NCBI RefSeq assembly: GCF_965641715.1
Contig: NZ_OZ282453.1
Reading direction: 5' to 3' (one strand)
DNA: 64,000 nucleotides
DNA from: Escherichia coli
GTDB lineage: Bacteria > Pseudomonadota > Gammaproteobacteria > Enterobacterales > Enterobacteriaceae
Shown: positions 1 through 64,000 of the stretch, one piece after another
How the letters are laid out: every line of letters starts with the position of its first letter
Position numbering within the stretch: the stretch's first letter is position 1
Made by a program: the position numbers and the translations under genes
Notes under the pieces: model-generated
Told to the model about the DNA's origin: nothing
Seen by the model: the letters and a program-made list of their open reading frames with translations, nothing else
The model's database searches: none

Positions 1-43
1 AAAACTAACGCGTAAATAATCCCGAATTGACGGTTAACTCGGG

Positions 44-76
44 CATTCCCCTCTCCCCTTCGGGCTGAGGGGAATG
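44..76. terminator. GC-rich hairpin 3' of cdaR (stem cattcccctc / gaggggaatg)
   Basis: 10-bp perfect inverted repeat read directly; sits just past the cdaR stop. Confidence 0.5.
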
Positions 77-107
77 AGCCAGCGCCGCCTCAACCTTAAC
101 GCATAAC

Positions 108-1265
108 CTACCGCTCTTCATCCAGTTGTAACGCCACATACAGCAGCAACCTGTCATCAAAATTGCCCAAATCAAGCCCGGTCAGTTCCGATATACGATT
201 AAGCCGATACTCCAGGGTATTACGATGAATAAACAACGCCTTTGACGTTGCCAGCGGTTGCACATTGTGACGAAACCACGCCGCCAGCGTTCGTCGCAGC
301 AAGCCGTTATTGTCCATCGCTTTCAGCCGCGCCAGCGGTCGCGCCAGTTCGTTGGCCTGCCAGTCGCCACGCAAACTGTCGAGTAACACAGGTAACATCA
401 GATCCTGATAAAAATAGCAGCGACTTTCTGGCATCCGCTGTTTACCCACCACCATCGTCGTTTTCGCCGTACGATAGGATCGGGCAATACTGCCAGGACC
501 GGTAAAATAGTTGCCCAGTGAAACGCGAAAACGCAGCTGGCCGTACTCTTTCATGCGGGTAATCAGTTGTTCAACTCGCTTACGATGATCTTCTGCATCC
601 CAGCGCCCAAAAGAGTTCAACGCCGGTTTCAACACCACCATTTCGGTTAGCGAGACAATCGCCACCAGATTATTACGCTCGGGCGTAGTCAGCGCGTTTT
701 GCAGTTGTTGTAACTCCGCCATTGCGCTGTCCACACCAAGCTGACCGCTGTCGACCTCAACAATAGCCACCACTCGCGGTTGATTGAGATCGATCCCCAG
801 CCGTTGCGCCCATTCCGTAAGTGCGGGAGTATTTTCCTCAGCCTGAATCAGGTTCATCACCAGTTCTTCCCGCAAACGGCTATCCTGCGCCAACAAGTGC
901 ATCAACCGCGACTGTTCCAGCATCATTTCAGCCGTCATGCAGACCAGTTCGCCATATTTACGCAGATTCTCTGGTTCACCTGTCAGGCCAATTACGCCGA
1001 CAATTTCACCTTCCAGCCGTAACGGTAGATTAATCCCCTGCCGCACACCGTGCAGATGACGTGCCACCGCGTCATCGATATCGACGACTCGTCCCTGTGA
1101 AAGTACCAGCAATGCACCTTCGTGCAATTCACCAATACGCTCACGATCGCCGCTGCCGATAATTCGCCCACGGGCATCCATTACGTTGATATTGGTATCG
1201 ATGATGCGCATGGTACGTGCCACGATATCCTGCGCCATTTTGGTATCAAGATGCCAGCCAGCCAT
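108..1265 (-). CDS. cdaR: Carbohydrate diacid regulator CdaR (SdaR)
   Basis: ORF 108..1283; product begins MAGWHLDTKMAQDIVARTMRIID (385 aa from that Met), C-terminal HTH; synteny next to degP. Confidence 0.9.
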   Translation of the reverse strand: MAGWHLDTKMAQDIVARTMRIIDTNINVMDARGRIIGSGDRERIGELHEGALLVLSQGRVVDIDDAVARHLHGVRQGINLPLRLEGEIVGVIGLTGEPENLRKYGELVCMTAEMMLEQSRLMHLLAQDSRLREELVMNLIQAEENTPALTEWAQRLGIDLNQPRVVAIVEVDSGQLGVDSAMAELQQLQNALTTPERNNLVAIVSLTEMVVLKPALNSFGRWDAEDHRKRVEQLITRMKEYGQLRFRVSLGNYFTGPGSIARSYRTAKTTMVVGKQRMPESRCYFYQDLMLPVLLDSLRGDWQANELARPLARLKAMDNNGLLRRTLAAWFRHNVQPLATSKALFIHRNTLEYRLNRISELTGLDLGNFDDRLLLYVALQLDEER

Positions 1266-1383
1266 AAGTCCTCCGTTATGCACGGCTTAGCATAAGGAAG
1301 TACGTAACGTACGGCATTGTGCAAATGCCTAAAGGATGATGAAGATGTATGGAGTTGTGGTGAAGTTCACAGATTGTAAGGAG

Positions 1384-1411
1384 AACCCCTTCCCGTTTTC
1401 AGGAAGGGGTT
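1384..1411 (-). terminator. Hairpin downstream of degP (ccccttcc / ggaagggg)
   Basis: inverted repeat 9 bp past the degP stop. Confidence 0.5.
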
Positions 1412-1419
1412 GAGGGAGA

Positions 1420-2844
1420 TTACTGCATTAACAGGTAGATGGTGCTGTCGCCGCGCTGAATGTTCAGTGCCAGCACAGACGGTTTGCTGTCGAGAACTTT
1501 ACGCAGTTCAGCGATGTTTTTCACTGCCTGCTGGTTCGCGCCAATAATCACATCACCTTTCTTCAGGCCGATCTGCGCAGCCGGAGTGCCCGTTTTCACG
1601 TTGTTCACTACCACGCCCTGATCTTTGCCTTTGTTGCTCATCTCAGCACCTTCAATGCCGTTGAAGATGGAGCTGGAATCAACCTGATTCTGGCTGCTCT
1701 GCTGCAGTTCCAGATTCACGTTGACCTGCTTACCGTCGCGCAGCAAGCCCAGGGTCAGTTTGCTGCCCACCGGCATAGTACCCACCTGAGCACGCAGTGC
1801 GGCAAAGCTGCTGATCGGCTTACCGTTCAGTGAGGTGATCACATCACCCGCTTTAATGCCCGCTTTTGCAGCGGAGGAGTTAGGCAGAACCTGGCTTACG
1901 AAAGCACCGCGCTGGGCGTCAACTTTCATCGCTTTCGCCAGTTCGGAGTTCAGCTCAGTCCCCATAATACCCAGCTCACCGCGTTTCACCTGGCCGTATT
2001 CCACCATCTGCGAGGTCAGGTTTTTCACCATGTTGCTCGGGATAGCAAAACCGATACCGATGTTGCCGCCGTCCGGTGCGAGGATCGCGGTGTTGATACC
2101 GATCAGTTCGCCGTTCAGGTTAACCAGCGCACCACCGGAGTTACCACGGTTGATCGCTGCATCGGTCTGGATGAAGTTTTCGTAGTTTTCGGCATTCAGG
2201 CCGCTACGCCCCAGCGCAGAGACAATCCCGGAAGTTACCGTCTCGCCCAAACCAAACGGGTTACCAATCGCTACGGTGTAATCACCCACGCGCAGTGCAT
2301 CAGAATCCGCCATCTTAATTGCGGTCAAGTTTTTCGGGTTCTGGATTTGGATCAGCGCGATATCAGAGCGCGGATCTTTGCCAACCATCTTCGCGTCGAA
2401 CTTACGGCCATCGCTCAGTTGAACTTTAATGACCGTCGCGTTATCAACAACGTGGTTGTTGGTGACGACATAGCCTTTATCGGCATCAATGATGACGCCG
2501 GAACCCAGCGCCATGAATTTCTGTTGCTGGCCGCCACCATTACCGCCCTGGCCACCCTGGCAGAACGGAGAGCTCTGGAACGGAGAACCTTCCTGGCAGA
2601 ACGGAGAATCATCACCGAAGAACTGCTGGAAATTACGCGGCATACGCGGCGTATTAACGGTTGTGCTACCTTCTACGTTAATGCTGACCACTGAAGGCAT
2701 CACCTTTTCGAGCATCGGTGCAAGGCTTGGCATCTGCTGGGCTGTCGTTGCTGAAGAAGTCTCAGCCGCCGTTGCAGAGAGCGGAGATAACGCCAAACCT
2801 AAACTCAGAGCCAGTGCACTCAGTGCTAATGTGGTTTTTTTCAT
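1420..2844 (-). CDS. degP: Periplasmic serine endoprotease DegP (HtrA)
   Basis: 474 aa; signal peptide MKKTTLALSALALSLGLALSPLSATA, trypsin-like core, two PDZ-like C-terminal regions. Confidence 0.95.
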   Translation of the reverse strand: MKKTTLALSALALSLGLALSPLSATAAETSSATTAQQMPSLAPMLEKVMPSVVSINVEGSTTVNTPRMPRNFQQFFGDDSPFCQEGSPFQSSPFCQGGQGGNGGGQQQKFMALGSGVIIDADKGYVVTNNHVVDNATVIKVQLSDGRKFDAKMVGKDPRSDIALIQIQNPKNLTAIKMADSDALRVGDYTVAIGNPFGLGETVTSGIVSALGRSGLNAENYENFIQTDAAINRGNSGGALVNLNGELIGINTAILAPDGGNIGIGFAIPSNMVKNLTSQMVEYGQVKRGELGIMGTELNSELAKAMKVDAQRGAFVSQVLPNSSAAKAGIKAGDVITSLNGKPISSFAALRAQVGTMPVGSKLTLGLLRDGKQVNVNLELQQSSQNQVDSSSIFNGIEGAEMSNKGKDQGVVVNNVKTGTPAAQIGLKKGDVIIGANQQAVKNIAELRKVLDSKPSVLALNIQRGDSTIYLLMQ

Positions 2845-2889
2845 GTATTTCAGTCTCGATTAACAGATAACGCAAAATTGCTGTGTTCT

Positions 2890-2917
2890 TCAGATTCGTT
2901 TTATAGCGCGAAGTTCC
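2890..2917 (-). promoter_or_regulatory. sigma-E (RpoE) promoter of degP: GGAACTT -35, 16-nt spacer, TCTGA -10 (read on - strand)
   Basis: reverse complement of 2890..2917 reads GGAACTTcgcgctataaaacgaaTCTGA; matches the sigma-E consensus about 30-55 nt upstream of the degP start. Confidence 0.7.
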
Positions 2918-2973
2918 GAACTAAAGTTTCTGCAAAAGGTAAAAATTTATTGTTCGTCTTTACAAAAGCCTGG

Positions 2974-4491
2974 TTATTGTTCTACGGCCATCAGACGTCG
3001 GTATTCATCCCACGCATAGAGGTCGGTCATACCGCTGATATAATCCTGCAGCAGGCGGCAACGGTAATAATATTCCCATAGCGGAAACTCAGGAGAATCT
3101 GACGGTAATTTACTGACAGCCTCGACATAGGCCAGCCGATGGCGCGTCGAGAGTTTGTGGAATAAGCGCGATTCAATAGGGAAACGTTTCACCCGTTCTT
3201 TTTCTACCAGTTCAGTAAAGTCTGATAACGACAGGCTTAATAAAGGACGATAAATCTCTAATAATCCGCTAATGACCCGATAGCCCTGCAATTCAAGCTG
3301 CTCGACATCTGGATGGCTAAACACATGTTTTACAGCGACATTTTTATATAGCTTAAGAAGATCGCTGCATTCGCTGGCATCTTCCAATAATGCATGATTA
3401 AACGTTCCGGCGAAAATCGCAGGCAGATTATCAATAAATCGTTGTGCCGCGTAGGGTACCAGTTTATTTAGGGTGTTTACCCGTAAATACATAAAAAACT
3501 GATCTTCCGTACTGCGGCTTAAACTATTTGAGCGTGATTTTTCCCAGGCATTTTCAACCACCAGCGAAAAGAGCGAACCTTTCTCATGCTGGCCCCACGC
3601 CTCGTGCAAATGATGATAAAGCTGCTCAACGGTAAATATTCTTTTCTCTACCGCATCTTCAAGATCTGCCACACAATAGGAGATGTCGTCGGCAGCTTCC
3701 ATAATCCACGTTAATGGAAAACGACTGTAAAGCGCCAAATTAAGTTCTTTACGCAACCGGGCAATATAGGCTTCTTCAGAAAGATAATAACCCGGCTTTT
3801 TCATTAAATAGTGATGTGTCTCAGGCGTTTCGCCACGCCACCACGCTGGACGGGTATATTTTAAAATACCGCCAACCTGCGCCCAGGTGAGATTCATCCG
3901 CATCAATGTATGCACCAGACGAATGCCTTGTGCATTCCCCTCAAAATGACATAAGTCCTGACGAATCTTGCGCCGCAGCTCGTTAAGCGGTTCTTCCCCG
4001 TCCCGTAAACGTAGTGCCGCCACGCTGCAGCGATCGTCAGTCAGAGGCTGGCTTTCGGCATCTTCCGGGTGCAAACGTTGGCGAAACCAGTCATTTATCG
4101 CCGCTTCGCCAAAATGACCAAACGGCGGATTGCCGATATCGTGCATCAGGCATGACATCTCAACAATGCTTTCAAAAGGTCCGGTCAGTTCATCCAGGCC
4201 GTATGCTTCCAGTAATTTAAGCTCTTTCAGACGGCTTAAAATTTCTTTGGCGATGTAGCGCCCCACCTGCTGGACTTCCATCGAGTGGGTAAGACGCGTG
4301 CGCACGGCGGCATTGCGCTCCAGTGGAAAAACCTGGGTCTTTTGTTGCAGACGACGAATTGCCGGAGAGTTGATGATACGCCCGCGATCGCTCTCGAAGA
4401 TCCGCAGGATCTCATGTTCGGTTTTAACGCCCTGCGGTGAACGGTAACGACGATGCCAGTTTATTTTTTTTCGGAAATCAATCTGTGCCAT
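2974..4491 (-). CDS. dgt: dGTP triphosphohydrolase
   Basis: 505 aa; N-terminus [23 protein letters not shown]-domain motifs. Confidence 0.95.
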
Positions 4492-4574
4492 GTCCTCTCC
4501 CGCGTGAGAAATACGCTTCCCCGTAAGCGCATGGTAAACTATGCCTTCAAATCGGGCTTATCGCGAGTAAATCT

Positions 4575-5273
4575 ATGAAAATCGGCATCATTGGTGCAAT
4601 GGAAGAAGAAGTTACGCTGCTGCGTGACAAAATCGAAAACCGTCAAACTATCAGTCTCGGCGGTTGCGAAATCTATACCGGCCAACTGAATGGAACCGAG
4701 GTTGCGCTTCTGAAATCGGGCATCGGTAAAGTCGCTGCGGCGCTGGGTGCCACTCTGCTGTTGGAACACTGCAAGCCAGATGTGATTATTAACACCGGTT
4801 CTGCCGGTGGCCTGGCACCAACGTTGAAAGTGGGCGATATCGTTGTCTCGGACGAAGCACGTTATCACGACGCGGATGTCACGGCATTTGGTTATGAATA
4901 CGGTCAGTTACCAGGCTGTCCGGCAGGCTTTAAAGCTGACGATAAACTGATCGCTGCCGCTGAGGCCTGCATTGCCGAACTGAATCTTAACGCTGTACGT
5001 GGCCTGATTGTTAGCGGCGACGCTTTCATCAACGGTTCTGTTGGTCTGGCGAAAATCCGCCACAATTTCCCACAGGCCATTGCTGTAGAGATGGAAGCGA
5101 CGGCAATCGCCCATGTCTGCCACAATTTCAACGTCCCGTTTGTTGTCGTACGCGCCATCTCCGACGTGGCCGATCAACAGTCTCATCTTAGCTTCGATGA
5201 GTTCCTGGCTGTTGCCGCTAAACAGTCCAGCCTGATGGTTGAGTCACTGGTGCAGAAACTGGCACATGGCTAA
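4575..5273 (+). CDS. mtnN: 5'-methylthioadenosine/S-adenosylhomocysteine nucleosidase
   Basis: 232 aa; [25 protein letters not shown]; divergent from dgt. Confidence 0.95.
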
Positions 5274-6066
5274 GTCACTGTTCAGGGCGCTGGTCGCCCT
5301 GTCTTTTCTCGCGCCACTGTGGCTCAACGCGGCACCGCGCGTCATCACGCTTTCTCCCGCCAACACTGAACTTGCCTTTGCCGCCGGGATCACGCCGGTT
5401 GGGGTCAGCAGCTATTCCGACTATCCTCCACAAGCGCAAAAGATTGAGCAGGTTTCCACCTGGCAGGGGATGAATCTGGAACGCATTGTCGCGCTGAAAC
5501 CCGATCTGGTGATTGCCTGGCGTGGAGGTAATGCCGAGCGGCAGGTTGACCAGCTGGCTTCGCTGGGAATAAAAGTGATGTGGGTCGATGCGACAAGCAT
5601 TGAACAAATTGCCAATGCGTTACGTCAACTGGCCCCCTGGAGTCCGCAACCGGATAAGGCCGAACAAGCCGCGCAATCCCTGCTGGATCAGTACGCGCAA
5701 TTGAAAGCGCAATATGCTGATAAATCTAAAAAACGTGTTTTTCTGCAATTCGGCATTAATCCGCCATTTACCAGTGGAAAAGAGTCGATTCAGAACCAGG
5801 TACTCGAAGTTTGTGGCGGAGAAAACATCTTTAAAGACAGCCGGGTTCCCTGGCCGCAAGTTAGCCGCGAACAGGTGTTAGCACGCTCGCCACAGGCGAT
5901 TGTCATTACAGGCGGACCGGACCAAATTCCTAAAATCAAACAATACTGGGGTGAACAGCTCAAAATTCCCGTTATTCCTCTCACGAGTGACTGGTTTGAA
6001 CGTGCAAGCCCACGTATTATCCTCGCTGCACAACAGCTCTGTAATGCGCTTTCACAGGTAGATTAG
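5266..6066 (+). CDS. btuF: Vitamin B12-binding periplasmic protein BtuF
   Basis: ORF 5239..6066; likely start at internal Met ([22 protein letters not shown] signal peptide), overlapping the mtnN stop by 8 nt. Confidence 0.9.
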
Positions 6067-6103
6067 CGCCTGACCTTTTTAGGTGCTCAGTGGGGATTGA
6101 ACA

Positions 6104-6727
6104 ATGCTCGTCTATTGGCTGGATATAGTCGGCACAGCGGTATTTGCCATCTCCGGCGTTTTGTTAGCCGGAAAATTGCGTATGGACCCTTTTGGTGTTC
6201 TGGTACTGGGCGTGGTTACCGCTGTAGGCGGCGGGACAATTCGCGACATGGCGCTGGATCACGGCCCGGTATTTTGGGTGAAAGATCCCACCGATCTGGT
6301 CGTTGCAATGGTAACCAGCATGCTGACCATCGTGCTGGTGCGCCAGCCAAGACGCTTACCAAAATGGATGTTGCCGGTGCTGGACGCCGTTGGTCTGGCG
6401 GTGTTTGTCGGCATTGGCGTGAATAAAGCCTTTAATGCGGAAGCCGGTCCGTTAATCGCGGTTTGTATGGGCGTCATTACTGGCGTTGGCGGCGGGATCA
6501 TTCGTGATGTTCTGGCCCGCGAAATCCCCATGATTTTACGTACAGAAATCTACGCAACTGCCTGTATTATCGGCGGTATTGTCCACGCTACGGCTTATTA
6601 CACATTTTCCGTACCACTGGAAACAGCCAGTATGATGGGCATGGTCGTGACGCTATTGATTCGGCTGGCGGCTATTCGTTGGCATCTTAAGCTACCGACG
6701 TTTGCGCTGGATGAGAATGGGCGTTGA
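6104..6727 (+). CDS. yadS: UPF0126 inner membrane protein YadS
   Basis: 207 aa; two glycine-rich transmembrane repeats (GGGTIRD / GGGIIRD). Confidence 0.9.
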   Translation: MLVYWLDIVGTAVFAISGVLLAGKLRMDPFGVLVLGVVTAVGGGTIRDMALDHGPVFWVKDPTDLVVAMVTSMLTIVLVRQPRRLPKWMLPVLDAVGLAVFVGIGVNKAFNAEAGPLIAVCMGVITGVGGGIIRDVLAREIPMILRTEIYATACIIGGIVHATAYYTFSVPLETASMMGMVVTLLIRLAAIRWHLKLPTFALDENGR

Positions 6728-6738
6728 AGAGAGAAGAT

Positions 6739-6761
6739 GTGCCGGATAGTTTATCCGGCAC
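6739..6761. terminator. Hairpin between convergent yadS and erpA (gtgccggata / tatccggcac)
   Basis: 10-bp inverted repeat read directly. Confidence 0.5.
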
Positions 6762-6773
6762 ATGAACAACAGA

Positions 6774-7118
6774 TTAGATACTAAAGGAAGAACCGCAACC
6801 GCAGGTGCTTTTCGCGTTCGGGTTGGTCACGATGAAACGAGAACCTTCCAGTCCTTCGGTATAGTCAACGGAACCGCCGACCAGATATTGCAGGCTCATC
6901 GGATCAACCACCAGGCCAACGCCCTGTTTTTCGATGGTCATATCGCCTTCGTTCACCTGATCATCAAAGGTGAAACCATACTGGAAGCCGCTGCAACCGC
7001 CACCGGTGATATACACGCGTAATTTCAGATTCGGGTTATCTTCGTCAGCGATCAGGCTTTTAACTTTGTTGGCTGCTGCGTCGGTAAACTCCAGCGGCAG
7101 TGCTACGTCATCACTCAT
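6774..7118 (-). CDS. erpA: Iron-sulfur cluster insertion protein ErpA
   Basis: ORF 6774..7151; 114-aa product from [20 protein letters not shown]; A-type carrier cysteines (GCSG...CGCG). Confidence 0.9.
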
Positions 7119-7199
7119 ATTTTGCTCCAAACGACATCGGCAATTGGGCAAATTCTAACCCAATAATAATCGCCATTATCTAATACCCTGGTATTTCGT

Positions 7200-8639
<1,440 letters not shown>

Positions 8640-8845
8640 TCATACAAATAAGATGACGGCATTTTACTCGCACGTTCCATGAAAATCCTTTGCAAAGCGT
8701 AATGTTTCAAATGCACAAAACTTTTATACTCTAAGAAATCAGGATTGCACCAGTACAAGCAGCCTGATGTTTGACGAGTATTTAACTTGTTATGAATAAC
8801 ATAGAATAGCAGCCATTCACTTTTTCTACGAATCAGGAACCCTCC

Positions 8846-10126
8846 ATGAGTAAGTCTGAAAATCTTTACAGCGCAGCGCGCGAGCTGATCCCTGGCGGTG
8901 TGAACTCCCCTGTTCGCGCCTTTACTGGCGTGGGCGGCACTCCACTGTTTATCGAAAAAGCGGACGGCGCTTATCTGTACGATGTTGATGGCAAAGCCTA
9001 TATCGATTATGTCGGTTCCTGGGGGCCGATGGTGCTGGGCCATAACCATCCGGCGATCCGCAATGCCGTGATTGAAGCCGCCGAGCGTGGTTTAAGCTTT
9101 GGTGCACCAACCGAAATGGAAGTGAAAATGGCGCAACTGGTGACCGAACTGGTCCCGACCATGGATATGGTGCGCATGGTGAACTCCGGCACTGAAGCGA
9201 CAATGAGCGCCATCCGCCTGGCCCGTGGTTTTACCGGTCGCGACAAAATTATTAAATTTGAAGGTTGTTACCACGGTCACGCTGACTGCCTGCTGGTGAA
9301 AGCCGGTTCTGGCGCACTCACGTTAGGCCAGCCAAACTCGCCGGGCGTTCCGGCAGATTTCGCCAAACATACCTTAACCTGTACTTATAACGATCTGGCT
9401 TCTGTACGCGCCGCGTTTGAGCAATACCCGCAAGAGATTGCCTGTATTATCGTCGAGCCGGTGGCAGGCAATATGAACTGTGTTCCACCGCTGCCAGACT
9501 TCCTGCCAGGTCTGCGCGCGCTGTGCGACGAATTTGGCGCGTTGCTGATCATCGATGAAGTGATGACCGGTTTCCGCGTAGCGCTAGCTGGCGCACAGGA
9601 TTATTACGGTGTGGAACCGGATCTCACTTGCCTGGGCAAAATCATCGGCGGTGGAATGCCGGTAGGCGCATTCGGTGGTCGTCGTGATGTAATGGATGCG
9701 CTGGCCCCGACGGGTCCGGTCTATCAGGCGGGTACGCTTTCCGGTAACCCGATTGCGATGGCAGCCGGTTTCGCCTGTCTGAATGAAGTCGCGCAGCCGG
9801 GCGTTCACGAAACGCTGGATGAGCTGACAACACGTCTGGCAGAAGGTCTGCTGGAAGCGGCAGAAGAAGCCGGAATTCCGCTGGTGGTAAACCACGTTGG
9901 CGGCATGTTCGGTATTTTCTTTACCGACGCCGAGTCCGTGACGTGCTATCAGGATGTGATGGCCTGTGACGTCGAGCGTTTTAAGCGTTTCTTCCATATG
10001 ATGCTGGATGAAGGTGTTTACCTGGCACCGTCAGCGTTTGAAGCGGGCTTTATGTCTGTGGCGCACAGCATGGAAGATATCAATAACACCATCGATGCTG
10101 CACGTCGGGTGTTTGCGAAGTTGTGA
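8846..10126 (+). CDS. hemL: Glutamate-1-semialdehyde 2,1-aminomutase
   Basis: 426 aa; [26 protein letters not shown]. Confidence 0.95.
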
Positions 10127-10133
10127 TGATTTT

Positions 10134-10154
10134 GCCTCGCCCACCGGGCGAGGC
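10134..10154. terminator. Bidirectional hairpin between convergent hemL and fhuB (gcctcgcc / ggcgaggc), followed by attttatt
   Basis: inverted repeat plus T-run read directly. Confidence 0.6.
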
Positions 10155-10160
10155 ATTTTA

Positions 10161-12143
10161 TTAACGGCTCTGCTTTCTCAACAAATAGATAAAATATGGC
10201 GCGCCGATAAAGGTCGACAGCAGCCCCGCCGGGATCTGGAACGGAAACAGCACCATCCGCCCACACCAGTCAGCGAACACCAGCAGTAAACCACCCACCA
10301 GCGCCGAAATCACGATGTGCGGCATCGTCCGTCGAAAGCCCATCATCCGCGCGATATGCGGTGCCATTAAACCAACAAAACTCAACGGTCCAATGGTCAT
10401 CGTCGCGGTCGCCGTCAGGCAAGCCGCTAACAGCAGCAGCGCAATTCGCGTCGGCGTTAACGCCACCCCCACGGCCCGCGCGGTATCACCACCCAGCGGT
10501 AAAATGGTCAGCCAGCGGCGGCACAGCGGGGTAATCGCCAGCAAAATCACCATCACAATTCCGGTGCGCCAGACCTGCGCATCGGTGGCGTTGTAGGTCG
10601 AACCAGAGATCCAGGTCAGCACTTGCGCCATTCGCGGGTCACCACTCGCCTGCAACATCATTAAAAGCATGGTGAATGCGGTACTTAACGCCATCCCCGC
10701 CAGTAACATGCGGTGTGGGGAAAATCCACCGCGCCCGGCGGCGATCATAATAATCAACAGCGTCACCGCCGCCCCGATACTGCCCGCGGGTAACAGCCAG
10801 CCAAAAGCATTACCCGGTACCAGAAACAGCATCAGTACCACGCCAAACGCTGCGCCGGAGCTAATCCCCAGCACTTCCGGGCTTGCCATCGGGTTGCCGG
10901 TCAGTCGCTGAATAATACAGCCCGCCACCGCCAGCATGACGCCCGCAAATAGCGCCGCCATAATTCGCGGCCAGCGCCAGGGCATTAAATCATCGAGCAA
11001 CGCCCCGCTCGCCCACGTCCAGCCGTGCGCATCACGACCAAACGACAGCGCCACCACCACAGCCATCAACAGCAGCACGCCGCCCGCGAGGGCAAACGCC
11101 AGCACATGTTGGCGTTCAGCCGCGACACGATCGTTGACCTTCATATCCGGCGCGCTAATGCTGCGTAAACGCGGCAGCAACCACAGTAGCAGCGGCGCAC
11201 CGATCAACGCAGTGACCGAACCGGTGGACACTTCCATCCACACGCGAGTCAGCCAGAGGATGATTTGATCGGAAAGCCAGAGGATCAGCGCACCAATCAG
11301 CGACGCCAGCATCAACCGTGGCAGCAGACGCCGCGCCCCCAGCATTTTTGCCAGCAGCGGCGCGAACAACCCGATAAAGCCGATAATCCCCACAGCGTTC
11401 ACCAGCAGCGCACTGATGACAATCGCCAGCGACAGCGCCGCCAGACGCGCGAGCGACAAGGCCAGCCCGAGATTGCGCGCCACGCCATCATCAAGCCCCA
11501 TCAGGGTTAACGGACGAAGTAGCAGCAACGTCAGCATCACACCGCCCAGCAACTGCGGCCATAAACGCTCAACACCGCCCCAGTCGGTTTGCGTCAGCGT
11601 TCCGGTGCTCCACAGGAACATGCTTTGCAGTTGGTCATGGTGGAAGATAACCAGTAACTGATTGATTGCCCCACAATAAAGGCTCACTACCAGCCCCGCG
11701 AGGATCAGAGTTACCGGCGACAGCCGTTTCCCCCACGCGACGCCAAAGACAATTAAGCCAACAACGCAAGCCCCTGCCAGCGCAGCAAACTGGCTCGCCA
11801 TAGCACCTGGGATCGCCCAGAGCGTAGTGACGGTAATCCCCAGTTGCGCGCCTGTTGCAACGCCCAACGTCGTCGGTTCCGCCAGCGGGTTACGCAGCAC
11901 TTGCTGAAACAGCACGCCCACCAGCCCCAGGCCTGCGCCCACCAGCAGCGAAATCGCCAGACGCGGCAGCAAGCTGTAGTGAAAAATCATCTGCTCGATG
12001 ACGTCAATATCCGGCGACCAGGCAGCCTGCGCCCACTGGCTACGCGGCAGCGCCTGCGAGAAGTTCATCCAGGTCAGCGCCGTAGCGGCAATCACCAGCA
12101 ACGCCAGCAATAATGCCGGGAAAAGCGCAATACGTTTACTCAC
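10161..12143 (-). CDS. fhuB: Ferric hydroxamate ABC transporter permease FhuB
   Basis: 660 aa, internally duplicated permease; overlaps the fhuD stop. Confidence 0.95.
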   Translation of the reverse strand: MSKRIALFPALLLALLVIAATALTWMNFSQALPRSQWAQAAWSPDIDVIEQMIFHYSLLPRLAISLLVGAGLGLVGVLFQQVLRNPLAEPTTLGVATGAQLGITVTTLWAIPGAMASQFAALAGACVVGLIVFGVAWGKRLSPVTLILAGLVVSLYCGAINQLLVIFHHDQLQSMFLWSTGTLTQTDWGGVERLWPQLLGGVMLTLLLLRPLTLMGLDDGVARNLGLALSLARLAALSLAIVISALLVNAVGIIGFIGLFAPLLAKMLGARRLLPRLMLASLIGALILWLSDQIILWLTRVWMEVSTGSVTALIGAPLLLWLLPRLRSISAPDMKVNDRVAAERQHVLAFALAGGVLLLMAVVVALSFGRDAHGWTWASGALLDDLMPWRWPRIMAALFAGVMLAVAGCIIQRLTGNPMASPEVLGISSGAAFGVVLMLFLVPGNAFGWLLPAGSIGAAVTLLIIMIAAGRGGFSPHRMLLAGMALSTAFTMLLMMLQASGDPRMAQVLTWISGSTYNATDAQVWRTGIVMVILLAITPLCRRWLTILPLGGDTARAVGVALTPTRIALLLLAACLTATATMTIGPLSFVGLMAPHIARMMGFRRTMPHIVISALVGGLLLVFADWCGRMVLFPFQIPAGLLSTFIGAPYFIYLLRKQSR

Positions 12144-13030
12144 GCTTTACCTCCAATGGCGTTATCCAGAACGCGCACAAAGTGCATTGCCGAGAGCGTT
12201 GCACCATAAAACCAGACTGCGGGTACGCGCTGAAAGCGTCCGGCGCGGACAAACGGCATGGCCTGCCACAGCGGCGTTGCCATTAGCGCATCCATGTCTT
12301 TGCTGTTGTCGTGATCAAAACAGAGCACATCAACGTCTTTATACGCTGCCAGACGATCGATGCTGACGGCGGTACTGCCCCAGAAGTTGGTTTCCCCTTG
12401 CCAGGCATTTGGGATGCCGTACTCATCAAGAATTTCCTGGAACAAGCTGTTTGGACCGAAGACCAGCATATGGCGCGGATCGATAAGCGTCGTCAGCAAT
12501 AACGGACGCGCACCACGCTTCACAAAGCGGGGTTTCATGCTGCGGATAAAGTCTTCATATTGCGCTAAATGCGTTTCTGCTGCGCTTTGCAGGTTAAGTA
12601 AATCCGCCATTTCCGTCAGCGATTTACGCGCCATCGCCAGCGGCTGTTTGCCGTCGCTGAAGTTAAATCCACGCCCCGGCGCAATACGAGCCAGCATTTC
12701 TGGTGAAGGGCCATATCCTGCCGACCAGACCATAAACGACGGTTTCATTTCGGTCAGCAGTTCGAGGTTAGGTTCTGTACGCAAACCAACGTCAATCACT
12801 GAGTCCGGCAATGGTGGTTCGCTGACCCACAGGCGATAGTTGATGGTATCCGCCACGCCGTAAGGCACGATGCCGAGCGCCAGCAGTAATTCCACCGGCA
12901 ACCACTCCAGCGCCACAATACGATTGGGATCAATAGCCGCCGCGTGGGCGGTATTCATCTGCCATAACAACGGAGAAAGCGCCATCGCCGTTAACAGTCG
13001 ACGGCGCGAAATAAGAGGTAAGCCGCTCAT
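12140..13030 (-). CDS. fhuD: Ferric hydroxamate periplasmic binding protein FhuD
   Basis: ORF 12140..13033; MSGLPLISRRRLLTAMALSPLLWQMNTAHA signal peptide. Confidence 0.9.
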   Translation of the reverse strand: MSGLPLISRRRLLTAMALSPLLWQMNTAHAAAIDPNRIVALEWLPVELLLALGIVPYGVADTINYRLWVSEPPLPDSVIDVGLRTEPNLELLTEMKPSFMVWSAGYGPSPEMLARIAPGRGFNFSDGKQPLAMARKSLTEMADLLNLQSAAETHLAQYEDFIRSMKPRFVKRGARPLLLTTLIDPRHMLVFGPNSLFQEILDEYGIPNAWQGETNFWGSTAVSIDRLAAYKDVDVLCFDHDNSKDMDALMATPLWQAMPFVRAGRFQRVPAVWFYGATLSAMHFVRVLDNAIGGKA

Positions 13031-13827
13031 CAATAAACAAAACTCACAGGTGCAGCACCTGCCGGATGCGGCAAAATACCCATCGGGATGCCATAAATCA
13101 TTTCGAGGGTTTCGCCGCGCATAATTTCCGCAGGCGTTCCCTGAGCAATCATTTCACCGCCGCGCAGGGCGACCAGATAATCACAGTAGCGTGCCGCCAT
13201 ATTGATATCGTGCAGCACGGCAATGACCGTCAGACCACGTTCCTGACTTAAACGATGCACCAGCGCCAGCACATCAACCTGGTGGGCGATATCCAGCGCC
13301 GAGGTTGGCTCGTCGAGCAACAGACAACGGCTATCCTGCGCCACCAGCATGGCGATCCACGCCCGCTGACGTTCGCCGCCAGAGAGGCTATCGACCAGCC
13401 GATGCGCCAGCGGTTTTAAGCCAACCAGCGAGATAGCTTCCTCAACTTTTTCGCGATCTGCCGCACCAAAGCGCCCTAGTGCGCCATGCCACGGGTAACG
13501 ACCAATCGCCACCAGTTCACGCACGGTCATCCCTTCTGCCGGAGGAAGCTGCTGCGGTAAATAAGCCACTTTGCGGGCAAACGCTTTGCTGCTCCAGCTT
13601 TCCAGCGGCTGGGCATCAAGAAGAATCTCCCCTTCCGACGGCGGCTGATGACGGCCAAGCATTTTGAGCAGAGTGGATTTACCAGAACCGTTGTGACCAA
13701 TCAGACCGGTCACTTTCCCGGCAGGAAAGGTTAACGACAGCGGATGCAAAAGCGTGCGCCCGGGCACACGAAAGGAGATATTACGCAGTGCAAAAGTGGT
13801 ATCGGAATGATTCGTGTATTCCTGCAT
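13030..13827 (-). CDS. fhuC: Ferric hydroxamate ABC transporter ATPase FhuC
   Basis: ORF 13030..13869; 265-aa product from MQEYTNHSDTTFALRNISF; Walker A GHNGSGKST. Confidence 0.9.
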   Translation of the reverse strand: MQEYTNHSDTTFALRNISFRVPGRTLLHPLSLTFPAGKVTGLIGHNGSGKSTLLKMLGRHQPPSEGEILLDAQPLESWSSKAFARKVAYLPQQLPPAEGMTVRELVAIGRYPWHGALGRFGAADREKVEEAISLVGLKPLAHRLVDSLSGGERQRAWIAMLVAQDSRCLLLDEPTSALDIAHQVDVLALVHRLSQERGLTVIAVLHDINMAARYCDYLVALRGGEMIAQGTPAEIMRGETLEMIYGIPMGILPHPAGAAPVSFVY

Positions 13828-13877
13828 AACAGCCAACTTGTGAAACGGGCACGGAAATCCGTGCCCCAAAAGAGAAA

Positions 13878-15387
13878 TTAGAAACGGAAGGTTGCGGTTG
13901 CAACGACCTGACGTTCTGCGCCCCAGAAGCAGCCATAAGTGTTAAAGCAGCTGGCGACGTATTCACGATCGAACAGGTTGTTGACATGCAGCGCCACGTT
14001 GGAGCCCGCCATGCCGACTCGCGCCAGATCATAACGCACTAACGCATCCACGACCGTATAACTTCCCACTTTAAAGGAGTTAGCCGGATCACCATAGCTG
14101 GAGCCAGTATAACGACCACCGGTGCCCAGCGTCAGACCTGAAAGCGGACCGTCAAAGAAGGTATAGTCAGCCCACAGCGAAGCCATGTGTTTTGGCACCT
14201 GTGCCGGCGTATTGCCTTTATAGGTAGTATCGGTGGTGTATTCCGCATCGGTGTAAGTATAAGAACCGACTACGTTAACACTCGCCGACAGCGCCGCTTT
14301 CGCTTCGATTTCTACGCCACGTGCGCGGATCTCGCCACCTTCAACCGAGAAGAAGGAACCCTCAGGGTCCGCCATCAGGTTGTTGGTTTTAGTGAGATTA
14401 TACACGGCACCAGTAACTACAATCGGACGATCTTCCGGTACATATTTCACGCCGACTTCATACTGCTTACCTTTAGACGGTGCGAAAATATTACCATCCT
14501 TCCCAACTTGCGAAGAAGGTTCAAACGATTCGCTATAGCTGAAGTAAGGTGTTACGCCATTATCAAACAGGTAGTTAACACCACCACGCCAGGTAAACTG
14601 TTTGTCATCGCGTTTATCGGTCGTCGCGGCAACGCGGTTAAGAGATTCTTGATCTGCCCAGTCGTAACGACCGCCCAGGGTGACCAGCACTTTATCCCAC
14701 TGCGCCTGATCCTGAACATAAACGCCCGTTTGTTTCTGCTTATTCAGAATGCGGTAAGGGCCGGAGTTTGCCGGATCTTTGGCATTGAAGTCGAAATCGG
14801 TATTCACCGGATTGTACAGATCGAGCAGCGGTACGGAGTCGTCGTAACCAAACCAAGCGTTGATGTCATTACGCATACGCATAAAGTCGACACCGGTCAG
14901 CAGGGTGTGGTCGATATCGCCAGTGGCAAACTTGCTCTGCAACTGGGTATCAACGGAGAAGTTTTGCAGCTTCTCATCATCAACGACGTATTTACGTGCC
15001 AGATAATGGCCTTTATCCGCTGGCGCTAATGCCGCACACTGTTTGCTGTAAGCATTCGCCGGATCGGAGCAGACGCCGTAACCATAAACGCTGTTTTGCG
15101 AGGTTTTGTTTTCAGCAAAGCGCAGGTTCTGACGCACAGTAAAGGTGTCGTTAAATTCGTGATCGAAGCTGTAGCCCACCATCTTCTCATTACGAGAATA
15201 GGTGTTGTTCTTCGCCCCTTCGTTAAAGTCTGTCGGCAGACGCTTACCGTTCGGCAGCGGCTCAACGGTTCCCTCTTTCGGCAACCAGCCGTAATAACCC
15301 GTTTCCGATGCCGCTAACCGCTGTGGCTACTACAACTGCGATTTTACGCAGTGAGTGTTTTGGCTGAGCAGTTTTGGAACGCGCCAT
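13878..15387 (-). pseudogene. fhuA: fhuA (ferrichrome receptor; phage T1/T5/phi80 receptor) with internal 734-bp frameshifting deletion
   Basis: ATG at 15387 encodes MARSKTAQPKHSLRKIAVVVATAVSG, then joins directly (junction 15307/15308) to ...ETGYYGWLPKEGTVEPL in another frame; the C-terminal 468 codons (ORF 13878..15284) are intact to ATFRF-stop; expected gene is about 2.24 kb but only 1510 bp are present. Confidence 0.85.
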
Positions 15388-15427
15388 TGGTATATCTCTG
15401 ATGTAAAGTGAATGATAACGTAAACGA

Positions 15428-15456
15428 GAATGATTATTATAAAGATAAGATAATAT
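15428..15456 (-). promoter_or_regulatory. Fur box in fhuA promoter region
   Basis: reverse strand reads atattatcttatctttataataatcattc, GATAAT/ATTATC-type repeats just upstream of the fhuA start. Confidence 0.65.
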
Positions 15457-15565
15457 TCGAAACGCTGGCGGGTTCGCAAGCGGTACGCAATCTGAGCGTT
15501 CCTGAAGGGTTAATAAACAACCAGATGAAAAGAAAGGGTTAATACTTTGGGTGGGATGTTATTTT

Positions 15566-15590
15566 ACCGGATGGCAACTCGCCATCCGGT
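15566..15590. terminator. Hairpin 3' of mrcB (ccggatggc / gccatccgg)
   Basis: 9-bp inverted repeat 16 nt past the mrcB stop. Confidence 0.5.
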
Positions 15591-15606
15591 ATTTCACGCT
15601 TAGATG

Positions 15607-18141
15607 TTAATTACTACCAAACATATCCTTAATCCAACCGGCTACACCGTCGCTATCTTTCTGCTCTTGCTGAGCAGGTTGCTGTTGCGGCTGTTGCTGC
15701 GGCTGTGAAGACTGATCAAACGGGTTGCCTGACGGCTGCTGCTGCATCTCACTCTGCTGGCACAGCGATTGCGGATCGCTGGTCCAGACCGGCAAGACAC
15801 GCATGCCACCGCTGCAAACAAAGTTGCCGTCGTAGTCCACGCCCATATCTGCAATATCTTCTGGCGGAACAAGATTCAGCGGCGTTGGCGTCTGGTTAGC
15901 CAGATAACGCTGATAAATCGACATTGCCCCGCTGGCACCATACAGTTTGGTCGGCTGGTTGTTATCACGGCCTACCCAGGTGATGGTCACCGTGCTGCCG
16001 TCAATGCCCGCAAACCAGGTATCTACGTTATTGTTGGTAGTCCCTGTTTTCCCTGCCAGATGCAGGTTCGGGTATTTCGCCCCAAGCTGACGACCCGTAC
16101 CACGTTGTACCACCTGCTGCATGGTCCATAGTGTCAGATACGCCGCCTGCGCCGGAACAGCGCGTTCCGCCTGCGGGAAGCTCTGATACAGCACTTTGCC
16201 ATCTTCCGCGATTACCGAACGCAGCGCAGAAAGCGGTGCACGGTTACCGCCGCTGGCGATGGTCTGGAATGCCTGCGCCACTTCGATTGGCGTTAAGTTC
16301 AACGCCCCCAGCAGCATCGCCGGAACCGGATGCAGCTGATCTTTCGGCACGCCCAGTTTAATCCAGGTATCCGTAACCGCAGGCAGCCCCAGCGCCATCC
16401 CCAGATTTACCGTCGGCACGTTCATCGAACGGGTCAACGCATCCACCAGCATCACTCTGCCGCTTTCGCTATAACGACGGTCATCGTTCTGCGGTGACCA
16501 GACCTGGCCATTCGGCTGACGTAGCGCGATTGGCGCATCCGCAATCCACGTATTCAGACGATAGATTTTCGGCTGGCTTAAGGCCGTCAGATAAGTCGCT
16601 GGTTTTGCAAGGGAACCAATCGAACGACGCGCCTGCATCGCACGGTTGTAGCCCGCAAACTGCGGCTCAGAACCTCCGACCATCGCACGAACTTCACCAC
16701 TAAAGCGGTCGACGACCACAATCGCGGTTTCCAGATCGCTCAGCTTACGCTGTTTCTTAAGTGCCGGAATGCCTTCCACGGCGGCTTTTTCTGCCGCGTC
16801 CTGGGCCACCGAGTCAAAGGTAGTGAAGATCTTCACGCCGGAGAGATCTTTTACCTTATCGCCTAATTTAGCCTGAAGCTCCTGACGCACCAGTTGCATA
16901 AAGGCTGGCTGAGGAGAGATCACCCCACCGCGCGGCTGAACACCCAGCGGACGCGCACTCAACATGTCATAGAGTTCTTGATCAATAATCTGTTGCTGTT
17001 GCAGCAGACGCAGTACCAGATTACGTCGCTCCAGCGCCAGTTTCGGGTTACGCCACGGGTTGTAGATGGACGCTCCTTTCACCATACCGACTAACAGCGC
17101 CTGTTGATCGAGGCTCAATTCTTCTACCGGGCGACCAAAGTAATACAAGCTCGCCAGCGGGAAGCCGCGGATTTCGTTGTCGCCGCTCTGACCGAGATAC
17201 ACCTCGTTCATATACAGCTCAAGAATACGGTCTTTGCTGTAACGCGCGTCCATGATCAGCGCCATGTAAGCTTCGTTCGCTTTACGCCAGTAAGAGCGCT
17301 CGCTGGAGAGGAACAGGTTTTTCACCAGCTGTTGCGTCAGCGTACTCGCCCCCTGCACCGTGCGTCCGGCTGTCAGGTTTGCCAGCACCGCACGTCCGAT
17401 GGAGTAGAGACTGATTCCATCATGCTCGTAGAAATGGCGGTCTTCTGTCGCCAGCAAAGTATCCACCAGCAAATCCGGGAAACCACTGCGCGGCACAAAC
17501 AAACGCTGCTCACCGTTTGGTGAGGAGATCATGGTGATCAGACGCGGATCAAGACGGAAGAAACCGAACTGACGGTTGTTCTCCATATTGACGATCGTCG
17601 CCAAATGATCGCCATCAAAGGTCAGACGCGCGCGCACCTGTCCTTCTTTACTGTCCGGGAAATCAAACGGACGGCGAATCATCTCAATGCTGTTGGCCTG
17701 CACGGTAAATTCGCCAGGACGGGTCATTTTTGACACCTGACGATACTGGGTTGCCTCCAGCAGCTTCACCATTTCGTTCTTGCTGATGGTCATGTCTGGC
17801 TCAAGGTTGACCATTCGACCATAAACTGCCGCAGGCAGTTGCCAGACCTTGCCATCAATACGGCTACGAATTTTTTGATCGAGATAAACGCCGTAAATGG
17901 CGATCAGCACGGCAAAAACGATAGCCAGTTTTAACAGCAGCCATAGCCAGCCGCGTTTGCCACGAGGCTTACGCCCTTTGCCTTTGCCCTTACCTTTGCG
18001 CGGCATCGGTTCTTCATCCTCATAGTCATCATAATCGTCGTAATCATCGTCATCTTCGTAACGACGACGGCTTACCTTTTGTTTGACCGGACGCGTCGGT
18101 TTCCCTTTGCGTCCAATTGGCTCGCGGTCATTCCCGGCCAT
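15607..18141 (-). CDS. mrcB: Penicillin-binding protein 1B (bifunctional glycosyltransferase/transpeptidase)
   Basis: ORF 15607..18156; 844-aa product from [20 protein letters not shown]; acidic [15 protein letters not shown] tract, Q/P-rich C-terminus. Confidence 0.95.
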
Positions 18142-18235
18142 GCTTTTTCTCCGCAATATTCAGGCGCAAAAGCCCGATTTTCTGTTCTTCTGTTGCAAGA
18201 CAGAAGAAGATATCTCTCAAAATTTGAGCTCGATC

Positions 18236-18325
18236 GGTCCCCTCTCCCTTAAGGGAGAGGGTTAGGGTGAGGGTGAACGTGCGCGCTGATGCCCTCACCC
18301 CGGCCCTCTCCCACAGGGAGAGGGA
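18236..18325. repeat. Composite intergenic palindromic element (three nested GC-rich hairpins) between hrpB and mrcB
   Basis: tcccctctccc-ttaa-gggagaggg; gggtgaggg...ccctcaccc; ccctctccc-aca-gggagaggg, all read directly. Confidence 0.6.
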
Positions 18326-18336
18326 GAAAACCAACC

Positions 18337-20766
18337 TTACGAATACTTTTTCGTCCGTCGCGTCGGTGCCGTGTTTGCCGGGTCGTCCGGCCAGACGTGT
18401 TTGGGATAACGCCCTTTCATCTCCTTTTGCACCTCACGATACGCCCCTTTCCAGAAGGCCCCCAAATCACGCGTGATTTGCAGCGGCCTTTGGGCAGGGG
18501 AAAGCAACTCCAGCACCAGCGGCACGCGCCCCTGGGCGATCGTCGGATTGGTGGCCTCACCAAACATCTCCTGCATTCTCACCGCCAGCGCGGGCGGGTT
18601 ATCTTCATGATAACGAATGGCGATCCGGCTTCCCGTCGGCACAGTGTAATGCGCAGGCAATTCACTATCCAGACGTTGCTGCATTCCCCAATCAAGTAAT
18701 CCGCGTAGTGCCTGATAAATGTCGAGTGATTTCAGGCCGCGTAGTGAATGTACACCGGCCATATGTGGCAGCAGCCACGTTTCCAGCGTCGCCAACAAAC
18801 TTTCATCATCAACCGCTGGCCAGTCATATTCTGGCAACCACTTTCCGGCGCATAACAAACGCAAGCGTAGCTGTTCCGCTTCCGCCGTCCAGTTGAGCAC
18901 GCTTAAACCTTTATCACGGATGCCGTTAAGCATCGCCTGATGCAACTCGTCTTCTGACGGTTTCGCCAACGGCTGCACTTTCACCGTCAACTGACCGATT
19001 TGCAGCCGACGCCAGGCTTTCAGCGTACCTTGCGCGTCATCCCATTCCACGGTGTCAGATTGCTGCACCAGCTGCGGACAGCGTCGCACTAATTCATCAA
19101 TATCGACCGGTAGCGCCAGTAAAATCCGCGCATCCGGCGAGGCGCTGCCCTGCAATAATAACGGTGCGATCAACCATTCGTGGCGGCTTAGCGCGTCGTC
19201 GGCATCGAGCATCGCTCCCATGCCGTTTGCCAGTTGATAGCGTCCATCTTGCCCACGGCGGCGAGCAATGCGATCGGCAAACGCCCCGGCAAGTAGCGGC
19301 GCGATAAGCGAACTGTCTGCCTCACCGCCGCGTACGTTTAAGCGTTTTAACAGTTGCTGACTACGTTGCTGCCAGGCTGGTTGATTGCGCGAAAACGCCA
19401 CGCCCAGGTCACTATTGCCCATCCGTGGCGGCTCTTCGAGAATGGCGGCAATTTTTGCCGCGGTAGCAGCTTCGTCGTCGCTCTTTGCGCTAACCAGCAT
19501 TGCCGCTAAACGCGGATCGTTACCCAGCGCTGCCATTTTTTGCCCCTGCGCACTAAGCCGTTCACCGTCCAGCGCCCCCAGCATCTTTAACAGGCGTTTC
19601 GCGGCCAGTAAATTCACTGCTGGCGGTTGATCCAGCCAGCTCATCTGCGCCGGATCGCTGCATCCCCATTGCAGTAATTCCATCAACAAACCGGAAAGAT
19701 CGCTTTGTAATATTTCCGGTTCACTTTGCGCCGCGGCGCGTTCTGCTTGTTCCTTGGCGATTAAATGCAGGCAGATACCCGGCTCCAGACGCCCGGCGCG
19801 CCCGGCACGCTGCGTCATCGACGCCTGACTGATTCGCTGAGTAATCAACCGCGTAAGCCCTGTTCGCGGATCAAAACGCGCCACCCTTTCCTGGGCACAA
19901 TCCACCACCAGACGAATACCTTCGATGGTTAAACTGGTTTCAGCAATATTGGTCGCCAGCACCACTTTGCGCATCCCTTGCGGTGCCGGGAGGATCGCTT
20001 TTCGCTGATCGTTCAGCGACAACGCGCCATACAGCGGGCAGAGCAACACATCACTGCCGATGCGCGAAGCCAGTTGTTCCTGCACACGCTGAATTTCTCC
20101 GACGCCAGGTAAAAATAACAGTAATGATCCACTTTCCTGACGCAGCATTTCGGCGGTGGCAACCGCGACGGCTTCGTCAAAACGCTGATGCGCGGGCAGC
20201 GGTAAATAACGGCGTTCAACCGGAAACGAGCGCCCTTCTGAGATGACGACGGGCGCTTCTGGCAGCATTTGCTGCAAGCGGTCGTTATCCAGCGTAGCCG
20301 ACATAATCAGCAGTTTAAGGTCATCACGCAGACCTTGTTGCACATCGAGTAACAGCGCCAACGCCAAATCCGCCTGCAAGCTGCGCTCATGAAATTCATC
20401 AAGGATCACCAGTCCAACACCGCTCAGTTCCGGGTCACGCTGGATCATCCGCGTCAGCACGCCTTCGGTAACCACTTCCAGGCGGGTATTCGGCCCGACG
20501 CAGTTTTGCGCACGCATCCGGTAGCCAACGGTATCGCCTGGCTTTTCGTTAAGCAGCTCCGCCAGCCGTTGCGCGACGTTACGCGCCGCCAGACGCCGTG
20601 GCTCCAGCAGGATAATTTTCCCGTTAATGCCGGGATGCGCCAGCAGTTGCAGCGGCAGCCAGGTTGATTTCCCGGCCCCGGTCGGCGCACTTAATAATAC
20701 CTGCGGCGCACAATCGAGAGCGGTAAGTAATTCAGGTAAGACGGCAGCAACGGGCAACGACGACAC
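18337..20766 (-). CDS. hrpB: ATP-dependent RNA helicase HrpB (DEAH-box)
   Basis: ORF 18337..20811; GAGKST Walker A, DEFHER motif; probable GTG start at 20766 preceded by GGAG (alternative ATG at 20811 lacks an SD). Confidence 0.85.
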   Translation of the reverse strand: MSSLPVAAVLPELLTALDCAPQVLLSAPTGAGKSTWLPLQLLAHPGINGKIILLEPRRLAARNVAQRLAELLNEKPGDTVGYRMRAQNCVGPNTRLEVVTEGVLTRMIQRDPELSGVGLVILDEFHERSLQADLALALLLDVQQGLRDDLKLLIMSATLDNDRLQQMLPEAPVVISEGRSFPVERRYLPLPAHQRFDEAVAVATAEMLRQESGSLLLFLPGVGEIQRVQEQLASRIGSDVLLCPLYGALSLNDQRKAILPAPQGMRKVVLATNIAETSLTIEGIRLVVDCAQERVARFDPRTGLTRLITQRISQASMTQRAGRAGRLEPGICLHLIAKEQAERAAAQSEPEILQSDLSGLLMELLQWGCSDPAQMSWLDQPPAVNLLAAKRLLKMLGALDGERLSAQGQKMAALGNDPRLAAMLVSAKSDDEAATAAKIAAILEEPPRMGNSDLGVAFSRNQPAWQQRSQQLLKRLNVRGGEADSSLIAPLLAGAFADRIARRRGQDGRYQLANGMGAMLDADDALSRHEWLIAPLLLQGSASPDARILLALPVDIDELVRRCPQLVQQSDTVEWDDAQGTLKAWRRLQIGQLTVKVQPLAKPSEDELHQAMLNGIRDKGLSVLNWTAEAEQLRLRLLCAGKWLPEYDWPAVDDESLLATLETWLLPHMAGVHSLRGLKSLDIYQALRGLLDWGMQQRLDSELPAHYTVPTGSRIAIRYHEDNPPALAVRMQEMFGEATNPTIAQGRVPLVLELLSPAQRPLQITRDLGAFWKGAYREVQKEMKGRYPKHVWPDDPANTAPTRRTKKYS

Positions 20767-20839
20767 AAAACGCTCCAGAGGGTTAACATTCTTCGCGCCA
20801 CATTGTAGCATCGCGGTAATTCATAACCGAGTGCCTCAC

Positions 20840-22089
<1,250 letters not shown>

Positions 22090-22266
22090 TAAAGTAAGTA
22101 ACTGGTTAATTTACATTCTGGTCGCGTGCGCAAATACGCTTTTCCTCACACAGTTGTCAAGTGTTACGTTTAGATAATTGCTATCCGGAAAAGCATCTGC
22201 TATTTATAGCGGCCTCATTTTTCCCCCGAACATGGGGATCGATAGTGCGTGTTAAGGAGAAGCAAC

Positions 22267-22722
22267 ATGCAAGAAGGGCAAAACCGTAAAACATCGTCCC
22301 TGAGTATTCTCGCCATCGCTGGGGTGGAACCATATCAGGAGAAGCCGGGCGAAGAGTATATGAATGAAGCCCAGCTGGCGCACTTCCGTCGTATTCTGGA
22401 AGCATGGCGTAATCAACTCAGGGATGAAGTCGATCGCACCGTTACACATATGCAGGATGAAGCAGCCAACTTCCCGGACCCGGTAGACCGTGCAGCCCAG
22501 GAAGAAGAGTTCAGCCTCGAACTGCGTAACCGCGATCGCGAGCGTAAGCTGATCAAAAAGATCGAGAAGACGCTGAAAAAAGTGGAAGACGAAGATTTCG
22601 GCTACTGTGAATCCTGCGGTGTTGAAATTGGTATTCGCCGTCTGGAAGCGCGCCCGACAGCCGATCTGTGCATCGACTGCAAAACGCTGGCTGAAATTCG
22701 CGAAAAACAGATGGCTGGCTAA
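22267..22722 (+). CDS. dksA: RNA polymerase-binding transcription factor DksA
   Basis: 151 aa from [19 protein letters not shown]; C4 zinc finger [25 protein letters not shown]. Confidence 0.95.
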
Positions 22723-22750
22723 TTACAGCCGTTCCATCACGTTTACCACA

Positions 22751-22779
22751 GGCGGGAAATGCTCCCGCCTTATTTTTTG
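22751..22779 (+). terminator. dksA intrinsic terminator (ggcgggaaatgctcccgcc + T-run); the gluQ start codon lies inside the hairpin
   Basis: hairpin and tattttttg read directly; ATG of the next ORF at 22759. Confidence 0.7.
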
Positions 22780-23685
22780 TTCAAAGAGATGACAGACACA
22801 CACTATATTGGCCGCTTCGCCCCCTCTCCTTCCGGCGAGCTTCATTTTGGTTCTCTGATTGCTGCGCTTGGCAGCTATTTGCAGGCTCGCGCCCGGCAAG
22901 GTCGCTGGCTGGTACGCATAGAAGATATCGACCCGCCTCGTGAAGTTCCCGGTGCCGCAGAAACTATCCTGCGCCAGCTGGAACATTACGGCCTGCACTG
23001 GGACGGCGATGTTCTCTGGCAATCGCAACGTCACCACGCCTATCGCGAAGCACTCGCCTGGTTACATGAGCAAGGACTAAGTTATTACTGCACCTGCACG
23101 CGTGCACGTATTCAAAGCATTGGCGGTATTTACGACGGCCATTGCCGGGAATTGCATCATGGACCAGGCAACGCCGCAGTGCGTATCCGCCAGCAGCATC
23201 CGGTCACCCAGTTTACTGACCTGCTGCGCGGCATTATTCACGCCGACGAAAAACTGGCACGGGAAGATTTTATTATTCATCGCCGTGATGGTTTGTTTGC
23301 CTATAACCTGGCGGTGGTGGTCGATGATCACTTCCAGGGCGTGAGCGAAATTGTCCGCGGGGCAGATTTGATCGAACCGACAGTGCGGCAAATCTCGCTG
23401 TACCAGCTTTTTGGCTGGAAAGTGCCAGATTACATTCATCTGCCGCTGGCGCTTAATCCACAAGGCGCTAAACTTTCCAAGCAGAATCATGCGCCTGCGT
23501 TGCCGAAAGGCGATCCACGCCCGGTACTAATCGCGGCACTTCAATTTCTGGGGCAGCAGGCAGAAGCACACTGGCAGGATTTCAGCGTCGAGCAAATCCT
23601 TCAGTCAGCCGTCAAAAACTGGCGGCTTACCGCAGTGCCTGAGTCGGCAATTGTAAATTCAACATTCTCAAATGCGTCATGCTGA
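22759..23685 (+). CDS. gluQ: Glutamyl-Q tRNA(Asp) synthetase
   Basis: 308 aa; class I aaRS HIGR-like motif ([19 protein letters not shown]) and KLSK motif. Confidence 0.9.
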
Positions 23686-23744
23686 GCTATGATTAGCCGC
23701 TATTTTTTTGTCCTGAATGATGTTTGACACTACCGAGGTGTACT

Positions 23745-25142
23745 ATTTTTACCCGAGTCGCTAATTTTTGCCGCAAGGTGCTAAGCCGCGAGGAAAGCGA
23801 GGCTGAACAGGCAGTCGCCCGTCCACAGGTGACGGTGATCCCGCGTGAGCAGCATGCTATTTCCCGCAAAGATATCAGTGAAAATGCCCTGAAGGTAATG
23901 TACAGGCTCAATAAAGCGGGATACGAAGCCTGGCTGGTTGGCGGCGGCGTGCGCGACCTGTTACTTGGCAAAAAGCCGAAAGACTTTGACGTAACCACTA
24001 ACGCCACGCCTGAGCAGGTGCGCAAACTGTTCCGTAACTGCCGCCTGGTGGGTCGCCGTTTCCGTCTGGCTCATGTGATGTTTGGCCCAGAGATTATCGA
24101 AGTTGCGACCTTCCGTGGACACCACGAAGGTAACGTCAGCGACCGCACGACCTCCCAACGCGGGCAAAACGGCATGTTGCTGCGCGACAACATTTTCGGC
24201 TCCATCGAAGAAGACGCCCAGCGCCGCGATTTCACTATCAACAGCCTGTATTACAGCGTAGCGGATTTTACCGTCCGTGATTACGTTGGCGGTATGAAGG
24301 ATCTGAAGGACGGCGTTATCCGTCTGATTGGTAACCCGGAAACGCGCTACCGTGAAGATCCGGTACGTATGCTGCGCGCGGTACGTTTTGCCGCCAAATT
24401 GGGTATGCGCATCAGCCCGGAAACCGCAGAACCGATCCCTCGCCTCGCTACCCTGCTGAACGATATCCCACCGGCACGCCTGTTTGAAGAATCGCTTAAA
24501 CTGCTACAAGCGGGCTACGGTTACGAAACCTATAAGCTGCTGTGTGAATATCATCTGTTCCAGCCACTGTTCCCGACCATTACCCGCTACTTCACGGAAA
24601 ATGGCGACAGCCCGATGGAGCGGATCATTGAGCAGGTACTGAAGAACACCGATACGCGTATTCATAACGATATGCGCGTTAACCCGGCGTTTTTGTTTGC
24701 CGCCATGTTCTGGTACCCACTGCTGGAGACGGCACAGAAGATCGCCCAGGAAAGCGGCCTGACCTATCACGACGCTTTCGCGCTGGCGATGAACGACGTG
24801 CTGGACGAAGCCTGCCGTTCACTGGCAATCCCGAAACGTCTGACGACGTTAACCCGCGATATCTGGCAGTTGCAGTTGCGTATGTCCCGACGTCAGGGTA
24901 AACGTGCATGGAAACTGCTGGAGCATCCTAAGTTCCGTGCGGCTTATGACCTGTTGGCCTTGCGAGCTGAAGTTGAACGTAACGCTGAACTGCAGCGTCT
25001 GGTGAAATGGTGGGGTGAGTTCCAGGTTTCCGCGCCACCAGACCAAAAAGGGATGCTCAACGAGCTGGATGAAGAACCGTCACCGCGTCGCCGTACTCGT
25101 CGTCCACGCAAACGCGCACCGCGTCGTGAGGGTACCGCATGA
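23745..25142 (+). CDS. pcnB: Poly(A) polymerase I, non-AUG (ATT) start
   Basis: ORF track opens at TTG 23724; the known product begins at ATT 23745 ([19 protein letters not shown]); no in-frame ATG upstream of the catalytic domain. Confidence 0.85.
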
Positions 25143-25618
25143 CAGTGGCGTATATTGCCATAGGCAGCAATCTGGCCTCTCCGCTGGAGCAGGTCAATGC
25201 TGCCCTGAAAGCATTAGGCGATATCCCTGAAAGCCACATTCTTACCGTTTCTTCGTTTTACCGCACCCCACCGCTGGGGCCGCAAGATCAACCCGATTAC
25301 TTAAACGCAGCCGTGGCGCTGGAAACCTCTCTTGCACCTGAAGAGCTACTCAATCACACACAGCGTATTGAATTGCAGCAAGGTCGCGTCCGTAAAGCTG
25401 AACGCTGGGGACCGCGCACGCTGGATCTCGACATCATGCTGTTTGGTAATGAAGTGATAAATACTGAACGACTGACCGTACCGCACTACGATATGAAAAA
25501 TCGTGGATTTATGCTGTGGCCGCTGTTTGAAATCGCGCCAGAGTTGGTGTTTCCTGATGGGGAAACATTACGTGAAATACTCACTTCACTAGCAGTACCA
25601 CAACCTGCCATCTGGTAA
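25139..25618 (+). CDS. folK: 2-amino-4-hydroxy-6-hydroxymethyldihydropteridine pyrophosphokinase (HPPK)
   Basis: 159 aa; [26 protein letters not shown]; overlaps pcnB stop (ATGA); last ~17 residues differ from the K-12 sequence I recall. Confidence 0.9.
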
Positions 25619-25960
25619 TAGCTGTATTATTTTATTTTCTTGACGAGAGGAATACAAAATGATACGGCTATTTCATCCACCAAGAAAAAATTATTTTCTT
25701 ATCTTACTCCTCACATCCCCCCTTACACATTAAATATACTTAATTTACATTTTAGTTTTTTTTAATTCATTCATGAAATAGCATTTCATGCAAATAGATT
25801 AGGCATTTTTTGTTTAAACGACCTAAAATAACAACAATTCAATACGCCACATAAATATATTCACACCCGTGATAATTCACCCCTATTACATCCTCCAAAA
25901 ACTTTGAGTAATATCCGCTCGCAATATTAATTTCATATAATTTTTGTAAGGATGCATGTA

Positions 25961-26557
25961 ATGAAAAAAGCACTTCTCGCAGCCGCTCTGGTTATGGCTT
26001 CTGGTTCCGCCCTGGCTGTAGATGGTGGTCATATCGACTTTAACGGTATGGTACAGTCCGGTACCTGTAAAGTGGGTGTGGTAGATACTGGTATGCACAG
26101 CGTTACCACTGATGGCGTGGTTACCCTGGATACTGCGAATGTTACTGATACTTTTGCTGAAGTTAGCGCAACTGCTGTCGGTTTACTGCCGAAAGAGTTC
26201 ATGATTTCTGTTGAGTGTGATCCAGGTGCTCCGAAGAATGCTGAGTTAACTATGGGTTCTGCAAGCTACGCGAACACCAGCGGTACCCTGAATAACAATA
26301 TGAACATCACTGTTAACGGTATTGCACCGGCTCAGAACGTAAACATTGCAGTTCATAACATGAAAAACAAAGCTGGCGCTGCTGAAATTAAGCAGGTCCA
26401 TATGAACAACTCTTCTGAAGTTCAGGAACTGACATTAGACGCAGAAGGTAAAGGCCAGTACGTATTTAACGCATCTTACGTTAAAGCACCGAACAGCCCG
26501 GCTGTAACTGCTGGTCATGTAACCACTAACGCGCTGTACACCATTGCTTATAAGTAA
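25961..26557 (+). CDS. yadN: Fimbrial major subunit (YadN-position allele, divergent from K-12)
   Basis: signal peptide MKKALLAAALVMASGSALA, conserved Cys pair, C-terminal YTIAYK beta-strand motif; RBS aagga 8 nt upstream of ATG 25961. Confidence 0.8.
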   Translation: MKKALLAAALVMASGSALAVDGGHIDFNGMVQSGTCKVGVVDTGMHSVTTDGVVTLDTANVTDTFAEVSATAVGLLPKEFMISVECDPGAPKNAELTMGSASYANTSGTLNNNMNITVNGIAPAQNVNIAVHNMKNKAGAAEIKQVHMNNSSEVQELTLDAEGKGQYVFNASYVKAPNSPAVTAGHVTTNALYTIAYK

Positions 26558-26643
26558 TTGATGGTGTGTTGAGCATAAGGTTTGCCAGCAGGCAAACCTT
26601 ATTTTCGCGAATTTAATCTTTCTACAGACAGCAAGGAGTGCTT

Positions 26644-27369
26644 ATGTTTCCCTTGGTTAAAAAAACGGTTAGTGCATTATTTGTGAGTACTCTGTTAGCC
26701 AGTGCACCAGCATTCGCTGACATTATTATTTCCGGAACACGTATCATTTATAACGCTGATAAAAAAGATGTTAACGTTCGTCTGGAAAATAAAGGGAATC
26801 GCCCCTTACTGATTCAGAACTGGTTGGATACTGGCGACGACAATGCCGATCCCAGCCAGATCAAAGTGCCGTTTACCGCGACCCCACCAGTTTCACGCGT
26901 GGAGCCAAAACGCGGTCAAACCGTAAAAGTGATGTATACCGGTGCAACAGCCCTGCCGAAAGACCGTGAAAGCGTCTACTGGTTTAACGTGCTGGAAGTG
27001 CCGCCTAAGCCGAAAGATGCTGAGGCTGACAAAAACTTGTTACAGCTGGCTTTCCGCACACGCATCAAACTCTTTTATCGCCCGAGTGGGTTACAGGGAG
27101 AACCGGCTGAAGCACCGGCGAAAATCACCTGGAAATTAAACAACGCTCAGTTACAGGCAAATAACCCAACGCCATATTACGTGTCCTTTAATGAGGTCAA
27201 GCTGGAAAGCGGCGGCAAAACCTACAACGTCAATTCCAGCATGGTCGCGCCGTTCAGCCAGGCAAGCTTTGGCGTAACCGGTCTGCCAGGAAGCGTGTCA
27301 TCCGGAAAAGTGGTTTTTAAAGCGATCAACGACTTTGGCGGCAACATTGATGGTTCCGCAACATTCTAA
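26644..27369 (+). CDS. yadV: Periplasmic fimbrial chaperone (PapD-like; YadV/EcpD position)
   Basis: IISGTRIIYNADKKDVNVRLENKGNRPLLIQNWLD chaperone motif; RBS aaggag before ATG 26644. Confidence 0.85.
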   Translation: MFPLVKKTVSALFVSTLLASAPAFADIIISGTRIIYNADKKDVNVRLENKGNRPLLIQNWLDTGDDNADPSQIKVPFTATPPVSRVEPKRGQTVKVMYTGATALPKDRESVYWFNVLEVPPKPKDAEADKNLLQLAFRTRIKLFYRPSGLQGEPAEAPAKITWKLNNAQLQANNPTPYYVSFNEVKLESGGKTYNVNSSMVAPFSQASFGVTGLPGSVSSGKVVFKAINDFGGNIDGSATF

Positions 27370-27410
27370 AAAATAAACGGATTCTTTTTAACATCGCCAG
27401 GAATGCAACC

Positions 27411-30011
27411 TTGTACCAGTTTACTCATCAAAAAAGCCGTATCCCGAAAAAAACGCTACTTGCGGCCTGTTGCGCCCTTTTTTACAGCGGCAACAGTTCT
27501 GCGGCGGACACCGTGGAATATGACAGTTCCTTCTTAATGGGAACTGGCGCATCAACGATTGATGTTAAACGTTATGCTCAAGGCAACCCGACACCGCCGG
27601 GTCTCTATAATGTCCGCGTGTTTGTAAACGGCCAGCCCACGTCCAGCTTAGAAATTCCGTTTGTGGATATTGGCGAAAACAGCGCAGCGGCCTGTATTAC
27701 CCACAAAAACCTGGCACAACTTCACATTAAGCAACCTGAACAGCCTGTCACTTTACTCGCCAGAGAAGGTGAGGAAGAGGATTGTCTGGATTTGGCAAAG
27801 TCATACGAAAAGGCGGATGTGCGCTTTGACGGTAGTGACCAGTTTCTCGATCTGACGATCCCTCAGGCCTATGTTTTGAAAAGCTATGGCGGCTACGTTG
27901 ACCCTTCTTTATGGGAATCGGGAATTAACGCTGCCACACTGGCATATACCCTGAACGCGTATCACACAAGTTCAGATAACGATAATAGTGACAGCGTCTA
28001 TGGCGCATTTAACTCGGGTATCAATTTAGGAGCCTGGCACTTCCGTGCGCGCGGTAACTATAACTGGACAACAGATAACGGCAGCGATTTCGATTTCCAG
28101 GATCGTTACTTACAGCGTGACATTCCGGCAATCCGTTCACAGATAATTATGGGTGACGCCTACACCACCGGTGAAACGTTTGACTCTGTCAACGTCCGTG
28201 GTGTTCGCCTGTACAGCGATAGCCGTATGCTACCTTCGGCGCTGGCCAGTTACGCCCCGACCATCCGCGGTGTAGCAAACTCCAACGCCAAAGTTACGGT
28301 GACGCAGAACGGTTATAAAATCTATGAAACTACCGTTCCACCCGGTGAATTTGTTATAGACGACATTAGCCCCTCCGGCTTTGGTAGCGAACTGGTCGTA
28401 ACCATTGAAGAAGCGGATGGTTCCAAACGCACCTTTACGCAACCCTTCTCGTCGGTTGTGCAAATGCAACGTCCTGGTGTAGGTCGTTGGGATTTCAGTG
28501 CCGGTAAAGTCATTGATGATAGCCTGCGTTCCGAACCCAATATGGGGCAAGCCTCTTATTACTATGGTCTGAATAACCTCTTCACGGGTTATACCGGCAT
28601 TCAGTTCACCGATAACAACTATCTTGCCGGGCTGTTAGGTGTGGGTATCAACACCAGCATCGGCGCCTTTGCGGTAGACGTTACCCATTCTCGCGCTGAG
28701 ATTCCGGATGATAAAACTTACCAGGGGCAAAGTTATCGCGTGACCTGGAACAAATTATTCCAGGATACCGGGACATCATTTAACCTCGCGGCGTACCGCT
28801 ATTCCACCCAGGATTATCTGGGCCTGCATGATGCGTTAGTCCTCATTGACGACGCCAAACATTTGTCTGCCGATGAAGACAAAAACACCATGCAGACGTA
28901 CTCACGTATGAAAAACCAGTTTACCGTCAGCATCAACCAGCCGCTGAAAACGACTTACGAAGATTACGGTTCACTGTTTATTTCCGGTAGCTGGACGGAT
29001 TACTGGGCGGCGAACAATAGCCGCACTGAATATAATGTTGGTTACAGTAAAAGCGTTTCGTGGGGCAGTTTCAGCGTCAACCTGCAACGTAGCTGGAATG
29101 AAGACGGCGAGAAAGATGACGCGATGTACGTCAGCGTTAGCGTACCTATTGAGAATATTTTAGGTGGCAAACGCAAATCTTCTGGTTTCCGCAATTTAAA
29201 TACTCAGCTCAATACCGATTTCGATGGTTCACATCAGTTGAATGTTAACAGTTCCGGTAACACTGAAAACAATCTGGTGAACTACAGTGTCAACGCAGGT
29301 TATAGCCTCGATAAAAACTCCGGCGATTTAGCCTCTGTTGGTGGTTATCTCAACTATGAATCAGGGTTAGGCGGTATTTCCGCTTCGGCCTCGGCCACTT
29401 CTGATAATAGCCAGCAGTACTCCATCTCCACCGATGGCGGCTTTGTATTACACAGTGGTGGTTTAACGTTCACTAACAACAGTTTCAGCAGTAACGACAC
29501 ACTGGTGTTAATCAACGCCCCAGGTGCTAAAGGCGCACGAATCAATAACAGTAATAACGAAATCGATCGCTGGGGATATGCCGTGACATCTTCTGTCAGC
29601 CCCTACCGTGAAAACCGGGTAGGTCTGAACATTGAAACACTGGAAAACGATGTTGAACTGAAAAGTACCAGCGCCACCACCGTACCACGCAGCGGCTCCG
29701 TTGTTTTGACCCGTTTCGAAACTGACGAGGGGCGTTCTGCCGTGCTGAATATTACTGCCGCCAATGGCAAATCTATTCCGTTTGCTGCGGAGGTTTACCA
29801 GGGTGAGGTGATGATCGGCAGCATGGGCCAGGGTGGTCAGGCATTTGTGCGCGGTATTAACGACAGCGGGGAATTAACAGTGCGTTGGTATGAAAACAAC
29901 CAAACCATTGACTGTAAGTTGCACTACCAGTTCCCAGCCCAGCCACAAACGCTGGGAAGTACCAACACCTTATTACTTAACAATCTTACCTGTCAGGTAG
30001 CAAATCACTAA
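27411..30011 (+). CDS. htrE: Outer membrane fimbrial usher (HtrE position)
   Basis: 866 aa; usher motifs (YNVRVFVNGQ, RGVRLYSDSRMLP, TVPPGEFVIDDISPSGFGSELVVTIEEADGSKRTF); start codon uncertain (TTG at 27411). Confidence 0.85.
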   Translation: MYQFTHQKSRIPKKTLLAACCALFYSGNSSAADTVEYDSSFLMGTGASTIDVKRYAQGNPTPPGLYNVRVFVNGQPTSSLEIPFVDIGENSAAACITHKNLAQLHIKQPEQPVTLLAREGEEEDCLDLAKSYEKADVRFDGSDQFLDLTIPQAYVLKSYGGYVDPSLWESGINAATLAYTLNAYHTSSDNDNSDSVYGAFNSGINLGAWHFRARGNYNWTTDNGSDFDFQDRYLQRDIPAIRSQIIMGDAYTTGETFDSVNVRGVRLYSDSRMLPSALASYAPTIRGVANSNAKVTVTQNGYKIYETTVPPGEFVIDDISPSGFGSELVVTIEEADGSKRTFTQPFSSVVQMQRPGVGRWDFSAGKVIDDSLRSEPNMGQASYYYGLNNLFTGYTGIQFTDNNYLAGLLGVGINTSIGAFAVDVTHSRAEIPDDKTYQGQSYRVTWNKLFQDTGTSFNLAAYRYSTQDYLGLHDALVLIDDAKHLSADEDKNTMQTYSRMKNQFTVSINQPLKTTYEDYGSLFISGSWTDYWAANNSRTEYNVGYSKSVSWGSFSVNLQRSWNEDGEKDDAMYVSVSVPIENILGGKRKSSGFRNLNTQLNTDFDGSHQLNVNSSGNTENNLVNYSVNAGYSLDKNSGDLASVGGYLNYESGLGGISASASATSDNSQQYSISTDGGFVLHSGGLTFTNNSFSSNDTLVLINAPGAKGARINNSNNEIDRWGYAVTSSVSPYRENRVGLNIETLENDVELKSTSATTVPRSGSVVLTRFETDEGRSAVLNITAANGKSIPFAAEVYQGEVMIGSMGQGGQAFVRGINDSGELTVRWYENNQTIDCKLHYQFPAQPQTLGSTNTLLLNNLTCQVANH

Positions 30012-30012
30012 T

Positions 30013-30573
30013 ATGGAAAATTCTATGAAAAGGATACTACTAACATCCGCGTTAATAGGCCTGGGTTTACCGGCGGTTGGCTCTGCAACAGATCTTAATG
30101 TCGATTTTACGGCCACCGTATTAGCCACCACCTGTACGATAACTATCGTACAAGATGGTGGTCCAGTAGTGACGGGTAGCAACGGTGAATATAGCCTGAC
30201 AATTCCCGATGTTGGCCTGGATAAAGTTGTCACTGGAGATGTTGCAGCTCAAGCCAACTTTAAATTAGTGGCTTCCGATTGCAGCAATGGTTATTCAAAG
30301 ATTTTTACCACACTTACAGGAACAACGGTTTCCGGTAAGTTAATTGTTAATGAAACAACCTCTGGCGCTACGGGTGTGGGTATGGGGATTAAGCGTAGAG
30401 ATACCGCAGACTCGGCTTTCTTTACGCCAAATAATACTGACAAATTTGAATGGAGTACCGATGAGAAAGCTAACGGTGTGCCTCTGACCGTAGCACTGCG
30501 CGAAACAACGGCAGGAGCAGGACGCACTGGTGCGTTTCAGGCAAAAGCCACCTTTAACTTCACCTACGAATAA
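30013..30573 (+). CDS. yadM: Fimbrial minor subunit (YadM position)
   Basis: signal peptide then pilin fold, C-terminal FNFTYE; alternative start at 30025. Confidence 0.75.
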   Translation: MENSMKRILLTSALIGLGLPAVGSATDLNVDFTATVLATTCTITIVQDGGPVVTGSNGEYSLTIPDVGLDKVVTGDVAAQANFKLVASDCSNGYSKIFTTLTGTTVSGKLIVNETTSGATGVGMGIKRRDTADSAFFTPNNTDKFEWSTDEKANGVPLTVALRETTAGAGRTGAFQAKATFNFTYE

Positions 30574-30587
30574 CAGGGACAGCCACC

Positions 30588-31199
30588 ATGAAATTAAAAG
30601 TCATAGCTACACTGATTGCTACTGTTGCCGTGGGTGCCAGCGTTAGCAACAATCTCACTTATGCGAGTACGACATCCGCCTCTTTAACCGTAAACAGTAA
30701 CCTGACTATGGGTACCTGTAGTGCGAAGGTAGTGGATACCAGTGGTGCCGTGATCGACACCGTTGTCTTGGGCAATGTTTATATTTCTGAACTGGCAGCC
30801 AAAAGCAAGGTGCAACCATTTAAAATCCGCTTCAGCGATTGTGCCGGGCTTCCAGGAAAGAGTGCTCAACTCGTCTTAGCGCCCAAAAACAACGGTTGCG
30901 CAGGAGGCATGTCTGACACTGCCGCCTTTTCAAATAAACTCAACACCACCACCGATGGTGGTTCAAGCAGAGCAGCAGTCGAAGTATGGACGACTACAAG
31001 CCCCGAAGGAACTGGCAGTGAGCAATTCAATTGTTATCAGCGAAACGTCATCAATGTCGATCTTTCTAATGCCAGCACAACACAGCCTTATGATTTCGAT
31101 TTAAGCGCGCGAATGATTATCGCTGGCGGGTGGACAGTCAATGACGTATTACCGGGTAGATTCCTCTCTCCTACGACTTTCACAATCACTTATCAGTAA
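30588..31199 (+). CDS. yadL: Fimbrial minor subunit (YadL position)
   Basis: signal peptide MKLKVIATLIATVAVGASV; C-terminal FTITYQ. Confidence 0.75.
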   Translation: MKLKVIATLIATVAVGASVSNNLTYASTTSASLTVNSNLTMGTCSAKVVDTSGAVIDTVVLGNVYISELAAKSKVQPFKIRFSDCAGLPGKSAQLVLAPKNNGCAGGMSDTAAFSNKLNTTTDGGSSRAAVEVWTTTSPEGTGSEQFNCYQRNVINVDLSNASTTQPYDFDLSARMIIAGGWTVNDVLPGRFLSPTTFTITYQ

Positions 31200-31219
31200 T
31201 AGCGGATAAGGATATTAGA

Positions 31220-31810
31220 ATGCTATGCAGGCATCATAAATTTGTACGTTTTTTGGGGCTGGCAACAGCCCTCATTACGCCTTTTGCCTATGCTGGCCAG
31301 GATGTGGATCTCACGGCGCAGATTGTGGCCAGCACCTGTCAGGTGGAAGTCAGTAATAATGGCGTTGTCGATCTCGGCACAGTGACGCTGGACTATTTTG
31401 CTGACAATGTGACCCCAACGACGGATTACGCGGGTGGCAAAACGTTTAATGTTAATGTGGTCTCTTGCGATAACATTCAAACGACACAGTCGCAAATGAA
31501 ATTAGATTTTCAGCCGCAGGCGGGATCGCTTGCACAGGTGAATAATCAAATTTTTAGTAATGAATACGAACAGCAGGCTACCGGGGCGAAAAACGTCGGC
31601 ATTGTGATATTTTCGGCCCAACCGAATCAGCAGACATTTAACGTGCGAGGAACAGATGGTTCCTCAGCAGCAATTTATTCGGTCGCGCCTGGCAATGCTG
31701 TTCCCTCAACCTGGACCTTTTATTCCCGTATGCAGCGGGTGAATAATGCCCTTCCTCCTGAATCGGGAATGGTGAGAAGCCAGGTTATTGTTAACGTATC
31801 TTACGAATAA
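31220..31810 (+). CDS. yadK: Fimbrial minor subunit (YadK position)
   Basis: signal peptide, C-terminal VNVSYE; RBS aaggat 6 nt upstream. Confidence 0.75.
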   Translation: MLCRHHKFVRFLGLATALITPFAYAGQDVDLTAQIVASTCQVEVSNNGVVDLGTVTLDYFADNVTPTTDYAGGKTFNVNVVSCDNIQTTQSQMKLDFQPQAGSLAQVNNQIFSNEYEQQATGAKNVGIVIFSAQPNQQTFNVRGTDGSSAAIYSVAPGNAVPSTWTFYSRMQRVNNALPPESGMVRSQVIVNVSYE

Positions 31811-31821
31811 TAAGGATAATT

Positions 31822-32934
31822 ATGCAAAGGAAAGGCAATAGACTGTTGATTCAGTTATGCAGTGCGATACTGCTATTTTTTACCACATCCTGGTATGCAT
31901 TGGCGAATGAATGTTATATAGAGAGAAATGCTGAAGGGCCTTATGATATGGTGATAAACCCAAAGCCCTTCAGTATACAGTCAGCGATGGTCACAGTCCC
32001 GGAAGAAATAGGCTTCGCGTCCTGGGATTCTCATATTGATCTTCGGGGCGATAAGATTGGTTGTAAATCCTTAGGTAGTGACACAAGCTCAGTGCATTTT
32101 CTTAATACTGCTGATGCCAGCCTCTTATCAACCTATACTACCAACCATGGCGGTGCTTTATTGAAAACAACCGTTCCCGGTATTGTTTATTCAGTAGAAT
32201 TATTATGTACAAGTTGTGGAGCCGCGGACGAACTTGCTTTGCTTCTTCCTGCGCAAAGTGGTGCAGATAATCATACAGATAACGCCAGCTCAAAGTGGGC
32301 CTATGAATATAGTGACGATAGCTGGTATTTACGGTTTCGTTTTTACTGGACCCCGGAATTTAAACCTCAAAATGGGGTTTCAGAAGGAACTGCGATGCCA
32401 GGTAAAATAGCTTCCTGGTATATAGGCAATAATGACCAACCATGGATAAATTTTTTCGTTGATACAAGCTCCGTTCATTTTTACGTTGACGAACCGACCT
32501 GTGCAACAGTTGCCCTCGCACAAGATAAGGGCAACGTCAGTGGCAACCAGGTAACGCTTGGGAACAGCTATGTTTCGGAAGTGAAAAATGGGCTTACGCG
32601 GGAAATCCCTTTTTCTATCCGTGCTGAATACTGCTATGCCAGTAAAATTACGGTTAAGTTGAAAGCGGCAAATAAACCCAGCGATGCCACACTGGTGGGT
32701 AAAACGACTGGCTCTGCTTCAGGCGTGGCTGTAAAAGTAAATTCAACTTATGACAATAGCAAAGTATTGTTAAAAGCAGATGGTAGCAACACGGTTGACT
32801 ATAACTTCGCCGTCTGGTCAAACAACCTGCTGCTTTTACCTTTTACGGCGCAGCTGGTACCGGATGGCAGTGGTGCTGCTGTCGGTGTTGGAACCTTCTC
32901 TGGTAACGCGACCTTCTCCTTTACCTACGAATAA
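31822..32934 (+). CDS. yadC: Two-domain fimbrial tip adhesin (YadC position)
   Basis: 370 aa; N-terminal ~200-aa putative lectin domain plus C-terminal pilin domain ending ATFSFTYE; RBS aagga. Confidence 0.75.
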   Translation: MQRKGNRLLIQLCSAILLFFTTSWYALANECYIERNAEGPYDMVINPKPFSIQSAMVTVPEEIGFASWDSHIDLRGDKIGCKSLGSDTSSVHFLNTADASLLSTYTTNHGGALLKTTVPGIVYSVELLCTSCGAADELALLLPAQSGADNHTDNASSKWAYEYSDDSWYLRFRFYWTPEFKPQNGVSEGTAMPGKIASWYIGNNDQPWINFFVDTSSVHFYVDEPTCATVALAQDKGNVSGNQVTLGNSYVSEVKNGLTREIPFSIRAEYCYASKITVKLKAANKPSDATLVGKTTGSASGVAVKVNSTYDNSKVLLKADGSNTVDYNFAVWSNNLLLLPFTAQLVPDGSGAAVGVGTFSGNATFSFTYE

Positions 32935-32957
32935 GTAAAACGTCATTCCTTCCTCAT

Positions 32958-32982
32958 CGCACCAGAGTTCTGCTCTGGTGCG
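32958..32982 (+). terminator. Hairpin 3' of fimbrial operon (cgcaccagag / ctctggtgcg)
   Basis: 10-bp perfect inverted repeat 24 nt past the yadC stop, followed by aacgttttcccc. Confidence 0.55.
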
Positions 32983-33069
32983 AACGTTTTCCCCACACTA
33001 AAAACCATTGCCCCCCTGATTTCGACTGTTAGAATGCGATCAATCTGACTTTAGCTATCAGGATACGTT

Positions 33070-33864
33070 ATGAAACCAACCACCATTGCTTCATTGCAAA
33101 AATGCAAACAGGAAAAAAAACGTTTCGCCACCATCACCGCTTACGACTATAGCTTCGCCAAACTCTTTGCCGATGAAGGACTTAACGTCATGCTGGTAGG
33201 CGACTCGCTGGGCATGACGGTTCAGGGGCACGACTCCACCCTGCCAGTTACCGTTGCTGATATCGCCTACCACACTACCGCCGTACGTCGTGGCGCGCCA
33301 AACTGCCTGCTCTTGGGTGACCTGCCGTTTATGGCGTATGCCACGCCGGAACAAGCCTTTGAAAACGCCGCAACGGTTATGCGTGCCGGTGCTAACATGG
33401 TCAAAATTGAAGGCGGTGAGTGGCTGGTCGAAACCGTAAAAATGCTGACCGAACGTGCCGTTCCTGTATGTGGTCACTTAGGTTTAACCCCACAGTCAGT
33501 GAATATTTTCGGTGGCTACAAAGTTCAGGGACGCGGCGATGAAGCGAGCGATCGACTGCTTAGCGATGCATTAGCCTTAGAAGCCGCTGGTGCACAGTTG
33601 CTGGTGCTGGAATGCGTACCGGTTGAACTGGCAAAACGTATTACCGAAGCACTGGTGATCCCGGTTATTGGCATTGGCGCAGGCAACGTCACTGACGGGC
33701 AGATCCTCGTGATGCACGATGCGTTCGGCATTACCGGCGGCCATATCCCTAAATTTGCCAAAAATTTCCTCGCTGAAACGGGCGACATCCGCGCGGCTGT
33801 GCGGCAGTATATGGCTGAAGTGGAGTCCGGCGTTTATCCGGGCGAAGAACACAGTTTCCATTAA
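33070..33864 (+). CDS. panB: 3-methyl-2-oxobutanoate hydroxymethyltransferase
   Basis: 264 aa; [33 protein letters not shown]. Confidence 0.95.
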
Positions 33865-33875
33865 GGAGTGACGTT

Positions 33876-34727
33876 GTGTTAATTATCGAAACCCTGCCAC
33901 TGCTGCGCCAGCAAATTCGCCGCCTGCGTATGGAAGGCAAGCGCGTGGCGCTGGTACCTACCATGGGCAACCTGCATGATGGCCACATGAAGCTGGTCGA
34001 CGAAGCCAAAGCCCGCGCCGATGTGGTCGTCGTCAGTATTTTCGTTAACCCGATGCAGTTCGACCGCCCGGAGGACCTGGCTCGTTACCCACGCACCTTG
34101 CAGGAAGACTGCGAAAAGCTGAACAAGCGCAAAGTGGATCTGGTTTTCGCGCCCTCGGTAAAAGAGATCTACCCGAACGGTACTGAAACCCATACTTACG
34201 TTGACGTTCCCGGGCTTTCGACCATGCTGGAAGGCGCGAGCCGTCCGGGGCATTTTCGCGGCGTTTCGACTATCGTCAGCAAGCTGTTTAACCTGGTCCA
34301 GCCGGACATCGCCTGCTTCGGTGAAAAGGACTTTCAGCAACTGGCGCTGATCCGCAAAATGGTTGCCGATATGGGCTTTGATATTGAGATTGTCGGTGTG
34401 CCAATTATGCGCGCCAAAGACGGTCTGGCGCTGAGTTCCCGTAATGGTTATCTGACGGCGGAACAACGCAAAATTGCGCCTGGTCTGTACAAGGTTTTAA
34501 GTTCGATTGCCGACAAATTGCAGGCTGGCGAACGGGATCTCGATGAAATTATTGCTATTGCCGGGCAAGAACTGAATGAAAAAGGCTTCCGCGCCGATGA
34601 TATTCAGATTCGCGATGCCGACACATTGCTGGAAGTCTCTGAAACCAGCAAACGAGCTGTGATTCTGGTAGCCGCCTGGCTTGGCGATGCCCGCCTGATA
34701 GACAACAAAATGGTCGAACTGGCGTAA
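33876..34727 (+). CDS. panC: Pantothenate synthetase, GTG start
   Basis: 283 aa; HIGH-type motif [10 protein letters not shown]; RBS aaggag 8 nt before GTG. Confidence 0.95.
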
Positions 34728-34732
34728 TACTT

Positions 34733-34760
34733 AACTGGCGCTACGGCTGATGGCGCCAGT
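34733..34760. terminator. Hairpin 3' of panC (aactggcgc / gcgccagtt) followed by attaatttg
   Basis: 9-bp inverted repeat read directly. Confidence 0.55.
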
Positions 34761-34822
34761 TATTAATTTGCCCTACGTTATGGCGATGACGTCTGTAAGT
34801 GATTATTCATATCGCTGGCAAT

Positions 34823-35032
34823 TTAGTTAGAGTTAATTAGCTTATCAATCTCTGTAAGAGGTAAAGTTGTCACCTCTGCAACGTCTTCCCGAGACATCCC
34901 TTTACTTAGAAAACGCTGGGCGAATTCCTGTCTTACCTTCTGGAGTTCCTCTTGATATCCCTTCTGAAATCCCTTCTCTTCAAACCACTGCGCCAACGTC
35001 TGCCTGGTTTCTCTCCGTGTCTTTATTTCCAT
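34823..35032 (-). CDS. Orphan Rpn C-terminal-domain (RpnS-like) small protein, 69 aa; diverged duplicate of the rpnC tail
   Basis: ORF MEIKTRRETRQTLAQWFEEKGFQKGYQEELQKVRQEFAQRFLSKGMSREDVAEVTTLPLTEIDKLINSN aligns with the last ~50 residues of the adjacent rpnC product; own ATG with aggga SD 5 nt upstream; DNA is a direct repeat of 35101..35266. Confidence 0.6.
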   Translation of the reverse strand: MEIKTRRETRQTLAQWFEEKGFQKGYQEELQKVRQEFAQRFLSKGMSREDVAEVTTLPLTEIDKLINSN

Positions 35033-35100
35033 AGGTTCCCTTAATTATCTGGTCAGTTAACAATAACAATTATCTGGCTATAACTGATGATGCAGACAAC

Positions 35101-35253
35101 TTAGTTAATCAGCTTATCAATCTCGGCAAGGGGTAAATTTGCCATCTCTGCAACGTCTTCCCGAGACATTCCTTTATTCAGAAGACGCAGGACGAATTCT
35201 TGCCTTTCCTCCTGTCTTCCCCTCTCTTCAAACCACTGCGCCAGCGTCATCAT
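35101..35253 (-). CDS. Putative internal RpnS-type small ORF in the rpnC reading frame (MMTLAQWFEERGRQEERQEFVLRLLNKGMSREDVAEMANLPLAEIDKLIN)
   Basis: in-frame ATGATG at 35253/35250 preceded 4-5 nt upstream by GGGAGGGGAG (reverse complement of 35257..35266). Confidence 0.45.
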   Translation of the reverse strand: MMTLAQWFEERGRQEERQEFVLRLLNKGMSREDVAEMANLPLAEIDKLIN

Positions 35254-55887: not shown

Positions 55888-57780
55888 TTACATCACCAGA
55901 CGGCGAATGTCAGACAGCGTGTTGTTAATGATGGTAATGAAACGGGCACCATCAGCACCGTCGATCACGCGGTGGTCGAAGGAGAGAGAAATCGGCAGCA
56001 TCAGACGCGGCACGAACTCTTTACCATTCCACACCGGCTCCATCGCGGACTTGGAAACGCCGAGGATAGCCACTTCCGGCGCGTTCACAATCGGCGCGAA
56101 GTGGGTAGTACCCAGGCCGCCGATGCTGGAGATGGTGAAGCAACCGCCCTGCATTTCGCCCGCAGTCAGCTTACCATCACGCGCTTTCTTAGAAATAGTC
56201 ATCAGCTCGCGAGACAGCTCGATGATGCCTTTCTTGTTGACGTCTTTGAATACCGGAACAACCAGACCGTTCGGGGTATCCACCGCCACACCGATGTTGA
56301 TGTATTTCTTCAGGGTCAGACGCTGACCGTCTTCCGACAACGAACTGTTGAAGCGAGGCATCTGCTCAAGAGCTGCAGCAACGGCTTTCATGATGAAGAC
56401 AACCGGGGTGATCTTCACATCCAGCTTACGTTTCGCCGCTTCTTCGTTCTGCTGTTTACGGAACGCTTCCAGCTCGGTGATATCGGTTTTGTCGAAGTGA
56501 GTAACATGCGGGATCATCACCCAGTTACGGCTCAGGTTCGCACCAGAGATTTTCTGGATGCGGCCCAGTTCCACTTCTTCGATTTCACCAAACTTGCTGA
56601 AGTCCACCTTCGGCCACGGCAGCATGCCTGGGATACCGCCGCCAGTCGCTGCCGGAGCTGCTTCTGCACGTTTGATAGCTTCTTTCACGTAAGCCTGAAC
56701 GTCTTCGCGCAGGATACGACCTTTACGGCCAGTGCCCTTCACTTTCGCCAGGTTAACGCCAAACTCGCGTGCCAGACGGCGGATCAGCGGAGTCGCGTGA
56801 ACATAAGCGTCGTTTTCAGCAAATTCAGATTTGCCTTCCGCTTTTGCAGCCGGAGCTGCTGCCGGGGCTTCAGCTTTTGCTGCCGGTGCCGGCGCTGCCG
56901 CTTCCTGTTTCGCAGGAGCTGCCGCAGGCGCTGCGCCTTCAACTTCGAAGATCATAATCAGCGAGCCAGTTTTCACTTTATCGCCAACGTTGACTTTCAG
57001 TTCCTTCACGACGCCTGCAAACGGAGCCGGAACTTCCATAGAAGCTTTGTCGCCTTCTACGGTAATCAGTGACTGTTCAGCGGCAACTTTGTCGCCCACT
57101 TTCACCATCACTTCGGTCACTTCAACTTCGTCACCGCCGATATCCGGAACGTTAACTTCTTTCACGCCAGCTGCTGGTGCAGGGGCCGCTGCCGGAACCG
57201 CTTCCTGTTTAGCCGCCGGAGCTGCCGCGCCTGCTTCACCCGCGACTTCGAAGACCATAATCAGCGAGCCGGTAGACACTTTGTCACCCACGTTCACTTT
57301 GATCTCTTTCACGGTACCTGCAAACGGAGCCGGAACTTCCATAGAAGCCTTGTCGCCTTCTACGGTGATCAGCGACTGTTCAGCTTCAACTTTATCGCCA
57401 ACTTTCACCAGGATTTCGGTCACTTCAACTTCGTCGCTGCCGATATCCGGAACGTTAACGTCTTTTGCCGCCGCAGCCGCGGGTGCTGCTGCCGGAGCTG
57501 CTTCTTTCTTCTCTTCTGCCTGAGCAGGTGCAGCGTCTGCTGCACCGTCGGCGGAATCGAAAATCATAATCAGTGCGCCGGTCTGGGTTTTATCGCCAAC
57601 AGAGACTTTGATCTCTTTAACGATACCCGCCTGCGGAGATGGAACTTCCATAGAGGCTTTGTCGCCTTCTACGGTGATCAGCGACTGTTCGGCTTCAACT
57701 TTGTCGCCCACTTTGACCAGGATCTCGGTGATTTCAACTTCATCAGCCCCGATGTCCGGTACTTTGATTTCGATAGCCAT
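55888..57780 (-). CDS. aceF: Pyruvate dehydrogenase E2 (dihydrolipoamide acetyltransferase), three lipoyl domains
   Basis: 630 aa; three near-identical ~100-aa lipoyl repeats ([36 protein letters not shown]) and Ala/Pro-rich linkers. Confidence 0.95.
56830..57780 (-). repeat. Three tandem ~300-bp in-frame repeats encoding the aceF lipoyl domains
   Basis: three-fold repetition visible in the protein and in the antisense ORF 56831..57523. Confidence 0.85.
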
Positions 57781-57794
57781 TATTCTTTTACCTC

Positions 57795-60458
57795 TTACGC
57801 CAGACGCGGGTTAACTTTATCTGCATCGATGTTGAATTTGGCGATTGCGTCAGCAACCACTTTCTTATCGATTTCGCCACGTTTAGCCAGTTCGCCCAGC
57901 GCCGCAACCACAACATAAGAAGCATCAACTTCGAAGTGGTGACGCAGGTTCTCACGGCTGTCGGAACGACCGAAGCCATCAGTACCCAGTACGCGGTAGT
58001 CGTCAGCCGGTACGTAAGTACGGACCTGCTCAGCGAACAGTTTCATATAGTCGGTAGATGCCACTGCCGGAGCGTCGTTCATCACCTGAGCGATATACGG
58101 AACGCGCGGAGTTTCCAGCGGGTGCAGCATGTTCCAGCGTTCACAATCCTGACCATCACGCGCCAGTTCGGTGAAGGAGGTCACGCTATAAACGTCAGAA
58201 CCTACGCCGTAATCTTTCGCCAGGATCTCTGCCGCTTCACGGACGTGACGCAGGATAGAACCGGAGCCCAGCAGCTGAACTTTACCTTTGCTACCTTCAA
58301 TGGTTTCGAGTTTGTAGATACCTTTACGGATACCTTCCTCAGCACCTTCCGGCATTGCCGGCATGTGGTAGTTTTCGTTCAGCGTGGTGATGTAGTAGTA
58401 AACGTTCTCTTGTTTTTCACCGTACATACGCTCCAGACCGTCATGCATAATGACAGCAACTTCGTAAGCGTAAGCCGGGTCGTAAGAGATACAGTTCGGA
58501 ATAGTCAGCGACTGAATGTGGCTGTGACCATCTTCGTGCTGCAGACCTTCACCGTTCAGGGTGGTACGACCGGAAGTACCGCCGATCAGGAAGCCACGCG
58601 CTTGCTGGTCGCCAGCCGCCCAGCACAGATCGCCGATACGCTGGAAGCCGAACATCGAGTAATAGATGTAGAACGGAATCATCGGCAGATTGTTGGTGCT
58701 GTAAGAGGTCGCCGCTGCCAGCCAGGAACAACCTGCGCCCAGCTCGTTGATCCCTTCCTGCAGAATCTGACCTTTCTCGTCTTCTTTATAGTAAGCAACC
58801 TGCTCGCGGTCCTGCGGGGTGTACTGCTGACCGTTCGGGCTGTAAATACCAATCTGACGGAACAGACCTTCCATACCGAAAGTACGCGCTTCGTCGGCGA
58901 TGATCGGTACCAGACGATCTTTGATCGACTTGTTCTTCAGCATTACGTTCAGGGCACGAACGAAAGCGATAGTGGTAGAGATCTCTTTGCTCTGCTCTTC
59001 CAACAGCGCGCCGAAGTCTTGCAGGCTCGGCAGCTCAAGCTTCTCGGTGAAGTTCGGCTGACGGCTTGGCAGATAACCGTGCAGTTTCTGACGCTGAGCG
59101 TGCAGATAGGTATGCTCTTCAGAACCTTCCGGGAAGGTGATGTACGGCAGTTTTTCGATATCTGCATCAGACACCGGCACATTGAAACGGTCGCGGATGT
59201 GACGCACACCGTCCATGTTCATTTTCTTAACCTGGTGCGCGATGTTTTTACCTTCAGCCGCGTCGCCCATGCCGTAACCTTTAATGGTATGAGCAAGGAT
59301 TACCGTCGCTTTGCCTTTGGTTTCCTGCGCTTTCTTGAATGCAGCGTAGATTTTCTTCGGATCGTGACCACCACGGTTCAGTGCCCAGATCTGCTCGTCA
59401 GTCCAGTCTGCAACCAGTGCTGCGGTTTCAGGATATTTACCGAAGAAGTGTTCACGAACGTACGCACCATCTTTCGATTTGAAGGTCTGGTAGTCGCCGT
59501 CAACGGTTTCGTTCATCAGCTGGATCAGTTTACCGCTGGTATCTTTACGCAGCAGTTCATCCCAACGGCTACCCCACATCACTTTGATCACGTTCCAGCC
59601 AGCACCTTCGAAGATGCCTTCCAGTTCGTTGATGATCTTGCCGTTACCGGTGACCGGGCCGTCAAGACGCTGCAGGTTACAGTTGATAACGAAGACCAGG
59701 TTATCCAGTTTTTCACGGGTAGCGATGGTGATCGCACCTTTGGATTCCGGTTCGTCCATTTCACCGTCACCGAGGAACGCGTAAACGGTTTGTTTAGAGG
59801 TATCTTTCAGGCCACGGTGTTCCAGATATTTCAGGAATTTAGCCTGGTAAATAGCACCAATCGGACCCAGACCCATAGATACGGTCGGGAACTGCCAGAA
59901 TTCCGGCATCAGTTTCGGGTGCGGATAGGAAGAGAGGCCATTGCCGTGAACTTCCTGACGGAAGTTATCCAGCTGCTCCTGAGTCAGACGACCTTCCAGG
60001 AAAGCACGAGCGTAAACGCCCGGGGAGATGTGGCCCTGGAAGTAAACCAGGTCGCCGCCATCCTGCTCGTTGCGTGCACGGAAGAAGTGGTTAAAGCACA
60101 CATCATAAATGGTCGCGGAAGACTGGAAGGACGCCATGTGGCCGCCCAGTTCGAGGTCTTTTTTCGACGCACGCAGAACCGTCATGATGGCGTTCCAGCG
60201 GATAGCTGAACGAATACGGCGTTCCAGTTCCAGATTACCCGGATACTCCGGTTGTTCTTCAACGGGGATGGTGTTGATGTAGTTGCTGATACCGGTGCCT
60301 GCGGCTACGTTGACACCGCCTTTGCGGGCTTCAGCAAGCAGTTGGTCGATCAGATACTGAGCACGCTCAACACCTTCTTCACGGATGACCGATTCGATCG
60401 CCTGGAGCCAGTCGCGAGTTTCGATCGGATCCACGTCATTTGGGAAACGTTCTGACAT
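57795..60458 (-). CDS. aceE: Pyruvate dehydrogenase E1 component
   Basis: 887 aa; [29 protein letters not shown]; ThDP-binding [10 protein letters not shown]. Confidence 0.95.
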
Positions 60459-60618
60459 GGGTTATTCCTTATCTATCTAATAACGTTGAGTTTTCTGGAA
60501 CCTGTCCCATTGAACTCTCGCCGGAAAGCTCAATAAGACAGGTTCTACGTTTAGTTGCCGCGCTTTTATATGCGCTTGATTTACAACATCTTCTGGATAA
60601 TTTTTACCAGAAAAATCA

Positions 60619-61383
60619 CTAATTCTTTCGTTGCTCCAGACGACGCAGAGAACGCTCACGGCGGCTCTCTTCACGGCTTCTGTCGAGCAAAATTTCTTCG
60701 ATAAAGGCCAGATGGCGATGCGATGCTTCGCGCGCTTCTTCCGGCTTACCGGCCATAATCGCTTCAAATATGCGGGTGCGGTGACTACTCACCAGCGGCA
60801 GCATCTCGCGACGCGAATAGAGCAATTCGAAGTTCTGGCGGACATTCTGGGCCAACATCGGCTCCATACACCTTAGCAGATGAAGCAGAACCACATTGTG
60901 GGCCGCTTCGGTGACGGCAATCTGATACTGGAGTACGGCGTTTGATTCCGCGTCCAGATCGCCAGACTGCTGCGCCAGTTCTATGGCGTGGTGGAGTTCA
61001 CGGATGCGTTCCTTGTCTTCATCGGTACTACGCAGCGCGGCGTAATAAGCGGCGATACCTTCCAGGGCGTGTCGTGTTTCGAGCAAGTCATACTGTGATT
61101 CAGGATGGTCGGAGAGCAGCTCTACCAGCGGATCGCTGAAGCTTTGCCATAGGCTGCTCTGGACAAAAGTGCCGCCACCCTGGCGACGAAGCAACAAGCC
61201 CTTCGCTTCGAGACGTTGAATCGCCTCACGCAAGGAGGGACGGGAGACGTCAAACTGTTTTGCCAGTTCGCGTTCCGGTGGGAGTTTTTCGCCCGGGCGG
61301 AGAGTGCCTTCGAGGATCAAAAACTCCAGTTGCTGCTCAATCACATCGGAGAGTTTTGGTTGGCGGATTTTGCTGTAGGCCAT
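60619..61383 (-). CDS. pdhR: Pyruvate dehydrogenase complex repressor (GntR family)
   Basis: ORF 60619..61416; 254-aa product from [26 protein letters not shown]. Confidence 0.95.
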
Positions 61384-61414
61384 GAGTTCCTGTCTTAAGC
61401 CACTTGCCGAAGTC

Positions 61415-61431
61415 AATTGGTCTTACCAATT
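61415..61431. promoter_or_regulatory. PdhR operator palindrome AATTGGTCTTACCAATT
   Basis: perfect 7-bp dyad (AATTGGT n3 ACCAATT) 32 nt upstream of the pdhR start. Confidence 0.8.
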
Positions 61432-61835
61432 TCATGTCTGTGACGCTAAAGTAACAAAGTATTCACCTTATGTCCATACAGGTTTTGATTGAAATCATGA
61501 AACTGTGCACATTTTAACAACTTGACATATATAACGTTTCAAAGTTGTAACTATGCACAAATGTAGACTTTACGTAGGAAAGGGATTTTTTAACGATTAT
61601 TAAACTATAAAAATCCGAATTGAACCGATTCACTTACCAATTTTGTGATTTTTAATTCAATTAAAACGAATTTAAATTCATTCTGCATATTGAGAGGAGT
61701 TGAGGCTGAGCTTTACAAACGGTTTCTTTTTAAGCAACTCATCTTCAACCATGCATAAAGCGGGTGCATTCGCTGCCGCATACCATTATTCTTGATCTGA
61801 CGGAAGTCTTTTTGTAACAATTCAAACTTCTTTGA

Positions 61836-61853
61836 TGTAAACAAATTAATACA
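61836..61853. promoter_or_regulatory. Candidate TyrR box (TGTAAA-N6-AATACA) in aroP promoter region
   Basis: partial match to TGTAAA-N6-TTTACA about 70 nt upstream of the aroP start; second weaker match at 61812..61829. Confidence 0.4.
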
Positions 61854-61923
61854 ACAAACGGAATTGCAAACTTACACACGCATCACTGCGTAGATCAAAA
61901 AAACAATCACCGCACGAGGTTTC

Positions 61924-63297
61924 ATGATGGAAGGTCAACAGCACGGCGAGCAGCTAAAGCGCGGCCTTAAAAACCGCCATATTCAGCTTATCGCGCTGGG
62001 TGGCGCGATAGGGACAGGACTATTCCTGGGTAGCGCCTCCGTAATACAGTCCGCAGGGCCAGGAATTATCCTGGGTTACGCCATTGCTGGTTTTATCGCC
62101 TTTCTGATCATGCGTCAGCTGGGTGAAATGGTGGTCGAAGAACCTGTCGCAGGCTCCTTTAGCCACTTTGCTTATAAATACTGGGGCAGCTTTGCTGGCT
62201 TCGCTTCTGGCTGGAACTACTGGGTACTGTACGTTTTAGTTGCCATGGCAGAGCTGACTGCTGTGGGTAAATACATTCAGTTCTGGTATCCGGAAATCCC
62301 AACCTGGGTTTCTGCCGCCGTGTTCTTTGTGGTGATTAACGCCATCAACCTGACCAACGTAAAAGTGTTTGGTGAGATGGAGTTCTGGTTTGCCATTATC
62401 AAAGTTATTGCGGTAGTAGCGATGATCATCTTCGGCGGCTGGCTGCTATTCAGTGGCAACGGCGGCCCGCAGGCGACCGTTAGCAACCTGTGGGATCAGG
62501 GTGGTTTCCTGCCGCACGGCTTCACCGGGCTGGTGATGATGATGGCGATTATCATGTTCTCGTTCGGTGGTCTGGAACTGGTGGGGATCACCGCAGCAGA
62601 AGCTGATAACCCGGAGCAAAGTATCCCGAAAGCAACTAACCAGGTTATCTACCGCATCCTGATTTTCTATATTGGTTCGTTAGCCGTTCTGCTCTCGCTG
62701 ATGCCGTGGACCCGCGTTACTGCTGATACCAGTCCGTTTGTACTGATCTTCCACGAATTGGGCGATACCTTTGTGGCAAATGCGCTGAACATCGTGGTAC
62801 TGACGGCTGCGCTCTCCGTGTACAACAGCTGTGTATATTGCAACAGCCGTATGCTGTTTGGTCTGGCACAACAGGGCAACGCGCCAAAAGCGCTGGCGTC
62901 TGTCGATAAACGCGGCGTACCGGTTAACACTATTCTGGTGTCTGCGCTGGTTACGGCATTGTGCGTCCTGATTAACTACCTTGCCCCAGAGTCCGCTTTC
63001 GGACTGTTAATGGCGCTGGTGGTATCCGCACTGGTCATCAACTGGGCGATGATCAGTCTGGCGCATATGAAATTCCGTCGTGCCAAACAAGAACAAGGCG
63101 TGGTAACTCGCTTCCCTGCTCTGCTTTATCCGCTGGGTAACTGGATCTGCCTGCTGTTTATGGCGGCGGTACTGGTGATTATGCTGATGACCCCAGGAAT
63201 GGCGATTTCGGTATACCTGATCCCGGTATGGCTGGTGGTGTTAGGCATCGGCTATCTGTTTAAAGAGAAAACCGCCAAAGCCGTAAAAGCGCATTAA
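61924..63297 (+). CDS. aroP: Aromatic amino acid:H+ symporter AroP (APC family)
   Basis: 457 aa; MMEGQQHGEQLKRGLKNRHIQLIALGGAIGTGLFLGSA. Confidence 0.95.
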   Translation: MMEGQQHGEQLKRGLKNRHIQLIALGGAIGTGLFLGSASVIQSAGPGIILGYAIAGFIAFLIMRQLGEMVVEEPVAGSFSHFAYKYWGSFAGFASGWNYWVLYVLVAMAELTAVGKYIQFWYPEIPTWVSAAVFFVVINAINLTNVKVFGEMEFWFAIIKVIAVVAMIIFGGWLLFSGNGGPQATVSNLWDQGGFLPHGFTGLVMMMAIIMFSFGGLELVGITAAEADNPEQSIPKATNQVIYRILIFYIGSLAVLLSLMPWTRVTADTSPFVLIFHELGDTFVANALNIVVLTAALSVYNSCVYCNSRMLFGLAQQGNAPKALASVDKRGVPVNTILVSALVTALCVLINYLAPESAFGLLMALVVSALVINWAMISLAHMKFRRAKQEQGVVTRFPALLYPLGNWICLLFMAAVLVIMLMTPGMAISVYLIPVWLVVLGIGYLFKEKTAKAVKAH

Positions 63298-63306
63298 TCT
63301 CTCTAC

Positions 63307-63331
63307 GCCCTCACCCGTGCAGGGTGAGGGT
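63307..63331 (+). terminator. Hairpin 3' of aroP (gccctcaccc-gtgca-gggtgagggt)
   Basis: 10-bp inverted repeat 10 nt past the aroP stop; weak T-run. Confidence 0.55.
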
Positions 63332-63455
63332 TGTTACCTGCCTCACACTTTTCCGTGCAAAGCGATTTTATCCATATCAGCGGCGTTATCCTGCAACGCA
63401 ATTTATCCATAGCGAGCGAATAATTATCCTCATCACTTGATGGGGAGTCTTCTCT

Positions 63456-64000
63456 ATGAATAGCAGTAAATTATCAGTAAGAGAAAAGATCGGCTACGGG
63501 ATGGGCGACGCAGGATGCAACATCATCTTTGGCGCTATCATGCTGTTTGTTAACTATTTTTATACGGATATTTTTGGTCTGACCCCGGCTCTCGTTGGCG
63601 TATTACTGCTCTCTGTACGGGTTATCGATGCCGTCACTGACCCGATTATGGGGGCCATTGCCGACCGCACCCAAAGCAAATATGGTCGTTTTCGCCCCTG
63701 GCTATTGTGGATTGCCTTCCCCTACGCGCTATTCAGCATCCTGATGTTTACCACGCCAGAATGGAGCTATAGCAGCAAGGTTATCTATGCCTTTGTTACC
63801 TATTTCCTGCTCTCCCTGACCTATACCGCCATTAACATTCCTTACTGCTCGTTAGGTGGCGTGATTACTAATGACCCACAAGAGCGCGTGGCCTGCCAGT
63901 CGTACCGTTTTGTGATGGTGGGCATCGCTACCCTTCTGCTCTCGCTGACGCTATTGCCGATGGTGGATCTATTTGGCGGCGGCGACAAAGCGAAAGGGTA
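63456..64000 (+). CDS. GPH-family (glycoside-pentoside-hexuronide):cation symporter, YicJ/MelB-like; 5' partial, runs off window
   Basis: manual translation from ATG 63456 (GGGGAG SD 8 nt upstream): MNSSKLSVREKIGYGMGDAGCNIIFGAIMLFVNYFYTDIFGLTPALVGVLLLSVRVIDAVTDPIMGAIADRTQSKYGRFRPW...; open to the window end; not in the ORF track because no stop is reached. Confidence 0.8.
   Translation, partial: MNSSKLSVREKIGYGMGDAGCNIIFGAIMLFVNYFYTDIFGLTPALVGVLLLSVRVIDAVTDPIMGAIADRTQSKYGRFRPWLLWIAFPYALFSILMFTTPEWSYSSKVIYAFVTYFLLSLTYTAINIPYCSLGGVITNDPQERVACQSYRFVMVGIATLLLSLTLLPMVDLFGGGDKAKG

Follow-up and report, generated by a model that had tools for sequence, protein, structure and literature searches.

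The outer membrane protein FhuA of Escherichia coli transports ferrichrome, albomycin and the rifamycin CGP 4832, and is also the receptor for colicin M, microcin J25 and the phages T1, T5 and phi80 (PMC10373560). Transposon disruption of fhuA was enriched more than 1,000-fold under T5 and CEV2 (PMC7553319), and knockouts of the gene are known to recur independently (10.1101/320069). In the fhuA2 allele, an IS2 element is inserted between K-12 positions 167919 and 167920, after approximately codon 145, with a 5-bp target duplication (PMC4444293 Table 3; PMC5105096). The natural fhuA pseudogenes considered here, which include frameshifts in S. Typhi and knockouts in several E. coli strains, are due to indels of 1-2 bp, a 16-bp insertion and nonsense codons. 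Engineered plug-less ("cork-less") FhuA barrels are used in transport and nanopore studies.

We analyzed the fhuA gene in a 64-kb stretch of E. coli DNA, hereafter the window. The fhuACDB operon is located on the minus strand between mrcB (15607-18141) and hemL, with fhuA itself between mrcB and fhuC; the gene runs from the ATG at 15387 to the end of the stop codon at 13878. The gene carries an internal deletion, and the allele resembles fhuA2::IS2 of the NEB K-12 and B strains in that fhuA is broken upstream of the barrel while the fhuCDB sequence is intact. The two alleles are also of the same phenotypic class (tonA, resistance to T1, T5 and phi80, which for the window allele is a prediction), but the window allele has no IS element and has instead lost nucleotides 81-814. 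Identity with fhuA2 was considered and ruled out, there being no IS in or near the window fhuA and the background being neither K-12 nor B. With the natural pseudogenes the window allele shares the loss of function, the otherwise conserved fhuACDB operon and the intact downstream genes, whereas its lesion is a blunt deletion of 734 bp that removes the plug-encoding region. The cork-less constructs likewise have no plug domain; however, they retain the reading frame and the signal peptide, which allows export of the barrel, whereas the window allele is out of frame with a truncated signal peptide, and no barrel is expected to be made or exported. The window fhuA represents a very well known kind of lesion in the form of a new allele, which is not the usual laboratory allele. 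The earlier note on this DNA had called it the classic tonA/fhuA lesion, which is correct for a null allele of the tonA phenotypic class but is not supported for the lesion as such, since the widely distributed allele of laboratory strains, fhuA2, is an IS2 insertion.

Structure of the deletion and its junction

The breakpoints were determined by comparison with the wild-type fhuA of strain EC1515 and with an allele of the same lineage with identical flanks (L006:4023-6266). The window gene consists of wild-type nucleotides 1-80 (15387-15308) followed by wild-type nucleotides 815-2244 (15307-13878). The prefix identical to the wild type is 80 nt long and the identical suffix 1430 nt; together they make up 1510 nt, which is the entire gene in the window. 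The two matches overlap by 0 bases, 734 nt (nucleotides 81-814) are gone, and there is no other substitution in the gene. When the alignment to EC1515 was extended base by base, the left match ended at window position 15308 and the right match began at 15307. Every top megablast match among 5,426 complete E. coli genomes was split into two pieces, covering 2,635 bp in the record as compared to 1,901 bp in the query, a gap of 734 bp; full-length collinearity with wild-type fhuA was not seen. Since 734 equals 3x244+2, the deletion shifts the reading frame. Thus, the 734-bp out-of-frame internal deletion of codons 27-272 with a junction at 15307/15308, as read earlier from the letters, proved exact on alignment.

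The junction sequence (15307..15308, minus strand) is GGCAT/CGGAAAC and is blunt, without microhomology, filler or scar. The corresponding wild-type contexts are GGCAT/GTCTG on the left and CGAGC/CGGAA on the right, which have been fused to GGCAT/CGGAA. No microhomology or repeats were found at the breakpoints; the nearest common 8-mer, CCGAAAGA, is located 26-28 nt inside and out of register. Inspection of the breakpoint sequences by eye revealed no restriction-site logic. A search for the 734-bp segment elsewhere in the 64-kb window gave chance matches of 12-18-mers only. A blunt junction of this type suggests an illegitimate end-joining or breakage-rejoining event rather than replication slippage, since zero microhomology argues against a slipped-strand deletion. 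Microhomology-independent end-joining is a rare junction type in E. coli.

The 5' part of the gene (15308..15387, minus strand) contains codons 1-26 and two bases of codon 27, and encodes the 26 N-terminal residues of the 33-residue signal peptide. The 3' remnant (13878..15307, minus strand) contains nucleotides 815-2244, corresponding to residues 273-747 and most of the beta-barrel, in a different reading frame from the start codon. It retains 475 sense codons (273-747) in addition to two bases of codon 272. The first 26 and the last 468 codons had been described as intact; the former number is correct, whereas the latter is the length in amino acids of the mechanical ORF counted from the TTG at 15284, the first one in frame. 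The native ATG now opens an aberrant ORF of 41 codons (15262..15387, minus strand) with 26 native residues, MARSKTAQPKHSLRKIAVVVATAVSG, followed by 15 out-of-frame residues, IGNGLLRLVAERGNR, and a TGA stop at 15264-15262.

The surroundings of the deletion are unchanged, in agreement with the earlier claim that the upstream region and fhuCDB are untouched. The intergenic region between mrcB and fhuA (15388..15606, minus strand), with the fhuA promoter and regulatory sequences, showed no differences to the fhuA+ relative L006. The 213 bp next to the fhuA ATG are identical to those of EC1515, and the four differences between the intergenic region and that of K-12 are all located far upstream. A Fur-box-like sequence, CTTTATAATAATCATTCTC (15426..15444, minus strand), which ends 38 nt upstream of the ATG, is assigned solely by its match to the consensus GATAATGATAATCATTATC at 14 of 19 positions; repression of fhuA by Fur is established (cited in PMC7553319). 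A consensus scan for promoters and terminators yielded weak matches only. Downstream on the minus strand, fhuC (13030..13827, 265 aa) is intact with no internal stops and 0 amino acid differences to strain ES5, and both fhuD (12140..13030, 296 aa) and fhuB (10161..12143, 660 aa) are intact and full length without stops, the exact FhuB protein being present in many public genomes. Within 25 kb, the 734-bp gap is the sole indel relative to strain ES5, and 20 other annotated genes (fhuC, fhuD, fhuB and 17 more) are full length with no internal stops. A decaying genome similar to that of Shigella was also considered and was ruled out, as neither IS elements nor other pseudogenes were observed in the 25 kb examined.

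Occurrence and origin of the allele

A total of 8 contigs on record encode exactly the 468-aa product of the remnant, and exact lookup of this ORF was the sole route by which the carrier run ERR14867472 was found. One of these contigs is from the Logan assembly of this run; it contains the junction 40-mer and matches the window at 100% identity in one alignment of 14,439 nt. The presence of the junction in an independent assembly of a raw run argues that the deletion is not an assembly artefact. In addition, the breakpoints have no repeats able to cause a collapse, and the flanks on both sides are perfectly collinear with those of relatives. The possibility that the 734 bp have been relocated, so that the gene is rearranged rather than deleted, may draw on the fact that the inspection covered 64 kb of the genome, but the segment is absent from all of this window, and the independent assembler arrived at the identical junction from raw reads. 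We consider artefact or rearrangement highly improbable.

Genomes of the same lineage were identified by exact-protein lookup of FhuB and HrpB of the window. Assembly GCA_965256245.1 (L006) showed 0 differences in 17,249 nt of flanks and has a full-length fhuA gene for 747 aa. Two differences in 17,696 nt were found in GCA_003721895.1 (L018), whose full-length fhuA, also for 747 aa, is identical to that of L006. GCA_013689095.1 (L029), which was compared further along the window, showed one difference in 21,113 nt. The absence of differences in 17 kb fits L006 as a member of the same clone, without being proof of direct parentage. As for individual sites, position 23139 of the window (inside gluQRS) is C, where both L018 and L029 have T, and position 11809 (inside fhuB) is G, where L018 has A. 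The 370-aa tip adhesin of the yad operon, which serves as a lineage marker, is found exactly in at least 24 public contigs. The junction was searched for more broadly. An 80-mer across it had 0 contiguous matches in the 5,426 complete E. coli genomes, the exact 40-mer had 0 matches both in 100,044 species-representative genomes and in metagenome contigs, and exact-product lookup found no record of the 41-aa aberrant peptide. Since near-identical members of the clone carry a full-length fhuA and the junction is absent from these collections, the sequence comparisons indicate that the deletion arose recently and is restricted to one sub-lineage.

Over the first 25 kb of the window, the highest identity among the 5,426 complete E. 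coli genomes was 99.2%, to assorted human and animal isolates. O157:H7 and O55:H7 were 99.0% identical over the same 25 kb. K-12 MG1655 was 97.6-99.1% identical, with the alignment being lost in the yad fimbrial operon, which bears out the earlier suggestion of a non-K-12 background. A match at about 100% would be expected for any strain derived from K-12, B, C or W. On the sequence comparisons, the host is a member of a wild clone that has been repeatedly sampled in public assemblies, and whose members differ by 0-2 SNPs per approximately 17-21 kb. Both relatives examined at the fhuA locus (L006 and L018) are fhuA+. The earlier proposal of a laboratory or industrial host was not upheld, given identities of at most 99.2% to any complete genome, the wide sampling of the clone and the fhuA+ state of its relatives. 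No mention of ERR14867472, GCA_965256245 or GCA_003721895 was found in the literature searched.

Lookup of the 468-aa downstream ORF, which they share with the window carrier, also brought up by chance six independently disrupted fhuA genes in other strains of E. coli, which are approximately 1-1.7% diverged from the window. These are W254 to TAG (L008:4023-6266), W254 to TGA (L023:9164-11407), deletion of G628 (L024:9165-11407), E192 to TAA (L025:9164-11407), insertion of CC at nt 706 (L026:3042-5287) and insertion of 16 bp at nt 707 (L027:2930-5189). Since six unrelated knockouts surfaced incidentally, loss of this receptor is commonplace, and so is its diversification. In the 5,426 complete E. 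coli genomes, fhuA falls into discrete bands of identity to the window allele, at 95% or more, approximately 87% and approximately 78%, which matches the mosaic fhuA clusters E1-E4 and the variation at loop apices described previously (10.1101/320069). Truncated copies of fhuA were seen in a few genomes, for example E2863 and BLSE177-2012.

Taken together, the window very probably contains a recent, spontaneous 734-bp internal deletion by which fhuA has become a null pseudogene in an E. coli clone of wild rather than laboratory origin. It might instead be a classic tonA/fhuA allele of a non-K-12 laboratory or industrial production strain, introduced or selected deliberately for resistance to T1 and T5. 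T1-resistant strains with a disrupted fhuA are in wide use (PMC13035648), and the lesion does yield a genotype of the tonA null type. One could also speculate that the fhuA+ relative with 0 SNPs, an ENA-submitted assembly, and the carrier, whose run has an ERR prefix, are a parent and mutant pair from one study. However, the common laboratory allele is the IS2 insertion fhuA2 (PMC4444293, PMC5105096), which is seen also in NEBExpress_Iq, and none of the complete genomes, which include laboratory derivatives of K-12, B, C and W, exceeds 99.2% identity or has the junction. The host is most closely related to isolates from humans and animals, and members of the clone are present in many draft assemblies. 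Moreover, a designed deletion is recognized by an FRT or lox scar, a cassette, or boundaries that are in frame or enclose the whole ORF, whereas here nucleotide 80 is followed directly by nucleotide 815, foreign bases are absent, and part of the ORF has been removed out of frame. An origin in a laboratory or production strain is therefore improbable on these grounds, while a phage-resistant derivative selected in the laboratory from a wild isolate is possible.

For a deletion that arose in the wild clone, selection by a phage or bacteriocin that targets FhuA is the most likely way in which the allele was recovered, we infer, and it is the most economical one because the lesion is a single, recent and clean receptor knockout in an otherwise intact region. 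The full scenario, a natural escape mutant from phage or bacteriocin that exists beside fhuA+ members of the clone and was perhaps formed by microhomology-independent end-joining, is put forward tentatively, as a possibility on the doubtful side. If it were true, and if the carrier and a fhuA+ relative came from the same host or outbreak, they would constitute a clean natural pair for receptor loss, including the cost of polarity on fhuCDB. Neutral pseudogenisation offers a different account, in which a random deletion reached fixation through drift or a bottleneck (during isolation or passage, for example) in a niche with dispensable ferrichrome uptake, and with no selection by phage or bacteriocin. 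It agrees with the annotation of fhuA as a pseudogene in many strains and with the view that some lineages tolerate its loss (10.1101/320069), and the six unrelated knockouts met by chance would fit a large mutational target under weak purifying selection. Yet the deletion is the sole lesion in 25 kb of otherwise intact genes and is very recent, fhuA is strongly selected under phage pressure (PMC7553319), and both the diversifying variation in the surface loops of FhuA (10.1101/320069) and the divergent allele bands speak against neutrality, which we regard as rather unlikely.

Predicted consequences for FhuA and fhuCDB

The parental FhuA of 747 aa aligns to PDB entries 1BY3 and 8A8C from residue 34, which is the mature N-terminus, and Pfam assigns residues 76-180 to the Plug domain (PF07715) and residues 254-716 to the barrel (PF00593). 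Of the required signal peptide, residues 1-26 of 33 are left, the last seven having been deleted along with the cleavage site after residue 33. The Plug domain, also required, is located wholly within the deleted codons 27-272. The TonB box, which we take from the established structure to be at precursor residues ~40-44, is within the deleted segment as well. As for the full barrel in frame, residues 254-272, the first ~19 of the domain, are deleted and the rest is in another frame than the ATG. These placements bear out the predicted loss of the end of the signal peptide, the TonB box, the plug and the first part of the barrel.

As in other null alleles of the tonA class, the reading frame is disrupted at the chromosomal fhuACDB locus, with a premature stop at 15262-15264. 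Judged from its sequence, the window fhuA is a null allele for which no reversion would be possible. Translation from the native ATG yields 26 residues of the signal peptide and 15 nonsense residues before the stop, and the 475 remaining codons are out of frame and without a signal peptide. Neither a full-length nor an exportable FhuA can thus be translated, suggesting that FhuA is absent from the outer membrane. It is conceivable that internal initiation in the 3' remnant gives rise to a truncated barrel protein that is functional, given the 468-aa ORF from TTG 15284 and the ATG at 15182, which is in frame and has GAGAAG ahead of it. But no Shine-Dalgarno sequence is located ahead of TTG 15284, the product would have no signal peptide and could not get to the outer membrane, and its barrel would begin at residue 273 or later, as compared to 254-716 for the Pfam domain. 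The chance of a functional product from the remnant is close to nil.

The carrier is predicted to have lost the uptake of ferrichrome, albomycin and the rifamycin CGP 4832, and to be insensitive to colicin M, microcin J25 and FhuA-dependent phages (T1, T5, phi80 and relatives). The predicted lack of infection by such phages would be relevant if the isolate were a target of phage therapy or a propagation host, and resistance would be expected to albomycin-type "Trojan horse" antibiotics in addition to colicin M and microcin J25. For tracing the sub-lineage, the exact junction offers a clonal marker that is both convenient and irreversible. Beyond strain characterisation the finding has little meaning, although it corrects the laboratory-strain interpretation of this window.

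The deletion may also affect the downstream genes, since approximately 1.43 kb of mRNA ahead of fhuC is now predicted to be untranslated and would probably lower the expression of fhuCDB through transcriptional polarity. Most fhuA frameshifts have been stated to be significantly polar on fhuCDB (preprint 10.1101/320069). A scan of the untranslated stretch for sequences resembling Rho-utilisation sites showed that it is not markedly C-rich, with 24.8% C versus 26.4% G overall and a weak excess of C over G. Reinitiation at the internal starts (TTG 15284 and ATG 15182) could dampen such an effect. We conclude that polarity of the deletion on fhuCDB is likely. If the deletion is polar, all uptake of hydroxamate siderophores may be impaired, including that of aerobactin, coprogen and rhodotorulate.

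Other features of the window

A 191-aa ORF is located between gcd and cueO (44260-44835, minus strand) and is annotated as a "hypothetical protein" in strain 33F4. Its N-terminus resembles a signal peptide by eye, and the ORF probably accounts for the ~650 bp absent from most of the top matches (97% coverage). REP-type palindromes, GCCGGATGCGGCG and CGCCTTATCCGGC, are located just downstream of gcd (44145-44175); such REP sequences are probably the reason why the 25-50 kb query matches approximately 34 places per genome. In the interval between panC and panD (~34800-36000, placed from the L003 annotation 9824-10974, strain 33F4), that annotation has rpnC and a short, partial pseudogene of a "hypothetical protein"; rpnC is annotated in 33F4 as a recombination-promoting nuclease of the Transposase_31 family. 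The yad-type chaperone-usher fimbrial operon (~25900-32934, plus strand) is a non-K-12 variant, ahead of which the megablast alignment to K-12 ends at 25578, and its tip adhesin of 370 aa is encoded at 31822-32934 (plus strand).

Follow-up and report, generated by a model that had tools for sequence, protein, structure and literature searches.

An optional head-to-head pair of BoxC repeats between hrpB and mrcB of Escherichia coli, next to a conserved hairpin in the mrcB leader

The window analysed here is the whole 64,000-nt stretch of E. coli DNA, and the region of concern is the spacer between hrpB and mrcB, two genes read from its minus strand. According to the ORF list hrpB occupies 18337..20811 and ends in a TAA stop codon at 18339..18337; mrcB begins with an ATG at 18141..18139. 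These coordinates agree with the 195-bp gap from hrpB stop to mrcB start that an earlier note on this DNA, made from the sequence alone, had described. When aligned with K-12 MG1655, the spacer corresponds to 164535-164729 and differs at three positions. The features discussed below are collected in Table 1.

Table 1. Features of the hrpB–mrcB spacer, in window coordinates.
Feature	Position	Strand	Description
hrpB–mrcB intergenic spacer	18142..18336	-	195 bp; from the ORF list and translation
68-codon ORF, TTG start	18128..18334	-	spans the BoxC pair and the leader; probably spurious
Type B unit 5' flank, family-conserved	18325..18332	-	GGTTTTCT; family consensus approximately GTGTTTTCT
BoxC type B core	18292..18324	-	CCCTCTCCC-TGT-GGGAGAGGG-CCG-GGGTGAGGG; identical to K-12 164547-164579; TMECO no.1 = HPG2 no.5
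Spacer between the two cores, 18 nt	18274..18291	.	CATCAGCGCGCACGTTCA on the minus strand
BoxC type A core	18240..18273	+	CCCTCTCCC-TTAA-GGGAGAGGG-TTA-GGGTGAGGG; TMECO no.2 = HPG1 no.6
Type A unit 5' flank, family-conserved	18226..18239	+	GAGCTCGATCGGTC; family consensus approximately GTGCACGAACGGTC
Mapped hrpB mRNA 3' end	18233..18235	-	transferred from K-12 by alignment; 5-7 nt past the last stem
Near-invariant leader block TTGAGAGAT(A/T)TCTTCTT	18204..18220	-	invariant alignment columns; starts 79 nt before the mrcB ATG
Leader hairpin (fourth dyad)	18185..18208	-	UUCUUCUGU / ACAGAAGAA, 6-nt loop; not BoxC
Second leader hairpin CGGGC-UUUUGC-GCCUG	18161..18176	-	sequence-invariant; just upstream of the Shine-Dalgarno GGAG, 18152..18149

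The earlier note had reported a strong, GC-rich nested palindrome in the spacer, and all of its dyads were recovered. The inverted repeats CCCTCTCCCTT/AAGGGAGAGGG (18240-18261) and CCCTCTCCC/GGGAGAGGG (18304-18324) are each 100% complementary, and a 21-nt pair, GGGAGAGGGTTAGGGTGAGGG/CCCTCACCCCGGCCCTCTCCC, joins 18253-18273 to 18292-18312 with 86% complementarity. The 9-mer GGGAGAGGG is found five times in the 64-kb window against 0.23 copies expected, four of the five lying inside the spacer, and GGGTGAGGG is found four times against 0.22 expected; both are thus in 20-fold excess over the window expectation and clustered in the spacer. The folding energy is likewise far beyond chance, at -95.8 kcal/mol (z = -7.2) for the spacer as minus-strand RNA and -90.6 kcal/mol (z = -7.6) as plus-strand RNA, values that none of 200 shuffles equalled in either case. 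The "three consecutive hairpins" of the earlier description are a legitimate alternative conformer, standing side by side at -53.5 kcal/mol as RNA, but they are not the minimum-energy structure; the palindrome, though imperfect, extends over the whole region, and the best fold is therefore a single long nested hairpin of -73.6 kcal/mol. A fourth dyad that had been grouped with the palindrome, TTCTTCTGT/ACAGAAGAA, does exist (18185-18193 and 18200-18208, 100% complementary), but the grouping was wrong, as this dyad is present in all alleles and genera examined; it is treated below as a part of the mrcB leader. An Rfam scan of 17900..18600 (E ≤ 10) returned only chance, microRNA-precursor-like matches to the GC-rich palindrome, the best score being at most 26.5 bits against family gathering thresholds of at least 58 bits. 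The palindrome is also unlike a canonical REP, as had been remarked: no REP consensus (GCCGGATG...CATCCGGC) is visible in the window spacer, and the same motif scan finds REP-like sequence in the orthologous spacers of Salmonella and Citrobacter, where E. coli has the palindrome.

The palindrome is a head-to-head (3'-end to 3'-end) pair of BoxC units, one of type B and one of type A, 18 nt apart. Both units consist of CCCTC(T/G)CCC, a loop, GGG(G)AGAGGG, a second loop that reads TTA in type A and CCG in type B, and GGGTGAGGG. The type A core matches K-12 164598-164631 except for one SNP in a loop. In the inter-core spacer the conserved type B 3' flank makes up the first 13 nt, and ilvC-ppiC, with its single type B unit, carries exactly the same CATCAGCGCGCAC after the core. 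The earlier note had offered, among other possibilities, a less common family of intergenic repeats, and this is where the palindrome belongs: it forms a pair of BoxC/PIT/TMECO units, a repeat present in many copies per genome. The element is not new; two papers catalogue it at exactly hrpB–mrcB. Holder 2015 lists CCCTCTCCCTGTGGGAGAGGGCCGGGGTGAGGGC at K-12 164547-164580 as type B and CCCTCTCCCTTGAGGGAGAGGGTTAGGGTGAGGGT at K-12 164631-164597 as type A (Table 1, no. 1 and no. 2; PMC4666352), and Kaplan 2016 places HPG2 no.5 and HPG1 no.6, the same two units, between hrpB and mrcB (PMC5100583). Four published names can be gathered from these two papers as far as they trace the naming, namely BoxC (1990s), PIT (a rediscovery by Hoyne and Maher), TMECO and HPGQ (PMC4666352, PMC5100583). 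At the level of membership there is no difference between the window pair and the family, all of whose features are shared: the three-block core, the TTA/CCG second loops, the intergenic position, the multiple copies and the inverted A+B arrangement. What may go beyond the published accounts of BoxC are the flanks that extend the unit to about 55 nt, the allele frequencies over 5,425 genomes and the RNA 3' ends past the stems.

BoxC is a dispersed, non-coding, strictly intergenic enterobacterial repeat. The earlier note had proposed a genome search for further copies; many were found, and the element is not unique. With the 95-nt element as blastn query, a median of seven places per genome was obtained in 4460 E. 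coli genomes, and only 34 of the 33,455 places were plasmid-borne, the remainder being almost wholly chromosomal. In K-12, 18 units were confirmed by regular expression at 12 loci, in the positions given by the published lists and all of them intergenic, and Holder et al. count 23 BoxC units per K-12 genome (PMC4666352). Family conservation reaches past the 34-36-nt core, and the unit, as delimited by allele comparison at ilvC-ppiC, is about 55 nt long and comprises a conserved 5' flank, three 9-nt blocks (C-rich, G-rich and G-rich) and a conserved 3' flank. Type A units carry approximately GTGCACGAACGGTC upstream and approximately GAACAGGCCRGCAC downstream of the core, and a 5' flank homologous to that of the window unit is found at 10 other K-12 type A copies. 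Type B units carry approximately GTGTTTTCT upstream and CATCAGCGCGCAC or a related sequence downstream; their 5' flank is common to alx-sstT, ygfF-gcvP, ilvC-ppiC, lldD-trmL and the orthologous spacers of the Enterobacter group. Inverted A+B pairs occur at five K-12 loci (hrpB-mrcB, fepB-entC, ygfF-gcvP, alx-sstT and lldD-trmL), and the inverted A+B pairing of paired copies was stated by Holder et al. (PMC4666352). The inter-unit spacers of ygfF-gcvP, alx-sstT and fepB-entC are mutually homologous, and the A+B composite is therefore a repeated unit in its own right; the inter-unit spacer at hrpB-mrcB is shorter. Among the K-12 loci, BoxC units are seen in co-oriented, convergent and divergent spacers, which argues against a fixed role in transcription, and Holder et al. 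report no link of BoxC to gene function or orientation (PMC4666352). Two further motif sites lie elsewhere in the 64-kb window, and the window and K-12 are not collinear to within about 600 bp.

At hrpB–mrcB the pair is optional, a passenger absent from a large minority of E. coli and from the nearest outgroups. At least 80% of the spacer is covered in 3265 of 5425 complete E. coli genomes. Three allele forms were read from an evenly spaced sample of the hits, with representative alleles aligned: a full allele of 189-195 bp that contains the BoxC pair (about 60% of genomes), a collapsed allele of 132 bp in which one simple hairpin is left (about 5%), and an empty allele of 93 bp without the element (about one third). 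Full alleles end hrpB with TAA and empty alleles with TGA, so that the boundary of the element abuts the hrpB stop. The empty form is also that of E. albertii and of one Escherichia clade genome, a distribution that favours a gain within Escherichia; given that BoxC is found in other genera, ancient presence followed by repeated loss is a possible alternative. In the orthologous spacers of 77 other species-level genomes, a complete BoxC unit is found in at least 21, in either orientation and mostly in Enterobacter, Lelliottia, Leclercia and Pseudocitrobacter, and a two-block hairpin in five. Roughly 45% of genomes likewise have an alternative allele at the spacers adk-hemH and ilvC-ppiC.

The shortened alleles suggest how the pair collapses. 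The 132-bp allele carries a 63-bp deletion between two direct CCCTCTCCC blocks, and in MB10 and E1V33 the allele has lost exactly the stretch between repeated 9-mer blocks. Such blocks, both direct and inverted, would favour slippage deletion, by which the pair would collapse to a single hairpin; the products of such events are observed, and the mechanism is deduced from them. The collapsed alleles match the 'palindrome effect' of Holder et al. (PMC4666352).

Holder et al. and Kaplan et al. favour DNA-level structures, triplex and G-quadruplex, as the relevant property of these repeats (PMC4666352, PMC5100583), and it could accordingly be proposed that non-B DNA, as an intrastrand triplex or a G-quadruplex/hairpin switch, promotes local genome instability or regulates the neighbouring genes. 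One four-tract G-quadruplex motif is present on each strand of the spacer, the locus is hypervariable with at least three alleles, the alternative alleles at adk-hemH and ilvC-ppiC point the same way, and a triplex has been shown in vitro by CD and NMR for oligonucleotides of both types, in isolated single strands only (PMC4666352). Once the complementary strand was added, however, Holder et al. obtained a duplex and not a triplex, and their in vivo DMS footprinting gave no protection (PMC4666352). The absence of an association with gene function or orientation in the same paper also speaks against this proposal, and the deletions are explained by plain slippage between the 9-mer blocks, for which a third strand is unnecessary. 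We therefore consider a role for non-B DNA at this locus doubtful.

Insertion of the pair by transposition, as a MITE-like non-autonomous mobile element, is a somewhat less probable proposal still, and we regard it as unlikely. It would account for a multi-copy repeat with conserved ends, for the recurrence of the A+B composite at four other K-12 loci, with homologous internal spacers at three of them, for the presence or absence of the pair among strains and its absence from the outgroups, and for related units that lie in both orientations in the orthologous spacer of other genera. However, a target-site duplication was sought by comparing filled and empty alleles at hrpB-mrcB, ilvC-ppiC and adk-hemH and was found at none of the three; the filled and empty alleles differ instead by replacement of a short segment, of 12 nt at hrpB-mrcB, 14 nt at ilvC-ppiC and 56 nt at adk-hemH, so that the alleles at these three loci give no support to classical transposition. 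We know of no partner transposase for BoxC and of no RAYT-type transposase linked to it. No association with phage, plasmid or transposon was seen by Holder et al. (PMC4666352), and the near absence of BoxC from plasmids noted above agrees with this. The repeats ERIC/IRU of enterobacteria, Correia of Neisseria and BOX/RUP of pneumococcus are comparable in being short, non-coding, palindromic, multi-copy and strain-variable, but their sequences are unrelated to BoxC; Correia and typical MITEs, moreover, are bounded by terminal inverted repeats and target duplications, features that the three BoxC loci did not show. Small repeats of this kind can alter transcript ends or transcript stability as a side effect of their insertion.

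RNA 3' ends do lie at the hrpB–mrcB pair. In the Term-seq data of Adams et al. (Supplementary files 1 and 3) a 3' end is placed at K-12 164636 (context GGGAGAGGGGACCG^), which corresponds to window position 18235, 5 nt beyond the last stem, and TRS (Supplementary Data 3 and 4) gives 164638 as the 'hrpB Primary' 3' terminus with a 105-nt 3' UTR. The earlier note had named a failure of transcript ends to map here as grounds for giving up its proposal; in both data sets they map to the element. The Term-seq signal of Adams et al. at hrpB is weak, with a score of 987 compared with about 30,000 at the ppiC-side BoxC, and the end was called in one of three conditions; no BCM-sensitive site near the hrpB 3' end is listed in their tables. 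When the Term-seq table was searched for the 9-mers, five further K-12 sites, BoxC or BoxC-like, had 3' ends beyond the hairpin. These ends lie 4-5 nt past the Watson-Crick hairpin at 3781065 and 3959467 (the lldD and ppiC sites, the two confirmed as BoxC by sequence) and at 847200 and 4231270, and 11 nt past it at 632098, the last three sites having been recognised as BoxC-like from the printed context. The 3' ends at these five sites occur in either transcribed orientation, and some of them are strong.

None of the stems of the palindrome is followed by a U-tract, the sequence past the last stem being GACCGAUCGAGC. A stable stem, the lack of a U-tract and nearby downstream ends form the classical signature of 3'-exonuclease stalling, which is established for REP elements. 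From the very stable stem, the missing U-tract and the ends a few nucleotides downstream we infer exonuclease stalling at BoxC. It is proposed that the BoxC pair, transcribed as hrpB 3' UTR, adopts one or more very stable hairpins, that transcripts reading past it would be trimmed by 3' exonucleases stalling a few nucleotides from the stem, and that this stalled trimming would set the 3' end of hrpB mRNA 5-7 nt past the palindrome, as at REP elements. On our best reading of the 3'-end positions, transcribed BoxC would thus block 3' exonucleases much as REP does. Alternatively, termination could account for the 3' end, either an inefficient event or a Rho-dependent one further downstream. Some of the ends at 164636 may also belong to a short transcript or to an mrcB 5' UTR transcript rather than to hrpB mRNA; by the filtering rule of Adams et al., retention in Supplementary file 3 implies a transcription start at most 200 nt upstream of 164636. 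The RNA stability element that had been considered in the earlier note is accordingly plausible, and it is supported indirectly by the 3' ends at hrpB and at the other BoxC loci.

The closest parallel is with REP/BIME (PU) elements. Both are GC-rich intergenic palindromes that often stand as inverted pairs, both lie in 3' UTRs with mRNA ends at the foot of the stem, and the same spacer is occupied by one or the other in related genera, with REP-like sequence in Salmonella and Citrobacter. The two differ in that BoxC is without the REP consensus and has a third G-rich block that gives it triplex and G-quadruplex potential, and in that the exonuclease barrier is experimentally established for REP and deduced for BoxC. 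If the barrier is confirmed, BoxC would join REP as a repeat class shaping the ends and stability of 3' UTRs, and a concrete molecular effect would be available for this long-puzzling family.

The earlier note had also offered a transcription terminator or attenuator, and on that proposal the palindrome would set the read-through from hrpB into mrcB and so regulate PBP1b. An RNA 3' end at the foot of the palindrome, the position of the palindrome between two co-oriented genes and the fall of a beta-lactam-evolved 'mrcB promoter -135T>G' mutation at its centre are in line with this idea, as is the general resemblance to an intrinsic terminator, which likewise places a stable, GC-rich stem-loop after a stop codon and has an RNA 3' end near the stem. 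BoxC differs from intrinsic terminators, however, in lacking a U-tract and in having a stem much longer than usual. A terminator scan of both strands of 17900..18600 gave no sites, and the earlier reporter work, in the form in which Holder et al. cite it, found neither promoter nor terminator activity for BoxC elements (PMC4666352). About 40% of E. coli, together with E. albertii, are without a complete pair and yet have an identical mrcB leader; BoxC is also found in convergent and divergent spacers; and RNA polymerase binds downstream of the palindrome, in the conserved leader. Control of mrcB by termination in the palindrome is thus improbable, and more so than transposition: the BoxC pair is neither an intrinsic terminator nor a dedicated mrcB regulator. 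Our main reading, with a probability of about 0.9, is therefore that the spacer carries an optional BoxC pair that would act as an exonuclease barrier in RNA, that tends to collapse by slippage and that has neither of these two functions. The palindrome itself is of little weight, as a catalogued repeat that is optional in E. coli.

The 68-codon ORF, which is annotated as 'hypothetical protein' on at least 1000 contigs, appears to be D8B36_18480 of a 2024 paper, a 68-aa product placed between hrpB and mrcB whose over-expression from the cloned ORF lowers csgA expression 18-fold. That the region encodes a real protein controlling curli expression is very improbable in spite of this minus-strand frame, its wide annotation and the csgA effect, and the protein-coding reading was rejected: the N-terminal half is the BoxC pair read in one frame and is not found in E. 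albertii or in the 93-bp allele that about a third of genomes carry, the C-terminal half overlaps the leader, where indels of 1 and 4 nt in other genera break the frame and keep the RNA helix, the start codon is TTG, the product has no match in Pfam or NCBIfam, and current RefSeq annotation has no feature under the spacer. The csgA phenotype could stem from over-expressed structured RNA or from the mrcB leader, and the curli phenotype may be an RNA or DNA effect. An ORF read through a repeat is in this way annotated as a protein in many records and was treated in that one study as a real curli regulator.

The part of the spacer most worth following up is the leader hairpin. The fourth dyad is kept in all three E. 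coli alleles, and the leader is conserved in 77 of 77 distinct orthologous sequences, including those of Klebsiella and Raoultella, in which the sequence immediately upstream shows no hrpB end. Across 78 leaders the dyad helix is 9-10 bp long and 90.8% of its cells are paired; six of its ten pairs change on both sides, and one pair takes six pair types. The covariation score of the dyad was reached by none of 500 shuffles, sliding the partner columns lowers pairing to about 50%, and the helix is predicted independently by RNAalifold. G·U is more frequent than A·C among the non-Watson-Crick cells (78 against 22), a bias that indicates a helix formed in mrcB-sense RNA. The distance of 79 nt from the near-invariant block to the ATG is held in nearly all genera. 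In the second leader hairpin three pairs never vary, so that covariation there is uninformative. The Rfam scan (E ≤ 10) gave nothing over the mrcB leader, and no description of such a leader was found in the literature searched. We tentatively propose that the dyad, the TTGAGAGAT(A/T)TCTTCTT block and the second hairpin form an undescribed cis-regulatory RNA leader for PBP1b synthesis in Enterobacteriaceae; this proposal, which we hold as possible rather than probable, fits because double substitutions keep the pairing, G·U exceeds A·C, the distance to the start codon is fixed and no Rfam family matches. The leader hairpin would then be a candidate for post-transcriptional control of PBP1b, the major peptidoglycan synthase.

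A weaker possibility than the regulatory leader is that the BoxC pair itself tunes mrcB expression, which is considered because a mutation selected by beta-lactams hits the centre of the pair. The mutation, 'mrcB promoter -135T>G', was found in beta-lactam-evolved E. coli lines in a 2025 evolution study; position -135 is K-12 164595 and window 18276, in the central spacer of the pair, where the substitution produces a perfect GCACGTGC palindrome. The mutation may mark a templated mutational hot spot, or it could hint at an effect of the element on mrcB expression. As for the promoter of mrcB, TTGAGA-17-TGTAAC has been published as a guess, with TTGAGA as the proposed -35; a consensus promoter scan of 17900..18600 found no sites and leaves this guess unsupported, and the proposed -10 falls in the variable loop of the hairpin and is not conserved outside Escherichia. 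The SMRT-Cappable-seq supplements have no entry for a mapped mrcB transcription start, and Mendoza-Vargas 2009 gives for mrcB only an antisense intragenic start. In SELEX in vitro, RNA polymerase holoenzyme peaks at K-12 164658, inside the leader block.

The hrpB–mrcB spacer was compared across loci L019-L098, from the hrpB stop to the TTGAGAGAT block of the mrcB leader (about 2700..2925 of each locus), and palindromic repeats were found to recur at the site directly 3' of the hrpB stop. In Enterobacter, Lelliottia, Leclercia and Pseudocitrobacter this site is occupied by BoxC units of either orientation, as many as four in one spacer; REP-like sequence lies there in Salmonella and Citrobacter, and in many other genera of this set the site is empty of repeats. 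Klebsiella, Raoultella and related genomes carry a conserved non-coding segment (~205-260 nt) ahead of the mrcB leader (L057, L060, L061, L063, L064, L070 and L075; about 2740..2990), which contains …GTAAAATGCTGGTTAAG…TTTAGTGCTATCCTGT… and occupies the position at which the hrpB stop codon lies in other genera.

The hrpB stop itself reads TAA with the BoxC pair, the inverted type B and type A units of this spacer, and TGA without it (window 18325..18339 against L003 and L020). Read as its reverse complement, the left flank of the pair, GGTTGGTTTTC, becomes GAAAACCAACC, a sequence similar to GAAAACCAAACC of the E. albertii spacer that lacks BoxC. The likeness may stem from an inversion, or from a palindromic duplication, upon insertion; it may also be due to chance, because TTTTCT is part of the repeat's own flank as well. 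At each of the BoxC loci adk-hemH and ilvC-ppiC, roughly 45% of E. coli genomes have an alternative allele, in which a segment is replaced (160 versus 56 nt in L014 versus L099/L101, and 55 versus 14 nt in L017 versus L100/L102, respectively). The allele comparisons at these two loci revealed no target-site duplication, and at adk-hemH the terminator-like hairpins differ between the two alleles. In the Enterobacter group the type B core is flanked on its 3' side by GTGCGGCCTGATG (L034, L035, L042, L045 and L082), which includes GCCTGATG, the typical head of REP elements; this may hint at kinship of the BoxC and REP families or may be a coincidence.

A 'mrcB promoter -135T>G' mutation has been reported from beta-lactam-evolved E. 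coli (PMC12406687). It corresponds to window 18276 (K-12 164595), in the spacer that separates the two BoxC units at the centre of the pair, and converts GCACGTTC to the perfect palindrome GCACGTGC.

The mrcB leader is conserved in the 77 enterobacterial genomes compared, with an invariant TTGAGAGAT(A/T)TCTTCTT block. It contains a covarying hairpin, the fourth dyad that the earlier note had grouped with the palindrome, and a second, invariant hairpin adjoining the Shine-Dalgarno sequence. The leader has no match in Rfam, and a literature search found no account of it. On at least 1000 contigs a 68-codon ORF over the BoxC pair and the leader carries the label 'hypothetical protein'. This ORF is apparently 'D8B36_18480', a protein to which curli repression was attributed (PMC10869245), but it looks spurious.

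Coordinates of the leader, the ORF and two further hairpins in the window
Feature	Window position	Strand	Location or extent	Basis
mrcB leader, 79 nt	18142..18222	minus		conservation over 77 enterobacterial genomes
68-codon ORF, TTG start	18128..18334	minus	spans BoxC pair and mrcB leader	
Hairpin ATTCCCCTCTCCCCTTCGGGCTGAGGGGAAT	40..75		at window start	BoxC 9-mers
Hairpin CCCTCACCC-GTGCA-GGGTGAGGG	63300..63335		directly 3' of plus-strand stop near 63297	BoxC 9-mers

Two more hairpins in the window are made of the BoxC 9-mers; the second hairpin probably sits between the convergent genes aroP and ampE. Both could represent BoxC hairpins, either solo or degenerate, or else ordinary terminators.

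Follow-up and report, generated by a model that had tools for sequence, protein, structure and literature searches.

Does the start codon of gluQ lie within the transcription terminator of the preceding gene, dksA? And does the expression of gluQ depend on read-through of this terminator, or on a translation-initiation site that is masked by RNA structure? These questions arise at the dksA-gluQ junction of E. coli because an in-frame ATG is located in the loop of a terminator hairpin. The junction was analyzed within a 64,000-nt stretch of E. coli DNA (the window), whose numbering is used throughout. Very probably, a leaky Rho-independent dksA terminator gates gluQ, translation begins at AUG 22789, and the hairpin loop contains its AUG by accident and without use.

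The genes sfsA, dksA, gluQ, and pcnB follow each other in this order, all on the plus strand. The identities of DksA and GluQ-RS are unambiguous from family models and PDB. DksA is a full-length equivalog match to NCBIfam NF008045 (residues 1-151 of 151; 346.4 bits, cutoff 289), and its reading frame ends with the TAA at 22720-22722. The gluQ product matches three GluQ-RS equivalog models, namely NF004312 (620.7 bits, cutoff 453), NF004314 (400.8 bits, cutoff 256), and TIGR03838 (377.6 bits, cutoff 276.7), as well as PDB entries 1NZJ and 4A91 (E = 1.8e-202, chain residues 1-298). The HxGS signature is present in its translation as ELHFGS, and its 298 residues align solely with the N-terminal ~250-300 residues of the 468-490-aa GluRS chains. 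In other words, the protein consists of the GluRS catalytic domain without the anticodon-binding domain. The coordinates of the features at the junction are listed in the table.

Table. Features of the dksA-gluQ junction, in window coordinates, with the basis on which each was assigned.
Feature	Coordinates	Strand	Basis and remarks
dksA CDS, 151 aa	22267..22722	+	RefSeq annotation transferred; strong Shine-Dalgarno AAGGAG upstream
dksA 3' UTR spacer, stop codon to hairpin, 27 nt	22723..22749	+	sequence
Terminator hairpin, AGGCGGGA-AAUGC-UCCCGCCU	22750..22770	+	folding, terminator scan, conserved core
Loop ATG, pseudo-start of the obsolete 308-aa gluQ annotation, unused as initiator	22759..22761	+	ORF list, Edman, N-terminomics
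U-rich tract, UAUUUUUU	22771..22778	+	sequence; K-12 Term-seq 3' end = U22774
gluQ leader, GUUCAAAGAG, without Shine-Dalgarno	22779..22788	+	no Shine-Dalgarno (SD) core; anti-SD duplex +1.5 kcal/mol; A22785C inside
gluQ (gluQRS/yadB) CDS, 298 aa, tRNA glutamyl-Q(34) synthetase	22789..23685	+	RefSeq, PDB, NCBIfam; true start ATG 22789-22791

Several features that lie away from the junction were also recorded. Downstream, RefSeq starts pcnB at the ATT codon 23745-23747, which is preceded by GAGGTG, and the mechanical list of open reading frames starts it at TTG 23724. We take this ATT to be the known inefficient, non-canonical start of pcnB. Upstream, a terminator-like site at 22197-22221 (CTGCTATTTATAGCGG followed by CCTCATTTTT) lies 48 nt before the dksA ATG. 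This site coincides with a 3' end at MG1655 160652(-), equivalent to window 22219, that is classed as "orphan" in the excerpted Term-seq tables of Adams et al. 2021. The site may serve as the terminator of sfsA, or may block transcripts that enter the dksA promoter region from upstream promoters. Elsewhere in the window, Rfam matches above the gathering threshold are the tp2 sRNA (60461-60574, plus strand), the HtrA (degP) 5' UTR thermometer (2839-2884, minus strand), and the ES036/CssrF sRNA (44179-44221, plus strand). Lastly, an RNA-seq screen (mBio 2017, PMC5371410) reported an RNase III-dependent site inside gluQ that speeds the decay of the message. The site, at MG1655 159578 (~window 23293), is far from the hairpin and unconfirmed in vitro, and was set aside as irrelevant to the terminator.

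The stem of the hairpin, AGGCGGGA paired with UCCCGCCU, consists of 8 pairs, 6 of them G-C, that run from A22750 to U22770 and enclose the loop AAUGC at 22758-22762. Folded in isolation the hairpin has a free energy of -15.1 kcal/mol (z = -4.3), a stability that was not reached in 200 dinucleotide shuffles. It was the top terminator-like site in a 2-kb scan. The hairpin remained unchanged in both the MFE and centroid structures of its 181-nt context (22620-22800), and folding of the same segment gave no competing anti-terminator structure. A second hairpin, in which the U-tract pairs with AAGAGAUG over the true AUG, was also predicted by RNAfold and was rejected as not significant (-3.9 kcal/mol, z = -1.3, matched by 21 of 200 shuffles). 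Rfam returned no family match at the dksA-gluQ locus. The bases that follow the stem read TT-A-TTTTTT at 22770-22778, a tract whose longest run is T6 and which is interrupted (UUAUUUUUU). The initial annotation of the locus was therefore right to describe a dksA terminator hairpin and wrong to place a T7 behind it. Likewise, it located the ATG in the loop or 3' arm; the codon lies wholly within the loop, at loop positions 2-4, and it opens an ORF of 308 codons. The hairpin is separated from the dksA stop codon by a 27-nt spacer, and a ribosome halted at that stop would leave the hairpin uncovered.

Does this hairpin end transcripts in the cell? Evidence comes from the K-12 Term-seq data of Adams et al. 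2021, as far as excerpts of its tables present them. A 3' end is recorded at MG1655 160097(-), 15 nt after the annotated ATG, and the printed 61-nt context together with this 15-nt distance maps it to U22774 of the window. In LB at OD 0.4 this end received 3.1 million reads, among the highest values in the excerpts, and it was present in at least two growth conditions. Its intrinsic-terminator score was 7.47 (threshold 3.0), and the bicyclomycin data gave a Rho score of 1.16 with the call "No". The 3' end falls merely 4-5 nt beyond the stem, and some 3' trimming of the transcript is likely. Coverage in the 800-nt windows tabulated on either side was 250 upstream and 62 downstream. This fall of ~75% suggests read-through of ~25%, a value that is confounded by RNA stability. 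Thus, the Term-seq check that the initial annotation had called for gives a very strong Rho-independent 3' end at 22774, with coverage dropping from 250 to 62. Because the excerpted tables were built on the 308-aa model of gluQ, the dksA terminator end is tagged there as "internal" to gluQ.

The element also behaves as a conserved structure. The comparative set was made of 80 loci retrieved with DksA, one genome per species, of which the 76 carrying the GRFAPSPSG motif were used; dksA-gluQ synteny was found in ~75 of the 80. The six pairs of the GGCGGG/CCCGCC core (12 positions) were invariant in 25 aligned enterobacterial sequences, and the loops and flanks varied. Compensatory change was seen at the seventh and outer pairs, both bases having changed in 5 pairs. 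In the stem alignment 82.5% of the cells were paired, compared to 48-55% when the partner strand was slid; this covariation test is only modestly informative, since the six core pairs never vary. Vibrio, Photobacterium, and Shewanella have hairpins of unrelated sequence with T-tracts at the same position. The T-tract is poor in many relatives, for example TTGCCGTTTC and CTGTTATCTC. With a GC-rich stem-loop, an adjoining U-rich tract, 3' ends in vivo, Rho independence, and a conserved structure, the dksA-gluQ element is a leaky intrinsic (Rho-independent) terminator of dksA, one that has already been characterized.

This earlier characterization was carried out by Caballero et al. 2012 (BMC Microbiol 12:226, PMC3542578) in Shigella flexneri. 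They found that dksA and gluQ-rs are co-transcribed. A fusion that lacked the dksA promoters had baseline activity, indicating that gluQ has no independent promoter under the conditions tested. Removal of the intergenic region raised lacZ activity ~10-fold, and mutations that disrupt the stem raised it more than 2-fold; lacZ fusions with stem mutations were a check that the initial annotation had proposed. The stem mutants rose just above 2-fold against 10-fold for the deletion in the observations of these authors, so the U-tract or RNA stability also contributes. Both the promoter and the mutation experiments were done with plasmids in S. flexneri and not in the source strain of the window. 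Since gluQ lacks its own promoter in the conditions tested and loss of the terminator raises downstream expression, gluQ is made from dksA transcripts that read through. Its dependence on read-through is accordingly upheld by published experiments, that is, by co-transcription, the lack of a separate promoter, the 10-fold and >2-fold rises of lacZ, and the K-12 Term-seq data.

Two other accounts of gluQ expression need to be weighed against a simple leak. One is that gluQ is transcribed from a promoter of its own, such as the sigma-E site predicted in RegulonDB, and that the terminator is irrelevant to its expression. A sigma-24 prediction in RegulonDB is indeed cited by Caballero et al. 2012, and a sigma-70-like sequence, TTCAAA-18-TATATT, is present at 22780-22809. 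However, the promoterless dksA-to-gluQ fusion was at baseline, and a scan of 22100-22800 with a loose sigma-E consensus returned no match where ~1 per 700 nt was expected. A transcript from the sigma-70-like sequence would begin downstream of ATG 22789, and it therefore cannot encode GluQ-RS. The three promoter-like matches in the region are no enrichment over the 1.6 +/- 1.2 found in shuffled sequences. A separate promoter is thus highly improbable. The other account is that the terminator is a regulated attenuator, and that either a trans-acting factor or an alternative RNA fold adjusts its read-through to growth phase or to stress. It draws on RT-PCR in S. flexneri, in which the intergenic product rose ~20-fold in stationary phase and the dksA and gluQ amplicons 1.3-fold. 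Caballero et al. 2012 wrote that a riboswitch-like circuit or a terminator-binding protein could not be excluded, and the invariance of the 12 core stem positions across 25 genera, while loop and flanks drift, would fit a sequence read by a factor. However, the RT-PCR was semi-quantitative end-point densitometry, and an invariant GC core is equally expected from simple purifying selection on a short stem. As to an alternative RNA structure, neither an Rfam aptamer nor a competing fold was found at the locus, the terminator persisting in the MFE and centroid structures of the 181-nt segment, and Caballero et al. 2012 likewise found no riboswitch. Regulated attenuation is therefore unlikely. A more specific form of it is that read-through increases in stationary phase or osmotic stress, via a factor that reads the invariant GGCGGG/CCCGCC stem or via the action of DksA/ppGpp on RNA polymerase. 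The basis of this proposal is one semi-quantitative RT-PCR (20-fold) and the invariance of the stem core, and we regard it as distinctly unlikely. A constitutive leak through the terminator remains the preferred reading of how gluQ is transcribed.

Where, then, does translation of gluQ begin? A second in-frame ATG occurs at 22789, about 30 bases past the loop ATG and 11 nt past the U-tract. In each of the six E. coli records that were examined, RefSeq gives gluQRS a length of 298 aa and a start equivalent to 22789, and the 298-residue chains of 1NZJ and 4A91 correspond to residues 11-308 of the long ORF. Direct evidence came from Edman degradation of the product of S. flexneri gluQ-rs expressed with its native upstream region, which gave TDTQYIGRFAP (Caballero et al. 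2012); the protein was overexpressed from T7 and the predominant band alone was sequenced. Further evidence comes from N-terminomics of E. coli K-12 (TRAINSPOTTER; NAR 2026, PMC13245402), which identified the gluQ peptide MTDTQYIGR and an alternative start at 160082. This start is labeled "N-terminal truncation (10aa)" relative to UniProt P27305, whose database start is 160112. The TRAINSPOTTER table for K-12 has no row for the database start of gluQ, and Ribo-RET support is not listed in its gluQ row. Family models align to the long ORF from residue 11 (NF004314), residue 16 (TIGR03838), or residue 5 (NF004312). Altogether six lines of evidence give 22789 and none gives 22759. The initiator of gluQ is ATG 22789, which is outside the hairpin, and the loop ATG is an artefact of old annotation.

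The behavior of NF004312 is a separate point. This model, which has 306 positions, aligns to the protein encoded by 22759-23682 from residue 5 of the 308-aa form, which suggests that the sequences behind the model were over-extended and took in the translated terminator.

Comparison across relatives bears on the same question. Of the 76 gammaproteobacterial loci, 64 have an in-frame ATG that precedes the Arg codon of GRFAPSPSG by 18-30 nt, at a spacing of 24 nt in 38 loci, 27 nt in 17, and 21 nt in 7. An ATG inside the hairpin was found in 2 of 27 non-redundant enterobacterial GGCGGG..CCCGCC loci, those of E. coli and E. albertii. Where Escherichia has GGCGGGAA-ATG-CTCCCGCC, the majority of relatives carry GGCGGGAG-NNN-CTCCCGCC. 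These alignments suggest that the loop ATG is recently derived, and it appears confined to Escherichia in the sampled loci. The distance from the hairpin to the gluQ start falls in all three phases modulo 3 (13, 9, and 5 of the 27 loci), and in several loci in-frame stop codons separate the hairpin from the start. The apparently conserved "LPPY" of the long protein is merely what CTCCCGCCTTAT, from the 3' arm and T-tract, gives on translation; in loci with another phase the same bases give "GGSLSRL". The hairpin is thus conserved as RNA and not as codons, out of a fixed frame with gluQ. These comparative points are new but minor.

Variation within the species was also recorded. Among 5426 complete E. 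coli genomes, 5424 had a match to the 301 nt around the hairpin, and the match to strain 2013C-4991 was 100% identical. The 60 nt at 22740-22799 are identical in K-12 and in 4887 of the 5424 genomes. Three genomes were sampled from the 537 that are non-identical over these 60 nt, and in all three the sole difference was A22785C, which sits between the U-tract and the true ATG and changes Lys to Asn in the obsolete extension. One genome labeled E. coli (NZ_OZ547176.1, isolate AF16) has 90.5% identity over the 301 nt, compared to at least 95% for the 5423 others; it is probably a cryptic Escherichia lineage. The loop of its hairpin is AAUUAC and contains no ATG.

Two alternatives to initiation at 22789 alone were considered. 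It could be that the loop AUG is the genuine initiator of a 308-aa GluQ-RS and that initiation is masked by the hairpin, which is what the initial annotation had put forward. The loop ATG is in frame with an ORF open from it, and it shows no variation among the sampled E. coli and in E. albertii. Both UniProt P27305 and the older annotation of K-12 start with it, and the alignment of NF004312 to the long form begins at residue 5. There is also an SD-like AGGCGGG that ends 3 nt upstream of the loop ATG, noted by Caballero et al. 2012 as well. However, these same bases are the 5' arm and are buried in a stem of -15 kcal/mol. The loop codon is not the one used for initiation: Edman degradation and N-terminomics give the second Met only, RefSeq and PDB start there too, and the other GluQRS models begin at residue 11-16. 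Neither the codon nor the frame is kept in orthologues, since the loop ATG is missing in 25 of 27 hairpin loci, including that of the divergent "E. coli" AF16, the phases modulo 3 are mixed (13/9/5), and "LPPY" is accounted for by the 3' arm and T-tract. A masked start at 22759 is largely refuted, and extremely unlikely to be real; the actual initiator is not masked, as it lies 11 nt past the U-tract. The initial annotation had inherited the over-long 308-aa model (UniProt P27305, database start 160112). It had also described the arrangement as reported for E. coli. The publication concerns S. flexneri 2457T, and it demonstrated explicitly that initiation does not occur at the loop AUG.

A milder possibility is dual initiation, in which most GluQ-RS is made from 22789 and transient opening of the hairpin lets the loop AUG yield a minor 308-aa proteoform. 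Edman degradation covered the predominant band, the frame is open and has the SD-like sequence, and E. coli has become fixed for the loop ATG, the 60 nt being identical in 4887 of 5424 genomes, all of which would accommodate such a proteoform. Speaking against it are the strength of the hairpin, the K-12 N-terminomics without a database-start row, the lack of conservation of the loop ATG beyond Escherichia, and the common A22785C change, which replaces Lys with Asn in the putative extension. Dual initiation is accordingly very unlikely, and we retain initiation at 22789 with an unused loop AUG.

The true start is itself unusual. It lacks a Shine-Dalgarno sequence (GUUCAAAGAG-AUG), as was remarked by Caballero et al. 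2012. An SD core was found in the 20 nt before 2 of 64 gluQ starts, compared to 74 of 74 dksA starts, and the median anti-SD duplex in the same loci was +0.6 kcal/mol for gluQ and -7.4 kcal/mol for dksA. The SD-less gluQ start is thus conserved across Enterobacterales, which is a further new but minor observation, and this conserved absence suggests selection for weak translation of GluQ-RS. The SD-less start at 22789 would limit translation and so keep GluQ-RS far below DksA.

Putting these points together, the following model can be proposed. Transcripts from the dksA promoters form the 8-bp GC-rich hairpin 27 nt past the dksA stop codon, and the majority of them would end in the U-tract, at around 22774. 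A minority of RNA polymerases would pass the terminator and produce a bicistronic dksA-gluQ mRNA, on which GluQ-RS is made from AUG 22789. The leaky terminator and the weak, SD-less start would together hold the abundance of GluQ-RS far below that of DksA. The loop AUG would be a lineage-specific accident of Escherichia/Shigella, in frame by chance and mis-annotated as the start of a 308-aa protein.

What does this mean for the locus? The dksA-gluQ terminator is ordinary and already known; the dependence of gluQ on read-through is established, and the headline claim about its start codon is unsupported. The main value of the analysis is a correction. The 308-aa model survives in UniProt P27305, in older records of K-12, and, it seems, in the seed of NF004312. 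Under this model, what is simply an intergenic terminator resembles a start codon buried in RNA structure, and Term-seq pipelines mislabel the 3' end at the dksA terminator as "internal" to gluQ. The leaky terminator and the SD-less start would tie the glutamyl-queuosine modification of tRNA-Asp to the transcription of dksA. If the terminator were a conditional gate that responds to DksA/ppGpp, this tRNA modification would be coupled to the stringent response.

The locus can be compared with several known systems. On the proteomics side, gluQ is the same case as the over-extended N-terminal annotations that were fixed by N-terminomics (TRAINSPOTTER, PMC13245402), with no difference. With the canonical intrinsic terminators of E. 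coli, the dksA element shares an 8-bp GC-rich stem, a 5-nt loop, a U-rich tail, a position shortly after a stop codon, a 3' end inside the U-tract, and insensitivity to bicyclomycin. It differs from them in that its U-tract is interrupted (UUAUUUUUU), and in that termination is incomplete by design, the downstream gene relying on the leak. The S. flexneri dksA-gluQ-rs terminator of Caballero et al. 2012 is the same element, with the same gene order, the loop AUG, a second in-frame AUG (27 nt on, as published), and a common dependence on the dksA promoters and on read-through. The differences from the window are confined to the host strain and to His or Gln at residue 5 of GluQ-RS (MTDTH vs MTDTQ). 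Terminators inside operons that set the ratios of gene products are also known from rpsU-dnaG-rpoD, where one precedes dnaG, and from recA-recX, where read-through is ~10% (both cited by Caballero et al. 2012). These involve other genes and sequences, and the likeness is one of analogy and not homology. As at dksA-gluQ, a terminator is placed between co-transcribed genes and the distal gene is expressed at a much lower level than the proximal one. Like gluQ, dnaG also has an unusual ribosome-binding site (Caballero et al. 2012).

Follow-up and report, generated by a model that had tools for sequence, protein, structure and literature searches.

The window, by which we mean the whole stretch of 64,000 nucleotides analysed, is Escherichia coli chromosome and carries thpR, sfsA, dksA, gluQRS, pcnB, folK, and yadN in this order on the + strand. 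When 401 nt around the 5' end of pcnB (positions 23600-24000) were used as the query, matches were found in 5424 of 5426 complete E. coli genomes. The sequence was 100% identical to that of strain L73 and 99.3% identical to that of MG1655, and the initiation region was free of differences from MG1655. For gluQRS, the longest open reading frame (ORF) begins at ATG 22759 (308 aa) and the RefSeq start is ATG 22789 (298 aa, MTDTHYIG...).

The gene downstream of gluQRS was identified as that of poly(A) polymerase I (PAP I). The NCBIfam equivalog model for PcnB, NF008634, scored 997 bits against a cutoff of 702, and positions 1-468 of its 469 were aligned with residues 8-471 of the protein when translated from the TTG that opens the ORF. 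Pfam families PF01743, PF12627, and PF12626 all scored well over the gathering threshold, which gave an architecture of a PolyA_pol head, an RNA-binding domain, and an arginine-rich C-terminus. Furthermore, residues 28-442 correspond to PDB 3AQM chain A, the crystallised E. coli enzyme, with 415 of 415 aligned residues identical. The protein is identical to that of K-12 pcnB (b0143; UniProt P0ABF1; WP_010723084.1), and WP_010723084.1 is annotated on both the strain L73 locus and MG1655. The K-12 gene has the same gluQRS-pcnB-folK context, Shine-Dalgarno (SD) sequence, ATT, and first codons as the window, with no relevant difference, and the gluQRS-pcnB-folK order is kept in distant homologues as well. 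The gene and the positions in its frame that bear on the start are as follows.

23718..23720, + strand: TGA, the in-frame stop preceding pcnB, from the sequence read
23724..23726, + strand: in-frame TTG that opens a mechanical 472-codon ORF, not a conserved start; no SD sequence (-2.3 kcal/mol)
23735..23740, + strand: SD sequence GAGGTG, 4 nt upstream of ATT; invariant in 80/80 species
23745..23747, + strand: ATT initiation codon; 80/80 species, NF008634 position 1, and literature
23745..25142, + strand: pcnB, encoding poly(A) polymerase I; 465 codons from ATT, then the stop; the RefSeq start maps here
23778..23780, + strand: in-frame GTG, Val-12 counted from ATT; no SD sequence (-0.1 kcal/mol); gives the 454-aa product of many ab initio callers
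23898..23900, + strand: first in-frame ATG, Met-52 (...KVMYRL); Leu in 56/79 species

A sequence-only reading of this DNA had placed the opening of the ORF at TTG 23724 and the conserved N-terminus of the protein at ATT 23745. Both coordinates were confirmed: the ATT lies seven codons downstream of the TTG and is followed directly by TTT (23748-23750), and NF008634 position 1 aligns with the residue encoded by the ATT, i.e., residue 8 of the TTG-started protein, leaving the seven residues added by the TTG start outside the model. The same reading had stated that pcnB lacks an in-frame ATG at its N-terminus, and indeed both direct inspection of the sequence and the ORF list showed that no in-frame ATG is nearby, the first one being codon 52. 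This Met-52 ATG was reportedly proposed as the pcnB start by Liu and Parkinson in 1989. Calculation of the duplex formed between each candidate SD region and the 3' end of 16S rRNA gave -9.8 kcal/mol for ATT, which is within the top 3% or so of random 20-mers drawn from the window, in comparison with -2.3 kcal/mol for TTG and -0.1 kcal/mol for GTG-12. Among the TTG, ATT, and GTG candidates, an SD sequence was thus found only for ATT, and no in-frame ATG or GTG accompanied by an SD sequence was found upstream of or near the N-terminus.

Conservation was examined with one genome per species from 80 species of Enterobacteriaceae (86-100% protein identity), 79 of which had a complete pcnB sequence for codon counts. 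The ATT, described earlier as preserved in the window, was invariant in 80/80 species, as was the GAGGTG, with the four spacer bases between them being variable. In pcnB, 14 columns of the alignment are invariant Ile; codon 1 was the only one of these with a single codon in 79/79 sequences, and the other 13 were mixtures of ATT, ATC, and ATA. On the sequences compared, this pattern of ATT is well past chance expectation. Within E. coli, the 46 nt from 23730 to 23775 were identical in 5419 of 5423 complete genomes, and the one variant inspected had a change of a spacer base with ATT kept.

The sequences on the two sides of this signal behaved differently. Upstream of the SD sequence, the 80 species diverged with insertions and deletions of all length classes modulo 3, indicating that this region is non-coding. 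In 43/80 species, neither ATG nor GTG nor TTG occurred in the interval from the preceding in-frame stop to the ATT, and in three species the stop was merely 15 nt before ATT. A canonical codon at -21, the position of the TTG in the window, was present in 28/80 species (26 TTG and 2 ATG). Downstream of the ATT, codons 2-11 varied at just five sites (ACC/ACT, GCT/GCA, TTT/TTC, CGC/CGT/CGA, and AAG/AAA), each of them a third position at which the change is silent when read from ATT, which indicates that the stretch before GTG-12 is coding. In Salmonella enterica subsp. diarizonae and arizonae, an in-frame ATG without an SD sequence takes the place of the TTG at -21, and ATT and GAGGTG are kept; Salmonella PcnB is often annotated at 472 aa from this ATG.

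Around the ATT, nearly all nucleotides including synonymous positions were found to be fixed, and a weak hairpin was predicted in the same segment.

23734..23780, + strand: nucleotide-frozen region of SD sequence, spacer, ATT, and codons 2-12; synonymous sites nearly invariant in 79 species
23734..23755, + strand: predicted weak hairpin (RNAalifold) between the SD sequence (CG-GGUG, 23734-23740) and codons 2-4 (UACCCG, 23750-23755), with AUU in a 9-nt loop

Averaged over the first 10 codons, the third-position entropy was 0.15 bits, lower than in any other of 450 sliding windows (0.97 on average for the gene), and 7 of the 13 columns of pcnB with a single codon were located in codons 1-12 (Fisher p = 5e-8). 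The neighbouring genes showed no such freeze in the same species; their first 10 codons gave 1.04 (gluQRS; mean 1.21) and 1.07 (folK; mean 1.23). Codon 4 of pcnB was CGA, a rare Arg codon, in 79/79 species. These comparisons suggest that more than the start codon is constrained in the initiation region, most likely by stabilising selection that keeps the rate of initiation from a weak codon finely set. An alternative is that the block of approximately 45 nt (23734-23780) is a distinct cis-regulatory RNA element, either an SD-sequestering hairpin or a site for a trans-acting factor, that tunes AUU initiation. If true, it would explain why synonymous positions are frozen here but not in the neighbouring genes. 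The predicted hairpin has a free energy of -4.5 kcal/mol, and the three changes observed in it were one-sided and wobble-compatible. RNAalifold analysis of 67 distinct sequences gave weak hairpins only and no double-sided covariation, which for the SD hairpin results from the invariance of its columns. The pairing was not kept in Thorsellia or in a homologue with 55% identity. The single-sequence fold of 23700-23800 had ordinary stability (z-score 0.64), an Rfam scan of 23500-24000 gave no match at E<=1, and an inverted-repeat search of 23640-23900 found none. We treat such an element as a tentative proposal that is rather unlikely to be correct. The frozen block is the sole part of our results that goes slightly beyond the descriptions found in the literature. 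A second synonymous cold spot was observed at 23862-23885 in codons 40-47 (TCC CGC AAA GAT ATC AGT GAA AAT), of which codons 41-43 had a single codon in 79/79 sequences; it is located shortly before ATG-52, where it might coincide in part with pS1, the internal sigma-S promoter of PMC2939334.

Upstream of the initiation region, one promoter-like sequence was found.

23665..23693, + strand: sigma-70-like promoter TTCTCA-17-TATGAT, inside the 3' end of gluQRS

This was the sole promoter-like match in a scan of 23550-23950, in which 0.1 were expected, and it probably corresponds to pB, a promoter already published. Conservation of the TATGAT-TAGCCGC block extended to 72/80 species, with 42-78 nt separating it from ATT and all three classes modulo 3 represented. 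In E. coli YD786 (NZ_CP013112.1; positions 189-1397 of our locus L084), an IS4-like ISVsa5 transposase element lies between gluQRS and pcnB at approximately position 23677 of the window, and the insertion point separates the -35 hexamer of the putative pB from its -10 hexamer. Two other candidates in this region were rejected. The TTGACA at 23724-23729, which is a perfect -35 consensus and includes the TTG that opens the ORF, has no -10 partner at 16-18 nt, and outside Escherichia, Citrobacter, and a few further genera this hexamer is not conserved. An out-of-frame ORF of 15 codons (ATG ATG TTT GAC...CGC TAA, 23717-23764) was evaluated as an upstream ORF with a regulatory role; conservation of its ATGs does not extend beyond Escherichia. 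This ORF overlaps the SD sequence and ATT and has no SD sequence of its own, and its stop is trivially inside the frozen block.

In the literature, AUU is given as the start codon of pcnB that limits PAP I synthesis, by Binns & Masters 2002 as cited in passages of PMC2939334 and PMC4447247; the same study is cited for the pcnB AUU in passages of PMC3561954, PMC5499595, and bioRxiv 10.1101/063800. According to passages of the citing papers PMC2939334, PMC3561954, and PMC4447247, Binns & Masters 2002 is the source for both the use of AUU and the higher expression on changing AUU to AUG. Only infC and pcnB are described as confirmed AUU-initiated genes of E. coli (bioRxiv 10.1101/063800; PMC5499595). 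The earlier statement that AUU initiation is known for pcnB and infC and limits PAP I is thus borne out, at the level of papers citing Binns & Masters 2002. PAP I is present at approximately 30-50 molecules per cell, and its overproduction is toxic (PMC3561954). The introduction of PMC3561954 names UUG as the pcnB start codon. In addition, the "poor ribosome binding site" mentioned in secondary sources is at odds with the strong SD sequence calculated for ATT, and this wording may come from the older UUG model. In the solved PAP I structures 3AQK, 3AQL, 3AQM, and 3AQN, the chain begins at residue 28 and residues 1-27 are absent. PcnB was absent from the TRAINSPOTTER N-terminomics supplements searched, as was any mention of pcnB from the main text of the Ribo-RET preprint.

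Taken together, we conclude, with a probability of roughly 94%, that translation of pcnB starts at AUU 23745, which is placed by the strong SD sequence and whose weakness as a start codon limits PAP I. The position of the ATT, its SD sequence, their conservation, and the coding frame were established here by sequence and its comparison, and the use of AUU in vivo and its limiting effect on expression are taken from the literature.

The start at TTG 23724 would give a 472-residue protein (MTLPRCTIF...) in which the ATT is an internal Ile codon. This TTG opens the ORF and lies downstream of the predicted promoter and hence is expected to be on the mRNA; databases often list the 472-aa version, RefSeq MULTISPECIES entries among them, and UUG is the codon named in the introduction cited above. 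However, the weak duplex at this TTG, the presence of a canonical codon at -21 in only 28/80 species with none upstream of ATT in 43/80, and the position of the seven extra residues outside NF008634 all argue against it. The codons between TTG and ATT overlap the SD sequence and vary non-synonymously. Moreover, an internal Ile codon would be expected to alternate between ATT and ATC, as is the case in the other 13 invariant Ile columns. We consider initiation at this TTG highly improbable. A start at GTG 23778, which would give 454 aa and make the conserved 33 nt upstream of it a regulatory element of the 5'-untranslated region, is hardly credible. This GTG is invariant in 79/79 species and is picked by ab initio callers, and the conservation of the preceding 33 nt at the nucleotide level is compatible with an untranslated element. 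In contrast, GTG-12 has no SD sequence, and the substitutions in codons 2-11 all fall on third positions and leave the protein read from ATT unchanged. Distant homologues have a similar basic-hydrophobic N-terminal peptide despite different nucleotides, NF008634 covers the residues before GTG-12, and the literature is also against this start.

The third candidate, ATG 23898, would yield a short isoform from Met-52, transcribed from an internal sigma-S promoter, either as the main functional product or as a second product beside the AUU form. PMC2939334 reported activity of the internal promoter pS1 in vitro and, under special conditions, in vivo, as well as two bands detected with anti-PAP I on Western blots; in that paper, the Met-52 form is discussed as an isoform that might be made in minor amounts in a sigma-S-dependent manner. 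Upstream of ATG-52 is a weak SD-like AAGG (-4.0 kcal/mol), and a 414-aa version has been deposited in databases. On the other hand, the occurrence of Leu at position 52 in 56/79 species indicates that ATG-52 is not a conserved start and is at most a lineage-specific extra. According to PMC2939334, pS1 is silent in normal growth, and translation from Met-52 would cost the protein its first 51 residues, of which 28-51 belong to the crystallised construct (residues 28-442). Accordingly, a functional start at Met-52 in either form seems improbable to us, and initiation at AUU 23745 is retained as the preferred reading.

With initiation at AUU 23745, the strong and correctly spaced GAGGUG (23735-23740) would position the ribosome at AUU 23745. 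The AUU would pair poorly with the initiator tRNA and would be discriminated against by initiation factor 3 (IF3), so that initiation would be inefficient and PAP I would be held at a few dozen molecules per cell; this low level would matter because excess PAP I is toxic. The product would consist of 465 residues beginning with (f)Met-Phe-Thr-Arg-Val. The dependence of pcnB initiation on IF3 is presumed by analogy with infC. The infC gene, which encodes IF3 and is compared here from the literature as it is absent from this window, likewise has an AUU start that limits its product; the codon is conserved across many bacteria, and IF3 discriminates against AUU. The two genes differ in that the AUU of infC forms an autoregulatory loop in which the product itself is the discriminator, whereas that of pcnB would act as a fixed brake with no feedback known. 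A rare ATT start that attenuates expression was also described for ebpA of Enterococcus faecalis (PMC4447247), which was first annotated at a downstream ATG, although ebpA encodes an unrelated protein (a pilus tip adhesin) in a Gram-positive host.

The systematic scan covered Enterobacteriaceae; wider sampling consisted of representatives of 50%-identity clusters and a handful of individual contigs, seven in number, that were looked up at the position homologous to the ATT, with identities given relative to E. coli PcnB.

CP043324.1: 67% identity; GAGGTG-N4-ATT
Candidatus Erwinia haradaeae, an aphid symbiont with a genome of 1.08 Mb: 62% identity; GAGGTG-N4-ATT
Thorsellia kenyensis: 62% identity; GAGGTG-N4-ATT
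Metagenomic contig L088: 55% identity; GAGGA-N7-ATT
Metagenomic contig L090, with gluQ-pcnB-folK-panB: 54% identity; ATC at the homologous position and no canonical alternative
Metagenomic contig L092: 53% identity; ATG ATT TTC
Metagenomic contig L091: 48% identity; GTG

ATT was therefore found at the homologous position in four more distant homologues and ATC in one, and the homologues sampled at still greater distance had ATG or GTG starts. In contig L090 (SRR20241965_5373), the ATC precedes the called ATG (at 601) by approximately 75 nt; ATG, GTG, and TTG are absent from the stop to the conserved N-terminal peptide, and the sole other near-cognate codon is a CTG directly after the stop. Many of the distant representatives begin with M-I/L-K/R-K/R-hydrophobic, which indicates that the basic-hydrophobic N-terminal peptide is old. 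Judging from the homologues compared, the non-canonical start codon appears to be derived in the enterobacterial lineage and its relatives.

In T. kenyensis (JBHLXE010000108.1), GAGGTG-tatt-ATT is located 39 nt (13 codons) upstream of the annotated GTG at 601, and the RefSeq protein of 546 aa is probably mis-started. PcnB of this species also has an insertion of approximately 60 residues after the N-terminal peptide.

AUU initiation of pcnB has been known since 2002 and is encoded in current RefSeq. The sequence-only reading had predicted that automated callers would misplace the start, and this prediction held in part. It did not apply to RefSeq/PGAP, which placed the start at ATT (WP_010723084.1, 465 aa) in 5/5 E. 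coli records inspected, presumably guided by the curated NF008634 model. Elsewhere, wrong versions of 472, 454, and 414 aa are widespread. Searches for the exact protein in public databases found forms of 472 (TTG), 465 (ATT), 454 (GTG-12), and 414 aa (ATG-52), and those of 472, 465, and 454 aa were each present on at least 1000 contigs. Among 134 family entries sampled, the start was at ATT in 54, downstream in 59, and upstream in 21. Gene calls of ENA, Logan, and JGI accounted for most of the 447- and 454-aa forms, and NCBI was the source of the 465-aa form. The practical value of these findings is an annotation check, as callers restricted to ATG, GTG, and TTG truncate or extend PcnB. For the family, the combination of ATT and GAGGTG is fixed throughout the sampled Enterobacteriaceae and extends to Erwiniaceae symbionts and Thorselliaceae.

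Follow-up and report, generated by a model that had tools for sequence, protein, structure and literature searches.

Gene content and layout between folK and panB

The window, i.e., the 64,000-nucleotide stretch of Escherichia coli DNA analyzed here, carries seven chaperone-usher open reading frames (ORFs) on the plus strand, all of which were found to be intact by ORF calling (25961-32934). They are arranged in the order N-V-usher-M-L-K-adhesin and are located between folK and panB, like the yad genes of K-12. The upstream neighbor, folK (25139..25618, plus strand, 159 aa), encodes HPPK; its codons 1-142 are typical of E. coli, while the last 17 codons (~25565-25615) form a variable tail linked to the fimbrial cassette. 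The intergenic region between folK and the first fimbrial gene (25619..25960, plus strand) is AT-rich (~35% GC in the interval 25500-25999) and presumably acts as the operon's promoter and regulatory region. According to the alignment, a 60-bp stretch upstream of the yadN-like gene (~25632-25691) is missing from O157-type genomes. A promoter scan of positions 25500-33200 returned 11 sites, with 12.1 expected from shuffled sequences, and all of them were weak consensus matches.

The first gene (25961..26557) codes for a major fimbrial subunit of 198 aa that resembles YadN and StaA, its start being taken from RefSeq homologues. It is followed by a gene for a periplasmic fimbrial chaperone of 241 aa (26644..27369), whose match to NCBIfam NF007398 (420 bits; cut-off 285) assigns it to the PapD-like YadV/EcpD family, and by a gene for an outer-membrane usher of 866 aa with a TTG start (27411..30011), which matches the equivalog NF007337 over its full length (1564 bits; cut-off 830) and is thus a member of the HtrE/StaC family. 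Three minor subunits are encoded further downstream: a YadM/StaD-like ORF product of 182 aa (30025..30573), a YadL/StaE-like protein of 203 aa (30588..31199) and a YadK-like protein of 196 aa (31220..31810; NF011794, 274 bits; cut-off 132). The best NCBIfam matches of the major and the YadM-like subunit are StaA and StaD, each below its cut-off, and StaE/YadL is the best match of the YadL-like subunit. Three subunits thus resemble the Salmonella Sta system (staA-G); as the scores for the Sta families stay below the equivalog cut-offs, the Sta subunits are to be considered relatives rather than orthologues. In the translations, every subunit ends with the C-terminal Y-x motif. The last gene (31822..32934) encodes a two-domain tip adhesin of 370 aa, in which a signal peptide precedes a receptor-binding domain (aa 29-222; 31906-32487) and a pilin domain (aa 223-370; 32488-32931).

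Downstream of the adhesin stop codon, a strong stem-loop followed by GAACGTTTTCC (32957..32990, plus strand) probably serves as the intrinsic terminator of the operon. RNA folding of positions 32935-33000 yielded -24.4 kcal/mol, corresponding to z = -7.2 relative to shuffled sequences; a consensus terminator scan missed this hairpin because its T-run is short. The right junction zone (32991..33129) comprises intergenic sequence and the first 20 codons of panB (33070-33864), the gene that flanks the cassette on the right.

With its position between folK and panB, the operon falls under the locus-plus-usher definition of Wurpel et al. (2013; PMC3559732), who equated Yad with Sta on the basis of usher phylogeny and locus. 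The region can be regarded, with a probability of close to nine in ten, as a complete and apparently functional Yad/Sta (gamma-4) chaperone-usher fimbrial operon of the allelic class found in O157:H7, O55:H7 and O145:H28 strains. By analogy with the family, the subunits would be exported by Sec, captured by the PapD-like chaperone and polymerized at the usher by donor-strand exchange. The expected product is a thin, flexible fiber of the YadN-like major subunit and the three minor subunits that would carry the two-domain adhesin at its tip, with the N-terminal beta-sandwich domain of the adhesin probably binding the receptor. Fimbria assembly and receptor specificity of this operon are thus predicted by analogy. 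Induced expression of ECs0139-0145 of O157 Sakai was reported to result in thin flexible fimbriae (PMC7098969).

It is improbable that the operon persists as a silent and decaying remnant without present function. Such a state would agree with the AT-rich upstream region, typical of silenced loci, and with the cryptic behavior of yad loci under laboratory conditions (PMC3559732). In addition, the copy of the closest complete genome, the baboon strain A30, is annotated with three pseudogenes, caused by an internal stop and two frameshifts, which means either that decay of the cassette does occur or that the A30 sequence contains errors. The seven ORFs of the window are intact, however, and whole-gene dN/dS values of 0.04-0.28 in comparisons with E1V33 (a non-coli Escherichia sp.), O157 and E. 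albertii are those of genes under purifying selection. Furthermore, the yad genes of O157 are transcribed from native promoters and deletion of the locus alters the expression of 222 genes (PMC11287998).

Divergence from K-12 and membership of the O157:H7 class

The K-12 Yad operon (yadN-yadV-htrE-yadMLKC) shares the folK-panB position, the seven-gene architecture and the gamma-4 usher and chaperone family with the operon of the window. Its proteins are strongly diverged, as had been proposed in an earlier note made from the sequence alone: identities to K-12 MG1655 range from 22 to 61% (YadN 41%, YadV 61%, HtrE 60%, YadM 48%, YadL 41%, YadK 39%, and YadC 22%). The proteins encoded on either side are conserved (FolK 93%, PanB 97%, and PanC 100%), and at the nucleotide level identity to K-12 drops from ~99% to less than 60% at ~25565 and recovers at ~33020-33070. 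Beyond the right edge, the panB nucleotides are 89-95% identical to K-12 and more diverged than usual for core genes of E. coli.

This divergence could in principle have arisen in place, by positive selection on K-12-type genes within E. coli and without any exchange of cassettes. Diversifying selection is well known to act on fimbrial subunits and adhesins, and it is the minor subunits and the adhesin that diverge most. Yet the chaperone and the usher are likewise only ~60% identical to K-12, synonymous sites are saturated between the classes (dS 1-3) at dN/dS values of 0.04-0.28, the boundaries are sharp to within a few bases and the same classes recur in other species and genera. Divergence in place is therefore very improbable.

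The operon is not new but represents the yad locus of the O157:H7/O55:H7/O145 type (Sakai ECs0139-ECs0145; EDL933), which has already been described and studied experimentally and agrees with the operon of the window in locus, gene order and cassette class. The sense of novelty conveyed by the earlier note arose because K-12 was its sole reference. Using at least 90% amino acid identity as the threshold, the usher (98%), the chaperone (99%) and the major subunit (99%) all belong to the O157 class, and the usher gene is 96.4% identical to O157:H7 genomes at the nucleotide level. Identities to O157 are also high for the YadK-like subunit (96%), the YadM-like subunit (92%) and the pilin domain of the adhesin (97%). 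About 420 of 5,426 complete E. coli genomes, including EDL933 and other O157:H7, O55:H7 and O145:H28 strains, encode an usher with at least 90% identity; a third cassette class is present in ~160 further genomes, and in the remaining, i.e., most, genomes the usher gene (htrE) is ~66% identical to that of the window at the nucleotide level. Chance can be dismissed as an explanation, the arrangement being found in hundreds of genomes. Over the 24 kb of the left flank, no complete genome exceeds 99.2% identity to the window.

Within this class, the copy of the window is a rare mosaic, in which an O157-class backbone is combined with an adhesin receptor-binding domain and a YadL segment from another old allele. 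The receptor-binding domain is only 71% identical to that of O157 in amino acids and 73.7% in nucleotides (dS ~2) and hence is a different allele inside the class. The YadL-like subunit shows 66% amino acid identity to O157 overall, and its C-terminal two-thirds (~30768-31196) are recombinant relative to O157: for aa 61-203, dS is ~2.1 in comparison with O157 and 0.13 in comparison with E1V33, and the sliding nucleotide identity to O157 decreases to 57-71% over positions 30700-31200. Both segments, whose divergence from O157 is ancient, are nearly identical to their counterparts in A30 and E1V33. Positive selection was also considered as the cause of the difference between the receptor-binding domain and that of O157 and was rejected, with dN/dS at 0.11 and dS saturated.

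With 370 aa, the adhesin is indeed shorter than K-12 YadC (412 aa), and the suspicion that its receptor-binding domain differs was borne out as well. In a BLASTP comparison with K-12 YadC, the pilin domain alone could be aligned (26% identity) and the N-terminal domain gave no significant match, so that its sequence bears no detectable similarity to the lectin domain of YadC, which binds xylose according to literature cited in PMC13245861. A sequence search of the PDB with the adhesin returned no match at E values up to 1. Fold comparison revealed a resemblance to solved two-domain fimbrial tip adhesins (LpfD, CupB6, MrkD, F17G/GafD, Abp1D, AtfE, and UclD), to which its sequence identity is 7-16%. 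Conclusions on receptors or host range that were drawn for YadC, such as the binding of xylose and annexin A2, should consequently not be transferred to the class of the window.

The divergence also affects how the locus is scored in surveys. PMC13245861 requires at least 80% identity to HtrE over at least 80% of its length. The usher of the window, scored here against K-12 HtrE rather than the EC958 reference itself, reaches 60% amino acid identity, and the locus would therefore count as “Yad-negative.” Where surveys recognize Yad by the identity of the usher to HtrE of K-12 or ExPEC, O157-like and some other lineages are thus marked as Yad-negative despite an intact alternative cassette with a different adhesin head at this very locus. 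The current understanding of chaperone-usher fimbriae is unchanged by this locus; its main value lies in annotation and in the reading of the literature.

Cassette junctions in folK and panB

On the left side, K-12 and the window agree at 97-99% of nucleotides at first, then at 59% and finally at ~40% across positions 25500-25700, with the drop at ~25565, and megablast alignments of ~5,000 E. coli genomes end at positions 25560-25578. Residues 1-142 of FolK are identical to K-12 HPPK (PDB sequence), but 11 of the last 17 differ; the K-12 protein ends in ...PDGEMLRQILHTRAFDKLNKW. The divergent tail of ~17 codons had been quoted correctly in the earlier note, which placed the replaced block at 25560-32982. 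Its left limit agrees with the end of the alignments, while 32982 marks the end of the hairpin and the divergent block in fact continues to ~33020-33070, where identity to K-12 recovers.

The suggestion that a recombination breakpoint lies within the 3' end of folK holds in so far as a boundary exists there. It is not a breakpoint private to this strain, as the junction at ~25565 is common to all three cassette classes of E. coli. In E. albertii, Citrobacter and Pseudocitrobacter, homology ends at the same folK position, and the loss of homology at this point in the latter two genera identifies ~25565 as a shared homology edge. The position is therefore the lasting border of an old polymorphic cassette, and recombination in the flank has homogenized folK up to it. 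Comparisons with E. albertii cover the cassette from its left junction to a point inside the adhesin gene, where the contig stops. The idea that the folK junction is an artifact of assembly or a chimera can draw on the abruptness of the transition only and is practically negligible, given that ~420 independent complete genomes, as well as E1V33, have this gene layout and this junction.

Because the non-homologous block starts at codon 143 of folK, each cassette brings its own C-terminal FolK tail. The tail of the window has a P..W motif in common with those of ECO21, E. albertii, Citrobacter and Pseudocitrobacter, leaving the tail of K-12 as the odd one out. The tail of O157 differs from that of the window at two positions, by a change of P to L and by one extra terminal residue. 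An explicit earlier description of a junction inside folK was not found in the literature on folK, panB and the fimbria. The locus offers a clean and small case of a cassette junction in the coding tail of an essential gene, of interspecies transfer in Escherichia and of adhesin mosaicism at the domain level.

Probable exchange of cassettes between lineages

The window shows dense mismatches to E1V33 as far as 25564 and hardly any thereafter; they remain sparse up to ~33129 and become dense again beyond this point. This pattern indicates cassette junctions at 25565 and ~33080-33129. Synonymous divergence follows the same division, with dS values of 0.30-0.53 in the flanking gluQ, pcnB and folK (codons 1-142) and of 0.06-0.12 in all operon genes except yadN, which is more diverged than the other six (0.23). 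The chaperone and the usher are 100% and 99% identical to those of E1V33 in amino acids. As the flanks are far more diverged than the operon, the cassette is likely to have been exchanged between lineages, and the whole cassette of the window shares recent ancestry with that of E1V33. In O157, positions 25327-25564 of folK are 95.8% identical to E1V33 and 84.5% to other E. coli, so that flank of foreign type extends deeper into the gene than in the window, from ~25327, and the O157 cassette seems to have arrived together with an E1V33-like flank.

More generally, the folK-panB locus is occupied by several anciently diverged, mutually exclusive cassettes, which probably pass from one lineage to another when the conserved sequences on either side undergo homologous recombination. 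Replacement of fimbrial clusters via horizontal transfer has been described for analogous Salmonella loci (Yue et al.; PMC3373541). We consider it an even bet that the locus reflects a very old, cross-genus dimorphism between cassettes with a 370-aa adhesin and those with a YadC-type adhesin of 410 aa, both of which are present in Escherichia and Pseudocitrobacter. The classes would be held apart by the fixed homology edge in folK and reshuffled by introgression, in this case between non-coli Escherichia and E. coli strains resembling phylogroup E, and at each transfer FolK would become a chimera that ends in the tail of the incoming cassette. Under such a dimorphism, the “Yad-negative” phylogroups E and D of the 2026 survey may possess Yad-type cassettes of another kind, whose receptor-binding domains are unrelated and probably directed at other receptors.

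The direction of transfer between lineages would be read from a single non-coli genome, E1V33. A partly overlapping alternative, which disputes the direction alone, holds that the cassette of the window is the ancestral form in Escherichia and was inherited vertically, that most E. coli acquired the K-12 type in its place and that E1V33 received its copy from E. coli. E. albertii, which carries the class of the window with an usher of 90% amino acid identity, shows an usher dS of 0.84, comparable to the values of its flanks (0.42-0.80) and thus compatible with vertical descent; the distribution of the P..W motif, which the K-12 tail lacks, also fits this order of events. On the other hand, the 3' part of the O157 folK resembles E1V33 and no other E. 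coli tested, which points to import from an E1V33-like lineage, and the occurrence of both superclasses in Pseudocitrobacter means that neither is clearly derived. The reversed direction is accordingly a tentative option and less probable than import from an E1V33-like lineage.

The right flank (panB and panC) exhibits no clear transfer signal. Positions 33130-33320 in the panB of O157 are just 86% identical to E1V33, and the panB of E1V33 is 90.4% identical to that of the window (BLAST), and the panC sequences of E1V33 and the window resemble each other unusually closely (96%).

The yad-type operon between folK and panB

The folK-panB interval of the window contains seven ORFs, all intact and in the same orientation (25961-32934). 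Downstream of folK (25139-25618), they encode a major fimbrial subunit (25961-26557), a chaperone (26644-27369), an 866-aa usher (27411-30011), three minor subunits (30025-30573; yadL-like, 30588-31199; YadK-like, 31220-31810) and a 370-aa adhesin (31822-32934), followed by panB (33070-33864). This is the complete yad-type operon that the earlier note had described, and the family matches agree. The usher (NCBIfam NF007337; 1564 bits, cut-off 830), the chaperone (NF007398; 420 bits, cut-off 285) and the YadK-like subunit (NF011794; 274 bits, cut-off 132) pass their thresholds, while the remaining subunits find their best NCBIfam matches in Salmonella StaA, StaD and StaE with scores under the cut-offs. 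In the adhesin, a Pfam Fimbrial domain was identified at aa 225-369 only, and an AlphaFold2 model based on 21 homologues reached a mean pLDDT of 83.6. Because of these matches and the adhesin model, the operon is assigned to the standard Yad/Sta-type (gamma-4) chaperone-usher systems with a two-domain tip adhesin, and its fimbriae would be assembled as in other members of this family. Yad has been classified as core-associated from its locus and usher phylogeny and was equated with Salmonella Sta (Wurpel et al., PMC3559732). A hairpin with a 12-bp stem is located 3' of the adhesin stop codon (-24.4 kcal/mol, z = -7.2), and the GC content is 43-51% in the operon, about 35% in the upstream intergenic window and about 54% in the flanks.

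The operon proteins are unlike those of K-12 MG1655, with amino acid identities of 41% (YadN), 61% (YadV), 60% (HtrE), 48% (YadM), 41% (YadL), 39% (YadK) and 22% (YadC); the flanking FolK, PanB and PanC proteins show 93%, 97% and 100%. The adhesin is shorter than the K-12 YadC protein of 412 aa, and BLASTP aligned the pilin domain alone (26% over 188 aa), with no significant similarity found between the N-terminal domains, in line with the different receptor-binding domain that had been thought possible. FolK matches the crystallised K-12 HPPK exactly through residue 142, whereas 11 of the final 17 residues differ from K-12, which has EMLRQILHTRAFDKLNKW. Sliding-window identity to K-12 falls from 97-99% to 59% and then to about 40% across 25500-25700, placing the boundary in the folK 3' end as proposed, and is regained at about 33020-33070. 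The result is a divergent block from about 25560 to that point, without high K-12 identity across the operon. Some flanking housekeeping genes are themselves unusually distant from K-12 for the E. coli core, namely a gluQRS patch at 23100-23400 (89-94% nucleotide identity) and panB (94%) and panC (95%) at 33070-34700, with dS values of 0.17-0.25. Such divergence would fit hitch-hiking or recombination around the polymorphic fimbrial locus.

Allele classes and mosaic structure

Classification of the usher gene in 5,426 complete E. coli genomes yielded three identity classes. In 420 genomes, O157:H7, O55:H7 and O145:H28 among them, identity to the window is 90% or more; a third cassette class (ECO21; ~156-160 genomes) shows about 76% across the entire gene; in the other genomes, where PGAP names it htrE, identity is about 66%. 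A 2026 survey with an 80% HtrE identity threshold scored Yad as present in 0% of phylogroup E and 5% of phylogroup D (PMC13245861). In the O157, O55 and O145 strains, folK-panB is occupied by an alternative cassette, that of the window class. The O157 locus has already been treated as yad: expression of Sakai ECs0139-0145 produced thin flexible fimbriae (PMC7098969), its native promoters drive transcription, and its deletion alters the expression of 222 genes (PMC11287998). The window operon belongs to this known O157-type allele class, as a rare mosaic sub-variant. Two deep superclasses span genera, one with a 370-aa adhesin (window, O157, ECO21, E. albertii, the non-coli Escherichia sp. E1V33 and one Pseudocitrobacter MAG) and another in which the adhesin has about 410 aa (K-12, P. 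vendiensis, P. faecalis and Citrobacter).

The window operon is 94-100% identical to that of an O157-type genome (L003) outside two segments, the 3' two-thirds of the yadL-like gene (57-71% nucleotide identity) and the adhesin receptor-binding domain (61-73%). By Nei-Gojobori estimates, the receptor-binding domain (71% amino acid identity) has a dS of about 2.0 and a dN/dS of 0.11, and YadL aa 61-203 (62%) a dS of about 2.1 and a dN/dS of 0.13; the adhesin pilin domain (97%) shows 0.11 and 0.14, respectively. Divergence in place under positive selection was rejected as the source of the O157 difference on this pattern. Both segments have a far older history than their surroundings, a pattern of recombinational mosaicism. 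The receptor-binding-domain allele is uncommon in E. coli, with at least 99% identity in a single genome (baboon isolate A30), 95-99% in 26 and 90-95% in 42 (including O145:H28); O157:H7 shows 73.7%. The adhesin family has homologues in E. albertii (77%), E. fergusonii (54%), unclassified Escherichia, one Salmonella and Enterobacter mori.

A30 is also the sole complete genome to reach 99% identity with the window operon. The rest of the operon is almost identical to A30, but a patch of about 500 bp in the usher gene (28650-29150) is 92-96% identical to A30 and 99% to E1V33; it is a small further recombination tract. None of the seven genes is disrupted in the window, whereas the A30 copy (L002) is annotated with three lesions, one stop codon inside the major-subunit gene (3962-4558) and frameshifts in two minor subunits (8026-8575 and 8590-9202), reflecting either decay or sequencing error.

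The folK junction and probable exchange between Escherichia lineages

Megablast alignments of about 5,000 E. coli genomes stop at 25560-25578. The three E. coli classes part from one another at about 25560-25566, and E. albertii, Citrobacter and Pseudocitrobacter lose homology to the window at 25559-25595. The FolK tails of all these groups are different, with the terminal Trp kept throughout and a Pro at -4 or -5 kept in all except K-12. Because classes and genera lose homology at one site and the tails vary, the junction is the fixed boundary of a weakly constrained FolK tail moving with each cassette. A one-off breakpoint is ruled out by the recurrence of this edge in three E. coli classes and other genera. 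In O157-type genomes, folK (L003 3140-3622) has its stop codon changed from TAA to TAT, so that the protein is extended to 160 aa, with PAIWY rather than PAIW at its C-terminus.

Among GTDB species representatives, a scan identified the same cassette in E1V33 (usher 99% identical at the amino acid level) and E. albertii (89% in the scan, 90% in other comparisons); in Pseudocitrobacter and Citrobacter, it detected fimbrial operons in the folK-panB interval. Window and E1V33 are 86-93% identical in the flanks and 95-100% in the operon. Flank dS amounts to 0.30 (gluQ), 0.40 (pcnB) and 0.53 (folK codons 1-142), compared with 0.06-0.12 for the chaperone, usher, three minor subunits and adhesin; yadN shows 0.23. 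At the left junction, mismatches occur every ~8 bases up to 25564, followed by one in 500 bp; at the right junction they are sparse to about 33129 and dense beyond. O157 folK (25327-25564) is 95.8% identical to E1V33 and 84.5% to both K-12 and the window. Therefore, the flank that came with the O157 cassette was E1V33-like. The window strain has regained an E. coli-type flank as far as the edge of the non-homologous block. On the right, the flank carries a mixed signal: O157 panB (33130-33320) is 86% identical to E1V33, and E1V33 panC is 96% identical to the window. E. coli would have acquired the cassette by introgression from an E1V33-like Escherichia lineage, a direction suggested by one donor-like genome, after which the imported flanks would have eroded. 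The shared folK junction, the exchange with non-coli Escherichia and the adhesin domain mosaic are tidy yet conventional for fimbrial loci; in Salmonella, fimbrial clusters are replaced at analogous loci (Yue et al., PMC3373541).

Additional features of the window

In the folK-yadN intergenic region, 60 bp (25632-25691) are present in A30 and E1V33 and missing from O157-type genomes. As this stretch lies within the presumed regulatory region, it could affect operon expression. The panC-rpnC spacer (34728-35100) spans about 370 bp versus 73 bp in K-12, and identity to K-12 and O157 collapses there; annotations of the nearest genomes (A30, ECO21) place a truncated hypothetical gene or an RpnC/YadD-family remnant in it. 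RpnC has 290 aa in the window and 300 aa in K-12. Compared with O157:H7 PV15-279 (L017), fhuA (13878-15310, minus strand) carries a 734-bp internal deletion (L017 15308-16041) with its junction at 15307/15308, by which codons ~27-271 are lost and the frame is shifted, leaving a 468-aa C-terminal ORF. Since phages T1, T5 and phi80, colicin M and albomycin use FhuA as their receptor, this lesion should confer phage and colicin resistance and abolish ferrichrome uptake.

Follow-up and report, generated by a model that had tools for sequence, protein, structure and literature searches.

The 342-bp segment 25619-25960 of the window, by which we mean the whole 64-kb stretch of Escherichia coli DNA that was analysed, is the folK-yadN intergenic spacer of the yad chaperone-usher fimbrial operon. 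The reading that we regard as probable divides it in two: the 5' third would end transcription of the pcnB-folK operon, the 3' two thirds would hold an H-NS-silenced yadN promoter, and the features that had drawn attention in an earlier, sequence-only reading of this DNA (a palindrome, a small ORF and a run of C residues) would be by-products. None of the three looks like a conserved regulatory element when the spacer is set beside its relatives. As a control region it is unexceptional and for the most part known already, and the O157 form of the locus has been the subject of earlier work.

The folK-yadN spacer and its versions in E. coli

The gene order around the spacer is thpR, sfsA, dksA, gluQ, pcnB, folK, a seven-gene fimbrial cluster, panB and panC, with the cluster itself running from yadN through the chaperone, the usher htrE, yadM, yadL and yadK to yadC, followed by panB. 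Upstream lies folK (25139-25618, plus strand), the last gene of pcnB-folK, annotated in E. coli ET350 and with a stop codon that ends at 25618. Downstream lies a divergent form of yadN (25961-26557, plus strand), the gene for the major fimbrial subunit, which matches the Pfam family Fimbrial (PF00419) and is annotated as 'fimbrial protein' in ET350; the ORFs downstream of the spacer carry Fimbrial and PapD domains (Pfam). The locus has the reverse orientation to the K-12 map, and its synteny and its position between folK and panB agree with the annotation of K-12, CFT073 and ET350. The GC content of the spacer is 28.9% (71% AT) compared with 51.7% for the whole window, and AT content is far above average across several hundred bp. 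The sequence-only reading had described an AT-rich 342-bp control region upstream of a major subunit gene, which is confirmed by synteny, Pfam matches and the GC content of 28.9%, and every feature that it pointed to is present in the sequence, with coordinates off by 1-3 bases.

The YadN protein of the window is 40% identical to that of K-12, and FolK is 93% identical to its K-12 counterpart, with all 11 differences within the last 17 residues. FolK is identical to the K-12 protein up to residue 142, and 11 of the 17 terminal residues differ (25568-25618 in the window), which indicates that the exchanged yad cassette begins inside folK. This boundary of the divergent cassette, within the last 17 folK codons, is a point of difference from K-12. 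In O157:H7, the folK stop has moved by one codon, TAA having become TAT, followed by TAG.

At least three versions of the folK-yadN spacer are found in E. coli, none of which can be aligned with another. Megablast searches of 5,426 complete E. coli genomes gave non-overlapping classes, with a K-12-like spacer in 3,056 genomes, a CFT073-like spacer in 481 and the version of the window in 422, carried mostly by O157:H7, O55:H7 and O145 along with a scatter of other lineages. The K-12, CFT073 and EC958 yad promoter regions share with the window the same position between folK and yadN and the operon architecture yadN-ecpD/yadV-htrE-yadMLKC. The spacers of K-12 and CFT073 are also similar in length (369 and 363 bp vs 342 bp) and in GC content (27% and 26% vs 29%), but they cannot be aligned to that of the window outside the ribosome-binding site (RBS) of yadN, where AAGGAT is the sole shared block. 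The full-length spacer is found in only 92-94 of the 422 genomes, and no genome matches the whole spacer at 100%. Base-by-base reading covered 12 E. coli relatives and Escherichia sp. E1V33, and, to obtain chance levels, the 342 bp were shuffled 2,000 times with dinucleotide composition preserved.

Escherichia sp. E1V33 (NZ_RHJI01000003.1) belongs to a different species-level lineage, and its spacer is identical to that of E. coli ET350. The body of its folK is clearly diverged from the folK of the window. This combination suggests that the yad cassette has recently passed from one lineage to another. When one genome of each species was scanned for the conserved 26-mer at the yadN start, E1V33 was the only genome found, so that no deeper phylogenetic footprint is possible. 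Mobile elements have also entered the spacer. In E. coli LP5-1, an IS1 element lies 142 bp into the spacer (break at ~25760), and most of the yad operon is gone, with one 3' fragment of a fimbrial gene remaining before panB. In the O157-like strain 139, a Mu-like element (a helix-turn-helix protein and a Mu transposase gene) lies within the spacer with its break at ~25862, and this insertion splits the spacer into two matching places.

Several known kinds of regulatory element were searched for in the spacer. For an invertible switch of the fimS type, no flanking inverted-repeat pair was found in the spacer, and the neighbours are folK and yadN only, with no recombinase gene adjoining. For a Dam/Lrp switch of the Pap type, a class in which two GATC sites are expected, there are zero GATC in 25619-25960. 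An Rfam scan of 25400-26100 (E up to 1) gave a single meaningless snoRNA match of 18 bits. The repeated motif ATTTCAT/ATGAAAT is present in four copies (3% of shuffles) and was rejected as a candidate, since three copies are left (44% of shuffles) once a private change at 25784 is reverted.

The 5' third and a proposed end of pcnB-folK transcription

A long AT-rich stem-loop of 17 + 5 bp (25617-25672, plus strand) begins in the folK stop codon. It was recognized as a 23-nt inverted repeat (25617-25639 and 25650-25672) and by RNA folding, with a fold of -21.9 kcal/mol (z = -6.6), or -27.4 kcal/mol (z = -5.4) within a context of 101 nt. O145 keeps the hairpin (z = -5.5), and a much weaker one lies within a few bases of the folK stop in the CFT073 version (z = -1.9). 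In K-12, a small AT hairpin with a U tract after folK scores at chance level (z = -0.3 to -1.1); with this score, and with the operon being called Rho-terminated (PMC1636475), an intrinsic terminator after K-12 folK was rejected as a candidate. In the window, the AT-rich stem is followed by UUUCAUCC, with no proper U tract, and the terminator consensus scan made no call of an intrinsic terminator here. Covariation was looked for in the hairpin, in which four positions only are variable and none of the changes is compensatory.

RNA that is rich in C and poor in G is a hallmark of Rho-utilization (rut) sites. A stretch of this kind, a putative rut-like site by its composition, follows the hairpin at 25673-25774 (plus strand). 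It contains 22 C to 1 G per 78 nt (for example at 25668-25745), and the only 78-nt segments of the 64 kb with at most one G are found here. The K-12 and CFT073 versions share the bias of C over G at the same relative position just after folK, and the compositional description of a rut site as at least ~80 nt of C-rich, G-poor RNA after a stop codon applies to this stretch. The pcnB-folK operon of K-12 has been described as Rho-dependently terminated (Mohanty and Kushner, PMC1636475). Judged by composition alone, the G-poor stretch of the window may thus be rut-like and serve Rho-dependent termination of folK read-through. From composition and position, pcnB-folK transcription would be ended in the 5' third of the spacer by the hairpin (25617-25672) and then the C-rich stretch (25673-25774), and the two together may keep housekeeping transcription out of the fimbrial operon.

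Part of this arrangement is missing from most genomes that carry the version of the window. A repeat search found two 10-bp direct repeats, TTATTTTCTT (25632-25641 and 25691-25700), and the 59-bp segment 25642-25700 that they bound is absent in O157:H7, O55:H7 and related genomes. The deletion class consists of ~330 of 422-423 genomes, whose matches begin only at query position 62 or 73, and every O157:H7 genome among the matches listed carries the deleted form. The yad locus of EHEC O157:H7 (Sakai ECs0139-0145; 86-24) has the same version of spacer and operon as the window, the O157 spacer being ~96% identical over the shared 270 bp, but O157:H7 and O55:H7 are without the 59 bp, and with it the 3' arm of the hairpin and the start of the small ORF, and have CCCCTC in place of the run of six C. 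The hairpin is destroyed by the deletion in O157 (z = -0.6), where its 5' arm is kept and its 3' arm is lacking. With ~78% of the genomes of this version being without the hairpin, it is dispensable. With ethanolamine present, the native promoter drives yad expression in EHEC 86-24 (O157:H7), and a yad deletion is complemented by a clone that carries this promoter (PMC11287998). We infer that 86-24 has the deleted form, as do all the O157:H7 genomes among the matches listed; if so, the deleted 59 bp would be dispensable for yad expression.

The hairpin might also be without function in RNA, as an inverted repeat that came in with the foreign cassette, such as the remnant of a mobile-element end or a site that acts at the DNA level. 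This is an unlikely explanation. It is consistent with the lack of covariation and of a canonical U tract, with the loss of the hairpin in the O157 lineage without obvious consequence, and with its being single-copy per genome (in searches with 111-bp and 85-bp queries covering part of the hairpin). However, a start exactly at the folK stop codon fits a role at a 3' end, CFT073 also has a hairpin near the stop, though a weaker one and with K-12 at chance, and retention of the 5' arm in O157 argues that the repeat is not a discrete inserted unit. The hairpin is read here as a predicted 3'-end structure, terminator or stabilizer, of the pcnB-folK transcripts. It has also been considered that the hairpin and the C-rich stretch form an insulator, so that the deletion fixed in the O157:H7 and O55:H7 lineage, by removing the hairpin, would let folK read-through drive yadN past H-NS silencing, a proposal to which we give little credence.

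Candidate yadN promoters and probable H-NS silencing

The yad operon is repressed by H-NS in K-12 and in the ExPEC strains CFT073 and EC958, and the ~200 bp upstream of CFT073 yadN show a rise of more than 100-fold in promoter activity without H-NS (PMC13245861). The K-12 yadN/folK spacer has been listed among the 'promoter islands' associated with H-NS (Panyukov and Ozoline 2013, PMC3661553). Human serum induces Yad (PMC13245861), and overproduction of SlyA raises yadN 2.4-fold (PMC5797941). The view of the sequence-only reading that this is an H-NS-silenced kind of control region is therefore borne out for the yad locus in its K-12, CFT073 and EC958 versions (PMC13245861, PMC3661553). H-NS repression, the SlyA response and serum induction were measured on versions other than that of the window, which is probably also H-NS-silenced, as its composition and synteny suggest. 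In the mechanism proposed here, the 3' two thirds of the spacer would hold the yadN promoter, 5' UTR and RBS within the 71% AT tract, H-NS would coat and silence this tract, and environmental cues or antagonists such as SlyA would relieve the silencing.

A sigma-70-like site, TAGGCA-18-TAAAAT (25800-25829, plus strand), agrees with the consensus at 9 of 12 positions and is a candidate yadN promoter. It is the one site found in a sigma-70 consensus scan of the spacer, against an expectation of 2.7 from shuffles; the scan therefore has no discriminating power and does not locate the promoter. Promoter islands resemble the spacer in that its K-12 counterpart is listed among them and in that the version of the window is AT-rich and foreign-looking, but their dense promoter-like sites are not reproduced here, with one sigma-70 site and a number below that of shuffles. 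An alternative candidate -10 element is a perfect TATAAT (25936-25941, plus strand), which was read directly, has no recognizable -35 and does not vary among the sequences read. The part of the spacer presumed to hold the promoter or 5' UTR also contains another C-rich, G-poor stretch (25827-25904), with 23-25 C to 3-4 G per 78 nt.

The yadN RBS is AAGGA at 25948-25952 (plus strand), with the start ATG 8 nt after it at 25961-25963, as annotated in ET350, and the AAGGAT of this site is shared with K-12 and CFT073. The RBS sequence GUAAGGAUGC (25945-25956) is similar to the core of RUACARGGAUGU, the CsrA binding motif given in PMC11287998. Repression of yad by CsrA in EDL933 is the subject of a report cited in that paper, and no CsrA effect on yad was seen in strain 86-24 (PMC11287998). 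The segment UAUUACAUCC (25884-25893) can pair with GGAUGCAUGUAAUG (25950-25963), covering the Shine-Dalgarno sequence (SD) and start of yadN if the 5' UTR begins upstream of 25884, and both pairing segments are invariant in the sequences read. This pairing was rejected as a candidate for sequestering the SD and AUG, with a fold z of only -1.2 to -1.6 and no covariation.

The palindrome, the small ORF and the C run

The dyad CATGAAAT-agc-ATTTCATG, identified by inverted-repeat search, has arms of 8 bp at 25772-25779 and 25783-25790. The perfect palindrome of the sequence-only reading is thus present, with arms of 8 rather than 10 bp and at 25772-25790 rather than at about 25771-25793. It is made perfect by a private T at 25784: all 13 relatives read (the 12 E. 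coli and Escherichia sp. E1V33) have C, which gives ACTTCATG and 7 of 8 paired arm positions, and O145 has a second mismatch that leaves 6 of 8. An exact copy of the 57-bp stretch around the palindrome occurs in none of the 5,426 genomes, of which 420 have a match, the best with one mismatch. Perfect inverted repeats with arms no shorter than 8 and a loop no longer than 10 are present in 15% of shuffles, and the RNA fold of the palindrome is not unusual (z = -1.3). The perfect palindrome is one private C-to-T change, at chance level, and a by-product rather than a dedicated element.

The small ORF (25659-25733, plus strand) was taken from the ORF list and is a 24-codon frame with an ATG start, MIRLFHPPRKNYFLILLLTSPLTH, preceded by the SD-like GAGAGGA (25645-25651, plus strand) 7 nt before the ATG, just as the sequence-only reading had described. 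With both strands counted, 80% of shuffles contain an ATG ORF of 24 codons or more, and 7% contain one with an SD core 5-12 nt upstream. At 15% and 80%, the palindrome and the ORF are both unremarkable; the combination of ORF and SD, like the run of six C (a C6 or G6 run occurs in 4.5% of shuffles), is only mildly unusual. The SD lies in the apical part of the hairpin (apical loop and inner stem) and the ATG in its 3' arm, ~300 bp upstream of yadN. The 59-bp deletion removes both SD and ATG in ~330 of 422 genomes, ACG replaces the ATG in the O145 type (~33 genomes), and the frame is shifted at codon 21-22 in variants of the C run with five or eight residues. Five substitutions were seen in the ORF (R3Q, P7S, S20P/P21S, P21L and H24Y), all of them nonsynonymous. 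In roughly 90% of the genomes with the version of the window the ORF is deleted, start-less or frameshifted, and it is intact in at most ~45 of 422. It has no Pfam match. The ORF is best judged, from this comparison of sequences, as a chance frame running across the hairpin and the C-rich stretch, a by-product and apparently not a gene.

The C6 homopolymer (25717-25722, plus strand) was read from the sequence and its relatives and appears to be a mutational hotspot; the sequence-only reading was right about its presence and placed it slightly too far upstream, at about 25714-25720. The 85-bp stretch 25661-25745, C6 included, is matched exactly by 27 of the 94 full-length genomes, and 15 of the 94 are 1 bp shorter here, of which one, SM107, was read directly and has C5. 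SCU-316 is 2 bp longer, with C8. The run is interrupted by T in JX21CE8 (CCCTCC), in the O145 sequence read (CCCTCCC, for a class of ~33 genomes) and in O157 TW14359 and EC2641, the two sequences read from the deletion class (CCCCTC, for a class of ~330 genomes). Dense substitutions and indels make 25715-25721 the most variable patch of the spacer, and diversifying selection could explain this variability as well as a mutational hotspot. The run lies 239 bp upstream of the yadN ATG, and in the consensus scan no predicted promoter-like site spans 25717-25722. A T8 homopolymer at 25756-25763 (plus strand) is a second length-polymorphic run, with T7 in LH50-c, ES5 and O145.

Each of these features could in principle serve regulation. 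An operator for a dimeric transcription factor controlling yadN would be well placed at 25772-25790, since at ~170-190 bp upstream of yadN the dyad is close enough to serve as an upstream regulator site, and an imperfect dyad with 7 of 8 arm positions is found in the sequences read with the version of the window, O145 excepted at 6 of 8. Yet the flank 25729-25818 is conserved about equally, so that conservation does not single out the dyad, nothing corresponds to it in the K-12 and CFT073 versions, and O145 shows a further loss of pairing. With the perfect form a private single-base change that has no exact match among 5,426 genomes and an 8-bp dyad in 15% of shuffles, the conservation check goes against a conserved regulatory palindrome, and an operator is improbable. 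To our knowledge, the dyad matches none of the operator consensus sequences of CRP, FNR, Fur, ArgR and LexA. A leader peptide or small protein that regulates the expression of yad or folK has even less to recommend it. The GAGAGGA 7 nt upstream of the ATG, a combination in only 7% of shuffles, is in its favour, but a hairpin of -22 kcal/mol pairs or encloses this SD and the ATG, the frame follows directly after folK and upstream of any plausible yadN promoter, and the deletion of SD and ATG, the ACG start of O145, the frameshifts in C5 and C8, the five nonsynonymous substitutions and the lack of a Pfam match all count against it. The sequence-only reading had itself named a lack of conservation as a ground for abandoning the idea, and the conservation check found just this; a leader peptide is close to refuted already and is hardly to be expected.

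Homopolymer tracts switch some fimbrial and outer-membrane-protein promoters in other bacteria; for efficient switching by slippage, a run of five to eight residues is short. A contingency role for the C tract, in which slipped-strand changes of length switch or tune yad expression in phase variation, would fit the differences in its length among otherwise nearly identical relatives (98.9% or more), the dense cluster of substitutions and indels at 25715-25721 and the rarity of a C6 or G6 run in shuffles. Against this, the tract is short at C5-C8, a T interrupts it in JX21CE8 and in the O157 and O145 types, which together make up most genomes of the version, it lies outside any predicted promoter, and the neighbouring T8 varies too, as neutral instability of homopolymers predicts. 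Some of the 1-bp differences could be assembly errors, one C5 genome having been read directly, and Yad has been stated by the authors of the H-NS study to be not phase-variable (PMC13245861). The slippage-prone tract proposed by the sequence-only reading therefore holds in its mutational sense, the length check having found C5, C6 and C8, and finds no support as a switch, which we consider a very doubtful prospect. C6 is rather seen as a mutation-prone homopolymer in the C-rich stretch, a by-product whose exact length is evidently unconstrained. In line with the insulator proposal, and with as little credence, variation between C5, C6 and C8 could tune Rho loading rather than promoter strength.

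Phase-variable promoters with homopolymers include those of Bordetella fim2 and fim3, with their C stretch, and the tracts of Neisseria opc and porA. The spacer resembles these systems in having poly-C upstream of a major fimbrial subunit gene and differences in length between isolates. It differs from them in that its run has 5-8 residues, is mostly interrupted and lies ~240 bp from the start, not in a promoter spacer. For this class of switch, an uninterrupted tract was looked for across the population and is not maintained, and the tract is not located in a promoter spacer.

Altogether, these results change little, as the yad operon and its H-NS silencing have already been described and the three features that had been flagged did not stand up to the comparison of genomes. 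The existence of at least three unalignable versions means that regulatory results obtained with K-12 or CFT073 are not transferable base by base to the O157-type version. As a lead that we hold with small confidence, loss of the hairpin in the O157:H7 lineage perhaps admits housekeeping read-through into yadN. If the hairpin and C-rich stretch do act as an insulator, this would help to explain the expression of EHEC yad from its 'native promoter' in laboratory conditions.

Follow-up and report, generated by a model that had tools for sequence, protein, structure and literature searches.

In Escherichia coli K-12, the gene pairs YagG-YagH and YicJ-YicI share a two-gene logic in which a GPH symporter is encoded beside a cytoplasmic glycoside hydrolase. 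The locus described here follows the same logic with other partners, as YagH is a longer GH43 beta-xylosidase, YicI is a GH31 alpha-xylosidase, and the regulators differ too. The closest counterpart is found in Salmonella, where STM14_0178-STM14_0177 (STM0149-STM0148) are the same gene pair in the same position adjoining aroP (STM14_0180), and many S. enterica genomes encode this locus. Both Salmonella genes are arabinose-induced, and STM14_0177 has been named araU, with reference to a study of the AraC regulon. Deletion of STM0148 removed an advantage in the mouse gut that depended on dietary arabinose, and the gene mattered only when arabinose polymers were present in the diet; the arabinose trait has also been credited with the expansion of Salmonella to 'superspreader' levels. 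On the enzyme side, GH43_26 includes the structures 3AKF-3AKI (Streptomyces avermitilis SaAraf43A) and the 9NX entries (Acetivibrio AtAbf43C, 9NXG-9NXJ), and its previously characterised members, all ten of them, exo-hydrolyse alpha-1,5-linked arabino-oligosaccharides (PMC12493170).

The window, that is, the whole 64,000-nt stretch of E. coli DNA analysed here, ends inside the first gene of what is probably (about 0.8) a two-gene arabinose-controlled operon, activated by AraC and CRP, for the import of arabino-oligosaccharides and the release of L-arabinose in the cytoplasm. As part of the same explanation, and with the same confidence, the operon would be ancestral to the Enterobacteriaceae at the aroP-ampE site and would have been lost by K-12 along with about 99% of E. 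coli. The features at the window edge are as follows.

61924..63297, plus strand: aroP (aromatic amino acid permease), an open reading frame of 457 aa, so annotated in matching E. coli records
63308..63330, plus strand: aroP terminator hairpin (inverted repeat I4), a perfect 9-bp G+C-rich stem CCCTCACCC/GGGTGAGGG, 100% complementary
63332..63347, plus strand: CRP-like site TGTTACCTGCCTCACA (consensus TGTGA-N6-TCACA)
63360..63376, plus strand: araI1-like AraC half-site AAGCGATTTTATCCATA, 14/17 identical to K-12 araI1 TAGCATTTTTATCCATA
63378..63397, plus strand: putative araI2-like, promoter-proximal AraC half-site region, CAGCGGCGTTATCCTGC and then conserved CTGCAACGCA, in an uncertain register
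63419..63424, plus strand: probable -10 hexamer AATAAT
63443..63448, plus strand: Shine-Dalgarno sequence GGGGAG, 7 nt upstream of the ATG at 63456, its GGAG conserved across genera
63456..64000, plus strand: 5' part (codons 1-181 of 468) of a GPH-family cation symporter gene, assigned by translation and profile matches, which runs off the window end

The conserved upstream neighbour of the symporter gene is aroP. Its stop codon lies at 63297, and the spacer to the symporter ATG (63298-63455) is exactly 158 bp long. The 50-nt stretch with the aroP hairpin has a folding energy of -21.2 kcal/mol (z = -3.7), a stability that none of 200 shuffled sequences reached. Homology between the window and the K-12-type sequence stops at 63330, directly past the hairpin (query base 33); hence the hairpin is the last common sequence, and the left edge of the indel is at 63330/63331. 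In K-12, the ampE stop codon stands 10 nt past the hairpin, and in MG1655 the aroP and ampE stops are only 42 bp apart with no symporter gene between them. The first-pass annotation was thus right that non-K-12 content starts directly after aroP and that convergent ampE follows within a few tens of bp in K-12. The 158-bp spacer with its hairpin, the good Shine-Dalgarno sequence and the three protein motifs that it described are all present in the sequence. As to the two observations it had named as counter-evidence, carriers do not show ampE directly behind a truncated reading frame, and K-12 does not have the same gene at this position.

The 10-nt filler between the K-12 hairpin and the ampE stop, CAATAATCTT, has no match on either strand of the operon at up to two substitutions. 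Its resemblance to CCAATAATC, from around the -10 in other genera, is too short to carry weight. Scanning of 63150-63600 against Rfam at E<=1 returned no RNA family, so the spacer is not a known riboswitch or sRNA. The 3' part of aroP itself (about 62600-63100) is a divergent mosaic allele, its windowed identity being 92-96% to K-12 and loci L003 and L004, and 98.6% to a subset of E. coli. For the region at the window edge, no complete E. coli genome gave a match of 99% or higher.

The symporter frame is open through 181 codons up to the window end and contains GYGMGDAG, YFYTDIFG and DRTQSKYGRFRPW. This fragment matches Pfam MFS_2 with E=8e-49 and NCBIfam TIGR00792 (GPH) with 206.2 bits (E=7e-61); that the latter score is under the cut-off of 231.35 is due solely to truncation. 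With the same cut-off, the full-length E. coli orthologue reaches 424.8 bits, which places it in the family, and it matches the MelB structures with E=1e-47 over alignable residues 6-446. Orthologues are 468 aa long and run end to end on the 437-position GPH model, of which the window copy is visible to residue 181. The proposal of a GPH sugar:cation symporter is therefore confirmed. Its description as YicJ/MelB-like holds at the level of the family and fails at the level of orthology: the scores are below the NCBIfam cut-offs for PRK11462 (YicJ-type, 494 versus 836 bits), YagG (481 versus 610), GusB (291 versus 528) and MelB (250 versus 456). Although the YagG and YicJ-type models are the nearest ones, profile scores indicate that the protein represents a distinct GPH subfamily and is an orthologue of none of YicJ, YagG, MelB and GusB. 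By sequence comparison it is the orthologue of Salmonella STM14_0178, which may go by the name 'araT'.

The cation-site residues Arg52, Asp55, Asp59 and Thr121 of MelB are retained as R55, D58, D62 and T124, all within the 181 residues of the window. Meanwhile, the galactoside-binding residues Lys18, Asp19, Asp124 and Trp128 are replaced by Cys21, Asn22, Asn127 and Cys131, which indicates that the symporter substrate differs from that of MelB. The eight aligned residues at these cation-site and sugar-site positions are the same in 81 of 82 loci. MelB Asn58 corresponds to Thr61, and the coupling ion, proton or sodium, is uncertain.

Beyond the window, the gene order could be read from carriers of the operon. 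All eight of the E. coli carrier loci fetched have aroP, the GPH gene (468 aa; 472 aa in one), a GH43 gene (316 aa) and convergent ampE in this order, and two other Escherichia species (L004, and L005, which starts inside aroP) show the same arrangement. A glycosidase next to the transporter, followed by ampE, had been expected from the sequence alone, and GH43 followed by convergent ampE is what every gene-carrying E. coli genome shows. The second gene would accordingly be expected past position 64000 in the window's own genome.

The GH43 hydrolase, examined as its orthologue from E. coli AR_0085, matches PF04616 with E=1.3e-79 over residues 5-306 of 316, as a five-bladed propeller enzyme should. 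Its top six PDB matches are 5M8B, 5M8E, 3K1U, 9NXJ, 9NXG and 3AKF (E=1e-104 to 1e-127), with 60% identity to 5M8B along the entire propeller domain. We take 5M8B, 5M8E and 3K1U to be GH43_26 enzymes as well. In the PDB, the depositors of 5M8B and 3K1U call them 'beta-xylosidase'. The catalytic triad D14/D133/E194 (Asp base, Asp pKa modulator and Glu acid) is retained in 81 of 82 loci, and both this Asp/Asp/Glu triad and the propeller are common to 5M8B, 5M8E, SaAraf43A and AtAbf43C. Like 5M8B and 5M8E, the enterobacterial protein is single-domain, whereas the secreted SaAraf43A and AtAbf43C carry a CBM42 module; the enterobacterial enzyme has neither CBM42 nor a signal peptide. Indeed, a catalytic Asp at residue 14 leaves no room for a signal peptide, and the pairing with a GPH symporter also leads one to expect that the enzyme acts inside the cell. 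The downstream gene is thus predicted to encode a cytoplasmic GH43 subfamily-26 exo-alpha-1,5-L-arabinofuranosidase, the orthologue of Salmonella araU/STM0148. A cytoplasmic location argues for an imported oligosaccharide as its substrate and against a polysaccharide. In the picture drawn by the Salmonella authors, arabinose is freed from polysaccharide; such release could not be carried out directly by an enzyme with the predicted cytoplasmic location.

There is no regulator gene within the two-gene unit, and the operon is most likely controlled through predicted AraC and CRP sites in the 158-bp spacer. The CRP-like site is one of only two TGTNA-N6-TCACA loci in the 64-kb window, where 0.36 would be expected, and its TGTTA and TCACA halves are at least 95% conserved among 77 distinct upstream sequences. 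The distance from its half-site to the -10 hexamer is 77 nt, compared with 76 nt in K-12 PBAD. The araI1-like box is the sole exact match to AGC-N6-ATCCATA within the window. It begins 59 nt ahead of the -10 hexamer (58 nt in PBAD), and its TCCAT is at least 95% conserved across genera; the predicted site AAGCGATTTTATCCATA thus has the form of a 17-bp AraC half-site (TAGC-N7-TCCATA) upstream of the -35 region. The araI2-like region contains the direct repeat D3 (AGCGATTTTATCC / AGCGGCGTTATCC) with conserved ATCCTGCAACGCA, and this ATCCTGCAACGCA block occupies the place of I2 and the -35 in PBAD. The offset from the I1-like box to the I2-like repeat CAGCGGCGTTATCCTGC is 18 bp, the canonical one being 21 bp, and in the 21-bp register just 5 of 17 positions match araI2. 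As for the probable -10 hexamer, ATAA is at least 95% conserved in the 77 sequences, and it is collinear with the PBAD -10 TACTGT; transcription would start near 63432.

The CRP-like site, the araI1-like box, the I2-like box and the -10 hexamer are all conserved in the 77 distinct upstream sequences, and the CRP/AraC-like blocks of the Salmonella locus are conserved with the E. coli spacer. When the spacer was aligned collinearly with K-12 PBAD, a score of 77 was obtained, compared with 46 +/- 5.7 for shuffled sequences. The likeness to PBAD extends to the order and spacing of the elements, to a CCTG..ACGC block ahead of a weak -35 and, in most genera, to a similar TCTCCATAC stretch near the start site. 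The two promoters differ in the 18-bp placement of the I2-like repeat and in that neither a divergent araC nor an O2 looping site is nearby here. A consensus promoter scan gave no sigma-70 promoter and no consensus -35, and the absence of the latter is as expected because the promoter would be activator-dependent. The same scan proposed a 'terminator-like' hairpin at 63427-63446, which was rejected as it overlaps the likely start site and the Shine-Dalgarno sequence and has no clear T-run after it. The E. coli spacer also carries an additional, lineage-specific copy of TTTATCCATA at 63402-63411.

A working model can be proposed from these elements. When L-arabinose is present and glucose is absent, AraC and cAMP-CRP would bind the PBAD-like sites of the spacer in E. 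coli and turn the operon on. The symporter would then take up short arabinose-containing oligosaccharides or arabinosides, which may come from plant arabinan broken down by other gut microbes. In the cytoplasm, the hydrolase would cut off terminal alpha-1,5-linked L-arabinofuranose, and the free L-arabinose would feed AraBAD and may cause further induction through AraC.

The first-pass annotation regarded the locus as the edge of an accessory sugar-utilisation islet, and sugar utilisation in a minority of strains is indeed what is seen: the operon occupies the aroP-ampE site in just 53 of 5,426 complete E. coli genomes (~1%). Such rarity would suit a horizontally acquired island with K-12 as the original empty site, as would the signs that the segment moves between lineages. 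Carriers differ from one another by 2-6 nt in the 2.5-kb unit, against 11-26 nt in aroP and 25-30 nt in ampE, and the operon of Escherichia sp. E1V33 is nearly identical (9 nt) despite flanks that are 3-6% divergent. However, the aroP-GPH-GH43-ampE order is present at this exact site in 73 of the 76 loci outside the Escherichia/K-12 comparison set, which cover about 30 Enterobacteriaceae genera including Salmonella, Citrobacter, Klebsiella and Enterobacter, and therefore K-12 represents a deletion and not an empty site. Across genera the identities of the operon proteins run parallel to those of the flanking core genes, and in E. whittamii operon and flanks diverge alike (about 88-92%). The operon G+C of 51-53% equals that of the flanks, and a search for marks of a mobile island found no integrase, IS, tRNA or flanking direct repeat, the longest sequence common to both junctions being 7 nt; with two genes, neither for mobility, the segment does not have the make-up of a mobile genomic island. 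Moreover, a single identical K-12-type deletion junction is common to 5,370 of the 5,426 genomes. We thus consider the island explanation unlikely, and 'accessory' status holds in the sense of the E. coli pan-genome alone. In Salmonella the locus is widespread, including in S. enterica subsp. arizonae and diarizonae, where the amino acid identity to the E. coli operon is 91% for the symporter and 86-87% for GH43; in E. coli it is rare, at 1% of complete genomes.

The ancestral arabinose operon must also be set against two readings that we find very improbable, to about the same degree. In one, the pair would serve the use of xylosides, xylo-oligosaccharides or other beta-glycosides, as in YagG-YagH and XynT-XynB, and have nothing to do with arabinose. 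The best NCBIfam subfamily matches of the symporter (PRK11462 and YagG), the deposited names of 5M8B and 3K1U and the many beta-xylosidases within GH43 lean this way, but the subfamily scores are under both curated cut-offs and the closest structures are of GH43_26, a subfamily in which every characterised member is an alpha-1,5-arabinofuranosidase (PMC12493170). The PBAD-like promoter, the arabinose induction of the Salmonella orthologues and their relevance only with dietary arabinose polymers also speak against it, as does Gallibacterium, in which the pair is embedded in an ara cluster and adjoins araC, araA, araD and araB, each scoring above its NCBIfam cut-off. The other reading holds that the window's genome carries a decaying remnant, truncated or frameshifted past 64000 or deprived of the hydrolase. 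The window does end at codon 181, its allele is 99.1-99.4% identical at the nucleotide level to the annotated gene of the 53 carriers with no exact match, internal stops occur in 3 of 82 loci (all in other species), and some Salmonella lineages carry STM0148 as a pseudogene. Against decay, all 181 codons are open and only 3 nt differences separate the window from the intact alleles of carriers L001, L003 and L004, one non-synonymous (T43/A43, conservative) and two synonymous. Promoter and Shine-Dalgarno sequence are undamaged, every conserved residue is in place, and the operon genes bear no pseudogene flag in any of the eight fetched E. coli carrier loci.

Within E. coli, the divergence of the ancestral operon is about 0.1-0.2%, while that of its flanks is 1-3.5%. 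Low divergence in the operon beside higher divergence in the flanks points to recent spread by homologous recombination, and the movement of the segment is best read as allele exchange at the ancestral locus and not as insertion of a foreign island. It is possible, though we regard it as doubtful, that the intact operon is a single young allele passing among unrelated E. coli backgrounds, selected for access to arabinan oligosaccharides in the gut and shared with the divergent Escherichia sp. E1V33 through recombination tracts of ~3 kb. In that case Salmonella would face natural competition for an arabinan-derived nutrient from the ~1% of E. coli with the operon, and the species-wide deletion would be no neutral loss but a niche switch that can be reversed.

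The operon is real, was correctly spotted and is already known, and its biology is ordinary; it amounts to a presence/absence polymorphism at a well-studied K-12 landmark, with nothing new in kind. What the analysis does is join three known facts, namely the reach of the AraC regulon beyond the K-12 gene set, the need of Salmonella for an arabinofuranosidase on dietary arabinose polymers, and the lack of the operon in K-12 and ~99% of E. coli. Under the ancestral-operon reading, K-12 would lack, by deletion, an arabinoside pathway ancestral to the enterobacteria. The natural E. coli carriers, AR_0085, KV7 and NCTC10444 among them, offer material for testing the symporter substrate and the location of the enzyme.

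The surroundings of the pair vary in some genera. In nine of the 73 loci with the ancestral order, aroP and the symporter are separated by extra genes. In Kluyvera-type loci, a 3.9-kb segment from aroP to the symporter contains a LacI-family regulator, a SIS-domain protein and a beta-glucoside-type PTS gene; it was rejected as a clue to function, being an unrelated insertion. In Buttiauxella, a second GPH gene and an AbnA-like GH43 gene accompany the pair.

The end of the window holds aroP, a spacer and the first 181 codons of a symporter gene, with the following features.

61924-63297, + strand: aroP, open reading frame
63298-63455, + strand: 158-bp spacer between aroP and the symporter gene
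63308-63330, start of the spacer: G+C-rich inverted repeat with a perfect 9-bp stem, CCCTCACCC/GGGTGAGGG
63332-63347: CRP-like site, TGTTACCTGCCTCACA, one of only two matching loci in the window
63360-63376: araI1-like box, AAGCGATTTTATCCATA, 14/17 identical to araI1 and the sole exact AGC-N6-ATCCATA match in 64 kb
In the spacer, I2-like: second repeat, CAGCGGCGTTATCCTGC, then conserved CTGCAACGCA
63419-63424: AATAAT, spacer element
63443-63448, + strand: GGGGAG, 5' of the symporter ATG at 63456
63456-64000, + strand: symporter gene, 181 open codons up to the window end

The predicted folding energy of the 50 nt around the aroP hairpin is -21.2 kcal/mol (z = -3.7 relative to shuffled sequences). 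The symporter fragment contains the motifs GYGMGDAG, YFYTDIFG and DRTQSKYGRFRPW, and matches MFS_2 (Pfam, E=8e-49) and the GPH model TIGR00792 (NCBIfam, E=7e-61). Every detail that the first-pass annotation gave of the spacer, start site and motifs was found at 63298-64000, and the short aroP-ampE spacing it ascribed to K-12 was confirmed by the 42 bp between the two stop codons in MG1655.

When window positions 63298-64000 were searched by megablast against 5,426 complete E. coli genomes, 53 were found to carry the symporter gene (99.1-99.4% identity), and the remaining E. coli matches ended at 63330, the hairpin end. In all eight E. coli carriers examined for gene order, aroP is followed by the GPH symporter gene (468 aa, but 472 aa in one), a GH43 hydrolase gene (316 aa) whose start overlaps the symporter stop, a short hairpin, and then convergent ampE and ampD. 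A glycosidase or regulator followed by ampE had been expected downstream; as the eight carriers show GH43 and then ampE, this expectation was correct. The left junction of the indel lies directly 3' of the aroP hairpin and the right one within the stop codon of ampE, which reads TAG in the carriers and TAA in K-12, the operon of about 2.5 kb being replaced in K-12 by 10 unrelated nucleotides, CAATAATCTT.

To place this indel, one genome per species was scanned, giving 80 loci with the symporter at 85-100% identity. Two of them, from Escherichia sp. E1V33 and E. whittamii, were set apart, and in two of the other 78 the available sequence broke off within the locus, leaving 76 scored for synteny. 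The order aroP, symporter, GH43, ampE was found in 73 of these, from about 30 genera including Salmonella, Citrobacter, Klebsiella, Enterobacter, Kluyvera, Raoultella, Kosakonia and Buttiauxella; in nine of the 73 an unrelated gene block separates aroP from the symporter. The operon proteins lose identity at the same pace as the products of the flanking core genes, the G+C of the operon equals that of its flanks, mobility genes and flanking repeats were sought at the operon and none was found, and a single contiguous K-12-type junction is common to 5,370 of the 5,426 E. coli genomes. Therefore, K-12 has undergone one old deletion of an ancestral operon, and its junction is not an original vacant site into which an island was inserted elsewhere. 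The "accessory islet" proposed earlier thus holds as a rare allele probably passed between E. coli lineages but not as an inserted island, since the ancestral site is occupied in 73 of 76 loci. No source of the K-12 filler CAATAATCTT was found in the operon. The filler is similar to CCAATAATC, the -10 region conserved in other genera, which may be coincidental or may mean that the deletion took place in two steps and left a remnant.

Divergence within Escherichia was then counted against one carrier locus, L003.

Mismatches to carrier L003 (operon unit 2,544 bp, aroP 1,374 bp, ampE 855 bp)
Genome; operon; aroP; ampE
Seven other E. coli carriers; 2-6; 11-26; 25-30
Escherichia sp. E1V33; 9; 41; 53

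Among the carriers the operon is about 10 times less divergent than its flanks, and the E1V33 unit is almost identical to the carrier unit despite 3-6% flank divergence. The window represents a further background, its aroP 3' part being 92-96% and its operon part 99-100% identical to the carriers; in E. whittamii operon and flanks are equally divergent (about 88-92%). We read this pattern as one young operon allele that probably moves between lineages via homologous recombination across the conserved flanks. Meanwhile, the 3' part of the window's aroP (62600-63100) is a mosaic allele with 92-96% identity to K-12, operon carriers and E1V33. The 3' end of aroP (62900-63330) is 98.6% identical to an E. 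coli subset of which at least one member (FDAARGOS_1259) has no operon, and none of the 5,426 complete genomes combines the window's aroP allele with the operon.

When the protein was aligned to Salmonella MelB (4M64), the positions compared all fell within the 181 residues present in the window. The MelB cation site (Arg52, Asp55, Asp59, Thr121) is retained as R55, D58, D62 and T124, whereas Asn58 is replaced by Thr61 and the galactoside-binding Lys18, Asp19, Asp124 and Trp128 by Cys21, Asn22, Asn127 and Cys131. Eight checked residues, a set outside which C21 falls, are identical in 81 of 82 loci. The earlier label "YicJ/MelB-like" stands for the GPH family (TIGR00792, MFS_2) but not at a finer level, as the protein scores under the NCBIfam cut-offs of the YicJ-type, YagG, GusB and MelB models. 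It represents a distinct GPH subfamily, predicted to be cation-coupled and to carry a substrate other than melibiose. The hydrolase belongs to GH43 (Pfam, E=1e-79) and is 60% identical to 5M8B, followed by 5M8E, 3K1U, 9NXJ/9NXG and 3AKF. Its D14, D133 and E194, kept in 81 of 82 loci, correspond to the catalytic triad confirmed by mutagenesis in related GH43_26 enzymes (PMC12493170); exo-hydrolysis of alpha-1,5-linked arabino-oligosaccharides is reported for the ten members of this subfamily characterised earlier. Because the catalytic base is residue 14, the hydrolase has no signal peptide, and by this prediction it must act in the cytoplasm on the cargo of the symporter.

The spacer is collinear within 1 nt with K-12 PBAD, the araBAD promoter (alignment score 77; shuffles 46 +/- 5.7), but the I2-like repeat lies 18 bp from the I1-like box instead of 21 bp. 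Across 77 distinct upstream sequences the CRP-like, araI1-like, I2-like and AATAAT blocks are the conserved positions, and the intervening stretches vary. The Escherichia spacer also has an extra exact TTTATCCATA copy at 63402-63411, 35 bp past the araI1-like box, and TTATCCTCA at 63424-63432, another 21 bp downstream; in other genera the two are not conserved, and they could be added lineage-specific AraC half-sites over the -10 region, or chance. The sole other CRP-pattern match in the window is a perfect palindromic site, TGTGATGACGATCACA (41639-41654), directly upstream of gcd (ORF from 41698).

In Gallibacterium salpingitidis (Pasteurellaceae; L082 6001-13326) a symporter/GH43 pair with 87% and 81% amino acid identity to E. 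coli directly adjoins araC-araA-araD-araB, each gene scoring above its NCBIfam equivalog or subfamily cut-off. As these identities seem too high for the Pasteurellaceae-Enterobacteriaceae distance, transfer between families is suggested. Buttiauxella has two further genes after the pair, a second GPH gene and an AbnA-like GH43. In S. Typhimurium, aroP (STM14_0180) is adjoined by STM14_0177 and by STM14_0178 ("Na+/galactoside symporter"), both reportedly strongly induced by L-arabinose; STM14_0177 has been named araU, with Stringer et al. 2014 cited on the AraC regulon. Deleting STM0148 removes an advantage in mouse gut competition that needs dietary polymers containing arabinose and that free arabinose bypasses, and the same paper predicts a single arabinofuranosidase in S. 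Typhimurium. Two subspecies of S. enterica have a GH43 gene between aroP and ampE. The Salmonella locus-tag order presumably places STM0148 at this site as well. From this synteny, the presumed order and the single arabinofuranosidase, we equate STM0148 with the GH43 gene of the aroP-ampE site.

In the proposed mechanism, AraC with arabinose, presumably binding in E. coli too, and cAMP-CRP would turn on the spacer promoter, and the symporter would take up short arabino-oligosaccharides or arabinosides with a putative coupling ion. As the unit has no secreted arabinanase, the oligosaccharides would be made extracellularly by other organisms. The GH43_26 enzyme, probably also encoded in the window's genome, would release L-arabinose in the cytoplasm, which AraBAD would catabolise and which would sustain induction. 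The basis is gene families, conserved residues, synteny and promoter footprints, with induction and fitness role taken from the Salmonella literature. The feature first noticed is real and its interpretation correct overall. The operon has already been described, its RefSeq annotation is generic, and it is notable only as absent from K-12 and as a rare, recombining E. coli allele.

Several other loci deserve mention. In locus L072 of the scan, whose record bears the title Chryseobacterium sp. 18061, the entire enterobacterial gene order aroP...nadC is present, with proteins 81-91% identical; as this is implausible for Bacteroidota, the assembly is likely contaminated or mislabelled. A second rare indel of the window is an extra segment of about 650 bp between gcd and cueO (44260-44835, - strand), fully covered in 3 of the 5,426 complete E. 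coli genomes and skipped by the others. It encodes a 172-aa protein with a signal-peptide-like N-terminus (191-aa ORF from an upstream GTG), for which Pfam gave nothing significant (best match PsbP, E=0.015). Finally, between pdhR and aroP some E. coli encode a TssD (Hcp)-toxin fusion (L001 6291-10447; L085 1-1500; L092 585-4050). In L001 and L092, where the region beyond it is visible, repeated "bacteriocin immunity" genes form an array behind the fusion gene. Both of these loci also have the operon, whereas L085 has tssD but lacks the operon; the window's pdhR-aroP spacer is short and K-12-type.
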